Shown piece by piece: positions 1 to 50,290 of a stretch of 50,290 bases of DNA. Both the position numbers and the translations under genes were made by a program. The DNA lies in the sequence record DRR723986_8357; one strand, 5' to 3'. The notes below the pieces were generated by a model, which was not told the origin of the DNA, made no database searches, and was given only the letters and a program-made list of their open reading frames with translations. How positions within the stretch are numbered: position 1 is the first letter of the stretch; each line of letters opens with the position of its first letter.

Positions 1-65
<65 letters not shown>

Positions 66-271
66 CCTGTTTTCTCCTAAGCCCGCAAAAACCAAGGGTT
101 CTTGAGCTTCTCTATTCTCTCATGGGCCGCGATTTCGTTCTACTTGCTAAATTAGTCCGACAGGTCTTGTAGACGTCAGGACTGGATGAGCCCGGCGGCT
201 GCTTACTCCAAGTGCCTCAGCGGTCCATTGCGGTTTGCAGCTTACTAATTGGTGCGCTAGACGAGGTTGAG

Positions 272-793
272 ATGACGCGTTTCGCTCTTGCCTTAATCAC
301 GACGATGCTCCTGAGTAGTCCAGCTTCAGGGCAAGAAGAATGGCCTCCAACTTGGTTGTCGGGTGTTTGGAGCATCGAATCCAGAACGGTTACGCTTGAG
401 GGACTACCGCCCCCGTTCGAAGTATCCAAGCCTCTGGCATACATCTTTGAACCAGAACGTCAGTTGATTTGCCAAGAGCACAGGGGCCACTCCTTGGGCT
501 TGAAGGCAGCCACGAAGAAGGGCGAGACCTACTACACGCTTTTCAGTCGCCCTACCGGCAAGCGTCCGCTGTGGCGGGCGATAGTCACGAAGAAGCCTCA
601 GAGCGTTGAGCTAACGACAATTTTAGAAATGCCCAATGACTTCGGCACATTGAAAATCGTAAGTATTTTGAAGCCGATGCCTCGTGAAGCAGCAGGTAAG
701 CTTGCCTATCGGCTTGCGACCTACGGTGATGGTGCGCCCTCGACTGCGTCTGCAGCAAAGATCCTAGACCGTTGGGCTTTCGAGAAGCGGTGA
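272..793 (+). CDS. Hypothetical secreted protein
   Basis: ATG at 272 after GAGG RBS; signal peptide MTRFALALITTMLLSSPASG. Confidence 0.7.
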   Translation: MTRFALALITTMLLSSPASGQEEWPPTWLSGVWSIESRTVTLEGLPPPFEVSKPLAYIFEPERQLICQEHRGHSLGLKAATKKGETYYTLFSRPTGKRPLWRAIVTKKPQSVELTTILEMPNDFGTLKIVSILKPMPREAAGKLAYRLATYGDGAPSTASAAKILDRWAFEKR

Positions 794-1337
794 CGAAAGA
801 AAAGCGATGACGAACGAACGAGTTTAGGGCAACGCATCGGGCCCTTAATGTAGGTAAGTTCCGTTGTCGCTCGATTGAGCTTCCTGTTCTTAAGGTGCTT
901 TGCACGAATATTGACGGAGTCCTTCCCACCGCCTGCCGGGTGACTTAGGAAAGGCCAAAACAGCTTGATCAACCCCCGAGCTTGTACCAGTCTTACCGTT
1001 GCCAGGCCACATGAGCGGATGCTGAGCTGCTTCTTCTTGGTTCAATTGCTTGCGCGATCGGAAATTGGGCCTGAAGCGACTTCAGACGCGGGGCTTACTG
1101 ACTCGAGGCCTAGTCTATTGCAGCCGGACACCCACGCCTGGTACCATCAGTAGAACTCACAGCAAGGTTTAATCGCCCGATAGCATGTGTCTTGCGCACA
1201 AGTGCAAAACAGGTTATTGCATCCTGAGATCTTGTCGCCGCTATCGAGTCGCTGTTTGCCTTCCCGCAGACAGTCTCGGGCGGGGCAGAGTTAACTCGCG
1301 GCGGTCCAACTGTGTCAGACCTTACGGCAGTTGAATC

Positions 1338-1913
1338 ATGGAAAACACAGACTTGGAGTCTTGGCTGGCTGCGATGCGAGAGACGATTACGTCGTACCGG
1401 CGAATGATCGACGCAACGGTTGAGCAGCTCACTGATTCGGAGCTGTCGGCCCGTCCTTCACCTGACGTGAACTCTGTCGGAATTATCCTGCGCCACCTTG
1501 GCGGCAACCTCCAGAGCCGATGGACAGACTTTCTTACGACAGACGGCGAGAAAGCGAATCGTGATCGGGATTCCGAGTTTCTCGATTGGCAAGGCGATCG
1601 TCAGTCCTTGCTTGCATATTTTGATCGCGGATGGAATGCGTTGGAATATGCCATTGATTCAATTCACGAATCGACCGTTAGTCAAACGATTTACATCAGA
1701 GGCGAAGCCCATTCTGTTCCGCAAGCACTTACGCGTTCGGTCACTCACCTAACCTATCACGTTGGCCAAATTGCAATGATCGCAAGGATGGTCCACTCTG
1801 GTGATTGGCATTGGCTAACGATTGCTCCAGGATCTTCTAAGGAACACAATGGTCGCACTTGGGGAACGGTTGAAAGTCGCAGTGTCTTTGCAAAACCCAA
1901 AGACGACGATTGA
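1338..1913 (+). CDS. DUF1572 / DinB-superfamily protein
   Basis: Motifs NSVGIILRHLGGNLQSRWTDFLTTDGEK, RDRDSEF, HLTYHVGQI. Confidence 0.9.
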   Translation: MENTDLESWLAAMRETITSYRRMIDATVEQLTDSELSARPSPDVNSVGIILRHLGGNLQSRWTDFLTTDGEKANRDRDSEFLDWQGDRQSLLAYFDRGWNALEYAIDSIHESTVSQTIYIRGEAHSVPQALTRSVTHLTYHVGQIAMIARMVHSGDWHWLTIAPGSSKEHNGRTWGTVESRSVFAKPKDDD

Positions 1914-2010
1914 TTGCGGAACCGCTCTGGCGATGGGTTTGAGGTTCTGCAGCGGTCTTGCGACGTGACTGCATGTTTTTTCCGAACGCTAGTCTCAAAA
2001 GGAATTCTTG

Positions 2011-2613
2011 ATGCCAAAGATTGCACTGATTCTTGGGCTGTTCTGCTGGATGGGCAGCCTCTGTGCTGCAGATCCAATTTTGAAACAACGGCAATACATT
2101 GCCATACATCAAGAGTTTCGTGATCTGCAGAAGCAAGCAGGTGACACGGATCTAGTTGTTTCGCCAAAAGAACGAGCAATGTGGCTCGAATTGGACGGAA
2201 AACCCATTCGCAACGAATCCGTGTCGCTTCCCGCTCGAATGAAATGGGCGGCGTTTCGTGTTACGCATCAAGGAATCTCGCAAGTCTCGTTTCCTCTTCG
2301 CATAGATCGACCGCGTGCTGGCGTCAAAGTCGAAACCGATGTTGAGATCATCTACGTGCTTGGCGTTGGATCCGAACAAGCGTTTTCGATGTCGTTTGCT
2401 GCAACAACCGGAGGGAATTCGTTTAGCGCTGGGTTCTGTACGGGCATAGGCGCCATGCAGTTCACACTCCCACGCAAGTCGGCGGGAACCCCCGAAAAAG
2501 CCAGCTCGATGCTGATTGCAGATGATTTGAAAAACGAACGCTTTCGTGAATCGGTTACCCTGTTGGATGTTCCAATTCGCATTATACGGAAGGATACGGA
2601 CGTCGGGCCCTGA
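2011..2613 (+). CDS. Hypothetical secreted protein
   Basis: 200-aa ORF, AAGGA RBS, signal peptide MPKIALILGLFCWMGSLCA. Confidence 0.7.
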   Translation: MPKIALILGLFCWMGSLCAADPILKQRQYIAIHQEFRDLQKQAGDTDLVVSPKERAMWLELDGKPIRNESVSLPARMKWAAFRVTHQGISQVSFPLRIDRPRAGVKVETDVEIIYVLGVGSEQAFSMSFAATTGGNSFSAGFCTGIGAMQFTLPRKSAGTPEKASSMLIADDLKNERFRESVTLLDVPIRIIRKDTDVGP

Positions 2614-2651
2614 TGGTGCAGTACTTGACCGACATTCCGAATAGTCAAGCT

Positions 2652-2669
2652 GTGAACCGGAGCGGCGAA
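2652..2669 (+). repeat. Degenerate attC-like (cassette-associated) repeat half-site
   Basis: GTGAACCGGAGCGGCGAA just downstream of the 2011-2613 stop; shares AACC(G)GAGCGGCGAA with 3808-3821. Confidence 0.5.
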
Positions 2670-2780
2670 GTTGGCAATTTGGAATGGATGGAGCCCACTG
2701 CCGGCAGGAGGAAATACGCTCTGCTTTCGAGCGATAGGATCTGGCTGAGGCTGGCGGCCATTCGCGGCGTCAGCGCTAAA

Positions 2781-2858
2781 GTAGCAGGCACACTCCAAGT
2801 GCGGTAGCCGCGCGGAACCTGATTCGTGGCGGACGGCACGGCGGAGCGTGCCTGCTCC
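2781..2858. repeat. GTAG-type REP doublet (REPIN-like long hairpin)
   Basis: GTAGCAGGCACACTCC (2781-2796) pairs with GGAGCGTGCCTGCTCC (2843-2858); the right unit contains the palindrome GGCACG..CGTGCC; inner GCCGCG/CGTGGC stem. Confidence 0.65.
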
Positions 2859-2896
2859 TTCGGTTCATCAACATCTGCTGCACATCGGACACTTGA

Positions 2897-3382
2897 TTGA
2901 CAAACCCATACCAAACACCCAAGTCATCTGATTTCGCGGATGATGCCGCCCGAGAACACGACGAGGTGCGTACACGGCTATCGCGACCTGCAACCGCATT
3001 GCTCATCATGGCGTCAATCCAATCCGTCTTCCCGGCAATCGCTATTGTATCTTTCATCGTCGTTGCGCTGCGTGGCGAGCCTATCGGCAGTGCGATCCCT
3101 GCGCTAGTTGGGATACTAATCCATTTCGTCTTTCTGCTAGCGATTGCAATCGGTGCTGCGAAAATGGGGCACCTGGAGTCGTACCGCGCTGGTAGAACCG
3201 CGGCTACACTCTCATGTATTCCTGGCCTGACGCCATTCGCTCTACTTGGAATTCCGTTTGGCATTTGGTCGATTCGACTGCTCAACGATCCCGCCGTGCA
3301 GGCTGCTTTTCCGGACGGCCCATCTGTTTCGGGGAACGGAAACGAACAAAAGGATGCAACCGCAATTCTCGATGAAATTTAA
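2897..3382 (+). CDS. Membrane protein with N-terminal NPYQTP motif (planctomycete-type hypothetical)
   Basis: TNPYQTP start, 3-4 hydrophobic helices, LGIPFGIWS..L.DP.V C-terminal motif. Confidence 0.8.
   Translation: MTNPYQTPKSSDFADDAAREHDEVRTRLSRPATALLIMASIQSVFPAIAIVSFIVVALRGEPIGSAIPALVGILIHFVFLLAIAIGAAKMGHLESYRAGRTAATLSCIPGLTPFALLGIPFGIWSIRLLNDPAVQAAFPDGPSVSGNGNEQKDATAILDEI
3345..3362 (+). repeat. Truncated attC-like half-site
   Basis: AAC-N5-GATGCAACCG at the 3' end of ORF 2897-3382; same architecture as 3795-3812. Confidence 0.5.
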
Positions 3383-3881
3383 ACTCAAGACATTGCTCGC
3401 GGTTCTGGCATTTGTCGCTGTGTTTCTTGCGCTGCTGATTAGCCGCGTAGAATCCAACCGTAGGAATTTGGAAGCTGCAGAATTAGCATCCGAACTTTAC
3501 CGAAAGCATTTGCTTCGCGAACTGGAAAAACCGTATGGTTCATTTTTTCCGCCGGGCTGGACAGCGATAGTCCACGGACAAGGAGATGTCATTGACCTAA
3601 CGAAGGCGTCAGGAAGAGCCGAGCTTCTAACTCGAATTGAAGACGGAAGAACGAACTTTCGTGTAAGGTGTGCCAGTGGGCAAATAATGGGTCAAGACGA
3701 ATTGCTCACTGAACCGTATCCAATTTACTTCTCGTCCCCCAACGCTTCACCACGACTGTTCAGTTCCAATACGCTATTCGGTGGTGCATCGGATAACCAC
3801 ACGATGCAACCGAGCGGCGAACCTGTGAATTGGCCTGATCGTTCGCTCGGAAGTGAAAGCGGGACGCCAGAGCGACCGTGA
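3372..3881 (+). CDS. Hypothetical protein with N-terminal membrane anchor
   Basis: MKFKLKTLLAVLAFVAVFLALL leader; overlaps the upstream stop by 11 nt. Confidence 0.65.
   Translation: MKFKLKTLLAVLAFVAVFLALLISRVESNRRNLEAAELASELYRKHLLRELEKPYGSFFPPGWTAIVHGQGDVIDLTKASGRAELLTRIEDGRTNFRVRCASGQIMGQDELLTEPYPIYFSSPNASPRLFSSNTLFGGASDNHTMQPSGEPVNWPDRSLGSESGTPERP
3795..3821 (+). repeat. Degenerate attC-like half-site
   Basis: (T)AAC-CACAC-GATGCAAC-CGAGCGGCGAA near the 3' end of ORF 3372-3881. Confidence 0.55.
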
Positions 3882-4117
3882 AGCCGCTCTGACGCCGCAG
3901 GAGGCGTACTGCAGACGCCCATCTAAAATCTACGTCACGCGGCTGCGGAAGCAACGAAATCTGCCGGGATAGTTCCGAATCGCCCCAGGGGCACTCAAGG
4001 ATTGAAGCTGGTTTATCAGCATAAACGCCTTGTCCTTCTACTAAGAACTGCGGCGCGGTACCCAGAATCGACGCAGGGCTTTTGCTTCGCTACAGAGTGG
4101 GATGACTCGGTTCTGAC

Positions 4118-4594
4118 TCACGCATTGCCTTCATCGCGACGCATGTTGGGAATGAGAAAGCTCAGGTGATGGGCTGCGTGAGCGGCGTGAAACCTGCTGA
4201 ATTCTGCTTTACTCATGTTGCCGAAACCGGGATGGCCGTGCAATGCATCGATCCTTGAATTGAAATCTGCAATGCAACGCCTAAGCTTCTCGACTTCATC
4301 CTCGTCTTCGGCGTCGACCGGTGGCACGAAAATACGAGCCGTTGGTATTCCACTAGGTGATGTACCAGAAAGAAGTTTAGGAAGCATGAATGTTCGCAAG
4401 ATTGGTCGGAGCGGATAGCCCAAGATCACCATCCAACTTGGGTAACCATCCATGTTTCGCTCGATTGTCAATCGAAGGTGGCAACAAATCTGCGCAAGTG
4501 ACCAGTTTCCAGATTTGCTGTACCCGGTCTCCAGCAGGTGAGCACATTCGATTAAGACATCATCGAGCTTAACAATTTCTAGACTACGCCGCAT
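4118..4594 (-). CDS. DUF1569 family protein (DinB-like fold)
   Basis: GNWSLAQICCHL and HPGFGNMSKAEFSRFHAAHAAHHLSFL; ATG at 4594 after a GGGGGA RBS. Confidence 0.85.
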   Translation of the reverse strand: MRRSLEIVKLDDVLIECAHLLETGYSKSGNWSLAQICCHLRLTIERNMDGYPSWMVILGYPLRPILRTFMLPKLLSGTSPSGIPTARIFVPPVDAEDEDEVEKLRRCIADFNSRIDALHGHPGFGNMSKAEFSRFHAAHAAHHLSFLIPNMRRDEGNA

Positions 4595-4862
4595 AGCATC
4601 CCCCCCGTTAGTTTCTTGTGTCGTCAATACACCGAGCGATCCAAAATCCGAACGTTCCAAAAACAGCAAAGTCTGCATTCAAATCCGGTCCCCATCGACG
4701 CGACGAATCGAAAGGCCTTTCGAGAATTAACGTCGCTGCTTACGGGAGATCGATTCCTGCATTCTACGGCGTCTACCGAGACCCTGGCTAGTTGCTAGAC
4801 TGGCGGTTTAGTGATCAGCGCGACGTAACCATTAAACCAGTACTAAATGTGAGTTAACTGGC

Positions 4863-5381
4863 ATGAACCAAAGACATTGGGGCTTAATCATTCTTTCGAT
4901 CGTGCTTGGCTGTAGTAAGCCGGCTGACAAAGAAGCTGCTGGACTGAATGATGCACCGGATGCGGTCGATCAAAACGCCCAGTCAGACGACACGGCTGAA
5001 GTTGCAGCCTCGGAAGAAATAACGTCGGAAGAAGAAAAAACGACCGTCGAGGATCAAGTCGCGGAACGGATCACGTTGGCTATTGAGATGCTTGAGGCGG
5101 AAAAATACAGTGAATTTCTGAACTCATTCCTTGTGCCAGCAGAACTTAAGGCGGTCAAGGATGATGGGAAGTTTGGCGATGTGCTCAAGAACTTTTCTCG
5201 TCGGAACGCCCCGGAGTTGTTGGGTGCTCTGAAATCGATCCAAGGTACTCAACCAAGGATGAGTGATGATCAGAAAATCGCCTGGTTTGAAACAGAGCAG
5301 AGGATCGCTAGCAGTAACGTGTTTGCATTAGTATTTGTTGACGGCGACTGGTTTGTCCCGAATCGACCGCCCAAGGAGTAA
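4863..5381 (+). CDS. Hypothetical lipoprotein
   Basis: Lipobox VLGC, acidic linker, C-terminal VDGDWF. Confidence 0.75.
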   Translation: MNQRHWGLIILSIVLGCSKPADKEAAGLNDAPDAVDQNAQSDDTAEVAASEEITSEEEKTTVEDQVAERITLAIEMLEAEKYSEFLNSFLVPAELKAVKDDGKFGDVLKNFSRRNAPELLGALKSIQGTQPRMSDDQKIAWFETEQRIASSNVFALVFVDGDWFVPNRPPKE

Positions 5382-5503
5382 GCCGATTACAAATGCTCAG
5401 GTGCACCTTCGATATTTTGTGCTGGCGACGTGGCCGCACCCAAAGCTTGTTCTTTGCCGTGAGTCCGACTAAGTTTGCACGTTGGGCGATCTCGTGTGGT
5501 GGT

Positions 5504-6346
5504 TTATCTGACGGTTCCGGGCTTCGCGCCCGCAGCTTTCAGCAACATGGCAATCTTGTTACTTGATGCCCAGTCGAGTGGGCTTTCGCCGTCTTTGTTC
5601 TTGGCGTTCACGTCGGCACCGTTTCTAATTAGCATCTCAGTGAATCGAGGGTCCTCCAGTGATGCAGCATAGTGCAATGCTGTACACCCGAAGACATTCT
5701 TGACGCTATGTTTTGCACCTTTGTTGAGGAGTAGCTGGGTTGTCTTGACGTTGCGTCCGTTGACTGCGAAGAACAGGGCTGAATTCCCCCAGCCCGTCGG
5801 TCTATTGATATCGGTTCTCGAGGTGAGCAACTTCTTGAGGTCTTCAATTTCGCCAATTCCTGCAGCAACGTGAACTGGAAACTTGGTTTTGATTCCCAGG
5901 TCTTTGAGTTTGGTCGCTAGTTTTTTGTGGCCCTGGAATGCGGCTTCTTCGAGGGCGTTGCCACCGAATTTGTCCACCAAGGTGATGTCGGCTCCCTCTT
6001 TGATTAGGTATTCGACAATCTTGAGTTCGCCGACGGATGCTGCTTGATTGAACGCTGGCATCTTCCAGTTTGATTCACGCACGTTAACGGAAGCTCCTGC
6101 ATCGACAACGGTACGAACAATTTGCAAGTTCGCTGACGAAACAGCCTGCCATAGAACTGGATCGTGCTGCGCGTCACCGAAGTCAATGTCGTCCAGTCGC
6201 GTAACAAGCTCGGCCACTCTCGGCACATTCTCATCCCAGATCGCTTCAGCAAGTTGCTCGCGAACATGAGACTGCGCGCGTGCAGGTTGGCCCGTGCTCA
6301 AAATAAAGATGCATGCAGCGGCAAGAAATGAGAAGAATCTTTTCAA
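5504..6346 (-). CDS. Secreted ankyrin-repeat protein
   Basis: Repeated G.TALHYAA / GNSALFFAV / GADVNAKNKDGESPLDWA ankyrin motifs; probable TTG start at 6346 (GGAGA RBS) with a signal peptide ending ARA-Q. Confidence 0.9.
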   Translation of the reverse strand: MKRFFSFLAAACIFILSTGQPARAQSHVREQLAEAIWDENVPRVAELVTRLDDIDFGDAQHDPVLWQAVSSANLQIVRTVVDAGASVNVRESNWKMPAFNQAASVGELKIVEYLIKEGADITLVDKFGGNALEEAAFQGHKKLATKLKDLGIKTKFPVHVAAGIGEIEDLKKLLTSRTDINRPTGWGNSALFFAVNGRNVKTTQLLLNKGAKHSVKNVFGCTALHYAASLEDPRFTEMLIRNGADVNAKNKDGESPLDWASSNKIAMLLKAAGAKPGTVR

Positions 6347-6605
6347 CTGAGTTCTCCCAGCGGTAGTATGCGTCCAACGGTCACGACGGATCCGCCTGTG
6401 ACTCCGAAAGTAGCCGCAGGTAGGATTCCGCATTACAGTATATGCTCCCAGAGCAGTAGCGACGTCAGGAATTGATTGCGATAATCGGAATGTGAAGCTT
6501 AGGCTTTGGTTAAGAAGGGGTTGCATGCAGTTTCCGCTCAGTGCTGCGTTCTAGCGTTTTACGGCTGGATTTTATATTTTGAAACTCTGCGTTGCCCAGA
6601 CCGGA

Positions 6606-6634
6606 TTGACCAGGAAGGTGAGTTTTGCCACATT
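6606..6634 (+). promoter_or_regulatory. Candidate sigma70 promoter for the ncRNA-RT transcript
   Basis: TTGACC-17 nt-CACATT with TG at the extended -10 position, ~65 nt upstream of the inverted repeat. Confidence 0.35.
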
Positions 6635-6698
6635 GAAGAGGTAGTCGAGCTGCGGAGCCGAGGCAGTCAAGATTGGCCCGATTGCTGGGATTTTCATT

Positions 6699-6919
6699 CC
6701 GATGCAAACCGAGCCTCACACGAGGTAACCTCGTGGGTGAACCTTACTTAGGAATTTGACAGCGTGAGCGATGATCCGACTGCCGTCGGATTGGAGCTCA
6801 CGCACTCGCTTCGACAGGTTGAATCGCTCTGGCTCTGCGGCCGACTTATCTAGCCCTTTCTTGAGACCTGTATCGGAAAACAGGACGCGGATTAGAGTGG
6901 AGTCGCACGGTTGCATCGG
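6699..6919 (+). ncRNA. Putative retron msr-msd RNA
   Basis: Terminal inverted repeat CCGATGCAA(A)CCG (6699-6711) / CGGTTGCATCGG (6908-6919), followed on the 5' arm by AGC (candidate branch G 6713); hairpins CACGAGG-TAA-CCTCGTG (6719-6735) and GCGTGAGC..ATCCGAC-TGCC-GTCGGAT..GCTCACGC (6762-6803); ends 56 nt upstream of the RT. Confidence 0.7.
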
Positions 6920-6975
6920 CGCTGGAACGGTTACTGGACGCCTGTCTTATTTGTGTCTTACCGGGGCTAAACACC

Positions 6976-8325
6976 GTGAGCCTTACCGTCGGAGTTGATC
7001 GCAAGGAATTCTGCAATGTGCTCGCATTTCGCCTTGCCAAAACCTGGCTTGCCAGCCGGCTGCGTATCGCACAAATTCTTCGCAGGGCGTTAGGACGTTT
7101 TCCAAAGTGGTGTGAACAACTCTCCGTAGAGCTTCACGAGGAGTATGGTGACGCCCAATATGCCAGTCAGCGAGAATTGCGCCGGTTTCTGGACAAATCT
7201 CGGATTCTCCGTGGTGTTTTTCGCGGGAAGCGGAAGTTGCAGGTTAACCAGGCCTTCAAGGAGTCCCTGAGCGGACATCGTTGGGATGCACCCGAGGCGC
7301 GGACAGACGAACAGCTTCGTGATTTGCTCTGTCTGTCGTCGCATGACGCCCTCGATTGGCTCTTGAAGCCTCACTTTGTTCGTGAAACCAAAGTGGACCA
7401 CTACCGTCGGCACCTCGTTCGGAAACCCGGAGGACAGTATCGCCTGATTGAAGAGCCCCGCCCGCTACTAAAACGCGTGCAGCGAACAATAGCTGAGCAT
7501 ATTTTGCCGTTGGCTCCGATTCATGCCGCAGCACATGGCTTTGTGCCAGGTCGTTCAGTCTTCACTGCGGCTGCGGTTCATTGTGGTAAGAGGCTCGTAC
7601 TATGCATGGACTTGGCAGACTTCTTTGGTTCGATTGACCGACGTCGCGCCGGTGCTCTTTTCAAGATGTTTGGCTATCCATGGCGGGTGGCATCCAAACT
7701 GAGTTGCCTGTGCACTGCGCCACCCAAAGAAGTCTTCCTGCAGCAAGGAAAAACGTCGAACAGCCTTCCAAGTGAACGCCAAATCTGCAAGGCTGAACGC
7801 AGCTCGTGGGTTGGAGGAAGTCGTCTTCCGCAAGGAGCGCCGACGTCGCCTGGAATTGCGAATGCAGTTGCGTACCGGTTCGATCAGCGGATCGCGGGGC
7901 TGGCTAGCAGCGTCGGTGCAGAGTACACGCGATATGCAGATGACCTCACCCTCAGCGGCGACGCGCAATTCGTTCGGTCAGTGGCTAGAGTCATCCCATT
8001 AATTGGAGCGATCGCGATTGAAGAAGGGTTTGCAGTTAACTATCGCAAGACGCGTCGGATGTACTCAGGCCATCGCCAAACAGTTCTTGGGTTGACGGTC
8101 AATCATACGCCGGCGGCATCACGAAATGCGTTCGAGCAACTCAAGGCAATCCTGTACAACTGCGGGCGGTATGGCCCGCAATCACAGAATCGAGACGAGA
8201 TCGTGAATTTTCGCGAGCATCTCCGCGGTCGAATCAGCTTCGTTGGAGCGGCGCATTCAAGCCGGGCGAAGAAGCTCAAAGATCTGTTTGACAAAATACA
8301 GTGGGATGAATCTGAAGCGGATTAG
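6976..8325 (+). CDS. Retron-type RNA-directed DNA polymerase (reverse transcriptase)
   Basis: RT motifs KPGGQYRLIEEP, HAAAHGF (region X-like), DLADFFGSI, LPQGAPTSPGIAN, YTRYADDLTLSG, region Y-like VLGLTVN; no maturase, endonuclease or Cas1 domain visible. Confidence 0.92.
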   Translation: MSLTVGVDRKEFCNVLAFRLAKTWLASRLRIAQILRRALGRFPKWCEQLSVELHEEYGDAQYASQRELRRFLDKSRILRGVFRGKRKLQVNQAFKESLSGHRWDAPEARTDEQLRDLLCLSSHDALDWLLKPHFVRETKVDHYRRHLVRKPGGQYRLIEEPRPLLKRVQRTIAEHILPLAPIHAAAHGFVPGRSVFTAAAVHCGKRLVLCMDLADFFGSIDRRRAGALFKMFGYPWRVASKLSCLCTAPPKEVFLQQGKTSNSLPSERQICKAERSSWVGGSRLPQGAPTSPGIANAVAYRFDQRIAGLASSVGAEYTRYADDLTLSGDAQFVRSVARVIPLIGAIAIEEGFAVNYRKTRRMYSGHRQTVLGLTVNHTPAASRNAFEQLKAILYNCGRYGPQSQNRDEIVNFREHLRGRISFVGAAHSSRAKKLKDLFDKIQWDESEAD

Positions 8326-8355
8326 GCAACGTCCTTCTCAGCATCTGTCTTTGTT

Positions 8356-9267
8356 TCAGTCTCGAGCACGGTCGTCCTTTAGGAAGGTGGCAAGCTTACT
8401 GAGTTTGTCCGTGTTGATCAGATCGACTTTTGCTTGTTGTAATTCTTTCCAAATAGCGGGCGATTCCGGCGTAGCCCAGAAGCGAACGAGCTGGCCATTT
8501 CGGTGGGCTGTTGCGACCCAATTGTGCAAACGATGTTTCTCTTTTTCTGGAAATGGCCCGATGCCACGCCACACAAAGTGTTTGCCCCAATGATCACTAA
8601 TGAGCGGCATTAAGTGCGGTGGGTTGTTCATCCCGAGGTCGGCAATGCGGCCGTCTACACCGGCCCACCTTACCGGCTGCGCTTTGAGTTCTGACGTGGG
8701 GCGATTTCCTGAGATGACCACCGTGATTGGGCGCGAATCAATTTTGCCCTCACGCACCTCGGTAAGCATGTGGTTGTACTTTTCGAGGATCTCGTGAAGC
8801 TTGGCGTAGGTCGCTTTGCCGTTGGTCTTAATGTCAACCAAGAGGATGAACGGTGCTCGTTCTGAGACGACGAATCCGGAGTTGGACTGAACGATTTTCT
8901 GGAGCGGTTTTAGGTACAGCGATTCGATCGTACGTTCGGGACGCAACTGGGAGCGATCATGACCGACTAGTAGTTGGTTGCCTTGCAGGAAAATGTCCAC
9001 CTCGACACTTGCAAAGCCCTGATCTAATGCATCGTGCAACGGCCTTGGGTGCAGGTAGTCGTTGTGAGCATGCCCAAGCGACTTGGATTCGGTATCGCGG
9101 GCGGGGACTGGCGTTTTGATCTGCCCGAGGACAGCAGCAGTCGGGCTCAGTAGCAGCGCAATGGCCACTATCAGTCCACTTTGAATCCCGCGAATCGAAA
9201 AGTGCCGACGACTAACGGATGTGTTTTCAGGACTTGGAAGAGAGGCGTTGGAGATCGTGGTTAGCAA
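8356..9267 (-). CDS. PLC-like / glycerophosphodiester phosphodiesterase (Aim6-like), probably exported; start uncertain
   Basis: HAHNDY, ALDQGFASVEVDI, LLVGHD, LLVDIKT, VRFWATP, VDLINTD; hydrophobic signal upstream. Confidence 0.85.
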   Translation of the reverse strand: MLTTISNASLPSPENTSVSRRHFSIRGIQSGLIVAIALLLSPTAAVLGQIKTPVPARDTESKSLGHAHNDYLHPRPLHDALDQGFASVEVDIFLQGNQLLVGHDRSQLRPERTIESLYLKPLQKIVQSNSGFVVSERAPFILLVDIKTNGKATYAKLHEILEKYNHMLTEVREGKIDSRPITVVISGNRPTSELKAQPVRWAGVDGRIADLGMNNPPHLMPLISDHWGKHFVWRGIGPFPEKEKHRLHNWVATAHRNGQLVRFWATPESPAIWKELQQAKVDLINTDKLSKLATFLKDDRARD

Positions 9268-9675
9268 CGTTTGCTTTCGTTCTTGAGAATGTGGACCACA
9301 ATGTGAACATGATAGTAAATGCCGACGCTGGCGGTTGGACGTAGAGTAACGATGTCTCGGTGAGCCTAAGGTTGGCTGGAGCTGATCCCCCATAATGGCG
9401 AACGATTTTGGCGGTTGCGCTATGGTTTGACCAACAAACCAGTTTTACGGCCAAAATTTGTCACGTAGTTGATAGCCTGATGCTTGAAGATCTCACCGTG
9501 GTCAAATACGATCGCAAGTTACTTATCTGAAGACTTATCCACGACTTAAGATCATCCCACGACCTTCAGTGCGCTAGTTAGCCCACGGGAGTGTCTTTTG
9601 TTGGGCTGGTGGGTCAGAGACATTGGCCGCGGGAACCATTCGGACGCCCCTCCCGCGACCTAGAGACGTTCTGGA

Positions 9676-10881
9676 GTGCATACATTGCCAAGGGGCTCAT
9701 CACGATCGAGCAAACGGAGCCGCAAGAGTTCTGACGCGTACCGCTCTGCTCACGAAGATTTTACCAAGCCGGAGGGAATGTTCTCCACTCTGTGTCGGTT
9801 TATCGGTGGTGGCATTAAGCGATCGTTCTTCGACTTGTTCCGCATTGGCCGTATCGGGATCAATGTTTTCGATGGAACCAAGATGTGGTTGTGGGCTCAC
9901 CGAAAGTCGTTGCCCATTGTTCTGCTCGGATTGTTCGTTTTTATCCTAGGTGTGTATTTTGGAAGCATCTGGCTGTCCAAGTCATCTGGCGGCAAGAAGT
10001 CCAGTGCGAGTTTAGTTGGCGATTCTTCTGCGCAGCTCACTGGGAATCCTAACGGGAGTCTTACTGGGCAAGACGATGTTGGAGCGTTAGGGGGCGGTGA
10101 TTCCAGTGAAGACGCCGCCGATCGCGGGGCTGACGATTTGCCGCTCCAGCCGGCTGTCGACCAAGGATTGGCTGGTGATCAAAGCAATGCTTCGGTAGGT
10201 TTCATGGAAGAGGAAGATCCTGAAGCCGCATTGGCTGGAATCCTGAAGATTGGACGTCGAATGGTTGACGGACGGCAGTATTCCCGGGCCAACAAGATCT
10301 TGTCGCAAGCCCTCGAGAAGCACTATGATTCGTCGGAGCTTGTCTATCTGCTAGTGATTAGTCAGTTGGCCAATCGAGACTACGCCGATGCGGGCGCTCT
10401 GCTTTCCGATGAGAGATTTCTGGACGCGGAGGATCCCATTTGGCAGGTGCTCTACACGTCGTGGTTGTTGTACTCTCCGCGAACTTCACATCCAAGTGCA
10501 GCGAAAAAACTGACAGAAGCTATTTCGCTTCGCGTCGATGATCAAACGGAGGTGGAGCGCATACCGGGATGGTTTGATGCTCGTCGTGGCAATTACCAAC
10601 GTGCGGTCAAAGTGCTGTCGTCCGTGCCCGCCAGTGGCGAGCGTTCCTTCGTCGACGCACTGTTCTATTCCGTTGCCTTGACGCAAGCTGGGGAGTCTGG
10701 GCGCGCGCTGGCGTTCCTCACTCAGGCCAAAGAAAAGCTTGCTGTGGCGAGCGATACGGCTGAACTAGAAAGCGATTCAACCATGTCGCTAGCGGTGCGA
10801 ACGTGCAAGGGTACAATAACTCGCGCGTTGGTCCGTTACTCAGCGAAACTTGAAGCGATGGCGGCAAAGTCGGGACCGTAG
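9676..10881 (+). CDS. Membrane-anchored TPR-like hypothetical protein
   Basis: Single TM helix (IVLLGLFVFILGVYFG), acidic linker, helical repeats such as GNYQRAVKVL. Confidence 0.7.
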   Translation: MHTLPRGSSRSSKRSRKSSDAYRSAHEDFTKPEGMFSTLCRFIGGGIKRSFFDLFRIGRIGINVFDGTKMWLWAHRKSLPIVLLGLFVFILGVYFGSIWLSKSSGGKKSSASLVGDSSAQLTGNPNGSLTGQDDVGALGGGDSSEDAADRGADDLPLQPAVDQGLAGDQSNASVGFMEEEDPEAALAGILKIGRRMVDGRQYSRANKILSQALEKHYDSSELVYLLVISQLANRDYADAGALLSDERFLDAEDPIWQVLYTSWLLYSPRTSHPSAAKKLTEAISLRVDDQTEVERIPGWFDARRGNYQRAVKVLSSVPASGERSFVDALFYSVALTQAGESGRALAFLTQAKEKLAVASDTAELESDSTMSLAVRTCKGTITRALVRYSAKLEAMAAKSGP

Positions 10882-10994
10882 AATCGGTCGCCGAAGCGGT
10901 TGGTGGGCAGCAGCGTCGTGATTCTTACCTCGGCTCTGTGACTTGGCTGTTTGACTAGCTCGGGCTTCGCTTCTTCTTTCTAGTGCGAAAAAAC

Positions 10995-11663
10995 ATGGAT
11001 GCCCGTCTACGTGCTGCGTCGCGAATGATTGCAGGCCCCCGGCATTGTGACATCGGTAGTGATCATGGCTACCTTCTGCATGATTTACTGTCTCGTGGCG
11101 TGATCAGTCATGGTATCGCGGTTGAAAACAAGGCTGCGCCGCACGCAAATTCTGTTCGAACACTCTCAGGCATGGCCGCTGAGGTCCGTTTGGGCGACGG
11201 TCTTGAGCCGATACGAGAGGGTGAAATTGATTCACTGAGTATCTGCGGAATGGGCGCGGAGTCGATCGTGAAAATCCTGGGTGCGTATCCCGATCGAGTT
11301 CCTGGAAAGGTTGTTTTGCAGGCGAATCGTCAGTCGGAATTGTTGCGCCGCTGGGCCATCGAGGCTGGGTTTTGGTTGGTTGACGAAGTTGAGATTTGCG
11401 GCCGCTGGTGGTACGAGATTTTGCAGTTCGAATACCATCCCTGTGAGGCGGATCCGGCTTACCGCAATTCAACCGAGGCAAGCAAGCAAGCAATTGCACT
11501 AGCGCTTGGTCCGCACTTTATTGGTCGCAAAGATGCAACGACTCAAGAACGTTTTCGTGCTGAAGCGGAGAAGCTGCGGCAGCACGAGACGCTAAATGGC
11601 GCGTCGACCCGTCGGCTTATGTACCTCGATGAAGTGCTAGGTGGCTGGCAAGGCGACAAGTGA
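10995..11663 (+). CDS. trmK: tRNA (adenine(22)-N1)-methyltransferase TrmK family
   Basis: RL..., DIGSDHGYL, RLGDGLEPI, ICGMG, LQAN, YEIL motifs. Confidence 0.85.
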   Translation: MDARLRAASRMIAGPRHCDIGSDHGYLLHDLLSRGVISHGIAVENKAAPHANSVRTLSGMAAEVRLGDGLEPIREGEIDSLSICGMGAESIVKILGAYPDRVPGKVVLQANRQSELLRRWAIEAGFWLVDEVEICGRWWYEILQFEYHPCEADPAYRNSTEASKQAIALALGPHFIGRKDATTQERFRAEAEKLRQHETLNGASTRRLMYLDEVLGGWQGDK

Positions 11664-11772
11664 GAGCACTCGTATTTTCGCCGTCCGGCCCGGAATGAGA
11701 TTAGCGCGAGTGTGCATCGGGGCAATGATCCACACTCTCGCTTGGTCGCAGGAATTTGCGGCAACCCAACGG

Positions 11773-12522
11773 TTACAGCAAGGACTCTAGCAGGAGGCGA
11801 AGTTTCCGCAATTCGCCACGTTGGTCAAACTCTGGCATCGGAGGCATTTGAATGCTCAATGCGTGAGTGTAGCCAGATCGAGACAATTGCAGAGCGATCT
11901 TCCCATAGTCGACTTCGCCCTGCCCTACTCTGACCTGTAGTTGGTCTTTCTTGGAATCTCGCAGATGACAATGGAATACGTATTCCATGATCATGTCGAG
12001 ACTCTTGTTGGGGCAGGGTCCACAGAGATAGTGGCTGGGGTCGAGCGTTAATCCGAGTCCCTTCACGTTGTCGCAAAGAACTTTGACCGTTTCGGGATCT
12101 TCACTCAGACGACCAATCTGGCTTTTCATTGCTACACGAACACCTTCGTCGGTAGCAATGTCGACCAAGCGTTGCAGTCTTTCCACTTCTTCGTTGAACG
12201 GTGTGCCCAGTTCGCCTGAGGGAACTGTCAGCGTGACGACTTTCGTCGCTTTGCCCAAGCGGCAGATTGCAGCAAACTGCTCGAGGTACTGGTCACCTGT
12301 TGCATCAATGTGTACATCGTAGCTGCAAACTTCAAGTCGGTGGCTTTTTCTCGCCAGGGCGATTGCCTTGTCAAAATTGGCATCAATCCGACTCGGGCTC
12401 AGCGCACTACCGTTTTCACGAAGTGCTAGCTCAACGGTAGTGAACTCAAGATCAACAAACGCTTCGATAACATCGGGCATTTGCATCTCAGGGAAACAAT
12501 CTGTCGATACAGCAACATACAC
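11773..12522 (-). CDS. Sugar phosphate isomerase/epimerase (xylose-isomerase-like TIM barrel)
   Basis: GLTLDPSH, HCHLRD, VGQGEVDY motifs; AGGAG RBS before GTG. Confidence 0.85.
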   Translation of the reverse strand: MYVAVSTDCFPEMQMPDVIEAFVDLEFTTVELALRENGSALSPSRIDANFDKAIALARKSHRLEVCSYDVHIDATGDQYLEQFAAICRLGKATKVVTLTVPSGELGTPFNEEVERLQRLVDIATDEGVRVAMKSQIGRLSEDPETVKVLCDNVKGLGLTLDPSHYLCGPCPNKSLDMIMEYVFHCHLRDSKKDQLQVRVGQGEVDYGKIALQLSRSGYTHALSIQMPPMPEFDQRGELRKLRLLLESLL

Positions 12523-12901
12523 TGCTGCTCCTCCTTGCTATTCATTTAGGCTGCGAAACCGTGCAGCCGATGGTTCGGTATGTTCGTCGTGTCGTGCTAT
12601 GGTACTATCGACCAAGTTCGATGCACAACGCGGTCACAGAATTCTCCTGTGACGATTCGGTCCGTTGAATCCGCTTCCCGGATGTTACAGGATACGCCAA
12701 TTGCCATTCCAGTCCAGATTGGCTAATCATCCTTTATTTCCCCAAATGCTTGCTATCGGGCAATGCAACGGGGCGAATCGAGGCCCGGCCAGGATCGCAG
12801 CGAGAGGTGGCTGGCGCGGACTTTGGGAATGCAGCTAAAGGCAGAAGCAGTGCCGCTCGAACAGGTAAGACTTGTTCGGTTGGGATACAGCGGCAGGGCT
12901 G

Positions 12902-13426
12902 CTAGCTGGCCATCCTGCGACCTTCGACTTCGTGGGAGTGCACTTCTTCGGCACTCGGACGATAGCGAAGTTGCATGAGGTAAGCGTCTTCGGTTGTGTC
13001 TTCGTAGTAGTCGCGAAGAACGCTGATGGCTCGGAATCCAAGTTGCTTGAAGAACAACTGAGCTTCAAGGTTGGTTTCGCGAACTTCAAGAAGGATTCTA
13101 TTGCGTCGTTCTGCAGACAGTTTGCCAATGAGTTTTTGAATCATTGTCCGTCCGACGTCGCTACGACGCATTTCGGGGGCGACGGCAAAATTGAGCAGGT
13201 GAAGTCGGTTCTTGTGGAGTTCATAGATCATGAATCCAACAACTTCTTCATCTACCTCGGCAACCATGCCAATGCAGTTGCGCTGACGAAGGCAGCGGAT
13301 AAATTCTTCTTCTGACCACGGGAATTCGAAGCTCGCCTCTTCGATCGCCAGCACGTTTGGCATATCACGCCGAATCATCCAACGAATGTGTGCTGAAGAC
13401 GATTGCTTGCTTTTCTGCAGTGGCAT
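12902..13426 (-). CDS. rimI: Ribosomal protein S18-alanine N-acetyltransferase
   Basis: IEEASFEFPWS, LHLLNFAVAP..RR..VG, LEVRETN..AQ.F, RDYY..EDA; GGAGGGA RBS before ATG 13426. Confidence 0.92.
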   Translation of the reverse strand: MPLQKSKQSSSAHIRWMIRRDMPNVLAIEEASFEFPWSEEEFIRCLRQRNCIGMVAEVDEEVVGFMIYELHKNRLHLLNFAVAPEMRRSDVGRTMIQKLIGKLSAERRNRILLEVRETNLEAQLFFKQLGFRAISVLRDYYEDTTEDAYLMQLRYRPSAEEVHSHEVEGRRMAS

Positions 13427-13755
13427 CCTAGAAATCCCTCCGAGTAACTTTCGCTTTAACGAAAGCATCATGCTCGCCACCAGTTTCGTGTCGCAGAGCG
13501 GCTCGTCACCAAGTGATTTTGGTAACCCTCTGCACATCAAAACAGTGGCGTGTTTCGGTCAACATTTTTGTCGACTACCCTTAGGCGGCGGATGTTATCA
13601 AATCCAACTCGCTCAGCCAATACAGATGTCGAGAGAACGTGGAAACTCAATCGAGCTTCAGCACGTAAAGCGATAACGATTGCAGGCAAAGTTGCACGTT
13701 GTGAACGATTTGATGTTCACCTTTAGCGCGGAGCCGCGAGTTCGTTTAGCTGAGT

Positions 13756-14865
13756 CTAATATTGGGATGTTGAAACAAGCGGCGTGATGAAATCGCGGAC
13801 ACGCAGGCCAAGGTCAATTGCTTGGTGTTTGAGCTTCGGTACTAGTTTTGGGCTGGAGATTCTGAAATCACAGTGAGGGACTGGCGAGGCCCCCAATTGC
13901 GCTTTGTACGGTTCATCGCCGCGCAAAAAGTCGATTGCTGTTTGGCCGTTTTGAGTTGCCTGAACAATGTGCCATAGATTGCACAGGTTGCCCGGTTCCA
14001 GATGCAGGTGCTCGGGCGAGATTCCAGATTGGTACGCAAAAACGGTTTGGTTTTCGACCAGGGAAAACTCAGCAGCAATGGGCTGTTCGTCGTGCTCGAA
14101 CCAAAACAGTCGCAGACCGTTTCGCGCCAAGGCACTTTCGCTTGCCCGCCAGAGCAGATCTTCAAATCGGGGATCTTGGAAGCAACCTGGTTCGCCAAGG
14201 CTATTCCGGCGACGCTGATGGAGATCCTTGAGGACATCTAGTCCGCGTTTCAGAGTGTCTTCATCCGTAACGTGGTGGGCGGCGAATTCGCCCGATTCAA
14301 TCTTCTTCAGCTTGCGACGCGCTTTTTTGCGATGGTTCTTGGAAACCCCCTGCAGATATTCATCGATACTGCCAGGAATGTTAAGACGCCAACAGTTGTA
14401 GGCTGAGCGTCTGCTTATCATGCAGCCAGCAGCCTCCAATTGACGGGCGAGAGCGATCACATTTTCGTCGTCCTGCGCCACTCCTTCGAAGTGAATCGAG
14501 TCCCAGTCGTCCCAGGACATGATCTCGGCAGCAACTGCCTCAGCTATCTCTTCAATGTTGCGTTCAGAGGCAGCGAGGGTCATATAGTCAGGGCAAATTG
14601 AACCAGCGCCAATAAACCGAAGGACCGAAGCCCCTTTGTCTCGCGTGAGCAGCAGGGGGAGCAGTCCAAGAACATCATCGCCAACACGGGCGACAACGAT
14701 ACGCGGTGTGGCGTTCTTCGGAGAGTATGTTTGCAGCCAGGCACATAGCCATTCGGGGGACATAAAGGGGCTTGGAGCCCGCATTAATGTCACTATCTGC
14801 GCATTCCCCTCAATCGCGACTATATTGTCCAACGTCTCTATCACGGGTGTATTTAACTTGAGCAT
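13756..14865 (-). CDS. GNAT family N-acyltransferase, CelD/BcsL (Acetyltransf_6) type
   Basis: SPFMSPEWL, GLLPL, DYM, YL..VSKNHRKKARRKLKKI, AYQSG, IDFLRGDEPYK. Confidence 0.88.
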   Translation of the reverse strand: MLKLNTPVIETLDNIVAIEGNAQIVTLMRAPSPFMSPEWLCAWLQTYSPKNATPRIVVARVGDDVLGLLPLLLTRDKGASVLRFIGAGSICPDYMTLAASERNIEEIAEAVAAEIMSWDDWDSIHFEGVAQDDENVIALARQLEAAGCMISRRSAYNCWRLNIPGSIDEYLQGVSKNHRKKARRKLKKIESGEFAAHHVTDEDTLKRGLDVLKDLHQRRRNSLGEPGCFQDPRFEDLLWRASESALARNGLRLFWFEHDEQPIAAEFSLVENQTVFAYQSGISPEHLHLEPGNLCNLWHIVQATQNGQTAIDFLRGDEPYKAQLGASPVPHCDFRISSPKLVPKLKHQAIDLGLRVRDFITPLVSTSQY

Positions 14866-15078
14866 AAGTTGAAGATTCCCAATTCCTGGCCCTTTATCGC
14901 ATTCTAGATTTAACCGTACGTCAATCAGAACGCTTCGCAACTGCGGAGCTTCACAATTCAACGCTTGCCCGACGTGATCGTAGGCATCACCACGTTAGCG
15001 TTGCCGGCGTGCGCTTTAACTGGGCCCAGCCCTCATTTGCCAACCAGTAAATAAGCCTGCGAATTTCGGAACTATGCC

Positions 15079-16392
15079 ATGCTTGATTCGTTTCGATCCC
15101 ATGAGTCCAACGTCCGTGGGTACATCCGATTGTTCCCAACTCTATTCGATCGAGCGGTAGGATCTGAAGTCTTCAACGTCGATGGCCAGCGCTTCATCGA
15201 TTTCTTTTGCGGCGCTGGAAGTCTGAACTACGGACACAACAATCCGCGTGCCAAAGAAGCGATTCTCGAGTACATCAACCGCGATGGAATTCAACATTCG
15301 CTAGACGCTGCGACTGTTGCGAAGGCGGATTTTATCGACGAATTTCAGCGCGTCATTCTCGCTCCACGCGATTTGCGGTACCGGATGCAGTTCACCGGTC
15401 CAACGGGTACCAACGCGGTCGAAGCAGCGATCAAGATTGCCAAGAAAGCGACCCAACGCAGTCATGTGATCGCATTTACGCATGCCTACCATGGCCACAC
15501 GCTCGGTGCCCTGGCACTGACTGCCAACGAATACTATCACGATGAACACTACGGTTCACGTAACAATGTGACTCACATTCCATTCTGTGGTTATCATGAA
15601 GGCCTAGACTCCGCAAAACTGCTGTCTCAGATGCTCTCTGATTCGAGCAGCGGCCTCCCTAAACCGGCCGCGATCGTATTAGAGACTGTCCAGGGAGAGG
15701 GGGGCGTAAACGTTGCGACGCCGGAATGGCTTCTGGAAATCGAGGACATTTGCCGACACCATGGAATCCTCTTGATTGTGGACGATATCCAAGTAGGAAA
15801 CGGCCGAACGGGAGATTTCTTCAGCTTTGAAGACTCTGGCATTAAGCCCGATATCGTATGCCTGTCGAAGTCTATCGGAGGCGGGCTTCCGCTGTCGGTC
15901 GTGTTGTTGAACGAAGAAGCCGATGTTTGGAAGCCAGGGGAGCACACCGGTACGTTCCGAGGCAACAATCTAGCCTTTGTCGCCGCGACTGCGCTTCTAA
16001 AGTACTGGAGCGATCAAGATTTCCTCAAGCACATTGTTTCGCAAGAGTCACTTTTGCACTCCGAATTGCAAGCGATTGCCAAGAGATTCGAGGTCAGCGT
16101 TCGCGGTCGCGGATTTATTCAGGGAATTGACTGTGGCGATGGCAAAATCGCTCGCGAAGTTATCGACGAGTGCTTTGGAAACGGCCTCTTGATGGAAGCC
16201 TCTGGTGCAAATGATGAAGTGCTGAAGGTAATGCCGGCCCTGACGATGTCGCCCGAACTTCTCAAAGAGGGCCTGCGCATCGTAAGTGCAGCCTTAACGA
16301 GCGTCGCAAAGAAACACCGTCCGTTGCTAGCGCAAGGAGATGCATCGACGGGCGAAGCCTCTGCCAATATGCCCCTGGGAATAGAGCTTTGA
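15079..16392 (+). CDS. ectB: Diaminobutyrate--2-oxoglutarate transaminase (EctB-like, class III PLP aminotransferase)
   Basis: ESNVRGY, DFFCGAGSLNYGHNNP, QFTGPTGTNAVEAAIK, ETVQGEGG, DDIQVGNGRTG, LSKSIGG, WKPGEHTGTFRGNN. Confidence 0.9.
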   Translation: MLDSFRSHESNVRGYIRLFPTLFDRAVGSEVFNVDGQRFIDFFCGAGSLNYGHNNPRAKEAILEYINRDGIQHSLDAATVAKADFIDEFQRVILAPRDLRYRMQFTGPTGTNAVEAAIKIAKKATQRSHVIAFTHAYHGHTLGALALTANEYYHDEHYGSRNNVTHIPFCGYHEGLDSAKLLSQMLSDSSSGLPKPAAIVLETVQGEGGVNVATPEWLLEIEDICRHHGILLIVDDIQVGNGRTGDFFSFEDSGIKPDIVCLSKSIGGGLPLSVVLLNEEADVWKPGEHTGTFRGNNLAFVAATALLKYWSDQDFLKHIVSQESLLHSELQAIAKRFEVSVRGRGFIQGIDCGDGKIAREVIDECFGNGLLMEASGANDEVLKVMPALTMSPELLKEGLRIVSAALTSVAKKHRPLLAQGDASTGEASANMPLGIEL

Positions 16393-19166
16393 ACGCAGTC
16401 TGCGGAATTGAACACAGTTTCATGGAAGTGACTTTACGCCCCCAAGACTCAGACGTTACCGTGCTCTCGCTGTTCGAGAAGTGGGAAGAGTCTGCGCCCG
16501 GACAACTTGCGGTCGTTCATGATAGCGCGGAATTCACCTACGCGGACTTGAAGTCTCGTGCTGACGGTATTGCCCACGCTCTGCATGCGGCAGGAGTGCG
16601 CCGGGGTGCGCGAGTTGGGATGCGTCTGCAACATTCCGCCGACGCTATCGCCTCCATGCTGGCTGCGTTTCAATTGGGAGCAGCTTTCGTCCCGCTGGAC
16701 CCAGATTTTCCTCAGGAACGCATCGCTTTCATGCTCGAGGATTCTGAAATCGAGACGATTTTGGTCGACGACGATTGGCAACCCCCATCGTCCGCGACTG
16801 CCAAATTGTTGAGCGTCAGCGATATCGAAGCGGTCCAAACGCAGAACGGTGAGTTCGCCGAAGACTTCGCGGCTCCACCGTTTGACACCTGTGCTCAACC
16901 AGATGATCTTGCGTATATCATGTACACATCCGGGTCCACCGGAAAACCCAAGGGAGTCTTGATCGATCACCGTGCGTTGACGACGTATTGCCGCGCTGAT
17001 GTTGAAGTCTATCAACTGCGCGACGACGATCGAACGCTTCAGTTTTCAACGCTTTGTTTTGATATCGCAATTGAAGAGATCTTTCCACCGCTAATCAGTG
17101 GCGGAGCCATCGTCGTTCGCCCTAGTGAAAGAGCGGATTCCGCAAACGAACTGTCAGCGATCATCGATCGATACAGCGTCACGGCGATCCACTTGGCTAC
17201 AGCTTACTGGCACGAGTGGGTCGATCTAATGGTGGCGTCAGCAGATCGTGCGCCCGAAAGTCTGCGGCTGGTAATTGCGACCGGCGAAAAAGTCTCAACG
17301 GCACACTATCGGCGTTGGATTGATTTGTGCGATCAGGATGTATTGTGGTGCAATGCCTACGGTCCAACTGAGGCGACGGTGACGGCAACCGTATTTGTGC
17401 CGGATCGTGATTTTGATCGCGAGCCGATGCCTATTGGAAAACCGTTGCCAGGCTATTCTGCTTGGATTCTTGATGCTGAAATGCGGCCAATTGACGTACC
17501 CGATCCCTGTGCAAAAGCAACGCCCGAGCCAGTAGACAACGAACAAGGAGCTGCACAGGAAAAAGCACTCGGGATCAGCGACGCTGGGATCAGTGAAACG
17601 GGGACGTTATACGTTGGTGGACCGGCGCTGGCACTTGGATACTTGAATCGGCCTGAATTGACGGAGAAAGCGTTCGTTGAAGTCGAACTGCCGCATGGAA
17701 GAGAACGACTCTATTGCACTGGAGATCTCGCTAGGTGGTTGCCCGACGGGAATATTGAGTTCGCAGGCCGTGTTGACCACCAAATTAAACTCGGATCGTA
17801 TCGCATTGAGCCAGGTGAAATTGAGGCTGGGTTGACTGCGCATCCCGGCGTTCTAGAAGCATTAGTACTGCACGAGCAGGTTGGCGCTCAAAAATACCTT
17901 GTCGCCTACGTAGTGAACTCGGATCCGGCGAAGTTGGATCTGGTTGACCTGGCTCGTCATGTTCGCGAGAGTTTGCCAGCGTACATGGTGCCGCACCGAT
18001 ATTGCGTGCTTCCAAAATTTCAAAAGACGATCAATGGCAAGGTTGATCGAAAGGCGTTACCTGATCCTGCGACGGCAGTCGTTCCCAACCAAGATGATTT
18101 CTGTCCGCCCGAAAGCGACACAGAGAAAAAATTGGCGGCGATTTGGACCGAGGTACTGCAAGTTCCGCGAGTGTCTGTCGACGATGACTTTTTCTACCTT
18201 GGTGGGAGTTCATTGCTGGCCGCACGTGTGATTGCTGAGCTGAAAAAGTCTCTCGACGTTGAGCTCCCGGTTCGCGATTTCTTTGCCAAGCCAACACTGG
18301 TAGAGGCTGCCGAGCACGTCGAACTGCTGTTGGGCGGGAAAAAGGGTAGCGATCCATCTCGCGCTACGAAGCGGCAAAGAGTTAAGCCCCAGCCAAGTTT
18401 TGTACGGACGCCACAAGGTAATCAGCTCTTCCATGTGGCTTATCAACCGCAAGCAACGGCGCGGCATGCTGTTGTGGTCTGTCATCCCTGGGGGCATGAG
18501 TACGTTCGGGCGTACCGTAATCTACAGCAGTTGAGTATACGTCTGGCTGACAAGGGCGTTGCGACGCATCGGTTTGATTATTCTGGAACCGGCAACTCCA
18601 GCGGCAGTCGCAATGATGTCACAATTGAGACCATGGTTGATGACACCTTAGCGATGCTTAGCGAGATCCTTAGCAACGAGGATCTAGAGCGAGTCACGCT
18701 CGTCGGCGTCCGGCTCGGTGCGACTGTAGGCGCGCATGCACTGCAGAAGTTTAAGGACTCACGCCTAGACTTTATCGCCTGGGATCCAATCTTGGACGGG
18801 CGCGAGTTCGTATCGCAACTTGAGTCAATGCACTCCTACGCATTAACTTCTCAGACACGGTTTGTTCGCCGCTGCAAGAACGCAGATCCCGCTCAGCTTT
18901 ATGGGGCTCCGTTCGACGTCCAACAGCGTGAGTCCTTTTCCGCGGTGGCTTTCCCAACTTCAATCGGTGAAATTGCAGCCACTTCGGTTGTATTGAGCCA
19001 GGGATATGCTGAAAACGCTGGCGTTCATCAGGGGCACTTGGCGGGCGTTGCTGTGCAGGAAACCAACGATGAGATCTATTGGGAGAACCCAGAGTTCGCC
19101 GAGCGAGCGTTTGCGAGCAGAGAGATCGATACTGCAATCATTAAATCGGTGACGTCCAATCCCTAG
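16389..19166 (+). CDS. Stand-alone NRPS-like protein: adenylation - thiolation - alpha/beta-hydrolase (no condensation domain)
   Basis: A motifs YTSGSTGKPKG, FDIAIEE, NAYGPTE, YCTGDL, GRVDHQIKLGSYRIEPGEIE, NGKVDR; T motif DDFFYLGGSSL; C-terminal P.GHE...YR, RFDYSGTG.S, GVRLGA, WDP; TTG start overlaps the ectB stop (alternative ATG 16422). Confidence 0.92.
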   Translation: MNAVCGIEHSFMEVTLRPQDSDVTVLSLFEKWEESAPGQLAVVHDSAEFTYADLKSRADGIAHALHAAGVRRGARVGMRLQHSADAIASMLAAFQLGAAFVPLDPDFPQERIAFMLEDSEIETILVDDDWQPPSSATAKLLSVSDIEAVQTQNGEFAEDFAAPPFDTCAQPDDLAYIMYTSGSTGKPKGVLIDHRALTTYCRADVEVYQLRDDDRTLQFSTLCFDIAIEEIFPPLISGGAIVVRPSERADSANELSAIIDRYSVTAIHLATAYWHEWVDLMVASADRAPESLRLVIATGEKVSTAHYRRWIDLCDQDVLWCNAYGPTEATVTATVFVPDRDFDREPMPIGKPLPGYSAWILDAEMRPIDVPDPCAKATPEPVDNEQGAAQEKALGISDAGISETGTLYVGGPALALGYLNRPELTEKAFVEVELPHGRERLYCTGDLARWLPDGNIEFAGRVDHQIKLGSYRIEPGEIEAGLTAHPGVLEALVLHEQVGAQKYLVAYVVNSDPAKLDLVDLARHVRESLPAYMVPHRYCVLPKFQKTINGKVDRKALPDPATAVVPNQDDFCPPESDTEKKLAAIWTEVLQVPRVSVDDDFFYLGGSSLLAARVIAELKKSLDVELPVRDFFAKPTLVEAAEHVELLLGGKKGSDPSRATKRQRVKPQPSFVRTPQGNQLFHVAYQPQATARHAVVVCHPWGHEYVRAYRNLQQLSIRLADKGVATHRFDYSGTGNSSGSRNDVTIETMVDDTLAMLSEILSNEDLERVTLVGVRLGATVGAHALQKFKDSRLDFIAWDPILDGREFVSQLESMHSYALTSQTRFVRRCKNADPAQLYGAPFDVQQRESFSAVAFPTSIGEIAATSVVLSQGYAENAGVHQGHLAGVAVQETNDEIYWENPEFAERAFASREIDTAIIKSVTSNP

Positions 19167-19214
19167 GTTCGATTATTGCACGGCACATTGCGTTCACAAG
19201 CACTAGAGAAATCA

Positions 19215-20060
19215 ATGATAGGCACGACGTCGAGATCAAGCGAACCTGAGGCGGCATTGTTTGGCTCAGAAGAGAATTTGGTTGGGGTCTATACGCCCGC
19301 CGAAAGCCAGCCTTCGAAGTTTGCTGTCGTCATGGTGACGGCTGGCATGCTGCACAGTCCCGGTCCCTTCGGGTTGCATTCGGATCTTGCCGTAGGCCTT
19401 GCGCAAGCCGGCATTTCAAGTCTGCGATTCGACCTGTCGGGTATTGGGGAGAGTCTCACTGGTGGATCTACGGCTGTTTCGCTGGACCGTGCCGCCGATG
19501 AGATTCAGTCTGCTGCAGGTTGGATTCGTGAGCATCATGGTGTTAGCCGGTTCGGCTTGTTCGGCCTTTGTTCCGGTGCCGACGACTCCATCTATACCGC
19601 GACGCACACAGACGACTTTGGGGCGATTTTTGCCGTGGATGGGTGTGGCTATCGGACGAAGCAGTTTTATTGGCATCGGGTTGTAAATCATTATTTGCCA
19701 AAGGTATTCAACCGGCGACGTTGGGCATCTTTCCTGTCTACTCAACTATCTGAACAGCAGAGCGGTGTTCCCAGCTCACTGCAACTTCAGGACGATATCC
19801 GAGAGTTTCCTGAGCAGTCCGTAGCAGAAGAGCAGTTGCAGAAGTTGGGCGATCGCGGTGTCAGAGTGAACATGTTTTACACCGGAGGTGTTGGGGAGTA
19901 CTTCAACCACGCTGGGCAGTTCCGAAAGATGTTTCCGAATCTGAAGAGCCCTAACGTGACTAGCGAGTACTGGCCCGATTGCGACCACACCGCTTTCCTG
20001 CTTGAACATCGTCAGCGGCTTGTATCACGGGCAACCGAATTCTTTGCCGGCTGTGCGTGA
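19215..20060 (+). CDS. Alpha/beta-hydrolase-fold protein (exosortase-associated hydrolase-1-like)
   Basis: LVGVYT, AGMLHSPGP, LRFDLSGIGES, GLCSGAD, C-terminal DHTA. Confidence 0.85.
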   Translation: MIGTTSRSSEPEAALFGSEENLVGVYTPAESQPSKFAVVMVTAGMLHSPGPFGLHSDLAVGLAQAGISSLRFDLSGIGESLTGGSTAVSLDRAADEIQSAAGWIREHHGVSRFGLFGLCSGADDSIYTATHTDDFGAIFAVDGCGYRTKQFYWHRVVNHYLPKVFNRRRWASFLSTQLSEQQSGVPSSLQLQDDIREFPEQSVAEEQLQKLGDRGVRVNMFYTGGVGEYFNHAGQFRKMFPNLKSPNVTSEYWPDCDHTAFLLEHRQRLVSRATEFFAGCA

Positions 20061-20070
20061 CTAGATACTT

Positions 20071-20703
20071 CTAAGCGCGGTCGCTGTCCAAGGCGTCGTC
20101 GATTGAATCCAGCCCTAGGTCTTCCGCCGCGATGTCGAGCATTTGTTCGGGCGATTCTGATGCTTCTGGCTGCTCACGCTGAGTGGCTTTGGTGACGGTA
20201 ATAGCCGCTTCAGTTGGTTTGACGACAAAATCCCGGCCACGTTTCTCGATTATTTCGACACGCGTTTCTGCTTCGATAGCACCCGCCTGGGCGACTAAAT
20301 TGAAGATTTGGTTGTTTAGCCGGACTGCACCACTCGGAAGCAACGGAGTGTCAAGTAGAATCACTTCTCCGATTGGAAATTCCGTTTCGTTACTTTCCGT
20401 TACCTCGTCGGCCCTTTGTGGCGGATTGAGTATGACGCGTTTGCCGACATAAGTCCGCGGCCAGACTTTCACCGCTAGAAACAGTGCTCCCGGAACGGCG
20501 GACAATGAGAGCGTCAGCATGACCATCCCAAAGGTCTGGCTGACCCGAAATGCGAACAAGACACTCGCCAGCGTCGCAATGATGCCAATGATCAAGAGCG
20601 TCGCCCCACTTGGAATAAACAAATCCAAGAAGGCAAGTGTGATGCCCACCAAGAAGAGTGTGATAGATAGGTAGATTGGGTCCACGGTTGTGATTTCTCT
20701 CAT
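20071..20703 (-). CDS. NfeD family membrane protein
   Basis: LDLFIPSG followed by TM helices, then OB-fold T.L.PSG.V...I......VEI. Confidence 0.8.
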   Translation of the reverse strand: MREITTVDPIYLSITLFLVGITLAFLDLFIPSGATLLIIGIIATLASVLFAFRVSQTFGMVMLTLSLSAVPGALFLAVKVWPRTYVGKRVILNPPQRADEVTESNETEFPIGEVILLDTPLLPSGAVRLNNQIFNLVAQAGAIEAETRVEIIEKRGRDFVVKPTEAAITVTKATQREQPEASESPEQMLDIAAEDLGLDSIDDALDSDRA

Positions 20704-20765
20704 TTGGGCCAGCCAAAACGCAGGTCGTACCGAGCTCTCCGAAGCACTCAGAGGTTGTCGCCCTT

Positions 20766-20881
20766 AAGCCCGCACTGCGAAAGCCCCGCACTGTCCGAAA
20801 CCTGTCAAAGCCCCGCACTGCCCACTGCACTGTGAATCGAGTGGTTTGGCTACTATCATCTCTGCTCAGGCTACTATCATC
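20766..20881. repeat. Intergenic direct repeats
   Basis: AAGCCC(C)GCACTG x3 (20766, 20781, 20808) and GGCTACTATCATC x2 (20848, 20869). Confidence 0.8.
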
Positions 20882-20939
20882 ATTGTTGGGTGGCGAGACA
20901 AGTCAAAAAACTCATTCGCGCTTTTAGGAAGCTCGGTTC

Positions 20940-22223
20940 ATGCTGATAACGGAAATCATCGCCAAGAAACGTGATAGCCGCGAATTATCTGACCAGGAGA
21001 TAGCGTTCGTCGTTGATGGGATCAGTAATGGCTCACTGCCGGATTACCAACTGGCTTCGTGGGCAATGGCAGTGCTGTGCCGGGGCATGTCGAGCCGTGA
21101 AACTGCGACGCTCACCGATTGCATGCTTGGAAGTGGACGAAGGCTTCAGCGGGCGACCGACCGACCGCGGGTCGACAAGCATTCGACGGGTGGCCTGGGC
21201 GATAAGGTCTCGCTGATACTGGCCCCGCTGATAGCTCTGTTCGACGTCGATGTGCCAATGTTAAGTGGGCGAGGGCTGGGAATCACCGGCGGCACACTCG
21301 ACAAATTGGAGGCCTTTCAGGGCTACCGAACAGATTTGTCGGAAGCAGAAGTGGACCACCAGTTGAAATCGATTGGCTGTGTCATTACGGGAACGACACA
21401 GGACGTTGCACCGGCGGACAAGCGGTTGTATCTGCTACGGGATGCAACGGCAACGGTTCCGTCGATCGCACTGATAACGGGATCCATCATGTCCAAGAAA
21501 CTTGCCGCGTCGCTCGACGCACTTGTCTTGGATGTGAAGTTCGGTTCCGGAGCGTTCATGACAAATCGAAACGATGCCAATCAGTTGGCGGAAAGTTTGG
21601 TTGCGACTGGACGGCGAATGGATGTCAAAACGTCTGCGATACTTTCCGACATGGAGCAACCGTTGGGGGAGATGGTTGGAAACGCATGCGAAGTCAACGA
21701 GTCGATTGAGATCTTGCGAGGAGCTGGGCCCTGCGACGCTCGTGACCTGACGATTGCGTTGTGCGCGGAGCTGTTGGTTCAAATAGGGCGATTCAAAGAA
21801 ATCTCTGAAGCGGATGCTGCGTTGCAGGCTCGCCTGGCCGACGGATCCGCACTCAAACGTTTTCAGGAGATGGTTGAGATGCAGGGCGGGACTTTCGCCG
21901 ACGCCCTGCCATTGGCCGATGCGTATGTTGTCGAGGCTGAGAAAACTGGATTCATTCAATCGACCGATGGTGCCACCCTTGGGAACTGCGTCATATCATT
22001 AGGAGGCGGCCGCAAGCAGCTTGGGGACCCAGTGCTTCACGACGTCGGACTGAAGATGCACAAGAAAATCGGTGACGAGGTTGGAACGGGTGAGCAACTG
22101 ATCACTGTTTTTGCACGATCAAAAAACGATTTTGAAGCTGTCCAGACGCGATTAAGAGACGCAATCAAAATCTCTTCATCACCGGTTGCACCGAATCGGC
22201 TATTCGAACGCGTGGCATCTTAG
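20940..22223 (+). CDS. deoA: Thymidine / pyrimidine-nucleoside phosphorylase
   Basis: II.KKRD, DYQ, DKHSTGGLGDK, SGRGLGITGGTLDKLE, SIMSKKLA, DVKFGSGAFM. Confidence 0.93.
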   Translation: MLITEIIAKKRDSRELSDQEIAFVVDGISNGSLPDYQLASWAMAVLCRGMSSRETATLTDCMLGSGRRLQRATDRPRVDKHSTGGLGDKVSLILAPLIALFDVDVPMLSGRGLGITGGTLDKLEAFQGYRTDLSEAEVDHQLKSIGCVITGTTQDVAPADKRLYLLRDATATVPSIALITGSIMSKKLAASLDALVLDVKFGSGAFMTNRNDANQLAESLVATGRRMDVKTSAILSDMEQPLGEMVGNACEVNESIEILRGAGPCDARDLTIALCAELLVQIGRFKEISEADAALQARLADGSALKRFQEMVEMQGGTFADALPLADAYVVEAEKTGFIQSTDGATLGNCVISLGGGRKQLGDPVLHDVGLKMHKKIGDEVGTGEQLITVFARSKNDFEAVQTRLRDAIKISSSPVAPNRLFERVAS

Positions 22224-22264
22224 ACATTGATCGGCGACAAGTACTCGCAGCTTAGTGACTCAAC

Positions 22265-22456
22265 ATGAAATCCATCTGCAAGTTATCTAAGGCTGAGCTG
22301 GCCGCTGCGCTTCCAGAATTGTGCCGGACAGACGAACTCAAGTTCGTTTGCAAGAAGTGTGGGCGATTGGCTGCCAAGAAAGCGAGGCTGTGCAAAGCCC
22401 TGCCAATTGCCAAGATCGTTGATGTGGACCAATCGACCGCTTCAGGTGAAGAGTAG
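22265..22456 (+). CDS. Small Cys-rich, possibly Zn-binding protein
   Basis: MKSICK...FVCKKCGRLA.KK.RLCK pattern. Confidence 0.65.
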   Translation: MKSICKLSKAELAAALPELCRTDELKFVCKKCGRLAAKKARLCKALPIAKIVDVDQSTASGEE

Positions 22457-22585
22457 ATCGATAGCTTCAGATGAAGACTCGCCAGCACAGTCAGGTACCT
22501 GGTGCTGCACGAGCGTCTCGATTCGTATTCTATGCACAGAAGCAGGTAGTTGCTATCTAACTGCGTGTCCGAAAGCGCTTATTGA

Positions 22586-24700
22586 CTAACTGCCTGGCAG
22601 CCAGATCTTGCTCTCGCCTTGCGGAGGTTCTGGTTCAGAACCCGGTATGACGAGATTGCTGCCTCCCGATTGCTGTGGAGCAGCAGCAGGGGCTGCACCT
22701 GGACCGCCACCGGTCATCGAACCTGGCCCCATTGGCGGGGCACCAGCCATGACTTGCTGAATGAAGGCCATCAGGTGAGGGTCACTCGGGTACTTCTCCA
22801 TGCTCTCCTTCATCAGGAGACGGGCATCCTCATCGCGACCGTTCTCAGCCAGCAAGGTAAGTTTCTGAAGGATGGCCTGACCAACTTCGCCGCCGAGTTT
22901 GTCCAAGGATTCGATGGTTACATCAAGCAGCTTGACCGCGTCGTCGAAGTTCGTTGCAAAACGCAATGATGCTTGGGCGGCGACAAAGCGAAGGTCGTAC
23001 CGTTCGCTCATGCTCTTGCGTGCCATAATCTGCTTACTGCATTCGTGGATAACTGCAGAAAGCCCCATGTCGAGAGCCGCGTAAGTGGTGTTCGTCAGAT
23101 CTTCGTCGCTGAGTGATGCAGCGTCGACAGCGACTACCTCCAAGCAGTTTGGTGCATCGTTACCTGGCTTGGCTGTAGGCAGTTCAATGTTCAGTTCGGC
23201 GAAGAGTTTTCGCACCGATTCAGGTGTAAAGCTGAGGCGACCCCAAAGTGAGGCGTGGACGGCAATGCTACCAACCAGATTTCTGTGATCCGCAGAATCC
23301 TTGACTTCATTGAGTGATTTTCCGTCCATGACCGTAAGCGGGCATGCAAGGAAATCGTTGAGGATTTCTTCCTGGGATTCAGCGGGAGACAGTGGGCGTC
23401 GACCACCGTTGGGAAGGATTTCAAAGCGGTCTCGACCGGCCCATTCGGCGTAAGTGATGCTGACGTTCAGGTCAAAGTCCACTTCGTCCTTTAGATCCAG
23501 TTTCTCAATTATGCCGTCTACCGATGTACGAGCAACTTCCAAATCGCAGCACTGCACCAGGGCTCGCGCTGGCCGGTCGGTTTGCTTGCCATACAGGGTG
23601 ACTTGCCCGAGCACTGAAGCGCTTGCTTTTTCCTCGCCGTCGCCCAGCTTGATGCTGCGGTCGTAAATCAGCCCAGTTGCTTTGGCAGGAACTTCGTCGC
23701 CGACCAAGGTTGCTTTGTGGCCAAGCAGGGCATTCGTTTCTTCGCTGTCGCCCGTGATAACAAGTACGTTATCCAGCGACTGAAGTGTCGTTAGAGCTTC
23801 GTCAGCGGATTCAATTTCGCGGTAGACGCTGTACGCCGGAATAGAAGCCAGGACGTTTTTTGAATCCAAGTGGATCGTCCATGCGCCCCAGAGGAAACGG
23901 TTTGTTTCGGTTAGGCCTTCGGTCTCGGATAGCTTCTTGCAACTATCAAATGCCGCGTACTGATCGAGAAGTGCGATTTGTGTTCTAGCAAGCCAACTGA
24001 GCGGTTCGGGGGCATCTGGGAAGTCACGTAGGATTGAACGCAGTTTGGATTCGGCTTGACTGAAACGGAACGACTTTGCAAGGGCTTTCACCTCGGCCAA
24101 ACGCTCTTTCCATCCGCGGTCAGGCGGTCCCACCTCGGTTGGCGGTTCAATCTTCGATAGCGTGTGCAATGCTGGATCGCCACGCAGCGAGTTCTCGATC
24201 TGCGAAGTGCCTTCGAAAGTGCTGATGATATTGAGCAGCTTGGAAATAATGCTGGCGTTTCCAGATCGAACAAGCTGCGAAACCAAGCCGTTGGCGACGG
24301 TTGGAAGCATACCCGGCAGCGCTTCCCGCGACTCAGCAATCGAGTCGTAAAAGTTGCGAACGGTTTCTTGCGGGGATTCTTCGCCGAGGACGCCGGACAG
24401 TGCCCGCATTGCGAGGGCCAGTGGATTGTCGGGCTTCAGCTTCAAGAAGCGACTGGCGTTGTCACGAAATGTGTCGAATTCACGCAACTGCAGCGCAACC
24501 TCGCCCTTGATGGCCAGCAACCAAGCTGCGTTCGGAGTCTTATCGAGAAGCTGGTTGATTCGATCTAGTGCGGCAACGCCCTGCCCGCCCTCAATCAATT
24601 TGATCAGTTTCTCAAGGTCTTGAACGTTGTCGACGCATTTGCAGAACTTGAGCTTCTTTCCGTTTCCGCAGGGACAAAGGGAATAGTGGTCGATCGCCAT
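22586..24700 (-). CDS. SEC-C motif / TPR-like protein
   Basis: N-terminal YSLCPCGNGKKLKFC, TPR-like helices, C-terminal SKIWLPGS. Confidence 0.85.
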   Translation of the reverse strand: MAIDHYSLCPCGNGKKLKFCKCVDNVQDLEKLIKLIEGGQGVAALDRINQLLDKTPNAAWLLAIKGEVALQLREFDTFRDNASRFLKLKPDNPLALAMRALSGVLGEESPQETVRNFYDSIAESREALPGMLPTVANGLVSQLVRSGNASIISKLLNIISTFEGTSQIENSLRGDPALHTLSKIEPPTEVGPPDRGWKERLAEVKALAKSFRFSQAESKLRSILRDFPDAPEPLSWLARTQIALLDQYAAFDSCKKLSETEGLTETNRFLWGAWTIHLDSKNVLASIPAYSVYREIESADEALTTLQSLDNVLVITGDSEETNALLGHKATLVGDEVPAKATGLIYDRSIKLGDGEEKASASVLGQVTLYGKQTDRPARALVQCCDLEVARTSVDGIIEKLDLKDEVDFDLNVSITYAEWAGRDRFEILPNGGRRPLSPAESQEEILNDFLACPLTVMDGKSLNEVKDSADHRNLVGSIAVHASLWGRLSFTPESVRKLFAELNIELPTAKPGNDAPNCLEVVAVDAASLSDEDLTNTTYAALDMGLSAVIHECSKQIMARKSMSERYDLRFVAAQASLRFATNFDDAVKLLDVTIESLDKLGGEVGQAILQKLTLLAENGRDEDARLLMKESMEKYPSDPHLMAFIQQVMAGAPPMGPGSMTGGGPGAAPAAAPQQSGGSNLVIPGSEPEPPQGESKIWLPGS

Positions 24701-25164
24701 GAGCTTCTTGCCTGAACCGAGTGCTTAATATGATTCTGAGAATAGATTTCTACGCCCGAAGTTTAACAAAGTAAATTGGTTTCGGCGACGCCCGCCACCT
24801 GCAAGCTCGATGGCCAACCAGCTTGTTGGGGCCATCGCAACGGGGCAATAAAGAATGCAGAAGTGCATTTTACGGTCACGGCGTAAGTGAGCTGGCGCTG
24901 CGTGAAGGCTGCGAATGCTTTAACTTGATGGGCGATCGGCCGACAGTTGGCATTGCCTGTGGGAAGGCGGCGAACCGACGCCCCAAGATCTCCTGTGGTA
25001 ACCAGAGCACGTTTCGCGGGCCCGGTATCCTGTATTGTCAGCGTCCAGCTTGCTGTGCGGCAAATTGCTAAGTGCGAATCACTTGGCAATGTAGCGCTAG
25101 GCAGCGGGATTGAATGGCAGAGCTCAGGAAGGCGACGTGAATTCGTTTAGGATGTAACAAACTC

Positions 25165-26451
25165 GTGCGCAGCATATTGTTCTTTATTCCTCACAGCATC
25201 GGCGGCATCCCGCTGTTCGGATTTGGTATCGCGCTCGCGGTGCTGGTCACGGGCGTGATCGGATACTTCGGATTTCTGGCGGCAAGACGTCAGTCGTTGG
25301 CCTCGGCGGTTGGAACGCTTCCGATGTGGGTGATTATGGGCCTCGCGATCGTCTACTTGGTTCCCAATATTGAGCAGGTTGCCCCAAGTGGAGAGCCGAT
25401 TGGTCTGCCAGTTCGCGGTTACGGTGTTATGGTCTTGGCGGGTTTGCTAAGCGGTGTCGGGATAACCTGTTTGCGTGGATCGCGGCTTGGGATCAACTCC
25501 GATACGGTCATCGGACTTGGCTTTTGGATGATGCTGGTCGGTGTTGTTGGAGCACGCGTTTTCTATGTTGTTCAGAAGTGGAATGAATTCGCCGGAGAAA
25601 CGCTGGTCCAAAAACTGAGCGAAGCACTGAAGGTCACCGAAGGCGGACTGGTCATTTACGGTGGAGTCATTGGCGGACTCGTTGGCGGTTGGCTGTACTG
25701 CCGAAAGCACCAGTTGCCGATCATGTCGACTGCCGATTTGATTGCCCCAGGGTTCTTGGTTGGTTTGTCTTTTGGGCGGATTGGCTGCTTGCTTCATGGG
25801 TGTTGCTTTGGCGGAGTTTGCGAAGCTCCGTTGCCGACAATCAGCTTTCCAAACGGCAGTGTGCCTTACCAGGCCCAGGTGATCGAAGGGAGTCTGCTTG
25901 GGGTCGAAGTTGACGGAAGCAAACTGCCCGCAACCGTTAAAAGCCTGGACAGCGATGGTCCAGCGACGACGGGAAATCTGCGGGTTGGCGACCGGATCAC
26001 GAACATTGTTTCGCACCAAATCGGTGACGAGGAAGCTTCCGATCCTGCGGCGACAGTTCCAGTCGTTGCAGAGATTCGTACCGAAGTTGGCTCGGTCTTT
26101 GTGCCGCCCGAGCGAATGCCGGACTGGTCGTTGCCGGTACATCCATCACAGATTTATGCGTCCATCAACGCCGCCCTTCTCGCGCTGTTGATTTGGCACC
26201 TACAGCCATTGCCCAAACGTGACGGTGTGGCCTTTCTAGTCGCGATTGCTTGCTATGCAGTTTCGCGTTTCGTGCTCGAATGGGTGCGAAGTGACGAAGC
26301 TGGGCAACTCGGTACAAGCTTCACGATCTCGCAGCTAATCGCCATGTGCAGTGGTGGAGTCGCACTTCTAGCTTTAATTGCGCTCAGCAGAATGCCAGCA
26401 AAGCGAGCTTGGAACTGGCGGGCGTCCGGCTTAGTTGATAGCAACGCCTGA
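25165..26451 (+). CDS. lgt: Prolipoprotein diacylglyceryl transferase with a periplasmic PDZ-like insert
   Basis: YGVMV, GARVFYV, GGLVIYGG, GRIGCLLHGCCFG, HPSQIY, RFVLEWVR.D, SQ. Confidence 0.92.
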   Translation: MRSILFFIPHSIGGIPLFGFGIALAVLVTGVIGYFGFLAARRQSLASAVGTLPMWVIMGLAIVYLVPNIEQVAPSGEPIGLPVRGYGVMVLAGLLSGVGITCLRGSRLGINSDTVIGLGFWMMLVGVVGARVFYVVQKWNEFAGETLVQKLSEALKVTEGGLVIYGGVIGGLVGGWLYCRKHQLPIMSTADLIAPGFLVGLSFGRIGCLLHGCCFGGVCEAPLPTISFPNGSVPYQAQVIEGSLLGVEVDGSKLPATVKSLDSDGPATTGNLRVGDRITNIVSHQIGDEEASDPAATVPVVAEIRTEVGSVFVPPERMPDWSLPVHPSQIYASINAALLALLIWHLQPLPKRDGVAFLVAIACYAVSRFVLEWVRSDEAGQLGTSFTISQLIAMCSGGVALLALIALSRMPAKRAWNWRASGLVDSNA

Positions 26452-26790
26452 AATCGGTGAATGCGGCGGCCCTTCGTTAGGCAAACTTCAGCCGTTTTGG
26501 TGTGGAATCTACGCCGTAACGGGTGCGGAGATTCGACGGACACTGCCTCGCACGAGTCTACGCAACGCGAAAGCGATTCACATTTTGCCGAAAAAATGGC
26601 CTCCAAGGGCGGATAAAACTTCGTTAATCGGCAATTCGACGGTTGTATACAGCCAAATATCAGGTGGGATACCCCATCAGGGGGTGTTTTGTTGGCTTGG
26701 GCGTCGTTAGATTGTGTGCGTCGTTTGGAGGCAACTTCGGAAGCCTCCCTTGGCTGGCCCACCTAACTCGTAGAGAGAAACCGCATATCG

Positions 26791-27567
26791 ATGTGTCTAC
26801 TGGCCGTTCTCTATCGCCTTGTTCCAGAGAGCCCGATTCTTGTTGCTGCAAATAGGGAAGAATACTACGACCGTCCATCACAGCCACCTTCAATTCAATC
26901 AGGGAAACCACGCGTCCTTTGTGGTCTGGACCAACGAGCCGGAGGCACTTGGTTAGGAGTCAATCAACACGGTATGTTTGTCGGCGTCTGCAGCCGACGC
27001 ACCAACAACGAGCAACTTGGAGCCCGAAGTCGTGGCTTGCTAGCTCGTGAGGTACTTCGCACCGGCAGCGCTCGCAAGGGTGTGGACAAAGCCGTCGAAG
27101 AAATGATGAGCGAACGTTACGAAGCGCTCAACATGGTTATCTGCGATGCCGAGAGCGGCTGGGTCATTAACGCTGACCAAGAGCCCGAGATCTCTCCTCT
27201 TGAGGAAGGGTTGAACATTATCGGTAACCAGGACATGAATGATCCTACCGATGAACGCGTTCGCCTTGCTCACAGACTCCTGACACTGCAGATGTTGGAT
27301 TCGCCAGTGAAATTCCTCGCGGTGGCCAGTAAGGTCTTCGCACGAGCACCGTCTCCACCGGGACGGCCGACAATGGTGATGCGTGGCAATGACTACGGAA
27401 CAGTTAGCAGTACGCTGATTGCTTTAAGTCCAAAGCCTCGCGACGCAATCTTCCAGTTTGCTTCTGGCGCACCAGATGAAGCGAAGTATGAAGATTATTC
27501 GCCCATGTTACGTGACATCCTCAGTCGCGGACTTCGCGAAGCTCGTTCCAAGGCTAAGGCAACCTAG
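26791..27567 (+). CDS. NRDE family (TANGO2-like) protein
   Basis: MCLL start, AANREEYYDRP, D.RAGGTWLGVN, SRG.L, YGTVSST. Confidence 0.9.
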   Translation: MCLLAVLYRLVPESPILVAANREEYYDRPSQPPSIQSGKPRVLCGLDQRAGGTWLGVNQHGMFVGVCSRRTNNEQLGARSRGLLAREVLRTGSARKGVDKAVEEMMSERYEALNMVICDAESGWVINADQEPEISPLEEGLNIIGNQDMNDPTDERVRLAHRLLTLQMLDSPVKFLAVASKVFARAPSPPGRPTMVMRGNDYGTVSSTLIALSPKPRDAIFQFASGAPDEAKYEDYSPMLRDILSRGLREARSKAKAT

Positions 27568-27600
27568 AATCGCCGTTGGCTTTGAACTGCAAAACTATCG

Positions 27601-27639
27601 TGGCTGGCTTGATACTCTCAGGTCAGCCATTTTTTTTTT
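27601..27639 (+). terminator. Rho-independent terminator
   Basis: 12-bp stem TGGCTGGCTTGA / TCAGGTCAGCCA, 5-nt loop, followed by T10. Confidence 0.85.
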
Positions 27640-27681
27640 CGTATACAACCTCCTCGTCATTACTTTGAAGAAAGCTCCCCC

Positions 27682-28170
27682 ATGGATGCAAAAGCAGCAA
27701 TCAAGTCTACGTTCAAACTCACCGACATGGTCTTCAAAGCGTACTTTGGCGACATGACCAAGGAAGAATTGATGATGCGACCCGCCGAAGGATGCAATCA
27801 CATCGCCTATCAGGTTGGGCATGTTATTGCATCGGAGGTGCAGTTGCTCTCGGGGATTACCGACGGTGCGGCGACTCTGCCCGATGGGTTTGCGGATCAG
27901 TATTCCAAAGAGAACAACAGTTGCGATGACGCGGAGAAATTTCTATCGGCCGAAGAGTACGTCAAGCTGTATGATTCAATTCGCGAAGCCTCAATAGCCG
28001 CTTTGGATGCAATGCCCGAAGGCGAGCTGGACGCGGAATCACCCGAGAGCTTACGCTCCTTTGCACCGACGAAGTGTGATGTCTTGAATTTGATCGCAAA
28101 CCATCCCATGATGCACGCTGGGCAGTTCGTAATCGTTCGCCGTAAAGCTGGTAAGCCAATTGTGATGTAG
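27682..28170 (+). CDS. DinB family protein
   Basis: RP....NHIAYQVGHVI.SE and H.MMHAGQ...RRK.GKP. Confidence 0.85.
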   Translation: MDAKAAIKSTFKLTDMVFKAYFGDMTKEELMMRPAEGCNHIAYQVGHVIASEVQLLSGITDGAATLPDGFADQYSKENNSCDDAEKFLSAEEYVKLYDSIREASIAALDAMPEGELDAESPESLRSFAPTKCDVLNLIANHPMMHAGQFVIVRRKAGKPIVM

Positions 28171-28200
28171 ATCCAAGTGGGCGTTGGTCCGACCTGCGGC

Positions 28201-28851
28201 TCACAATTCTGCCAATTGAAGCAGGTGCCAAATGGCGTAGGCATGGCAGCCCGAGCCGCACATGACGGCAAGATGCCATATCGCGTGCGAAAACTTCCAT
28301 CGCTTGCTTTTGTTAAGGAAGAAGATGCCGCCGGTGTAGCAAATGCCGCCGTAGAGCATCCATTGGAAGCAGACGTTGGGTGTCTGCTTCCAAAGTATCA
28401 TCGCGGGAATCCATCCCAGCAGGACGTAGGTCGCCGTTGAAATCGCATTGATTCTGTGACTCAACGCGACCTTGGAAATGAATCCTACGATTGCTGCCAG
28501 CCATACGCCAGCGAAGATCACATTTCGCCACCCGTCCGGGCTGCCTTGCCAAATGAATGGCGAGTACGTGCCGGCGATCAAGAAATAGATCGTCCCCTGG
28601 TCCCATGCCCGCATGGTTTGGCGTCTCCTCGGCTGGGTAACTGCATGAGAGAGCGTAGAGAAAAGATAGACGATAGCCATCGAGATCGTGAAGAGCCAGC
28701 AAGCAGCACGAAGGCCAAACGCGGCCTGTGATGTTTGCATTGCAAAGAAGACACCGAGTGCAATGCTGAGTACGAAACCCACGGCATGCGTCAGAGTGTT
28801 TGCTCGCTCGTCCGCAGGGCTAAGATAAAGAACATCGTTTTGCACGGTCAC
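28201..28851 (-). CDS. Hemolysin III / PAQR family membrane protein
   Basis: ERANTLTH, STLSH, DQGTIYFLIAGTYSP, GGICYTGG, HAIWHL; probable GTG start at 28851. Confidence 0.9.
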   Translation of the reverse strand: MTVQNDVLYLSPADERANTLTHAVGFVLSIALGVFFAMQTSQAAFGLRAACWLFTISMAIVYLFSTLSHAVTQPRRRQTMRAWDQGTIYFLIAGTYSPFIWQGSPDGWRNVIFAGVWLAAIVGFISKVALSHRINAISTATYVLLGWIPAMILWKQTPNVCFQWMLYGGICYTGGIFFLNKSKRWKFSHAIWHLAVMCGSGCHAYAIWHLLQLAEL

Positions 28852-28876
28852 CCAGAGTCCCCTTTTCAAGCAGCGG

Positions 28877-29263
28877 CTATGATGGAGTGCTTCGGTGAAA
28901 GTGGACGTGCTTCCACTGTCCATCTTGCCGCTGCCAAACACGTGTCTCCTCGGCAGGAGCGGTCATCGGACTCTCACCTTTCGATTGAGACTGCGTCAAT
29001 CGGAGATACGACACGACAGCGACATCTCCCATAATGCGGACATGCGGAGAAGAGATCGTCGTGTGCTTTCGCACCGAGTCTGAGCTTGCTTGGTCAAAGT
29101 AGAACTTGTGGAAGTCCATCCCCTCAACCAAGTTTCCAACGGCCTCTGGCTCAAAACAGGTTAAGTCGGGCGCGCACAGTTCTTCGTAGACAGCCCAGTT
29201 TCCTGTCGCAATTGAATCGAGCAACGACTTTGTCAGGTTCAGCAGTAGATCAGTCTCGGCCAT
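28877..29263 (-). CDS. NTF2-like CaMKII association (hub) domain protein (DUF4440-like)
   Basis: LC.PDLTCFEPEAVGNLVEGMDFHKFYF, PHV, YLRLTQ, ETRVWQRQDGQWKHVHFHRS. Confidence 0.88.
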   Translation of the reverse strand: MAETDLLLNLTKSLLDSIATGNWAVYEELCAPDLTCFEPEAVGNLVEGMDFHKFYFDQASSDSVRKHTTISSPHVRIMGDVAVVSYLRLTQSQSKGESPMTAPAEETRVWQRQDGQWKHVHFHRSTPS

Positions 29264-29323
29264 TGTAATTAAGCTCCATGGAATCACGTTCAAGGAGGGC
29301 TGGCAAACAGAGTCTTTGCAGGA

Positions 29324-30139
29324 CTAGCTTTGTCGCCGCTTGCGTCGTCGTTTTCTTCTGGAAGCCAGCGATACAGGAAACTCCGCAGCGCCGCCAAGCG
29401 AAACAACTTGTTTGGCCCATTGAAGGATCATTCGATCTGACTGAGCGAGTTCCGGCGTTGGTGTGGCATCTGCTTGTTCGGGTTGTTCATCCACTCGAGA
29501 ACGAGCGTCGTTCTCATCGACGGGCCAAATCGGAGTGCCGAAAGTGATCCCCACGTGCCCTCGCATGAAAACGGGGCTCCAAACTGTTCGAAAGTACGGA
29601 CTCCCTTCGATGTGCAGTGGGATGATAGGTTGCCCAGCCTTTTCGGCTACCGTAGCCGCGCCGCTGCGGACCGGCAGGAGTGGAAGATTGGTGTGATTGA
29701 GCTGGCCCTCTGGGAACATGCCAACCAAACTGCCCTGTTTGGCATACGCGATGGCTTGTTTCGTGGAGGCTGTATCCACACCTGAGCGATTTGTTGGGAT
29801 GACTTCAAATTGTTTGAGCAGGAATCCGAAGACGGGATGGCGGCAGTATTCAGCGGCTACCATCCAGTGGATACGACGTTTCGCAGCAAGTTGCACAAAG
29901 AATGGGTCGACACTGCTGCGGTGGTTGGCGACGAGTACACCGCCGGTTGCAATCTCTGCAGGTGCTTTATTCTTGAAGTGAACTCGCCAAACGAGTCGCC
30001 CCATCAAGTAAGTCGGAATATAAAGAAACGTTTCCCAGGGATTGTAGTCGCTGCTACGTCCCAGACGAATCGCGTAGATCACCGTAGCGATTAACAGGCA
30101 CACGCACCAGCCAGCGGACCATAGTTCGTGTTGCGTCAT
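29324..30139 (-). CDS. plsC: 1-acyl-sn-glycerol-3-phosphate (lysophospholipid) acyltransferase, PlsC family
   Basis: NHRSSVD (HX4D) and FPEG motifs; ATGA overlap with the miaA stop. Confidence 0.85.
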   Translation of the reverse strand: MTQHELWSAGWCVCLLIATVIYAIRLGRSSDYNPWETFLYIPTYLMGRLVWRVHFKNKAPAEIATGGVLVANHRSSVDPFFVQLAAKRRIHWMVAAEYCRHPVFGFLLKQFEVIPTNRSGVDTASTKQAIAYAKQGSLVGMFPEGQLNHTNLPLLPVRSGAATVAEKAGQPIIPLHIEGSPYFRTVWSPVFMRGHVGITFGTPIWPVDENDARSRVDEQPEQADATPTPELAQSDRMILQWAKQVVSLGGAAEFPVSLASRRKRRRKRRQS

Positions 30140-31125
30140 GATGTTGAACAATCTGAGTCAATGGATGGGCTGGTGAACCAGTCGAATGCCTGGTTCGCGA
30201 GGTGTTCGCTTGTCGACTCTGGAGTGACTTCAAGGCCAGTGAGTTCGGAGAGTCCGCGGAACCAAATTTCTTGGCGGCGGGCAAACTGTCGAGTGTGCGC
30301 TTTGATCAACTCGACGGCCTCGGGCAGAGTCACGCTGCCGGCTAGGTGCGAGATAACTTCCTTGTAACCGACCGCTTGAGCAGCGGTTCGGCCCAGGGCG
30401 GAGTAACGGTCAAGCAGCCCCTGAACCTCGTCCACTAGGCCTTCCGTAATCATGTTGTCGACACGGGCGTTGATCCGCTCGTGCAGCCAACTGCGGTCGA
30501 GCCGAAGGACCATGCAGGGGCATTCGTCACGCGACGCGGGTGTTTCGAATTGCTGTTGCCAGTGGCTGAGTGGTCTGCCAGTGATGCGAGCAACTTCCAG
30601 CGCCCGGATTGCCCGCCGTCGATCGTTCGGGTGCAACTTGTGCGCAAGCAAAGGGTCGACCTGCATCAGTCGCTCACGCAAAACTTCGTCACCTCGCTGC
30701 TCCACATCTTGTTCGACTGCGTTGCGGAATTCCCAGTCGGCTTCGGGCCCGAGGAAAAGCCCCCGCAGGAGACTTTTCAAATACAGTGGTGTTCCGCCAG
30801 AGATCAAGACCTGCTTTCCACGTTGCCGGATCTCCGATGCGATTTTGTGTGCTGATTGAACATATGCGGAAACGCTGAACGATTCAGTCGGCTCCAGGAT
30901 GTCGATCATGTGGTGCGGGACGCCCGACTGCTCCGCTGCTGACGGCTTGGCGGTGCCGATATCCATCCCTCGGTAGATTGCCATGGAATCCATGGAAATT
31001 ACTTCTGCATCGAGTCGCTTGGCTAGCTCGATGGTAATGGCCGTTTTTCCACTCGACGTAGGGCCAGTGAGAAAGAAACAGTTTTTCAGTGGTGGGAGAA
31101 TCCACTCTGTATTATCAGTTTCCAT
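30136..31125 (-). CDS. miaA: tRNA (adenosine(37)-N6)-dimethylallyltransferase
   Basis: GPTSSGKT, DSMAIYRGMDIGTAKP, GGTPLY, RAIRALEV, AVGYKE, TRQFARRQ.WF. Confidence 0.96.
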   Translation of the reverse strand: METDNTEWILPPLKNCFFLTGPTSSGKTAITIELAKRLDAEVISMDSMAIYRGMDIGTAKPSAAEQSGVPHHMIDILEPTESFSVSAYVQSAHKIASEIRQRGKQVLISGGTPLYLKSLLRGLFLGPEADWEFRNAVEQDVEQRGDEVLRERLMQVDPLLAHKLHPNDRRRAIRALEVARITGRPLSHWQQQFETPASRDECPCMVLRLDRSWLHERINARVDNMITEGLVDEVQGLLDRYSALGRTAAQAVGYKEVISHLAGSVTLPEAVELIKAHTRQFARRQEIWFRGLSELTGLEVTPESTSEHLANQAFDWFTSPSIDSDCSTS

Positions 31126-31351
31126 GTCGCTGTAAATGTCAGTCGCCGTTAAGTGTCTCGTGTGCGTAACTTAGCTCTGCGAGGGTGTCTAGTTCGCTAG
31201 TGGCAGGGAATTTGGAGTAGGTTTGCGGGCAGCCTGTCGGGCGGGTCGTGCAAATTAGACCTGAATATTATCATGTCTGCGTCAAATTCATATCAGACGC
31301 CGACGCGACCCTACTCGAAGCTCTCAATAGCAAAAGAATTGACCCTACAGA

Positions 31352-31711
31352 ATGGCGAATCAAGATTCTCAGGACGTATTCGAGCGATTAATGGCTGAGG
31401 TGCACCGCCGGGCACGCGAAATGCCAGAAGGCTCCTATACGACGAAGCTGATTGCTGGCGGGGCGGCCGCGATGGGCGCGAAGATAACCGAGGAAGCGGC
31501 CGAGGTGGTCGATGCGGCTGAAAATGATGATCCCGAAAAGCCCGAGCATCTGATCTACGAAGCGTGTGACTTGATTTACCATTTGTGGGTGCTCTTGGGC
31601 AGCCGCGGTATCGAAATGGACCAGCTTCGCAAAGAGCTCGAGCGACGCGAGGGCACATCTGGATTGAAGGAAAAGGCGTCACGCGGAAAGACGCCAGAAA
31701 CGGGCGAGTAA
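31352..31711 (+). CDS. hisE: Phosphoribosyl-ATP diphosphatase
   Basis: GSYTTKL, KITEEAAEV, EACDLIYH, ELERREGTSGL.EK. Confidence 0.95.
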   Translation: MANQDSQDVFERLMAEVHRRAREMPEGSYTTKLIAGGAAAMGAKITEEAAEVVDAAENDDPEKPEHLIYEACDLIYHLWVLLGSRGIEMDQLRKELERREGTSGLKEKASRGKTPETGE

Positions 31712-31788
31712 CTTCAGCGCGAATCACGCGGCCGAGCGGAACAGATCGCACTTAAACAAAGAAACGTCGACAAGAACAAACTGGTCAA

Positions 31789-32649
31789 ATGCCAAATAGC
31801 AACAACTTGAAAATTGGTGTCCCAAGCAAAGGTCGCCTAAGTGAACTGGCAACCGCACTGCTCAAGCAGGCCGGGTTACAGTTCAGACGGCAGGAACGCA
31901 CCTTGTTCGCTCGCGTGAAGAATTTTCCGATCGACATTATCTTCCTGCGAACCGACGACATACCGATCCTTTGCGAAGAAGGAGCTCTCGACGTTGGTAT
32001 CACTGGCAGTGACTTGGTTGCTGAGAGCCGAGCCGACATAACAACGCGAATGAAGTTAGGCGTCGGGCATTGTCGACTGAGCATTTGTGTGCCCGAGGAA
32101 AGCGAGATTAAGACAGCCAGTGAGTTGGACGGCAAGCGAATCGCGACAAGCTTTCCAAAAGTCACCGAGACATTCTTGGCGGAAAACGATGCCAAGGCGC
32201 GAATGGTCGAATTGTCCGGTTCGGTTGAGATCATGATTTCTCTGGGCGTTGCGGATGCCATCGTCGACTTGGTGGAAACGGGCAGTACGCTGGCAGCCAA
32301 TCGGCTGCGAGTTCTCGAGGATATTGGCAGCTACGAAACTGTCTTAATTCAAAATTCACATTCCCGGCATTCGGAGATCGTCGATCGCGTCGTACGTCGG
32401 CTGGAAGGCGTCGTGATTGCTCGCGATTATTCTCTCCTTGAGTACAATGTTCCGCGTGAGCACTTGGCCGAGGCTGAGAAGATTACTCCTGGTTATAATT
32501 CCCCGACGGTAAGTGCCTTGGAGGATGAAAAGTGGTGTTCAGTTCGCACGATGGTGCGACGTAAGGACGTCATCACGGCAATGGAAAAGCTTGAGGCAAT
32601 CGGTGCTTCTGCTATTTTGGAAACGACAATTACAAATTGTCGTCTTTAA
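31789..32649 (+). CDS. hisG: ATP phosphoribosyltransferase (long form)
   Basis: PSKGRL, R.DDIP, D.GITG.D, RIATSFP, GSVE, DLVETGSTL, C-terminal regulatory domain with SPTVS. Confidence 0.96.
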   Translation: MPNSNNLKIGVPSKGRLSELATALLKQAGLQFRRQERTLFARVKNFPIDIIFLRTDDIPILCEEGALDVGITGSDLVAESRADITTRMKLGVGHCRLSICVPEESEIKTASELDGKRIATSFPKVTETFLAENDAKARMVELSGSVEIMISLGVADAIVDLVETGSTLAANRLRVLEDIGSYETVLIQNSHSRHSEIVDRVVRRLEGVVIARDYSLLEYNVPREHLAEAEKITPGYNSPTVSALEDEKWCSVRTMVRRKDVITAMEKLEAIGASAILETTITNCRL

Positions 32650-32763
32650 AAGTCAGCCCGCTGATCCACCGATGTGTTAAAATGGCCGTTCAGCTTGGCT
32701 TGCAGGTTTTTGCGAAGCTTCTGCTGTAATGACGGCCGTCAGGATCTAACGCGTTGGTGAACC

Positions 32764-34509
32764 GTGAATGCCCCCAAGACGCAAAGTCTGTCCCTTCAAG
32801 AATTGATTAATCAGCACGGCATCCCGCCGACAGAGGTCTGTCTGGATTGGGCCTTTCAAGTGCAGGAGATTGATTCTAGGCGAGCACGCAATTCAGATGT
32901 GTCTCCGGAAGACTTGGATGAGGTTCTTGCCCACGTGGGGGTTGATTCGCAGGGTAGACTGCAGGTCCCCGATTCTGTTAATTGCTCAGGCCTTGCCCAC
33001 CAGTTTCTCCTGTGGGCCGACGGGCCCCACCAAGCTACCGCGCCCGGCATCGGCGATTCAGAAGTTCGCCAACTGAAGGGGATGCTCGACGCATCGGCAA
33101 GCAAGTCTGATCCTCGCGCTTCGCGGTCAACGCAACCTGGATCGCCACTGCTTGTCAAATCAGATGCAGTAGATGGAAAAGTGCGAAGTGCTGCGCGAGC
33201 CAAAGCCAGGAAGTCAGGGCCGAAACCACTGGTGCTGTGGGCGATTGGAACGGTCGCCGGGCTCATCGTGCTTGCCGCCGTTTGGTTTTCTTGGCCAACA
33301 AACTCAGTTGATCTAGCTCAGTCAAATGCAAATGCCACACCGGCCGTGAACGTCGAGCAAGATCGTACCAATGGTGGCGCCGACGATTCTGAATTAACAA
33401 TGTTGGATTCACTTGATCATTCTGAGTTGCCAACCGATGGCCAAGACGAATCCTCAAGCGATACGGCGGCCGATGTTCTTGCTGGACTGGCCGCCGATTT
33501 TGATGCTTCGGTCGGAACCGCCCCAGCCACAGCACCGGCACCTGGAAATAAGAGCAACGATGCAACTAGTGGGGTCGGCAATCTTGAGGTGCCACAAGTA
33601 GCGGACGACTTGAAGTTGGAAACGCTGCCCGACGCCCTTGCCGAAAGGTCTGGACCAGTTGGCGAGCTTGTCGACGAGGAGCCGATCGATGTGCTTTCTC
33701 AGTTAGAGGGAATCCAGTTTGATGAGAAGCCAGCCAATGTGCAGGTGCCCTACCCTGGTGACGCTGGCGAATCGCAATCAAAACCTTTGGTAATCGGACT
33801 TGTCCCAGTCGTTCAGACTCAGAAGGTCGATGTGCCACGAGGGACCCGAGTTCGCGAGCCAAGATGGTCGGTTGGCTTGGTGAGCTCTGAAGGACTGACT
33901 GTTTCACCGAACGCACCGGTTGAGTTGAAACGTCGACAACCTGCTCTCTGGGAAATTACCGCCAAAGAAGGTGATTTGGAATCCGACGCTAAGATTGCAG
34001 TCATGGCTGAACTACTGACTGCATCGTGGACCGTTCGTTGGACAACGGTTCTGCGATCCTCAAAGTATCCTGCAGTCCGCTTACCTCTGTCGGATGCGTA
34101 CCTGAACCAAGCGGAGACGATCCTAATCAATATCGTTAAGCGGCTTTCCACCCAAGAGGCGATGTTGGATGCCATGGCAAAGAACCGCAGCTTGCCTGCA
34201 GAATCAAAGGCCGTTGCACGTCGTCGATCAGCGGCTGTTGGCGAGCAGCTTGAGCTAGCTCAAGCTATGTTGCAAATTGCGCTCGACGGTAAGCGTCTAA
34301 TTGGTTGGTCTGACGGACTGCTAGAAGTCCATGCCGAAGTCTACGATGATCGGCGTAGCTCCGACCAGGGCGGACCTGGAAGCGTTGTCGTTTCATTCGG
34401 AGACTTCAAAGCAGCAACGAATCGCGGCAATTCCAAGAATGCAAATAAGTCAGACGCCGAGAATATGAGCGGCGACGCGATGAGTGGCGATGACGGTGAT
34501 GCGAAGTGA
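32764..34509 (+). CDS. Hypothetical bitopic membrane protein
   Basis: 581 aa, one TM helix (VLWAIGTVAGLIVLAAVWF), acidic low-complexity linker. Confidence 0.7.
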   Translation: MNAPKTQSLSLQELINQHGIPPTEVCLDWAFQVQEIDSRRARNSDVSPEDLDEVLAHVGVDSQGRLQVPDSVNCSGLAHQFLLWADGPHQATAPGIGDSEVRQLKGMLDASASKSDPRASRSTQPGSPLLVKSDAVDGKVRSAARAKARKSGPKPLVLWAIGTVAGLIVLAAVWFSWPTNSVDLAQSNANATPAVNVEQDRTNGGADDSELTMLDSLDHSELPTDGQDESSSDTAADVLAGLAADFDASVGTAPATAPAPGNKSNDATSGVGNLEVPQVADDLKLETLPDALAERSGPVGELVDEEPIDVLSQLEGIQFDEKPANVQVPYPGDAGESQSKPLVIGLVPVVQTQKVDVPRGTRVREPRWSVGLVSSEGLTVSPNAPVELKRRQPALWEITAKEGDLESDAKIAVMAELLTASWTVRWTTVLRSSKYPAVRLPLSDAYLNQAETILINIVKRLSTQEAMLDAMAKNRSLPAESKAVARRRSAAVGEQLELAQAMLQIALDGKRLIGWSDGLLEVHAEVYDDRRSSDQGGPGSVVVSFGDFKAATNRGNSKNANKSDAENMSGDAMSGDDGDAK

Positions 34510-34523
34510 GCTTGCGCGGCTGG

Positions 34524-35066
34524 CTAGCGAGCGAAAATGGTCTCGCCAAGTTGGGTTTGAAACACCAAGCAGCGTCGGGACCATCGCGAAAGTGTGAGTG
34601 TTCGTCCCGCAATGGTAAGAGTTGGACCGACTTCACTGTATGACTTTAGACCGCGTGATTCTTCACTGGGTGATTCTTCACTGTGCAACTTAGATGTCAG
34701 TTGCAGCAATATGCCTTGTTCAGAGCCAGCGACTTTGATGAACGCGTGTCCGCGATGGTCATCGCTGACAACAATCGCTTGCAGAGCGATATTGGGAACC
34801 GCGGGAAGTTCCTTTGATTCGGTGACTTCCTGTGAGAACCCTGGCCGGTTCGAAAGCAGGCGATCACGTAATTCGCCCTTCAAGGTCATTGGATCCGCGA
34901 CAACTGTGTCTGTGGTTAACGCGGGCGGTGATGCAAATGGCAGTTCATTAGCAGGTGCCATTGTTTGCTGAGCAATTCCGTGCTCCGGCGTAGATCCGCT
35001 GACTATGGCCACTATTGCTGCCAGGGATCGGATGCTAACAGCGGCGTTTGAGAGTACTTGCGACAT
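34524..35066 (-). CDS. Hypothetical exported protein, last gene of the T2SS/T4P cluster (possibly PilP/GspC-like)
   Basis: Signal-like N-terminus, IALQAIVV...GHAFIKV beta motif, co-oriented with the cluster. Confidence 0.55.
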   Translation of the reverse strand: MSQVLSNAAVSIRSLAAIVAIVSGSTPEHGIAQQTMAPANELPFASPPALTTDTVVADPMTLKGELRDRLLSNRPGFSQEVTESKELPAVPNIALQAIVVSDDHRGHAFIKVAGSEQGILLQLTSKLHSEESPSEESRGLKSYSEVGPTLTIAGRTLTLSRWSRRCLVFQTQLGETIFAR

Positions 35067-35147
35067 GGTCGGTTAAACTGTGTAGTTAACGTTTCAGCAA
35101 TGCTTCCTTGCCGGGTTGAGCTCGTCCTTGATGCATGATGGTCCTGT

Positions 35148-36380
35148 CTACCTCAGGCCTCCACTGGCTGTCATCAGGGCCAGGATGAAGGCGATGTAGA
35201 CGTAACCCACAACGGAACCAACGGTGATAATCATCACTGGCTCAATGACACGTATAGCGTGCTTGAGGGAATCCAGGAGTGTTTGTTCAAGGGCAGCGGC
35301 GGCCTTCACTGCTGCCTCCCGCACGTGCCCTGTACGTTCTCCAACACGTAGCAAGCTTGGTAGCGGAAATGCTAAACAATCCTGTGCGTCAACTGCTTCG
35401 CCGGCAGGCTTGCCATCGGCTACCTGACGGGCAATGCCGTCTACACAACTTCGAAGATGTAAATTTGCAATGGAAGAAACCGAATTCTGCATCGCTTTTT
35501 GAAGTGGCATTCCACTACTTAGTAAGGCAGCCAGAGATGCTGCGTAACGCTGCGTATCGCGCATGCGGATGATTTGTCGTAATACCGGAATTCGCAGCAG
35601 TGTGCGGTGTGCAAGTCTTACCACCGATGGCTGTCGCGATGCGACGAACAAAGCTGCTACGGCGGTGAATGCTACGAGCAGTATTTGCCTGTAGGAGTGC
35701 TTTATGCAGTCCGAGGCGGTTAACAGAGATTGGGTCACCGCTGGTACTTCTCGTCCCGATGCAGCCAGGATGCTTGTCAGTTCGGGCAACGCAGTTGTAA
35801 CCAGATAGAGTGCCACCGCCAGCGACGCGACGGCGACAATCGTCGGGTAGGCTAACGCACCGATAACCTGGTTGCGAATTTTGCTTTGACTACGAAGGTG
35901 TTCACAGGCTTGTGCAAACGCTTTGGCCTGGTCGCCGGACTTTTCGCCCAGTTGCACCAACTGCAGGACGGTCTCATTGCTGGTAATTGTGCCAAGTGCT
36001 TCGCTGATCCTGCTGCCATCCAAGATGCGAGCATGAACGGCCAAGATCGCTCGGCGAACACTTTTAGAAGTGTTGCTGTCAGCTAGTTCTTCCAGAGCTT
36101 CGGCAATTGGGATTTTGCTGGCCAGGAGCTCGCTAATGGAACCAAGCAAATGAGCCAGTTTCCGGCCGCCAAGCTGCGTGCCGAACCAAGTCGTAATCGT
36201 AGTTGTTCGCGACAGCAATCCGGCAATCGATTTCCAAGGTATGGCGTGATTCTGCGGCACGATGCTTACAACTCGTCCGCTTGATCGCAGAGACTCTTTG
36301 GCAAGTTCCAGGCTCGAAGATTGCACCGACAGTCGTGTTACTTTTCCACCCGTGGTGCGGATGACCGCTTCAAATTGCAT
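35148..36380 (-). CDS. gspF: Type II secretion system F / PilC inner-membrane platform protein
   Basis: Two repeats (LL.S.IPI.EAL, GEKSG, AL.YP; LLSSGMPL, GERTG, IEP) with TM segments. Confidence 0.88.
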   Translation of the reverse strand: MQFEAVIRTTGGKVTRLSVQSSSLELAKESLRSSGRVVSIVPQNHAIPWKSIAGLLSRTTTITTWFGTQLGGRKLAHLLGSISELLASKIPIAEALEELADSNTSKSVRRAILAVHARILDGSRISEALGTITSNETVLQLVQLGEKSGDQAKAFAQACEHLRSQSKIRNQVIGALAYPTIVAVASLAVALYLVTTALPELTSILAASGREVPAVTQSLLTASDCIKHSYRQILLVAFTAVAALFVASRQPSVVRLAHRTLLRIPVLRQIIRMRDTQRYAASLAALLSSGMPLQKAMQNSVSSIANLHLRSCVDGIARQVADGKPAGEAVDAQDCLAFPLPSLLRVGERTGHVREAAVKAAAALEQTLLDSLKHAIRVIEPVMIITVGSVVGYVYIAFILALMTASGGLR

Positions 36381-36381
36381 G

Positions 36382-37701
36382 TCACAGTCCCCTTGTACAG
36401 GTTGATGCACTCAGGGGAAGAGCGTCGGAGGAAGTGGCGTCGATGGGGCTGGAGAAGCTGCGCAGTTCAAATTTTCCAATGCGACCGTTGGTCCCACTAC
36501 CTGCACAATAGACACACCCCTGCCCGGCGCAGTCGCCGCATCGACGCGGTTCAAGTTTCCCGGCGATTGCCAATCGAAGCGATTCGGTCAGAAGGTAATC
36601 TTCTACGCCGAGGTCAACTAAGCGAGTTTTCACTCCGTCAACATTTTGTGTGTGAATCGTGCTCAGCACTAAGTGGCCAGTCATTGCAGCTTGCGTTGCA
36701 ATTCGCGCGGTCTCAGCATCACGGATCTCACCAACCATGATGACGTCAGGGTCGTGGCGAAGCATCGTGCGGAGCGCGGTGGCAAAGTCGAGTTGGTTCT
36801 CGCCTCCCAGGGCGACTTGCGTTGCGTTGGCAATTTCATATTCCACCGGGTCTTCGACAGTCAGACCGCACTGAGTACCACCATCGAGCAGCTCGGACAT
36901 CATCGAAAACAGTGCAGTCGATTTTCCACTGCCGGTTGGGCCAGCGACGATGATCAATCCTCCTGTCGATGAGCAGGCGGATCGAATAGTGGCTTGTTGC
37001 GGCCCGCTGAATCCGAGTTGACCTAGAGTCGGAGCTCTGCTTGCGCGCGGAAGCAATCTGAGTGCAACGCGTTGTCCATACTGGGAGGGCAGAATCGAGA
37101 CGCGAATCTCAAAGGAGGCCCTCGGCGTTGAGTGTTGAAACTTGCCGTCTTGAGGTGAACTTTGCTCGGCGATATCCAGGCCAGCCATCACCTTGATTCG
37201 GTTTACGATCGCGCCGAATTCGTCGGGTTCAAATGGGCTGTAGTCGGCTAGGCTTCCGTCGATTCTCAGGCGAACCCCGACCAACTCAGCTTTGGGGTCC
37301 AGGTGGATATCTGTGGCGCGGAACCGATCTGCTAGCTCAAGAAGCGATTCCACTGATTGCGTAGCCGACTGCCTTGCGGATCGTAGTGAGTCACGGCCGC
37401 CGCCATTTCGCGAGCCTACGTAATGCGGCAGCCAGCCTCGCAGCCAGTTGCGAAACTCGGCCCCTTGGACCAAGTGCAGAACGCAAGAGCGATCAAAAAT
37501 CTTCGCGAAGGATTCTTCGGCGACACGGTGAAGCTTCGGCGACGAATCGTCGGGTGCAATTGCGTGTAGTTCAGATCCGATTGTACAAATCGGAGCTGCC
37601 TGAACGCGCAGGACCTCACGGCGAGCGGCAATGAACGTCTGTGGGCTGGGCTTGATCCGAGGCAAATCTAAGCAAGCCTGAGTGGCTTGGCAAAGACTCA
37701 T
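36382..37701 (-). CDS. gspE: GspE/PilB family assembly ATPase
   Basis: ATDIHLDP, RLRIDG, LDIAE..PQDG, Walker A GPTGSGKST, TVEDPVEY, LRHDPDVIMVGEIRD.ETA, TGHLVLSTIH, CxxC..CxxC. Confidence 0.93.
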   Translation of the reverse strand: MSLCQATQACLDLPRIKPSPQTFIAARREVLRVQAAPICTIGSELHAIAPDDSSPKLHRVAEESFAKIFDRSCVLHLVQGAEFRNWLRGWLPHYVGSRNGGGRDSLRSARQSATQSVESLLELADRFRATDIHLDPKAELVGVRLRIDGSLADYSPFEPDEFGAIVNRIKVMAGLDIAEQSSPQDGKFQHSTPRASFEIRVSILPSQYGQRVALRLLPRASRAPTLGQLGFSGPQQATIRSACSSTGGLIIVAGPTGSGKSTALFSMMSELLDGGTQCGLTVEDPVEYEIANATQVALGGENQLDFATALRTMLRHDPDVIMVGEIRDAETARIATQAAMTGHLVLSTIHTQNVDGVKTRLVDLGVEDYLLTESLRLAIAGKLEPRRCGDCAGQGCVYCAGSGTNGRIGKFELRSFSSPIDATSSDALPLSASTCTRGL

Positions 37702-38285
37702 TGGATATCCCTCCGATGTCGCTCACTGAGGACAATCGACCACTGCCCGGGTTCTCCGTTGCTGGAGGAATCGGGCGATTCTGATTCCCCTGACAGACTA
37801 CGGCAGACGAAGTTTAACTCAAGCTGGCGAACGAGATAGTGAACCTGGGTGAAGCTGGCTTGGAATTCGGCGTGATAGGTCTTGTCCGTTCGTGGGCCGT
37901 CTTCCGGAGGTAGCTGTTCAGCGATTTTCTTGGGCGCAATGCCGGCTGCTTCAAGAGCCGTCACTATTGCCGCTGTCGGTGAAGCAAGTCGATCGGCAGA
38001 CGCGATCGGCGCTGCCGAATCCAAAGCGGTGAATTGGTGGCTGCCGTCAACAGCCAGCTCTGCGAATTGAGTTTCGATACTGGCCAGCTTGTTGCGGCCG
38101 GCTGCCATTTCACGCTGCGTGTTCTCAAGCAGCCGCTCCGTCTCAAGCATTTCTTCCTTGAGCGACGCATTCTGCGTCAACATCGGGAAGCCAAACGCAG
38201 CCAAGTAGGCGAGCATCGTGGCTGCTACAATCAGGCCAGCGTGCATTCCAATCTTGTTTCTGTCCGTGGAGGTCGTATCAGTCAT
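37698..38285 (-). CDS. PilO/GspM-like alignment protein
   Basis: TM helix + coiled coil + F.ASF.QV...V.QLE; GGAGG RBS; position in the operon. Confidence 0.6.
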   Translation of the reverse strand: MTDTTSTDRNKIGMHAGLIVAATMLAYLAAFGFPMLTQNASLKEEMLETERLLENTQREMAAGRNKLASIETQFAELAVDGSHQFTALDSAAPIASADRLASPTAAIVTALEAAGIAPKKIAEQLPPEDGPRTDKTYHAEFQASFTQVHYLVRQLELNFVCRSLSGESESPDSSSNGEPGQWSIVLSERHRRDIQ

Positions 38286-39474
38286 GCAGCCTCCCGATCC
38301 GGCGAAATGGAGTGTTGTGGTTGTCGAGCGAGATTGCAATGCGGAATTCACAGGTCTGGTTTGTATCCGAGCTACTTGCATCGAGAAGCGAAACGACTAC
38401 CGAATCGAGAAGCGGTTCGCGCTCAAGGACTATCTCTAGGCGATCGGCGTACTCGGCTGCTGCAATCGCATTCAAGGCAACGCCCGTGATAGTGCAATCG
38501 TGTTCTACTTCGGCGCTTTCAGATGCAAGGCGTTGATCAAATTCGATGCCCTTAATCCATAGGTCGCCGTCGGAGCACTCGGCCAGGCTGTCGAAAATGA
38601 TGCGAATGTATGCTGCTTCTTGTTGGTTTCGCAATTTGGCGGAGACAAGCTGCGTCAGTGCTTCCTGGCGTGTCTCGGCATCTTTTTGTCTGCGAAGGAT
38701 GTTATTCTGGCTAGCGACCAATTGCGTTTGGATTTCGTCGAGGTCGCCTTTAAGTTGCTTGAATTGTGTCTGCTTGCTGCTGGCATCAGTGCGAAGTTTT
38801 GAGGACATCGAAGACAGATAGAAGTGAAAAGCACCTGTGCCAAGCAGTGCTGCGACGCAAGCGACCTGGATACTCCTGCGGTAGACGGCTTTCCGGCGTG
38901 GTTCGTTCGCACGTACAGTCGGGTATTGCTGTGCGTGCTCGGACAGTGTCTCCAGAATGTCGTCGTCTGCGAGTTCGTCCGCTTGTAAGTCGTCTGTCAG
39001 TTCAGCGGGCACTGCGCCGAAATAATCAACGTGGAATCCTTGAGCGTATGCCGACGATTCAACGCAGTGTTGTTCCGTTCGGTCACACTGGGTCACATTC
39101 CAAACCTGCCCTGCGGCGAGCGTTTTGTCGATGTAGGTTGCTGTCGTTTCGGGAGGCAGGGCTGACTGCAATTCCGACTCGGACGCAATCGCCTGCGGTA
39201 ACTCTTGCTTTGTAAGCGTGCCTGCGAGGTCGGCGGTCAGTTCAATCTGCCCCGACCAGCAGTGGTGTGAGAAGAAGCGAACACGCTTGGCGAGAGAGCG
39301 ACCCGTTTGACAGCAAATCATCAGCGCTTGGGCGCAGGTCGTGTTGGGAGTGCTAGCAAACGTTTCACTTGTGCACCGATGGCTCTCCGACCGACGATCA
39401 AATTCAGAGTCGACATCCAAACGGAGGATCCGATTGGGCAGTTGAATTACGGTGGTAGAAGAGAGTTGTGACAC
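38278..39474 (-). CDS. PilN/GspL-like protein
   Basis: Cytoplasmic domain, TM helix, coiled coil, then LWIKGI...ITGVA......YADRLE (PilN-type). Confidence 0.65.
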   Translation of the reverse strand: MSQLSSTTVIQLPNRILRLDVDSEFDRRSESHRCTSETFASTPNTTCAQALMICCQTGRSLAKRVRFFSHHCWSGQIELTADLAGTLTKQELPQAIASESELQSALPPETTATYIDKTLAAGQVWNVTQCDRTEQHCVESSAYAQGFHVDYFGAVPAELTDDLQADELADDDILETLSEHAQQYPTVRANEPRRKAVYRRSIQVACVAALLGTGAFHFYLSSMSSKLRTDASSKQTQFKQLKGDLDEIQTQLVASQNNILRRQKDAETRQEALTQLVSAKLRNQQEAAYIRIIFDSLAECSDGDLWIKGIEFDQRLASESAEVEHDCTITGVALNAIAAAEYADRLEIVLEREPLLDSVVVSLLDASSSDTNQTCEFRIAISLDNHNTPFRRIGRLHD

Positions 39475-39480
39475 GATTGG

Positions 39481-40437
39481 CTACCTCAATTCCATTTCGA
39501 TGCGCGAGTCAGATAGGCCGGTCACGATGAAGTTATGTACAAAGCTCTTGAGTGTTATCGTCTCTCCGGCATCGAGTACATCATCTCCATCGGTGTCTAG
39601 CCACTTGATACCTCGGGCGGCGTAGTGGCCGTGAATGGCGTCGACAACCGTCACTTCGAAAGATCCAACGGCGGCAACCGGAAGAAGGTTCTCTTCGGCA
39701 GCCCCGGTGGTCCCCCCTGCTCCGTTCACAGAATAGACAAGCACGGCAAGCTGTTCGGTCCCGGCAGCCGTGGGATCAATCCGAGCTTGCGTGGTTGCGT
39801 CGATTTCAAACAATCTAAAACTGAAGTCGCTCGAGTATTCAGACTGTGGAATTTCAACGCTCAGATTCGCTCGGTAGCCCGTTTCGGGGACCGAGGAATC
39901 AGCGTCGGAGCCATACGAAGTGAAGTCGAAAGTCCCGCCGTCCGGGTCGACTAAGATAGCATTGCCCCACCCATCGAGAGCCGAACTAGCGCCGACGCCC
40001 AATTGCATGTAGGGGCCATTCCATCCTGTCGAGAGCGTAACATCGTCCAGGCCGTCGCGGTCTGAATCGAACGACTGCGCAGCGTGGGCAATGATCCCGC
40101 CTGGCTGCGTGAACAAGTCGGCTGTTGAACTCGGCAGCATGCCGGTATCTGCAATGTAGCCCGTAACAATCACTTGACCATCGGGCTGGCGCAGATACGT
40201 TGGCCCCGTCGTGCTGTCACGTAAATCACCAAGCAGTGCTTGAGTGGCTTCGTACCTGGACTGGTCAGCCAAGGGCGCGACGGATCGGACCGCAATTGTC
40301 GAAAGCGCGGCCAGGATGGCCAGCGAAACGACCATCTCAAGCAGCGTCATGCCGCGGCGAAAGTGGATGTTAAATCCAATTGTGGGTTGAGAATTACTGT
40401 GCCGACTATCGAAGCATAAGTGAGACATACTCGTCAT
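39481..40437 (-). CDS. Prepilin / pseudopilin (N-methylation motif)
   Basis: RRG|MTLLEMVVSLAILAAL; GWNGPY; DGWG. Confidence 0.9.
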   Translation of the reverse strand: MTSMSHLCFDSRHSNSQPTIGFNIHFRRGMTLLEMVVSLAILAALSTIAVRSVAPLADQSRYEATQALLGDLRDSTTGPTYLRQPDGQVIVTGYIADTGMLPSSTADLFTQPGGIIAHAAQSFDSDRDGLDDVTLSTGWNGPYMQLGVGASSALDGWGNAILVDPDGGTFDFTSYGSDADSSVPETGYRANLSVEIPQSEYSSDFSFRLFEIDATTQARIDPTAAGTEQLAVLVYSVNGAGGTTGAAEENLLPVAAVGSFEVTVVDAIHGHYAARGIKWLDTDGDDVLDAGETITLKSFVHNFIVTGLSDSRIEMELR

Positions 40438-40960
40438 CTCCTATGTCCGCGGTCGTCAGCGAACCGGTGGCGGTGCCGCTGGGGATGTCAACGACGCCAT
40501 TCGGGCCAGCACTAACGATGCGGATCTGCCGAGGCGACGCCGATGGGCTAGGATCTTGAACGACGAGTGCATTGTTCCAGGAGTCGATTAACTGTCTGGT
40601 GCCCGATACCACTTCATCACCGGTAGCGAAATCGACGTATTGGCCTCGCCATCCGATTCGCGAGTTTGGGTCGAAGTCGATCGTCCCGTCGCCGGTGCTT
40701 GGATTTTCAAAAAGCCAATTCAATTCGACACGATTCGACTCAGTTGCGACGGTTCCAACTCCATCCATTGGAAGGAGCTTCGTGTCTTGCCAGTAGTCGA
40801 GCATGGCGGAGCGAGCCGCCGCGAGGGTTCCACGAGTCGCGTTGACGCGACTGGATGTTACCGTTTCAGATAGGACCGGCACGACCAATGCAGAGAGTGC
40901 GGCCAAAACGGTGAGTACAATTGTGAGCTCGACGAGCGTAAATGCTGTGCGACGAAGCAT
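40406..40960 (-). CDS. Prepilin / GspG-like pseudopilin
   Basis: RRTA|FTLVELTIVL; GWRGQY; DSWNN; IVSAGPNG. Confidence 0.9.
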   Translation of the reverse strand: MLRRTAFTLVELTIVLTVLAALSALVVPVLSETVTSSRVNATRGTLAAARSAMLDYWQDTKLLPMDGVGTVATESNRVELNWLFENPSTGDGTIDFDPNSRIGWRGQYVDFATGDEVVSGTRQLIDSWNNALVVQDPSPSASPRQIRIVSAGPNGVVDIPSGTATGSLTTADIGDDEYVSLMLR

Positions 40961-41088
40961 GGCGAGGTCCCCGGCAACATGGGTGGCAAACCAGATCGTG
41001 TTTCACCCAATCCAAGGCAATGGACTGGAGTGGTCGACGAGTGGCTGGGTTCAGGCACAGCCGGGGGGATGGCGCCTGATGGAATTGC

Positions 41089-41119
41089 GAGCAGGTTGGT
41101 CCGGTGGAACAACCTGCTC
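41089..41119 (-). terminator. Stable hairpin downstream of the first pilin gene
   Basis: GAGCAGGTTG / CAACCTGCTC perfect 10-bp arms, 22 nt past the stop codon; no clear U-tract. Confidence 0.55.
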
Positions 41120-41141
41120 AGCTTGGTCTTTTCAGTTAGTC

Positions 41142-41873
41142 TTAGGTGTCAGACGCTGATTCGAAGTAGTTGGCGATGTTCTCGCCGAGCGTCGTGCCTG
41201 TTGGAGTGATGACTGTTTTCAGTCTTGCTCGTTCAAGTGGATCCGTTCCATCGGTAATTTGGAAGACAGCGATGAAACGTCCGTAAACGGTCTCGGGGTT
41301 CAATGTGTCGCTCTCCGGGAAATAGACCGGAGCATCGATGGTCGTCGTACCGGTCATTTCTGACTGCGAGCCGATGCCGAAGCAGACGTACTTCCCGAGC
41401 GTTCCGGATGTTTCCAGTCCCATCGACTGCTGTGCAGCCGCAGTGAGCCCTTTGACGATCGTCGTGCTACTTAGCGTGGTGATCGTTGGAAGATCGAAAG
41501 TCGTGTCACCTGCTGAGTGGATTCCAACGCTGTTGATTCCGGCCGCATTCAGGGTAGCAAGCGTTCCGGCAGAAAGCGTGACATCGGCCGTAACCGCAGT
41601 CAGGCCTGTTGTGAGCGTGTCGAGGTCAGTGCCAGTGAGATCTGACATCAAACCGTCCAGGTTGTCTGGATACGATAGATACATCGTTTCATAACGCTGG
41701 ATTGCGTTGGAAACCTCAGCGATATTTGCTGACGCGGTTCCAGCGTTGGTGCGCTGAACCATGTCGGATACCGCTGGGATCAAGACTGAGGCGAGCCCCG
41801 CAAGGACCATCAAGACAACGATTAGCTCTATGAGCGTAAAGCCCTGGCGGCGTTTTGCTTTGGAGACTGACAT
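41142..41873 (-). CDS. Prepilin, probable major pilin, Thr-rich
   Basis: KRRQG|FTLIELIVVLMVLAGLASVLIP; first gene of the cluster. Confidence 0.9.
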   Translation of the reverse strand: MSVSKAKRRQGFTLIELIVVLMVLAGLASVLIPAVSDMVQRTNAGTASANIAEVSNAIQRYETMYLSYPDNLDGLMSDLTGTDLDTLTTGLTAVTADVTLSAGTLATLNAAGINSVGIHSAGDTTFDLPTITTLSSTTIVKGLTAAAQQSMGLETSGTLGKYVCFGIGSQSEMTGTTTIDAPVYFPESDTLNPETVYGRFIAVFQITDGTDPLERARLKTVITPTGTTLGENIANYFESASDT

Positions 41874-42347
41874 GACGAGAACTTTCTCTATCTGTACGGG
41901 CATCAAACTGTTGGCGTACGAGGATGGGGCTCCTCTACGTGTGCTCGTTAAGGTTCAACGAATTGTCCAAACCTAGCACGGGTTTTGCGCAGTGAGCGGA
42001 AAGCACGGAAAAAATCGCAAAAGTTCGCTGATTTGCCCAATCGACGCCAAGAAATGCCGCAAGCGCGTATTCTATCCACCCTTTACGGTGGGTTCAGTCT
42101 CTCCTCGTGTGGGTGGCGTGCTCAATTTGAAGCGGGAAAGGCCCATTCGGAATGAGCACCGACCGCTCACAACCGTGAAAAACACGTTCGCTCTTCGATT
42201 AGTGGCGGCACAGTTTACTGGTGCAGTGGCGTTGAATTGGAGGTGATTTCCTGACAGGCGACACCGAAACTGTTAGACTCTCGGCGAACGATATGCAGGT
42301 CAAAATCCGGGTGTGATTTTGGCGTCAGGAATTGGAGTGCGTTATTG

Positions 42348-43685
42348 ATGACCAACAAGATGTATGCTCGCGCCGGAATGTTGATTGCTGTGTTTCTGGC
42401 TTCGCCGCAGGTGTTTGCCGAAGACTGGCCTCAGTGGCGCGGGGAGGACGGGCGAGGAATTTCGTCAGAGGAAGGACTTGCAACCGAGTGGTCCGCTGAA
42501 GAGAACATCCGTTGGCGCTCTCCGCTGCCCGGCCAAGGTGGGGCGACGCCAGTGATTTGGGGGGACACCGTTTTTGTCACCTCTGCCGATGGTGACGATC
42601 TCGTTCTGCTGTCCATCAACAAGTCGACTGGGAAGCAGAACTGGGTTCGTAAGGTTACTGACGGCAACGAACAAGCGCGTGCCAGTGAGGGGAATTCGGC
42701 TTCGGCGTCTCCCAGTACCGATGGAGAGCACGTTTGGGTGATGTTCTCTCGAGGGGACAAATTCAGAAGCGCGATTCTTGCGTGTTTTGATTTCGAGGGA
42801 AACGAAGTCTGGAAGTTCGATATTGCCGAGCGTTTTGAGCCAGTTGATATCCAATTCGGACTTACCAGCACACCAGTGCTCGACGGAGACTCACTGTATC
42901 TCCAACTCATTCATGGCGAAATGCGTCAGGATAGTGATGCAAGAACCGGACGGGTTGTCCGCCTAAACAAACTGACTGGCGAAACGATATGGAACGTTGA
43001 ACGTACCACCGATGCACAGCATGAGAACAAGCACTCATATGCATCGCCATTTATGTACGATGACGGCAAACGCAAATTCTTGGTCGCCCATGGAGCCGAT
43101 TGTACGACGGGGCATGATCTCAAGACCGGTAAAGAGCTTTGGCGTTTTGCCAGCCTAAATGGACCGAATAAGATCAATAAAGGGAAGTTCGACCTCTTCT
43201 TCCGTTTCGTTTCTTCCCCGGCGGTCGGTGATGGAATCATTGTCATCCCTTCATGCAAACGCGGTCCCGCCGTTGCCCTACGGGTTGATGAAAATTTGAA
43301 CGGGCTCATTGGCGAAGAATCGGATTCAATCATGTGGAGTCTTGAGAGGACGCCGGATGTTTCCATTCCGCTGATCGTCGGCGACTTGGTGTATCTCCTT
43401 GATAAAGATGGTAAGCTTCGTTGCGTCGAGCGAGAATCCGGTGAGGAAGTTTACTACAAGCGAACTCACAACGTTCAATATCGATGCAGCCCTGTGTATG
43501 CAGATGGTCGAATCTACTACTGTGGAAAAGACGGATTGTGCACGGTCGTCAAAGCAGGGCGTGATTTTGAGATCATTTCTGAAAACGCGATGGGAGGCGA
43601 AGACATCACGGCGTCCATCGCCATTTCCGATGGAAGCCTCTATATCCGAACTTACGATGCTCTGTATTCCATCGGCGGGCAGTGA
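42348..43685 (+). CDS. PQQ-binding-like beta-propeller repeat protein, secreted
   Basis: Signal peptide, DWPQWRG, repeated TG...W and SP motifs, ASIAISDGSLYIRT. Confidence 0.9.
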   Translation: MTNKMYARAGMLIAVFLASPQVFAEDWPQWRGEDGRGISSEEGLATEWSAEENIRWRSPLPGQGGATPVIWGDTVFVTSADGDDLVLLSINKSTGKQNWVRKVTDGNEQARASEGNSASASPSTDGEHVWVMFSRGDKFRSAILACFDFEGNEVWKFDIAERFEPVDIQFGLTSTPVLDGDSLYLQLIHGEMRQDSDARTGRVVRLNKLTGETIWNVERTTDAQHENKHSYASPFMYDDGKRKFLVAHGADCTTGHDLKTGKELWRFASLNGPNKINKGKFDLFFRFVSSPAVGDGIIVIPSCKRGPAVALRVDENLNGLIGEESDSIMWSLERTPDVSIPLIVGDLVYLLDKDGKLRCVERESGEEVYYKRTHNVQYRCSPVYADGRIYYCGKDGLCTVVKAGRDFEIISENAMGGEDITASIAISDGSLYIRTYDALYSIGGQ

Positions 43686-44003
43686 TGCTAGCAAACCTTA
43701 CGTGCCCTCAAGGCGCGCGTTTGCGGTTACTCGAAACGGTTTGGCAGCTAGCTGATATTGACTCCATCGGATTTCAGCAAGTAGCTTGCTCGAATCAGCA
43801 AGAAGGTCGTGGGACCTCAATTTGCAAGGCCCATACGCGGGCTTAAAACCAAACCACGAGTTTTTCGGAATGAATTGGCCAGCCGCAATGGAGTTCGGAG
43901 CTGGTTGATTTACCAAGTTTTGCTGCCAGGACGTTGTCTTGGTCGCGGACGCGGGTTCTGCGCACACAGATTTTCCGGTGGAGCTCAAACCTCTAGGTCA
44001 AGG

Positions 44004-45179
44004 ATGACCCCTTCCATGTCAACGACTGAAAAGACACCCGTTGCGCTCTTGGATGTTTCGCGAGGCAACCAGCCGCTACGCGACGAAATTCTGGAAGCGA
44101 TCGCAGAAGTTTATGACAGCGGACGCTTTCTATACGGACCTGCTGTTGGGCAGTTAGAACAACAGGTTGCCGAAGTCTCCAATACGACCCATGCGGTCGG
44201 CTGCGCCTCGGGAAGCGACGCGCTTCTGCTGGCATTGATGGCCAATGATGTTGGGCCTGGCGACGAAGTGATCGTGCCTTCATTTACATTCTTTGCAACC
44301 GCGAGTTGTGTCGAACGTGTGGGCGCGAAGATTGTTTTTGCAGACATTGATCCAGACACTTACAACATGTGTCCTGAATCGCTGAAGGATAAGATTACAT
44401 CCAAGACTGCCGCAATTATCCCTGTTCACTTGTTCGGACAAGCGGCAGCACTGGACAAGATTTGCGGAATTGCCGCCGAGCACGACATTCCGGTTATCGA
44501 AGACGCAGCTCAGGCCCTCGGCGCTGCGTACCACGGCCGACCCGTTGGTAGCTGGGGCCAGTGTGGCTGCATCAGTTTTTACCCAACCAAGAACCTGGGT
44601 GGGATCGGCGATGGCGGGATGTTGACGACCAGTTCAGATAGCTTTGCCGACCGCCTGCGTCTGTGCTCTTCGCACGGCATGCGACCTCGCTACTACCATT
44701 CCATGGTTGGTATCAATAGTCGACTTGATACGATCCAGGCAGCAGCCTTGACGATCAAGATGAAGCACCTAGAAACGTACACGACTGCTCGGCAAACCAA
44801 TGCGGGCAATTACACCAAGCTCTTTGGTGAATCGAAGATCGACGCGGCATCCGTGTCACTCCCGAAAGTGGATCCGGCTGCCAATCACGTTTGGAATCAA
44901 TACAGTCTTCGCATCGGCGAAGGAAAGCGTGACGAGCTACGCGGCTACTTAGCAGATCGAGGAATCGGTTCGGAGATTTACTATCCGATTCCGTTGCACA
45001 TGCAAGAGTGTTTTGCATACTGCGGCTACAGCGAAGGCAGTCTGCCGGTCTCGGAGCAAGCATCCAAGGAGATTCTCCATCTCCCGATCTACCCCGAGCT
45101 AACGCTTGCGGAGCAGGAAACGGTTGTCTCTGCGATTACCGAATTCTACGCTACGGGACGTGCACGCAACGCTGCCTAA
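44004..45179 (+). CDS. DegT/DnrJ/EryC1/StrS PLP-dependent sugar aminotransferase
   Basis: ASGSDAL, GDEVIVPSFTFFAT, IIPVHLFGQ, IEDAAQA, SFYPTKNLG, NSRLD.IQAA, YYP.PLH; start 44004 or 44016. Confidence 0.93.
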   Translation: MTPSMSTTEKTPVALLDVSRGNQPLRDEILEAIAEVYDSGRFLYGPAVGQLEQQVAEVSNTTHAVGCASGSDALLLALMANDVGPGDEVIVPSFTFFATASCVERVGAKIVFADIDPDTYNMCPESLKDKITSKTAAIIPVHLFGQAAALDKICGIAAEHDIPVIEDAAQALGAAYHGRPVGSWGQCGCISFYPTKNLGGIGDGGMLTTSSDSFADRLRLCSSHGMRPRYYHSMVGINSRLDTIQAAALTIKMKHLETYTTARQTNAGNYTKLFGESKIDAASVSLPKVDPAANHVWNQYSLRIGEGKRDELRGYLADRGIGSEIYYPIPLHMQECFAYCGYSEGSLPVSEQASKEILHLPIYPELTLAEQETVVSAITEFYATGRARNAA

Positions 45180-45197
45180 CGAAACACCGTTCATTCC

Positions 45198-45226
45198 CTT
45201 CCGGCTGCCTGTTGGCTAGCCGGAAG
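45198..45226. terminator. Hairpin between convergent genes
   Basis: CTTCCGGCT-GCC-TGTT-GGC-T-AGCCGGAAG. Confidence 0.55.
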
Positions 45227-45274
45227 CGATAAGGATTCGTCTTTCGTAATGCAAATCGTTGCCGCTGAGTAATC

Positions 45275-48200
45275 CTAGCGTCGATTTACTGTCGGCAAGC
45301 TGCCGATGCGCGATGCCCTGTTCTCAAACGGGGAAGCCGGTGAACTTGCCGCTGGAGGCGCGAACGTTGTAGGCCTCGCCCCCGACGTTCGAATCGCTGG
45401 GTGGATTGCATTTGCCGAAGCTTCGACTGAAGTGTTGACAGGTGGTGCACTAGCCGGTTGCTGCTGAAAACTGACCTGACGAACAGAAGAGCTTTCGCTT
45501 GGAATGCCACTCTGCGGCGTAGCGTTCGTAGGAGCCAGCTCAATAGGCATGTTCTCCTGCGTTTGCATATTCTGCTGCATGAGCACCTCGCCCTCGGTGA
45601 GTCCGTATTCAAGGATCGCTTCACCTGGAGTTGCTCCTAGAGTTTCCAGGGTAATTGGGCCGGGATCGACCCAAAGCCCTTCCGTGTCGACTCGCATGGT
45701 TCCCAGGTCCAAGTCAATGCTACGCCGAAGAGCCTCGAAGTTGACGAACGTACCGATCAGCGTTCGTTGCGTGTTCAGGAATGCCGTCAGACCTTGAGCG
45801 GCATCTCGGGCAGCGTTTGGTCCCGACGGAATGCCAAGCGTCTCGTTGATTTGGCGAATGTCGGCATTGATACTGTTTTGCACAGCAGCGTTTTGAACCG
45901 CGAATCGCTGGATCTCGAATCGAAGTTGGTTTTGACGCACCGTACGTAGTGAACTTCGCATGGTCGTCCAGATTGCATCTTCGAATTGATAGTACTGTCG
46001 CTTGGCGCGTTGGTACTGAATCAGGATTTGGCGATAGTTGTTACGTTCCTGCAGCCGGGTGATTGGTGCATCCCACTGTAGTCCAGCTCGAATCCGGCCC
46101 GTTGAGCCACGCAGGCTAAGCGGGTTGGAGTCGAAATTCTGGACATCGCCACTGATCGATAGATCGAGGAAGCTCTCAAGGTCATCTGCAACGACTTCAA
46201 TGCTTCGCCAAGAATTGACCAAGGCTGCTCGGTTGTTCAACCAGTCTCGACGGTTGATTCGAGCGATTTCGACAGCGTCGCGAGGCGTCAGCTCAATCTC
46301 TGGCAAGTATACCGTTTCGGTACGTGCACGAGCTTGAACGATCTGCAGAGCTAGCACCGTGTCGGTGACTTCGGCGATGAAGTCCTGTGAACCGAGAATG
46401 ATCGATTCGCTGATCTGGCGGAAACGTTCTGCGGGCGAGTCGAATTCATCGAGCGCTCCGATGACTGTTTGCACACGCTCTCGCAGCGACTCAAACTGTT
46501 CCCGGTGCGCGGCAAGTTTAACTAGCAGGCGGTCCAGTTCGGTGGCCAGCTCCTCTGGGAGTTCTTCCAGGCCCTCGCCTTCGAGGAACGATGTATTAAA
46601 GTCGCCGAAAGGTAGCAGAGCGCAGATCATGTCACGCTCCCGGTCGGCGATATCCATCAGTTTGTTCAACTGGTTACGTCGAACGGGAATTGCTTCCTGA
46701 AGCTTGACGATATCTTGTTCTAGCTGAGGGACATCTTCGTTGTCGATGGTGTCCAGTACGCCTTCCAGGGGAGCAAGGCGTTGCCCCAGAGAAAGCAGCA
46801 GCGTCTTTAACTCTTCGGAAGACTGGATTTCACGAGTGTTTTCACCGCTGTTGGCGTCCGTCACCTCAACCGACAGAGCGAGGATGCCGCTGTTGGCACC
46901 ACCGAGCTCTTTGCGATACGATTGCACTTCGATGCGTCGGTCGCGAAGCTCTTGGCTGATCAGCTTAAAGGGTGCGAGCAACGGATCGCGAACTTCGACG
47001 CACAGGTATGGCGGAAGCCCTAGACTCGCTTTGAAGGAGTCGAGCGACGATTCATAGGTTGCCTGCTGCTGCAGGAGGTCTGTTTGCGCCGAGTAAAGCT
47101 GCTGGAGTTGTTGCGAAACCTGCAACTGTTGCTGCGGGAGCGCCGTCAAGCTCTCGGGCATCGTGAGCTGCAGTTCGCGGTAGTTGTCTTCAAACTGAAG
47201 GTAGATGTCTTCCAGTTGGAGGATGTTCTCTTTCTGGTTGTCGATGTCTAGTTGCGATTGGAGGAGTCCAAGGAATCCGCCTGCACCGGGAGCCCCGCCA
47301 CCGGCAAAGCCACCACCTCCACCGCCGCCGAATACACCACCAAGCGCACTAAAACCACCGAATCCAGCCGCTCCGAAAACACCGCCTCGCCGTTGAGGGG
47401 CCGTGCCACCAGAGCCGCGACCTGTGGTGATGTCGACATAGAAGGCTCGCTTGAAACGCTCAAACGCGCGGACATTGGCCAGCAGGGTCCGCTCCGCCAA
47501 TGTCAGTCGTTCGAGTACCACGTCACGTCCACCTTGGCGGAGCAGCGGTTGTACTAGAGAGAAGTCGAGGATGGTGTTGGCGGATTGATTGCCTGGGCCA
47601 GCAAGCTGCCAGGTGATTGAGTTGGCAAGTCCGACGACCAAGTCGGCACCGGTCGCAAATTGCTTACGCATCTGGAACGGACTGTTGCCTCGCTGCGTCG
47701 ATCCACCAATGCCCAAGAGTGTGCTGCTGTTACCGGCTCCGTTTCGGTTTGGGCCATCTGCGGTGATGGAAGTATTGAAGCCACCGAAGAATTGTGAATC
47801 GAGCAGGAAGCGTTCGCTACTTACGTCGAGGGCCGATAGGAAGAGTTCTTCCTTTGCGTTTTGATATTCCGGAGAATGCAGAAGGGCAAGTCGCACTGCA
47901 TCGTTGATATCAAGGACCAAGACGCCTCGTTCGTCCAATGGCAGATAGCTCCACCATTGCGGATTTTCGACGATGTTCGTACGCCCGTTGGCTTCCCAGA
48001 GTGGATAGCCCTTCTTGCCGTCGACCAACTGCATAAACCGATTCGATTGCGGGTCGTCTTCCGGCATCGGAGGCCGATCGGGGTTGAACGGGTCGAACAT
48101 CCGGCTGCGAGCATCGACTTCGATTCGATACGGGGCATTGACCTCCTCGCAGCTTTGAATGGCCTTCTCATCCAGCAAATAATAGGCTTCGGTGTCAGTC

Positions 48201-48370
48201 TTACAGCGATACTGCTGCCGAGTGCATCCTGACAAGGCGAGTAGGGAGCTGCCGAGGATCGCTGTTCCCGCGATTGCACCACGAAGCGCACGTCGAAGCT
48301 GGGCTCTCTTGGATTTGCCCTGTGATTTCGACGCTGTTTTGTTGAGAGTGCGAGCGGTTTGTGACTGCAT
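45275..48370 (-). CDS. Large TolC-like outer-membrane lipoprotein (planctomycete type)
   Basis: Lipobox LSGC; DAVRLALLHSPEYQ, FSLVQPLLR, A.INRRDWLN, LQWDAPITRLQERN.YR; Gly-rich insert; ATG at 48370 with GAAGGA RBS. Confidence 0.75.
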   Translation of the reverse strand: MQSQTARTLNKTASKSQGKSKRAQLRRALRGAIAGTAILGSSLLALSGCTRQQYRCKTDTEAYYLLDEKAIQSCEEVNAPYRIEVDARSRMFDPFNPDRPPMPEDDPQSNRFMQLVDGKKGYPLWEANGRTNIVENPQWWSYLPLDERGVLVLDINDAVRLALLHSPEYQNAKEELFLSALDVSSERFLLDSQFFGGFNTSITADGPNRNGAGNSSTLLGIGGSTQRGNSPFQMRKQFATGADLVVGLANSITWQLAGPGNQSANTILDFSLVQPLLRQGGRDVVLERLTLAERTLLANVRAFERFKRAFYVDITTGRGSGGTAPQRRGGVFGAAGFGGFSALGGVFGGGGGGGFAGGGAPGAGGFLGLLQSQLDIDNQKENILQLEDIYLQFEDNYRELQLTMPESLTALPQQQLQVSQQLQQLYSAQTDLLQQQATYESSLDSFKASLGLPPYLCVEVRDPLLAPFKLISQELRDRRIEVQSYRKELGGANSGILALSVEVTDANSGENTREIQSSEELKTLLLSLGQRLAPLEGVLDTIDNEDVPQLEQDIVKLQEAIPVRRNQLNKLMDIADRERDMICALLPFGDFNTSFLEGEGLEELPEELATELDRLLVKLAAHREQFESLRERVQTVIGALDEFDSPAERFRQISESIILGSQDFIAEVTDTVLALQIVQARARTETVYLPEIELTPRDAVEIARINRRDWLNNRAALVNSWRSIEVVADDLESFLDLSISGDVQNFDSNPLSLRGSTGRIRAGLQWDAPITRLQERNNYRQILIQYQRAKRQYYQFEDAIWTTMRSSLRTVRQNQLRFEIQRFAVQNAAVQNSINADIRQINETLGIPSGPNAARDAAQGLTAFLNTQRTLIGTFVNFEALRRSIDLDLGTMRVDTEGLWVDPGPITLETLGATPGEAILEYGLTEGEVLMQQNMQTQENMPIELAPTNATPQSGIPSESSSVRQVSFQQQPASAPPVNTSVEASANAIHPAIRTSGARPTTFAPPAASSPASPFENRASRIGSLPTVNRR

Positions 48371-48775
48371 GGTGAGTCCTTCGTCTGGCGAGGCGGTTGA
48401 ACCTGGCCGCAAGTTCTGATTCTGCGGAAAGCAGGGATTCACACTCTTCTTCGGGACTTGCTGGTCTACAGTTTCACAAGGATTATCCTTATTGCGTCAG
48501 CTACCCTGATTGTGCATTCTCGCCTTGTCGGAATAGTTGCCGTGCCTTTACTGGCTTACCAGGACACGCATTACCTCTGAAGGGTGGTTTGTAGGGCGGC
48601 GTTTCGGCCAAATAGTTGCCCAAAAGCTATAAGTCCGCAGGCTTTCTAGTTACGATGGAGGCTTGTCTCCGCGGCGTAGGTTGGCCTTTCCCTATTGGTC
48701 TGTAAACCGCCTAGGGCTGCGAGCTGTGACCAGCGTTGCTGTGTTCTCGATTTATCTCATCTGATTGGAAATCTC

Positions 48776-50242
48776 ATGGGCTTGGGTAGCATCCTCTTCC
48801 TAGTAGTCCTCGTGCTTACGGTGATTGCATTCATCTACCTGCTCGTCATGACGGCGCGTGGATGGGGAGTACTGCATTCGATCTTGCTTAGCTTCCTCTT
48901 CATCGAGGCTTGGGTCTTCCTAGTGATGACTGCCGGCGTCCATCGAACCCGCGTACCGGCGTCTCGAGCGGCTTTCAAAGCGGTCGAGAACCTGGAGCAG
49001 GCTGCTGGCGAGAATGAACGCCTCCAGTGGGGCGATCTGACCATGCGGCAAGGCGAAGAGGCCGTTGTTCCGATGAAGGGACGCCTACAGCGACTTGCTG
49101 CCGAGCGTGGTCGAGTTTGGCGTGGTCTCGCGTTTAACCAACAGAACGGCGGGAATTTCGAACTCGAAGTATCAGCACCACCAGTGATCGACGATCCATC
49201 TGCCGAACCGGCTGCCGCGGCACCGGCCCCGAGTGCTGAAAGTCTGCCTCAAGGAACCGTGGTCTACGGTTTCGGCGAAGAACAAGACGCGGAAGGGCGA
49301 GCGATCCCGAAATACTACCTCGGCGAATTTGTCGTTCAGCAAACTCAGGGAGCACAAGTTGTTTTGGCTCCAACGAACGCGCTGTTTGAATCCGCCAAGA
49401 CGCGTATCAGCGACGGCACAGCCAGTACTTGGACGCTTTACGAATTGTTGCCACTCGACAGCCACGTAGCGTTTTCCGCTGAAGGCTCGACGCCGAGTGA
49501 GGAGCAGACCTTCGGTCGTCCTGACGAAGAAGCCATTCGAGAACTGTTTGCTGATCTGCCTGAGAACATCCGTGATCGAGTCGTTAGTGAGTATCTTGCT
49601 GATGGCACAACCGCTGACCAGACTACTCCGCAAGAAAACCTCTGGGTGCAACTCGTTTTGGAGGGAGAGCTGAAGGACACCGTCGACAGCGCGGACTCGC
49701 GCGACGCAACGATTGGTGGTTACTTCAATGTGTCGGGCCAGAGCACCGACTCGCGAATCAAGATAGACGGCGAAGGCCCCGAGGCGGCTGTCGTGACGCT
49801 AACGCCAGACGGAACGCGTGGCAAACTGCTCTTGATGAAGGAAGAGGCGGCTTCGAAAATCGATGAATCTGTGGCGAAAGAAGCACGCCGCGTAAACGTT
49901 CGACCGTTGAACGACTACGAGAAAGCTTTCAACAAACTCTATCTGGAAGACGCACGTCTCGATGCCCAGATCGAGCGGATGAAGCGTGATGCGGAGAAGC
50001 TTACCGCGGCCGATCAAGCGGCCAATGAGATGATTGTCTTCCGCCAAGCGGAGAAGCAGGCTTTGGCAAGTGATTTGCAGAACCTGCAAAAAGAACTTGC
50101 GCTGATGACGCAACTTGCTGAATCTGAGACGGCAAAGCTCGCTCAAATGCGTAAGCAAATGCGAGATATGTTCGAGCAAATCCAGACCGCCCACGCTCAA
50201 AAGCAAGCCGCCGAACTCAGCATGATGGCCAACGCGCCATAG
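48776..50242 (+). CDS. Hypothetical membrane-anchored coiled-coil protein
   Basis: Two N-terminal TM helices, YLGEF motif, long C-terminal heptad region. Confidence 0.75.
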   Translation: MGLGSILFLVVLVLTVIAFIYLLVMTARGWGVLHSILLSFLFIEAWVFLVMTAGVHRTRVPASRAAFKAVENLEQAAGENERLQWGDLTMRQGEEAVVPMKGRLQRLAAERGRVWRGLAFNQQNGGNFELEVSAPPVIDDPSAEPAAAAPAPSAESLPQGTVVYGFGEEQDAEGRAIPKYYLGEFVVQQTQGAQVVLAPTNALFESAKTRISDGTASTWTLYELLPLDSHVAFSAEGSTPSEEQTFGRPDEEAIRELFADLPENIRDRVVSEYLADGTTADQTTPQENLWVQLVLEGELKDTVDSADSRDATIGGYFNVSGQSTDSRIKIDGEGPEAAVVTLTPDGTRGKLLLMKEEAASKIDESVAKEARRVNVRPLNDYEKAFNKLYLEDARLDAQIERMKRDAEKLTAADQAANEMIVFRQAEKQALASDLQNLQKELALMTQLAESETAKLAQMRKQMRDMFEQIQTAHAQKQAAELSMMANAP

Positions 50243-50290
50243 CAAACGTTTGTTACTCCCCCGCATATCAGCCGCTGGGCGCCAGCCCGC

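Follow-up and report, generated by a model that had tools for sequence, protein, structure and literature searches.

Retron cassettes that consist only of an msr-msd RNA and a reverse transcriptase (RT) of clade 11, with no effector, are known from Mestre et al. 2020 (PMC7736814), and the available text of that paper leaves open two possibilities for effector-less retrons, namely unknown effectors acting in trans or a different mechanism. A table in the SPIRE paper (PMC13712802) calls the msr/msd model of clade11-A “OutgroupA”; because of this name, the label “outgroup” is tied here to clade 11. [quoted passage not shown] A bare combination of ncRNA and RT is also described for Retron-Eco5 (Ec107), from the Ec107-like branch of RT clade 2 (PMC7736814, available text). 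Type XIII retrons (the Mx162/Mx65 kind, RT clade 10) possess a linked SWIM zinc-finger/winged-helix protein, often together with a HEAT/ARM-like protein, and show a correlation with the host 16S that suggests vertical inheritance (Mestre et al. 2020, PMC7736814, available text). Ec86 (Eco1; PDB entries 7v9u and 7v9x) acts with an effector, according to the title of 7v9x. In the literature searched, no paper was found that gives clade-11 retrons a function.

The locus lies in a stretch of DNA of 50,290 nucleotides (sequence record DRR723986_8357; hereafter, the window), and all its features are on the plus strand. It comprises an RT gene (6976–8325, an intact ORF encoding 449 amino acids) and a conserved structured RNA upstream of it (6642–6851). 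We interpret it as a two-part, stand-alone retron of RT clade 11 (“outgroup”) in a Pirellulaceae-like genome, with a probability of roughly 0.8; the clade-11 identity taken by itself appears more secure still, the assignment following from the names of the matching HMMs and the literature link given above, and not from a tree with the Mestre reference sequences or from the published covariance models. The original prediction, which was made from the sequence of the window, had announced an intact RT of the retron type, immediately preceded on its own strand by a structured, msr-msd-like RNA, and both parts of this claim hold: the ORF is intact and carries the YADD, HAAAH and VLG motifs, and the pairing of the RT with the RNA is supported by the PADLOC matches and by a covariance model built from homologs. 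The implied novelty does not, as effector-less clade-11 (msr-msd)-RT cassettes are already present in Mestre et al. 2020; this is a known kind of system, and the locus is a further clade-11 example and not a new kind. It provides a cleanly delimited Planctomycete example of an effector-less retron, with a promoter-like element, RNA boundaries, a candidate branching G and a predicted template.

A Pfam search with the RT identifies RVT_1 (9.2e-21), and all 25 of the PADLOC families listed for this protein are retron RT models. The best of these, RT_other (2.9e-117, 390.8 bits) and RT_outgroup (1.5e-111, 371.6 bits), each match it over nearly the full length. The closest model after these two, RT_XIII, scores 287.7 bits with a match that starts at residue 81; the window neighbours of the RT, however, include no SWIM zinc-finger or winged-helix partner of the kind found in type XIII. 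RT_Ec107-like, which represents another RT clade, reaches 180.8 bits compared to 390.8 for RT_other; the best stretch of this match covers only residues from 282 onward, and Ec107 lacks the N-terminal extension of the present protein. A sequence search of PDB returns retron RTs in 13 of 15 matches, with the Ec86 RT at the top (2.6e-26); the list is completed by a group II intron RT (2e-4) and chain 9n69, annotated as an “RNA-directed DNA polymerase”. The 9n69 chain appears in the Foldseek list as a retron I-A complex. Among the Foldseek matches listed for the structural model, the top 17 are all retron RTs, and a DRT2 structure appears at rank 25, below every retron RT. Ec86 is the nearest solved protein both in sequence and in fold (Foldseek E 4.5e-19; TM 0.79, target-normalised; identity 24–26%), although its RT, at about 320 amino acids, has no counterpart of the 135-residue N-terminal extension. 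The top NCBIfam match is retron_St85_RT (1.5e-50), followed at a distance by a group II RT (1.1e-10) and Drt2 (1.9e-8, 33.9 bits, where the cut-off is 390). Taken together, the profile, sequence and model-based structure comparisons place the RT in the retron lineage rather than among the group II, DGR, UG/Abi or DRT enzymes.

The catalytic motif YADD occupies residues 320–323 (7933–7944), with Y320, D322 and D323 invariant in 36 relatives and A321 nearly so (at least 90%). According to the available text of Mestre et al. 2020 (PMC7736814), retron RTs are characterized by the signatures NAxxH in region X, where the H is the most conserved residue, and VTG in region Y, where this holds for the G. 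The RT departs from both, with HAAAH (7522–7536; N replaced by H) and VLG (8083–8091; T replaced by L), and retains the most conserved H and G. These departures are shared by the family, the consensus among the 36 relatives being H-x-A-A-H and V-L-G, with G372 invariant.

The position of the RNA was determined with a covariance model, R1, derived from 15 Pirellulaceae homologs. The window itself was excluded from the underlying alignment (A3), as a MAFFT alignment that included it (A2) misplaced its CAAG anchor. R1 nevertheless matches the window over the full length of the model at 6642–6851 (115.6 bits, E 3.9e-33). This segment has a minimum free energy of -95.3 kcal/mol (z -5.45), with 0 of 200 shuffles folding as well. 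Compensatory changes occur in 29 of the 45 base pairs of the RNAalifold consensus of the 15 homologs; 92.8% of the cells are paired in the homologs, compared to 78.0% in shuffles, none of 500 shuffles reaches any of the five measures, and controls with slid alignments yield 32–40% pairing and 9–13 compensatory pairs. An Rfam search of the region 6000–9000 in E-value mode returns only two matches at chance level (a miRNA and a snoRNA) and no retron family. Beside the RT there is a structured ncRNA, closed by a1/a2 strands and containing short hairpins on the msr side and a stem-loop on the msd side.

The closing helix is formed by 6643–6670 (a1, ending in UCAA) and 6819–6846 (a2, beginning with UUGA), and all 10 pairs of its outer part show compensatory changes in the homologs. 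Hairpin 1 (6675–6715), on the msr side, varies in sequence and length; all 7 of its model pairs show compensatory changes in the homologs, at a mean pairwise identity of 0.22, and 5 of the 7 form in the window. Hairpin 2 (6719–6735) is an inverted repeat with the core GAGG, a 3-nt loop and CCUC, and is highly conserved, with 100% of the cells paired in the homologs and a mean identity of 0.76 across phyla. Hairpin 3 (6762–6803), also an inverted repeat, is the long stem-loop of the msd side and the predicted template of the msDNA; its two helices are 97–98% paired, 8 of its 14 pairs show compensatory changes, and the mean identity is 0.57. At about 42 nt, it is short for an msd stem and unusually conserved, and together with its flanks it is preserved in Planctomycetota, Acidobacteriota, Pseudomonadota and Verrucomicrobiota; conservation values from the wide alignment (A4) lean towards R1, to which that alignment was fitted. 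A 3' linker (6804–6818) leads from hairpin 3 to a2, and the spacer between the RNA and the start of the RT gene (6852–6975) is not conserved and does not align among the homologs.

Two G residues stand out in this RNA. The position of G6671, directly after the closing CCAA/UCAA helix, carries a G in 55 of the 56 RNAs aligned, the remaining one having a gap there, and shows no variation among the 15 sequences of the MAFFT alignment; G6818, the last base of the 3' linker, is G in all 56. In Ec86, the ncRNA follows the same logic, with a1/a2 and a G directly after a1. By its location, G6671 is the putative branching (priming) base, and by the rules for retrons given in the census paper, G6818 would be the first base to be templated. 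The available part of that paper reports that G is the most frequent choice both for branching and for the first base to be copied, and that termination occurs before an AT-rich stretch, and the RNA at 6642–6851 fits all three tendencies. Upstream of the RNA, a promoter-like element (6606–6634) consists of TTGACC, a 17-nt spacer and CACATT, and ends 8 nt before the closing helix. Of 18 Pirellulaceae-type loci, the window included, 14 have the pattern TTGAC-N17-19-NANNNT at this fixed position, compared to 41 of 3000 random 74-nt windows, which suggests a promoter role; a stricter consensus promoter scan missed the pair, as the -10 hexamer matches at only 3 of 6 positions.

These features suggest a course of events in which the element at 6606–6634 would start a transcript at about 6642 that carries the RNA and probably the RT gene. 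The RNA would close on itself through the long a1/a2 helix, and the RT would bind hairpins 1 and 2. The 2'-OH of G6671 would then serve as the primer; starting at G6818, the RT would copy the RNA backwards across hairpin 3, in the direction of the AU-rich linker at about 6738–6761, yielding an msDNA of some 55–60 nt branched to the RNA. That an msDNA is made in this way appears reasonably likely. A search of sequencing runs for the locus returned contig-level DNA sets, which share at most 0.34 of its words, and no RNA set.

Of 401 Pirellulaceae genomes, 119 match the RT at E<=1e-40. Among 80 related loci, 71, from at least 5 phyla, have an R1 match that precedes the RT gene and lies on its strand; of the 9 loci that lack a match, 4 are from Actinomycetota and 2 are cut at contig ends. 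R1 is found at full length in 29 of the 30 loci L081–L110, a set that includes 15 seeds of the model and 2 near-duplicates of seeds. The Pirellulaceae form of the RNA, at about 205–215 nt, has a longer closing helix than the forms from other phyla (about 165–190 nt). In a FastTree phylogeny of the RTs, the 6 phylum labels require 6 changes (the minimum being 5 and the mean for shuffled labels 42.7); as this tree covers the 80 best relatives of a single query and kin share labels, such coherence would not amount to proof of vertical descent. Combined with the conservation of the RNA across phyla, it hints that the element has resided in its hosts for long and is not engaged in an arms race. The association of RNA and RT in 71 of 80 loci, the conserved msd-side hairpin and the RT tree that tracks host phyla are family-level observations that could guide experiment.

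No effector is encoded beside the RT or recognizably within it, and neither an associated effector gene nor a fused effector domain, one of which is the criterion for the tripartite types I–XIII, is found at the locus. Analysis of the regions within 5 kb on either side of the RT in 81 loci reveals no shared neighbour other than the RT itself, the next non-overlapping clusters reaching 8 loci, and small ORFs near the RT are common to at most 5 of 108 loci. The genes around the RT in the window encode an ankyrin-repeat protein, a GDPD_2 protein, a DUF1569 protein, a TPR protein, TrmK and a xylose-isomerase-like protein, and the genes that flank the RT in the window do not lie close to it in other loci. 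Accordingly, the claim of the original prediction that no effector gene accompanies the RT extends to the homologous loci, where none is conserved. Both adjacent genes are, as had been stated, on the opposite strand, and their translated products show hydrophobic stretches at the N-terminus. The match of the ankyrin-repeat neighbour to PADLOC PDC-M72A (2.2e-27) looks repeat-driven, and the gene does not occur near the RT elsewhere. Some local synteny exists in other loci, with a CMD-family gene in 5 and an ORF of 74 amino acids in 4, neither of which is present in the window; this synteny in two subgroups was also counted towards long residence, as was the lack of PADLOC matches among 20 large ORFs of the window.

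With regard to its role, we favour an element that has long resided in the chromosome and in which the complex of RT and msDNA would act without a toxin encoded in cis, as opposed to a classical three-part abortive-infection module. That the role is something other than toxin-based abortive infection is possible, at somewhat less than even odds. More tentative is the wider idea that clade-11 retrons are domesticated and largely vertically inherited, with the conserved msDNA and the RT doing a cellular job on their own rather than serving abortive infection; if so, the msDNA of clade 11 might be, e.g., a small DNA that acts as an aptamer or decoy towards some conserved protein of the host or of a phage, or a regulatory nucleic acid.

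A possible but somewhat doubtful alternative is an ordinary anti-phage retron with a toxic effector encoded in trans, which the RT-msDNA complex would hold in check until infection. All functionally studied retrons in the literature surveyed act with an effector, and an effector in trans is one of the possibilities named in the available text of Mestre et al. (PMC7736814). However, the same text reports that homologs of the known retron-associated proteins are absent from most host genomes that carry an orphan retron, and no gene is common to the surroundings of the 81 loci. The window also lacks a defence island, with none of the 20 large ORFs at 13.7–48.4 kb matching PADLOC at 1e-5. Fast-evolving defence modules usually have neither phylum-coherent trees nor conserved msd hairpins, and the present family shows both.

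An effector might, alternatively, be built into the RT. The protein finishes with the thumb region and has no C-terminal fusion; this proposal concerns the N-terminal extension of about 135 residues (6976–7380), which would be the output domain. The AF2 model predicts a small helical bundle with a pLDDT of about 89–91, and this confidently folded extension is present in the Pirellulaceae homologs and in many homologs from other phyla. Searches with the extension, however, yield no enzymatic or toxin-like similarity: the best structural matches (VIA Z 5.1; Foldseek E 2.1) are both within noise, Pfam returns no match, and the best Atlas score, 0.83, is under the 0.9 level. Furthermore, the extension diverges fast, with 24–39% identity among the Pirellulaceae homologs, and its invariant residues cluster where it joins the RT core, which suits a role in supporting the RNA or the RT. 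An output domain at this position therefore seems improbable.

Similarly improbable is the proposal that the RNA is not a template for a branched msDNA and functions instead as a cis-regulatory leader, as an element bound by the RT, or as the template of a different kind of cDNA, as in the DRT systems. In its favour, no experimental msDNA for the clade-11 lineage was found in the parts of the literature examined, hairpin 3, being short and conserved, differs from the variable stems typical of msd regions, and the RT deviates from the retron signatures (HAAAH, VLG). Against it stands the retron layout of the locus, with a long, variable and covarying terminal helix, an invariant G directly after it and then hairpins, followed by the RT on the same strand; the RT is also far nearer to retron RTs than to Drt2, for which its score is under the cut-off, or to group II RTs. 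The available part of the census paper further describes RT-DNA production as intermediate in clades outside 2, 9, 10, 3 and 4, clade 11 not being named there. Rolling-circle synthesis of the DRT2 type was considered separately and rejected, the RT being outside the Drt2 family and the RNA having the a1/a2-plus-G layout of retrons.

The original prediction had placed the RNA at 6699–6920, closed by a 12-bp inverted repeat (6699–6711 and 6909–6920) and branching at G6713. Its two internal hairpins, 6719–6735 and 6762–6803, are real and conserved in homologs. The repeat exists as described, with one bulged A and with AGC next to the 5' arm; 9 of its perfect pairs are contiguous, a match of 9 nt being reached in only 2% of shuffles, and the segment 6695–6925 (231 nt) is more stably folded than its shuffled versions (z -3.76; 1 of 200 as good). 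It is, however, neither conserved nor the boundary of the RNA. Covariation among the upstream regions of homologs, which had been proposed as a check, identifies an RNA, with the 29 compensatory pairs of 45 reported above, and leaves the repeat unsupported: comparable pairing occurs in only 2 of 17 Pirellulaceae homologs and is at chance in the other 15. Because R1, built from homologs only, matches the window at full length at 6642–6851, the boundaries are set there, about 60 bases further upstream; with the 5' arm of the repeat coinciding with the 3' strand of the covarying hairpin 1, the 3' arm lying in the non-conserved spacer, and G6713 located inside hairpin 1 while the invariant G of the family is G6671, the earlier delimitation can be given almost no credence. 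Within 6400–7100, 13 inverted repeats of at least 8 nt are present.

The reverse transcriptase (RT) gene (6976-8325, plus strand) is intact and encodes a 449 aa protein from a GTG start, with the YADD (nt 7933-7944), HAAAH (7522-7536) and VLG (8083-8091) motifs present as originally described. Pfam places the RVT_1 domain at residues 148-375. The top PADLOC models, RT_other (2.9e-117, 390.8 bits) and RT_outgroup (1.5e-111, 371.6 bits), both match over nearly the full length and are followed by RT_XIII (287.7 bits) and then RT_III-A; all 25 PADLOC families listed for this protein are retron RT models. The best sequence match among solved structures is the Ec86 RT (2.6e-26). Of the 15 matches, 13 are retron RTs, one is a group II intron RT (2e-4) and one is an unnamed polymerase chain, 9n69, which appears in the Foldseek listing as a retron I-A complex. 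The NCBIfam model retron_St85_RT matches at 1.5e-50, below the model's cut-off, with Drt2 and group II far weaker, and a Foldseek search with the AlphaFold2 model (pLDDT 91) has retron RTs as the first 17 of the matches listed. A placement of the RT among non-retron clades, raised as a possibility with the original prediction, can be set aside because the PADLOC, solved-structure, NCBIfam and Foldseek matches all favour retron RTs. The N-terminal extension (residues 1 to ~135) is confidently predicted to form a small helical bundle, for which structure searches with the predicted fold detect no significant relative. A poorly conserved insertion between RT motifs (7741-7818, residues ~256-281) has a low pLDDT of 53-60.

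For comparison, 80 loci with RT relatives from at least five phyla were fetched (L001-L080, the 80 best relatives of one query), along with 30 further loci (L081-L110) taken from genomes of the Pirellulaceae, the family to which L001 belongs. In many loci, a scan for terminal inverted repeats identifies long a1/a2-like repeats a short way 5' of the RT, whose 5' arm ends in CCAA followed by G; in the window, the scan pairs 6643-6660 with 6829-6846, a longer repeat than the one originally proposed. Aligning the sequence upstream of the RT from the window and 16 Pirellulaceae loci with MAFFT reveals a strongly conserved element, consisting of a variable 5' arm, GGACCAA-G, a variable hairpin (hairpin 1, 6675-6715), a conserved hairpin with a GAGG/CCUC core (hairpin 2, 6719-6735), a linker with UUGA, a long conserved hairpin (hairpin 3, 6762-6803), GGUUGG and a variable 3' arm. 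An alignment of 15 homologs (A3) was built without the window and therefore allows an independent test on it. RNAalifold predicts 45 pairs in A3, 29 with compensatory changes; 92.8% of cells are paired vs 78.0% in shuffles, none of 500 shuffles attains any of five measures, and sliding the partners by 1-3 columns yields 32-40% pairing and 9-13 compensatory pairs. The covariance model derived from A3 (R1) matches the window at 6642-6851 (plus strand) over its full length (115.6 bits, E 3.9e-33), the other two matches in the window being minus-strand echoes of near-palindromic hairpins. Folded alone, this segment has a z-score of -5.45 and its minimum free energy structure contains the same outer helix and three hairpins as R1. 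In that structure, the a1-proximal GUCAA 6666-6670 pairs with UUGAC 6755-6759, not with the a2-proximal UUGA 6819-6822; UUGAC lies in the family-conserved linker and is a possible alternative partner for this part of the closing helix.

The original prediction placed the RNA at 6699-6920, closed by a 12-bp repeat (6699-6711 with 6909-6920) and branching at G6713. This repeat exists, including its single bulged A and the AGC that follows the 5' arm, but it is not the conserved closing helix, which is formed by 6643-6670 and 6819-6846, and R1, derived from homologs without the window, shifts the span accordingly. The 3' strand of hairpin 1 contains both the proposed 5' arm and G6713, the proposed 3' arm lies in the spacer 6852-6975, which fails to align among homologs, and the G directly after the closing helix is G6671. 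The two hairpins recognised earlier are present and correspond to the conserved hairpins 2 and 3. In homologs, these hairpins are conserved, but comparable pairing of the hairpin 1 region with the pre-RT spacer is at chance level in 15 of 17 (the exceptions are L095, 10 nt, and L082, 8 nt). The 6695-6925 segment folds with z-scores of -3.76 (plus strand) and -3.20 (minus strand). In an ncRNA-RT co-transcript, the repeat would compete with hairpin 1; it may be a chance occurrence or a lineage-specific alternative fold.

Although derived from Pirellulaceae alone, R1 matches the RT strand just 5' of the RT in 71 of the 80 loci (70 full length, L011 partial); there is no match in L033, L037, L042, L058, L067, L068, L070, L043 and L071, the last two truncated at contig ends. 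Among L081-L110, 29 of 30 matches are full length, including the 15 A3 members and two near-duplicates of these, and L104 is partial. R1 was also fitted to 56 sources, the window and 55 R1-positive loci among the 80, leaving out L001-L004 because three duplicate A3 members and the fourth is a close Pirellulaceae relative; one minus-strand partial row was dropped and 56 rows remain. In this model-fitted alignment, where conservation values lean towards R1, G6671 is kept in 55 of 56 rows (one gap) and G6818 in all 56. Mean pairwise identity in the same alignment falls from 0.76 in hairpin 2 and 0.57 in hairpin 3 to 0.32 in the outer arms and 0.22 in hairpin 1. Passages of a retron census preprint (10.1101/2024.01.25.577267) give the branching base and the first copied base as usually G and place termination before an AT-rich stretch; the msDNA prediction here applies these rules to the RNA. 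In 14 of 18 loci, the window among them (6606-6634, plus strand; putative promoter), the helix is preceded at a distance of 5-10 nt by a promoter-like pattern, TTGAC-N17-19-NANNNT; among 3000 random windows, 41 contain this pattern.

When all ORFs of at least 90 aa lying up to 5 kb from the RT are clustered across 81 loci, a single cluster is shared, the RT itself (81/81); the next clusters in size are other frames inside the RT gene, and the first real neighbours appear in only 8 loci, in agreement with the earlier observation that an effector gene is missing. No small ORF (30-140 aa) is common to more than 5 of 108 distinct loci (three duplicates removed). In the window, the RT is flanked by genes for an ankyrin-repeat protein and a GDPD_2 protein, both on the opposite strand as noted before, and beyond these by DUF1569, TPR, TrmK and xylose-isomerase-like genes; none of these neighbours accompanies the RT in any of the 110 other loci, save an unrelated-looking ankyrin match in L014. 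The ankyrin-repeat gene (5504-6526, minus strand) matches the PADLOC candidate model PDC-M72A (2.2e-27), a match that is probably repeat-driven. PADLOC gives no match for any of 20 large ORFs located further along the window. In four distinct loci (L087:866-1087, L092:886-1107, L003:5282-5503 and L004:5391-5612), a 74-aa ORF (88-100% mutual identity, no Pfam match) directly precedes the ncRNA in the same orientation; neither the window nor any of the remaining loci has it. In L001, L085, L089, L090 and L091, a CMD-family gene (PF02627), absent from the window, is located ~340-750 nt upstream of the RT start, which suggests a stable chromosomal site in this subgroup.

Stand-alone (msr-msd)-RT cassettes are described for retron RT clade 11 and one branch of clade 2, with consensus msr-msd structures noted for clade 11, in the relevant sections of Mestre et al. 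2020 (PMC7736814). In the corresponding parts of the SPIRE survey (PMC13712802), two published msr/msd models divide clade 11 into A and B, and the one for A is called "OutgroupA"; no accessory domain is reported there for clade11-A, with hosts in Pseudomonadota, Actinomycetota and Acidobacteriota, and clade11-B is assigned to Mycobacteriales and, with low confidence, Planctomycetota. These hosts match those of the loci found here. Given published clade-11 cassettes without an accessory protein and the matching hosts, the locus is, judging by sequence and with a probability of roughly 85%, a further member of the already described stand-alone clade-11 retrons and not a new kind.

As to function, Mestre et al. 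2020 report that known retron-associated proteins are missing from most hosts that carry orphan retrons, and they leave both trans effectors and another mechanism as possibilities. We tentatively favour a role without a toxin in cis, at somewhat less than even odds, over an effector in trans, which seems only slightly less likely. A FastTree phylogeny that combines the RT of the window with those of 79 loci (one locus, apparently L028, fell below the 250-aa filter) is phylum-coherent, with 6 phylum labels requiring 6 changes (minimum 5, shuffled mean 42.7). Combined with local synteny and the conservation of the msd-side hairpin, the tree hints at an element that has long been resident instead of one exchanged rapidly, but it does not demonstrate this because only the 80 best relatives of a single query were sampled.

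RT matches at E<=1e-40 are found in 119 of 401 genomes of the L001 family; the weaker ones cover the RT core alone and may belong to other retron types. Several Pirellulaceae genomes (G339, G256, G021, G073, G107 and G113) contain three or four retron-type RT matches. Because many of the weaker matches in these genomes cover only the RT core within open frames of 550-690 aa, other types of retron, in which the RT is fused or extended, are probably present.

Follow-up and report, generated by a model that had tools for sequence, protein, structure and literature searches.

An EctB-type aminotransferase, a single-module NRPS-like protein and an Arg/Cys hydrolase pair make up a conserved planctomycete operon with a predicted role in diaminobutyrate metabolism

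Results

Organization of the locus

The DNA analysed here (the window) is a stretch of 50,290 nucleotides. It carries a planctomycete core operon of three genes, ectB, A-T-Hyd and Hyd2, which follow one another on the plus strand. The genes and domains are as follows.

13756-14961, minus strand: FemAB/Acetyltransf_6 GNAT, 401 aa, a divergent neighbour outside the conserved system
15079-16392, plus strand: ectB, 437 aa (Aminotran_3 in Pfam, 2.2e-82; TIGR02407 in NCBIfam)
16389-19166, plus strand: A-T-Hyd, 925 aa, single-module NRPS-like protein with an A domain, a carrier and an Arg-elbow alpha/beta-hydrolase domain
16473-18041, plus strand: adenylation domain of A-T-Hyd, residues 29-551
18129-18320, plus strand: carrier (T/PCP) domain of A-T-Hyd, residues 581-644 (PP-binding in Pfam, 1.9e-14)
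18366-19163, plus strand: C-terminal alpha/beta-hydrolase domain of A-T-Hyd, with Arg775 at nt 18711-18713
19176-20060, plus strand: Hyd2, free-standing alpha/beta hydrolase, 294 aa

The stop of ectB and the start of A-T-Hyd overlap by 4 nt, and the gap between A-T-Hyd and Hyd2 is 10 bases. All four open reading frames of the initial annotation were borne out in position. It had also stated that ectA, ectC and a condensation domain are lacking nearby, and none was matched here: tblastn of the 50-kb window with two Pirellulaceae EctC queries and one C domain query detected neither ectC nor a condensation domain (best E-values 0.25 and 1.5), and neither of the GNATs near the operon matched the NCBIfam EctA model.

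Conservation of the three genes

Related loci, 80 in number, were fetched from other genomes. The order and strand of ectB, A-T-Hyd and Hyd2 are kept in 64 of them, and the genes overlap or nearly abut. Because the ordered trio recurs at this frequency, the arrangement is far beyond chance. The 16 loci without it comprise five unrelated multimodular NRPS matches (L072, L074, L078, L079, L080), seven loci cut by contig ends (L041, L052, L063, L066, L071, L075, L077), three variants (L060, L062, L067) and one, L023, in which no Hyd2 was seen before the contig ends. Full-length homologues of A-T-Hyd (43-67% identity) are found mostly in Pirellulaceae. The proposed association of the aminotransferase with the A-T-hydrolase and a second hydrolase is thus supported; co-conservation had been expected for four genes, however, and only the three-gene version stands, as the GNAT adjoins the trio in 1/80 loci.

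When all the flanking ORFs were clustered, no further family occurred in more than 10 loci besides antisense shadows of the trio genes. No membrane transferase, exporter, glycosyltransferase or acceptor-specific gene was co-conserved with the trio in this clustering.

EctB and ectoine synthesis

The ectB product scored 594.3 bits against the TIGR02407 ectoine_ectB equivalog in NCBIfam, above the cut-off of 552.2, in agreement with the earlier assignment as an EctB-type aminotransferase. We infer that it is an L-2,4-diaminobutyrate--2-oxoglutarate transaminase and the dedicated supplier of diaminobutyrate (Dab) for the operon. The same score would also be expected if ectB fed ectoine synthesis by way of ectA and ectC elsewhere, the NRPS-like neighbour being incidental. 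The distribution of ectC argues against this. Besides its absence from the window, real ectC was found in none of five relatives, in each of which the sole EctB-grade gene is that of the trio, and overall in 0/16 genomes of trio-bearing relatives. Among 151 Pirellulaceae genomes, real EctC is absent from all 12 that are strongly trio-bearing but present in 20 others. Of these 12, G122 gives a marginal EctC match (27.1 bits), of a kind seen also as a second weak match beside real EctC in G133 and G096.

In a quick tree, the trio-linked EctBs (68 rows) were split from two ectABC-linked Pirellulaceae EctBs with an SH-aLRT of 99; identity to the EctB of the window is 55-83% for the former and 49-50% for the latter. 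Variant L060, which has no linked ectB, carries real ectC elsewhere in its genome (199 bits). The available text of a survey reports ect clusters in 7 of 56 Pirellulaceae type strains, with none in Rhodopirellula, Rubripirellula and Novipirellula (PMC13342039). The linkage of ectB to A-T-Hyd and Hyd2 at most loci also speaks against an incidental neighbour. An ectoine-feeding role for this ectB is therefore extremely improbable, and judged by gene content the operon is unrelated to ectoine, as the initial annotation had supposed in proposing a product other than ectoine.

Adenylation and carrier domains

A-T-Hyd contains the Pfam domains AMP-binding (29-418), AMP-binding_C (477-551), PP-binding (581-644) and Hydrolase_4 (691-806), and scores 396 bits against the amino-acid adenylation domain model TIGR01733 (cut-off 317.4). 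The specificity code of the A domain reads DIEHITAVTK (D225, I226, E229, H268, I296, T298, A323, V331, T332, K551). Its pattern, D[IV]EH[IVL]TAV[ST]K, which begins with Asp and has Glu at position 3, is kept in 63/63 orthologues. What we take to be the PheA numbering was used to locate code positions 278, 299 and 301; as a check of the mapping, the same alignment columns yield, in paralogous A domains, what is presumably a Gly-type code. Glu at code position 3 is described as anchoring the side-chain amine of substrates from Dap to Lys in mode 1 A domains (available text of PMC12042044). The Dab-type A domain predicted earlier thus carries the published diamino-acid signature. Since this code is combined with gene linkage to ectB, the A domain probably activates and loads Dab; a mode 1 Glu fits Orn, Lys and Dap equally.

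The carrier domain has the motif GGSSL, with a predicted phosphopantetheine site at S608 (nt 18210-18212). GGSS[LI] is present in 62/63 orthologues, the exception (L017) being GLSSI. In 11 loci Hyd2 is followed by a PPTase-family gene, in most of them immediately and in L021 after ~2 kb; Pfam checks identified four of these genes as Sfp-type, and the remainder were called by sequence cluster. The presence of this gene beside the trio indicates that the carrier domain is in use.

The Arg/Cys hydrolase pair

The fused hydrolase domain has Arg775 at its nucleophile elbow (G-V-R-L-G) and lacks a catalytic His. An Arg-centred elbow is found in 62/63 orthologues, with a gap in the lone exception (L053), and the residue is invariant (R121 in domain numbering) in alignment A3 of 28 sequences. 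Its AlphaFold2 model has a pLDDT of 92.3, and its best family is TIGR03101 (3.1e-18; 66.3 bits against a cut-off of 202.75). The domain is read as a catalytically dead paralogue, which may dock Hyd2 or bind a substrate group.

Hyd2 gave no Pfam match at E <= 0.001. Its best NCBIfam family is TIGR03100 (1.1e-14; 54.4 bits against a cut-off of 168.45), and the AlphaFold2 model has an alpha/beta-hydrolase fold (mean pLDDT 82.4). The elbow G130-L-C132-S-G places Cys132 (nt 19569-19571) at the nucleophile position; Asp155 (nt 19638-19640) and Asp270-His271 (His at nt 19986-19988) are, like C132, invariant in alignment A2 of 19 sequences. In representatives of the Hyd2 family, Cys is conserved in 143/143, His in 141/143 and Asp155 in 141/143. 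Foldseek and VIA-align searches with the hydrolases returned generic alpha/beta hydrolases only.

Hyd2 is fused to A-T-Hyd in proteins of 1188-1225 aa, and P0038, P0131 and P0145 are single A-T-Hyd-Hyd chains. Fused di-hydrolases (P0191, P0207, P0208, P0243) have GLR.G first and GLC.G second. This Arg/Cys make-up of the pair is a new point beyond the initial annotation.

The pair at the ends of other assembly lines

The same pair closes other carrier-protein lines: an A-T-C-A-T line in L060, lines of PKS(AT-ACP-aminotransferase) plus C-A(Gly code)-T in Pirellulaceae (8/8 loci examined by tblastn, 2 Pfam-checked), and NRPS/PKS lines in 4/7 gammaproteobacterial loci. No Pfam thioesterase family was found in the synthetases that it closes. 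In these multimodular relatives the pair occupies the place of a hydrolytic TE and could merely hydrolyse. If it hydrolyses in the operon too, tailoring on the carrier by unlinked enzymes would be required for the operon to make sense: Dab would be modified on the T domain, for example by hydroxylation or methylation, and then set free by hydrolysis as an altered amino acid. There is ample precedent for A-T didomains that offer an amino acid to tailoring enzymes; CmaA is one example (available text of PMC8748450). Against this, no tailoring gene is co-conserved across the 80 loci, and the uniformly conserved nucleophile of Hyd2 is Cys, which goes with non-hydrolytic release in SulM, as far as the available text of PMC12042044 describes it. 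Such tailoring is considered improbable.

Alternatively, Hyd2 might shuttle Dab from this T domain to a carrier belonging to a different synthetase, encoded elsewhere in the genome. The nucleophile of CmaE and SyrC is Cys. These two enzymes move aminoacyl groups between T domains (available text of PMC8748450), and 4/5 relatives have 1-3 condensation-domain genes elsewhere in the genome. On the other hand, a complete trio-bearing genome (G005) has no condensation domain at E <= 1e-10, so a partner NRPS is apparently not needed. No second carrier protein is co-conserved among the flanking ORFs of the 80 loci, and in relatives the pair stands at the ends of lines, not between them. A shuttle role is rated lower still, as quite improbable.

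Comparison with known systems

The best families of both operon hydrolases, TIGR03101 and TIGR03100, are hydrolase 2 and hydrolase 1 of the exosortase-A (PEP-CTERM/EpsH) cassette. In both systems the gene for the Arg-elbow hydrolase precedes that for the Cys hydrolase and an adenylate-forming enzyme lies alongside (in the cassette, the AMP-forming ligase TIGR03098). The elbow of hydrolase 2 neighbours is Arg-centred in 10/10 (mostly G-L-R-x-G), like that of the fused domain of the operon, and hydrolase 1 has WGLCDAAS and (D/N)HTF in 10/10, a Cys/His signature common to Hyd2. The cassette also includes a carrier protein and a PLP decarboxylase. To our knowledge it has no known function according to the TIGRFAMs descriptions, and no functional study of it was found in the literature searched. 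The two systems differ in several respects: the operon hydrolases score far under the exosortase-A cut-offs, the operon uses as its ligase a genuine amino-acid A domain in one chain with a carrier and hydrolase 2, its PLP enzyme is EctB, and it has no exosortase or polysaccharide genes nearby.

This kinship, remote as it is, favours an external acceptor. Hyd2 would then attach Dab, through a hydroxyl or amine, to a metabolite whose genes lie elsewhere in the genome, such as a glycan precursor or a lipid, giving a cationic decoration. Relatives of the pair in polysaccharide loci point the same way: in L067 the genes immediately upstream, transcribed in the same direction, encode a Wzx-type flippase, a polysaccharide deacetylase and a GT4, and in the gammaproteobacterial locus L109 the pair is followed by a Polysacc_synt_3 (polysaccharide flippase-like) gene. 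CouN7, moreover, carries an acyl group from a carrier to a free-standing substrate (available text of PMC8748450). However, polysaccharide genes adjoin only 1/75 trio-type loci (L067), the transferase, exporter and glycosyltransferase genes sought above are not co-conserved, the proteins match no Pfam signal-peptide or membrane family, with neither N-terminus signal-peptide-like by eye, and ordinary NRPS/PKS lines end in the same pair. Such a transfer is accordingly thought unlikely, at roughly one chance in five. It corresponds to the idea of the initial annotation minus the GNAT and is kept as a minority view.

Dlt and Alm resemble the operon in activating an amino acid with an A domain and a carrier but no condensation domain. 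DltA models matched the operon A domain at 241.7 bits, against a cut-off of 476. Unlike in Dlt/Alm, no MBOAT, DltD or AlmG-type transferase was found among ten ORFs scanned at 9676-22223, nor is one conserved beside the trio. Envelope aminoacylation of the Dlt/Alm type, as proposed earlier, is thus not supported, given the missing membrane transferase and the rarity of polysaccharide genes.

In Pls and PosA, synthetases of cationic homopoly(amino acids), the T domain is followed by tandem C-like domains embedded in the membrane. A-T-Hyd has instead an alpha/beta-hydrolase domain, followed by a second hydrolase, and no Condensation family in Pfam. Like the operon, these synthetases have one A-T module and lack a classical elongation module, and their A domains, too, take a diamino acid through Glu at position 3 (mode 1; available text of PMC12042044).

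In the SulM TE the active-site Ser is replaced by Cys, and the enzyme forms a beta-lactam through the side-chain nitrogen of a diamino acid bound to the carrier (available text of PMC12042044); Hyd2 would be a similar alpha/beta-hydrolase-type release enzyme with Cys for Ser. SulM-TE works in cis, as one type I TE domain at the end of a multimodular NRPS, on N-sulfonated Dap in a tripeptide, whereas the release unit of the operon is a two-protein pair, Hydrolase_4 and not Thioesterase in Pfam, with a single amino acid as its putative substrate. No sequence or fold kinship to SulM-TE surfaced in the fold searches.

CmaE, SyrC and CouN7, all free-standing enzymes, remove an aminoacyl or acyl group from a T domain and deliver it elsewhere, and PacP (A-T-TE0) is an A-T-TE tridomain whose TE lacks a catalytic triad (PMC8748450). 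The operon would resemble these in function; neither a second carrier nor a known acceptor is linked to it, and the available part of that text mentions no paired Arg/Cys architecture for any of them.

Proposed pathway

The operon is proposed to be self-contained, with Dab made, loaded, moved to Cys132 and released by an amine as a lactam or a small Dab amide; we give this reading about an even chance. EctB, from its equivalog-level family membership, would form L-2,4-diaminobutyrate from aspartate semialdehyde. The A domain would adenylate Dab, which would become a thioester on the phosphopantetheine of S608, as the code and the gene linkage suggest. Because of the conserved residues, the gene fusions and the recurrence of the Arg/Cys pair at the ends of other carrier-protein lines, Dab would then pass to Cys132 of Hyd2, acting together with the fused Arg775 domain. 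The pair may thus off-load the carrier as a module of two parts, in place of a thioesterase and a condensation domain. The substrate, the heterodimer, the covalent intermediate on Cys and the product are all predictions.

The Cys-thioester would be resolved by an amine rather than water, since hydrolysis would just give back Dab and the Cys-thioesterase of SulM frees its product by ring closure. As no acceptor-specific gene is co-conserved, Dab itself is the most likely acceptor; with its own amine, the product might be the gamma-lactam (3-aminopyrrolidin-2-one), a Dab-Dab amide or a short oligomer. This last step is the weakest and is purely conjectural. A Dab thioester cyclises readily by itself, so that a carrier and two hydrolases look excessive for making a lactam, and the relatives of the pair in exosortase-A cassettes, L067 and L109 would favour an external acceptor. 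In sum, Dab supply, a diamino-acid A domain and a role other than ectoine synthesis are retained from the earlier interpretation; membership of the GNAT and envelope aminoacylation of the Dlt/Alm type are not.

The divergent GNAT

The GNAT matches Acetyltransf_6 (9.1e-27) and FemAB_like (1.6e-7) in Pfam. It had been counted as a possible agent of the transfer, but the one locus in which it lies beside the trio is that of the closest relative (L001), and it is a neighbour that stands outside the conserved system. The best homologues in three relatives (26-32% identity) share a chromosome-size contig with the trio, at distances of 0.19 to 6.6 Mb.

Gene content of the operon

ORF listing and family scans confirmed all the gene coordinates of the initial annotation. 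The genes concerned are listed below.

Genes of the ectB locus in the window
13756-14961, minus strand: FemAB/Acetyltransf_6-type GNAT, assigned by family scans
15079-16392, plus strand: EctB-grade transaminase (TIGR02407, 594.3 bits; cut-off 552.2)
16389-19166, plus strand: adenylation-carrier-alpha/beta-hydrolase protein of 925 aa (A-T-Hyd), assigned by family scans
19176-20060, plus strand: Hyd2, 294 aa, without a Pfam match, which models as an alpha/beta hydrolase

The ectB stop overlaps the A-T-Hyd start by 4 nt, and 10 nt separate A-T-Hyd from Hyd2. The closest relatives of A-T-Hyd are Pirellulaceae proteins with 43-67% identity over the full length. The other neighbours scanned (a RimI-type GNAT, a TrmK-like methyltransferase, a TPR protein, a xylose-isomerase-like TIM-barrel protein, NfeD and thymidine phosphorylase) are unrelated, housekeeping-type genes. 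The Rfam scan of 12500-21000 gave no match at E <= 0.1, and the promoter and terminator scan found nothing over the shuffled background. A search of sequencing runs listed no RNA run containing the locus, and each of six DNA runs matched less than half of the words sampled.

Conservation of the operon

A pattern scan with one genome per species yielded 80 loci. Sixty-four of these have ectB immediately before and Hyd2 immediately after A-T-Hyd, all on the same strand. Five of the 16 other loci are unrelated multimodular NRPS of Chloroflexota and Acidobacteriota (L072, L074, L078, L079, L080), and in seven the contig breaks off on the side in question (L041, L052, L063, L066, L071, L075, L077). 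In the variant L067 ectB is placed after the hydrolase, L060 and L062 represent a two-module variant, and in L023 a PPTase gene directly follows the A-T-Hyd gene, shortly before the contig ends. When all flanking ORFs were clustered, no further family was present in more than 10 loci besides antisense shadows of the trio genes.

The divergent GNAT had been proposed as a fourth member of the system. Among the 80 loci it adjoins the trio only in L001, the closest relative, and its best homologues in three relatives (26-32% identity) share a contig with the trio at distances of 0.19 to 6.6 Mb. The four-gene unit thus loses the GNAT, and ectB, A-T-Hyd and Hyd2 remain as the co-conserved part. A PPTase-family gene is found downstream of Hyd2 in 11 loci, about 2 kb away in L021; four of these were checked by Pfam as Sfp-type and the other seven were assigned by sequence cluster. 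Two unrelated PPTase sequence families occupy the fourth position, one in Pirellulaceae and one in Gammaproteobacteria. No PPTase gene adjoins the operon in the window. From the conservation of flanking genes, with the GNAT confined to L001, the operon is defined as the trio with an occasional PPTase.

Sfp-type PPTase genes checked by Pfam
L037, 11714-12424
L046, 11539-12300
L047, 11463-12203
L014, 11505-12194

Outside Planctomycetota the trio was seen in Thiotrichaceae and other Gammaproteobacteria (L014, L015, L023, L047, L056, L069, L108), and also in L067, from a MAG labelled delta proteobacterium. A quick, midpoint-rooted EctB tree, supported by SH-aLRT values only, places six gammaproteobacterial EctBs in a single group (SH-aLRT 94) nested in the trio-linked Pirellulaceae sequences, which suggests that the operon was transferred between lineages as a unit.

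Relation of the ectB gene to ectoine synthesis

The transaminase passed the EctB equivalog test, with residues 5-407 aligned on positions 3-411 of the 412 of TIGR02407, and the possibility that it supplies ectoine synthesis had to be considered. The locus failed as an ectABC cluster: EctC (PF06339) is absent from the 50-kb window and the NCBIfam EctA model was unmatched by either nearby GNAT. The lack of ectA, ectC and a condensation domain that the initial annotation had read was borne out, as no condensation domain was found in the window either. In five of five relatives' genomes the trio copy is the only gene above the EctB cut-off, and ectC was found in none of the five. Since this search had no positive control, 151 Pirellulaceae genomes were searched. 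Full EctC (158-197 bits) was present in 18 and fragments in 2 more, and a strong Hyd2 orthologue (E <= 1e-100) in 12. The overlap between the EctC genomes and the 12 trio genomes was zero where about 1.6 was expected; exclusion is therefore unproven, yet this shows that the trio does not depend on ectC.

One trio genome, G122, has an EctC match of 27.1 bits at a cut-off of 27 bits. We read it as a cupin paralogue, because in two other genomes (G133, G096) a weak match of this kind accompanies a real EctC as a second hit. Weak PF06339 matches of 22-31 bits, covering model positions 1-116, were observed in many Pirellulaceae genomes (among them G030, G128, G136, G149, G122 and G075); they are probably a cupin paralogue, which at the Pfam cut-off could pass for ectoine synthase.

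In the same tree, the trio-linked EctBs (68 rows) are split from two ectABC-linked Pirellulaceae EctBs at SH-aLRT 99. Identity to the EctB of the window is 49-50% for the ectABC-linked and 55-83% for the trio-linked proteins. In agreement, a published survey (PMC13342039) gives ect clusters in 7 of 56 Pirellulaceae type strains, the carriers being five Blastopirellula and Bremerella species, Lignipirellula cremea and Stieleria varia. In L060, the one variant without a linked ectB, a real ectC is present elsewhere in the genome; this single case fits ectB as the Dab supplier of the operon. The earlier view that the product is something other than ectoine agrees with the ectC counts (0/5 relatives and 0/12 trio genomes of the 151), and a role of this ectB in ectoine synthesis is considered extremely improbable. 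An EctB-grade gene in many Pirellulaceae is thus decoupled from ectoine, where automatic annotation would suggest an osmolyte role.

Adenylation domain and carrier

The A domain passed the amino-acid adenylation test (TIGR01733, 396 bits against a cut-off of 317.4). Its specificity code was read from the alignment as DIEHITAVTK, with FDIAIEE as the A4 motif and NAYGPTEATVT as the A5 motif; code positions 278, 299 and 301 were numbered on what we take to be the PheA sequence. All 63 orthologues compared, which come from Pirellulaceae and Gammaproteobacteria, conform to D[IV]EH[IVL]TAV[ST]K; they share D225 (code position 1), K551 (position 10) and E229, which is code position 3 and lies within FDIAIEE. 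As a check on the column mapping, the same alignment columns were read in the A domains at two paralogous loci and gave DILQLGMVWK, presumably the canonical glycine-type code.

Section 14 of PMC12042044 describes three modes of diamino-acid binding by A domains. Mode 1 employs a single Glu at code position 3, accepts substrates from Dap to Lys and is found in PosA, Pls and the pyoverdine and syringomycin modules. The pocket shows the signature of a diamino-acid-binding A domain, with E229 as the predicted mode 1 Glu. Dab as the substrate is chosen on account of the ectB linkage, the code itself giving a diamino acid only; the earlier assignment of the domain to Dab stands to this extent. The carrier domain matched PF00550 (1.9e-14), and GGSS[LI] is kept in 62 of 63 orthologues.

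Comparison with known systems

Transfer onto the envelope in the manner of Dlt or Alm, as envisaged in the initial annotation, did not hold up. No membrane acyltransferase partner was found among the neighbours or conserved flanks, and A-T-Hyd reached 241.7 and 225.2 bits with the DltA models against cut-offs of 476 and 559.85. Synthetases of the Pls/PosA type have A-T followed by membrane-embedded tandem C-like domains, whereas A-T-Hyd has no Condensation family match and its C-terminal part is an alpha/beta hydrolase. CmaE/SyrC shuttles employ a second acceptor carrier. Delivery of Dab to another synthetase would call for such a partner, but no second carrier is co-conserved in the genes flanking the operon, and we regard this alternative as most unlikely. 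The fused domain was not matched as a type I NRPS thioesterase, Pfam giving Hydrolase_4 and Abhydrolase_1 only; such thioesterases need a Ser/Cys-His-Asp triad, while the fused domain has an Arg elbow and no conserved His.

The hydrolase pair

The elbow of the fused domain is G-V-R775-L-G, and 62 of 63 orthologues have Arg at the centre of the elbow, the remaining one having a gap there; no conserved His follows the last strand in the alignment or the model. In Hyd2, G-L-C132-S-G-A-D-D, D155 and D270-H271 are invariant in 19 sequences. The Hyd2 family comprises at least 1911 clusters of 50% identity at E <= 1e-30 (HMMER, 1.84 billion representatives). Among the window protein and the best 142 matches of up to 400 aa, Cys is kept in 143/143, His in 141/143 and Asp155 in 141/143. 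In four fused di-hydrolases GLR.G stands in the N-terminal half and GLC.G in the C-terminal half, and three single-chain A-T-Hyd-Hyd proteins of 1188-1225 aa were found. From these gene fusions we infer that the two hydrolases may act together as a heterodimer.

The best NCBIfam family of the fused domain is TIGR03101, hydrolase 2 of exosortase-A loci (66.3 bits over residues 658-925, below the cut-off of 202.75), and that of Hyd2 is TIGR03100, hydrolase 1 (54.4 bits, cut-off 168.45). TIGR03100 was matched by 136/136 Hyd2 family representatives, the best E being just 1.7e-31. True TIGR03100 genes were taken from 300 sampled Gammaproteobacteria, with one locus, of a genome marked as unpublished, left out. 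All ten aligned hydrolase 1 proteins have WGLCDAAS and (D/N)HTF; the counterpart motifs of Hyd2 are GLCSGAD and DHTAF, with the Cys elbow and the His on the C-terminal side as in hydrolase 1. Their hydrolase 2 neighbours have an Arg elbow in 10/10, and in the window GVRLG is likewise followed by the Cys hydrolase gene. The window pair thus shares both signatures, Arg and Cys/His, and misses both curated cut-offs; it is a distant, fused relative of the exosortase-A pair with the same catalytic signature, not a member by score. No exosortase A, PEP-CTERM or polysaccharide gene was found among the ten ORFs scanned beside the operon.

The structural models were confident (pLDDT 82.4 for Hyd2 and 92.3 for the fused domain). 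Foldseek on the PDB and a wide VIA-align search returned generic alpha/beta hydrolases (lipase, feruloyl esterase, dienelactone hydrolase, DcsB) tied at Z of about 21-22 or TM 0.56-0.67, with 11-18% identity. No specific structural relative emerged, and SulM-TE, ObiF and PHA synthase were absent among the matches listed. The ESM Atlas gave unnamed alpha/beta-hydrolase clusters only.

Occurrence of the pair in other settings

In L060, from a member of the Granulosicoccaceae, a protein of 1885 aa has the order A (DIEHVTAVSK)-T-C-A (DILQALMVWK)-T-Arg-elbow domain, and the Cys hydrolase is encoded next. Around more distant Hyd2 matches in Pirellulaceae, A-T, Arg-type and Cys-type hydrolase stand in a row in 8/8 loci; two of these, checked by Pfam, encode PKS AT-ACP-aminotransferase, C-A (Gly code)-T and both hydrolases. 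Seven gammaproteobacterial loci comprise four with the pair after NRPS or PKS-NRPS genes, another ectB trio, a fused di-hydrolase beside a glycosidase, and one in which a polysaccharide flippase-like gene comes after the pair. None of these pair-associated synthetases gave a Pfam thioesterase match. As the pair stands at the thioesterase position in them, we take its general function to be the off-loading of carrier-bound thioesters.

The paralogous PKS-type cassettes are L083-L090, in G119, G074, G131, G149, G148, G029, G084 and G142; they combine an aminotransferase-made amine with the same hydrolase pair in a different chemical setting.

Proposed mechanism and product

The sequence shows an enzyme of EctB grade, a diamino-acid pocket in the A domain, a carrier motif, a Cys-His-Asp set in Hyd2 and a paralogous domain that lacks both nucleophile and His. 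In the proposed chain Dab would be loaded on S608, the predicted phosphopantetheine site, and then moved to Cys132, and the Cys-thioester would be resolved by an amine. The amine of Dab itself may serve as nucleophile, giving a gamma-lactam, a small Dab-Dab amide or an oligomer. It is the simplest choice, because no acceptor-specific gene is co-conserved and the complete genome G005, which has the trio, contains no condensation domain at E <= 1e-10. We give the whole chain, from Dab loading through Cys132 to amine release as lactam, small amide or oligomer, an even chance; most doubt lies in its last step, the nature of the amine and product.

Hydrolytic release, after tailoring by unlinked enzymes, would put water in place of the amine. 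We consider it improbable, since hydrolysis would waste the ATP spent and a Cys-thioesterase precedent for the amine exists in SulM. PMC12042044 describes lactam closure by the SulM Cys-TE from a carrier-bound diamino acid.

Transfer of Dab to a glycan or other acceptor is the main rival. It draws on the kinship of the pair with exosortase-A loci and on two loci with the pair beside polysaccharide genes: in L067 (3183-7056) genes for a Wzx-type flippase, a polysaccharide deacetylase and a GT4 precede the trio, and in L109 (4752-8260) a Polysacc_synt_3 gene directly follows a pair without an A-T gene. With no acceptor-specific gene co-conserved, we hold it to be unlikely, and release by an amine of Dab is kept as the working model.

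EctB, the A-T module and alpha/beta hydrolases are known already, and NCBIfam lists the pair for exosortase-A loci. In the literature searched, no publication was found that describes the Arg/Cys signature of the pair, its placement at the end of NRPS-like and NRPS/PKS lines, or its constant association with ectB in an operon of three genes that is spread through Pirellulaceae and occurs in some Gammaproteobacteria; nor was a functional study of the exosortase-A cassette found. The operon is a compact set of three genes, sometimes with a PPTase, for a putative Dab-derived compound. The pair represents a release device without a solved structure and with no studied member found in that literature. 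As it ends many NRPS/PKS lines and marks the exosortase-A hydrolase 1 and 2 genes, a function established here would extend to a large family, and with three proteins and one cheap substrate the operon is a good test case.

A wider and rather doubtful proposal is that the Arg/Cys pair is a widespread and hitherto unrecognized machine that makes amide bonds without a condensation domain. The Cys subunit would hold the carrier-delivered unit as a thioester, like PHA synthase or an iterative thioesterase, and the dead Arg subunit would position the incoming amine, so that Dab units could be strung into oligo- or poly-diaminobutyrate or a cyclic dimer. If true, poly-Dab formation would be a way of making cationic poly(amino acids) with soluble enzymes that has no relation to the Pls family, and amide formation by the pair would explain the long-unexplained hydrolase 1 and hydrolase 2 genes of exosortase-A polysaccharide loci.

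Other observations

A gene for an NfeD-like membrane protein (20071-20703, minus strand) is convergent to Hyd2 in the window. The family follows the trio in six sources (the window, L001, L003, L010, L031 and L065), a recurrence that probably reflects shared sub-lineage ancestry and not function. A LysE-type basic amino-acid exporter (L060, 14478-15110, minus strand) adjoins the two-module Dab-X variant of the Granulosicoccaceae isolate; no other transporter was seen next to the system in any of its versions.
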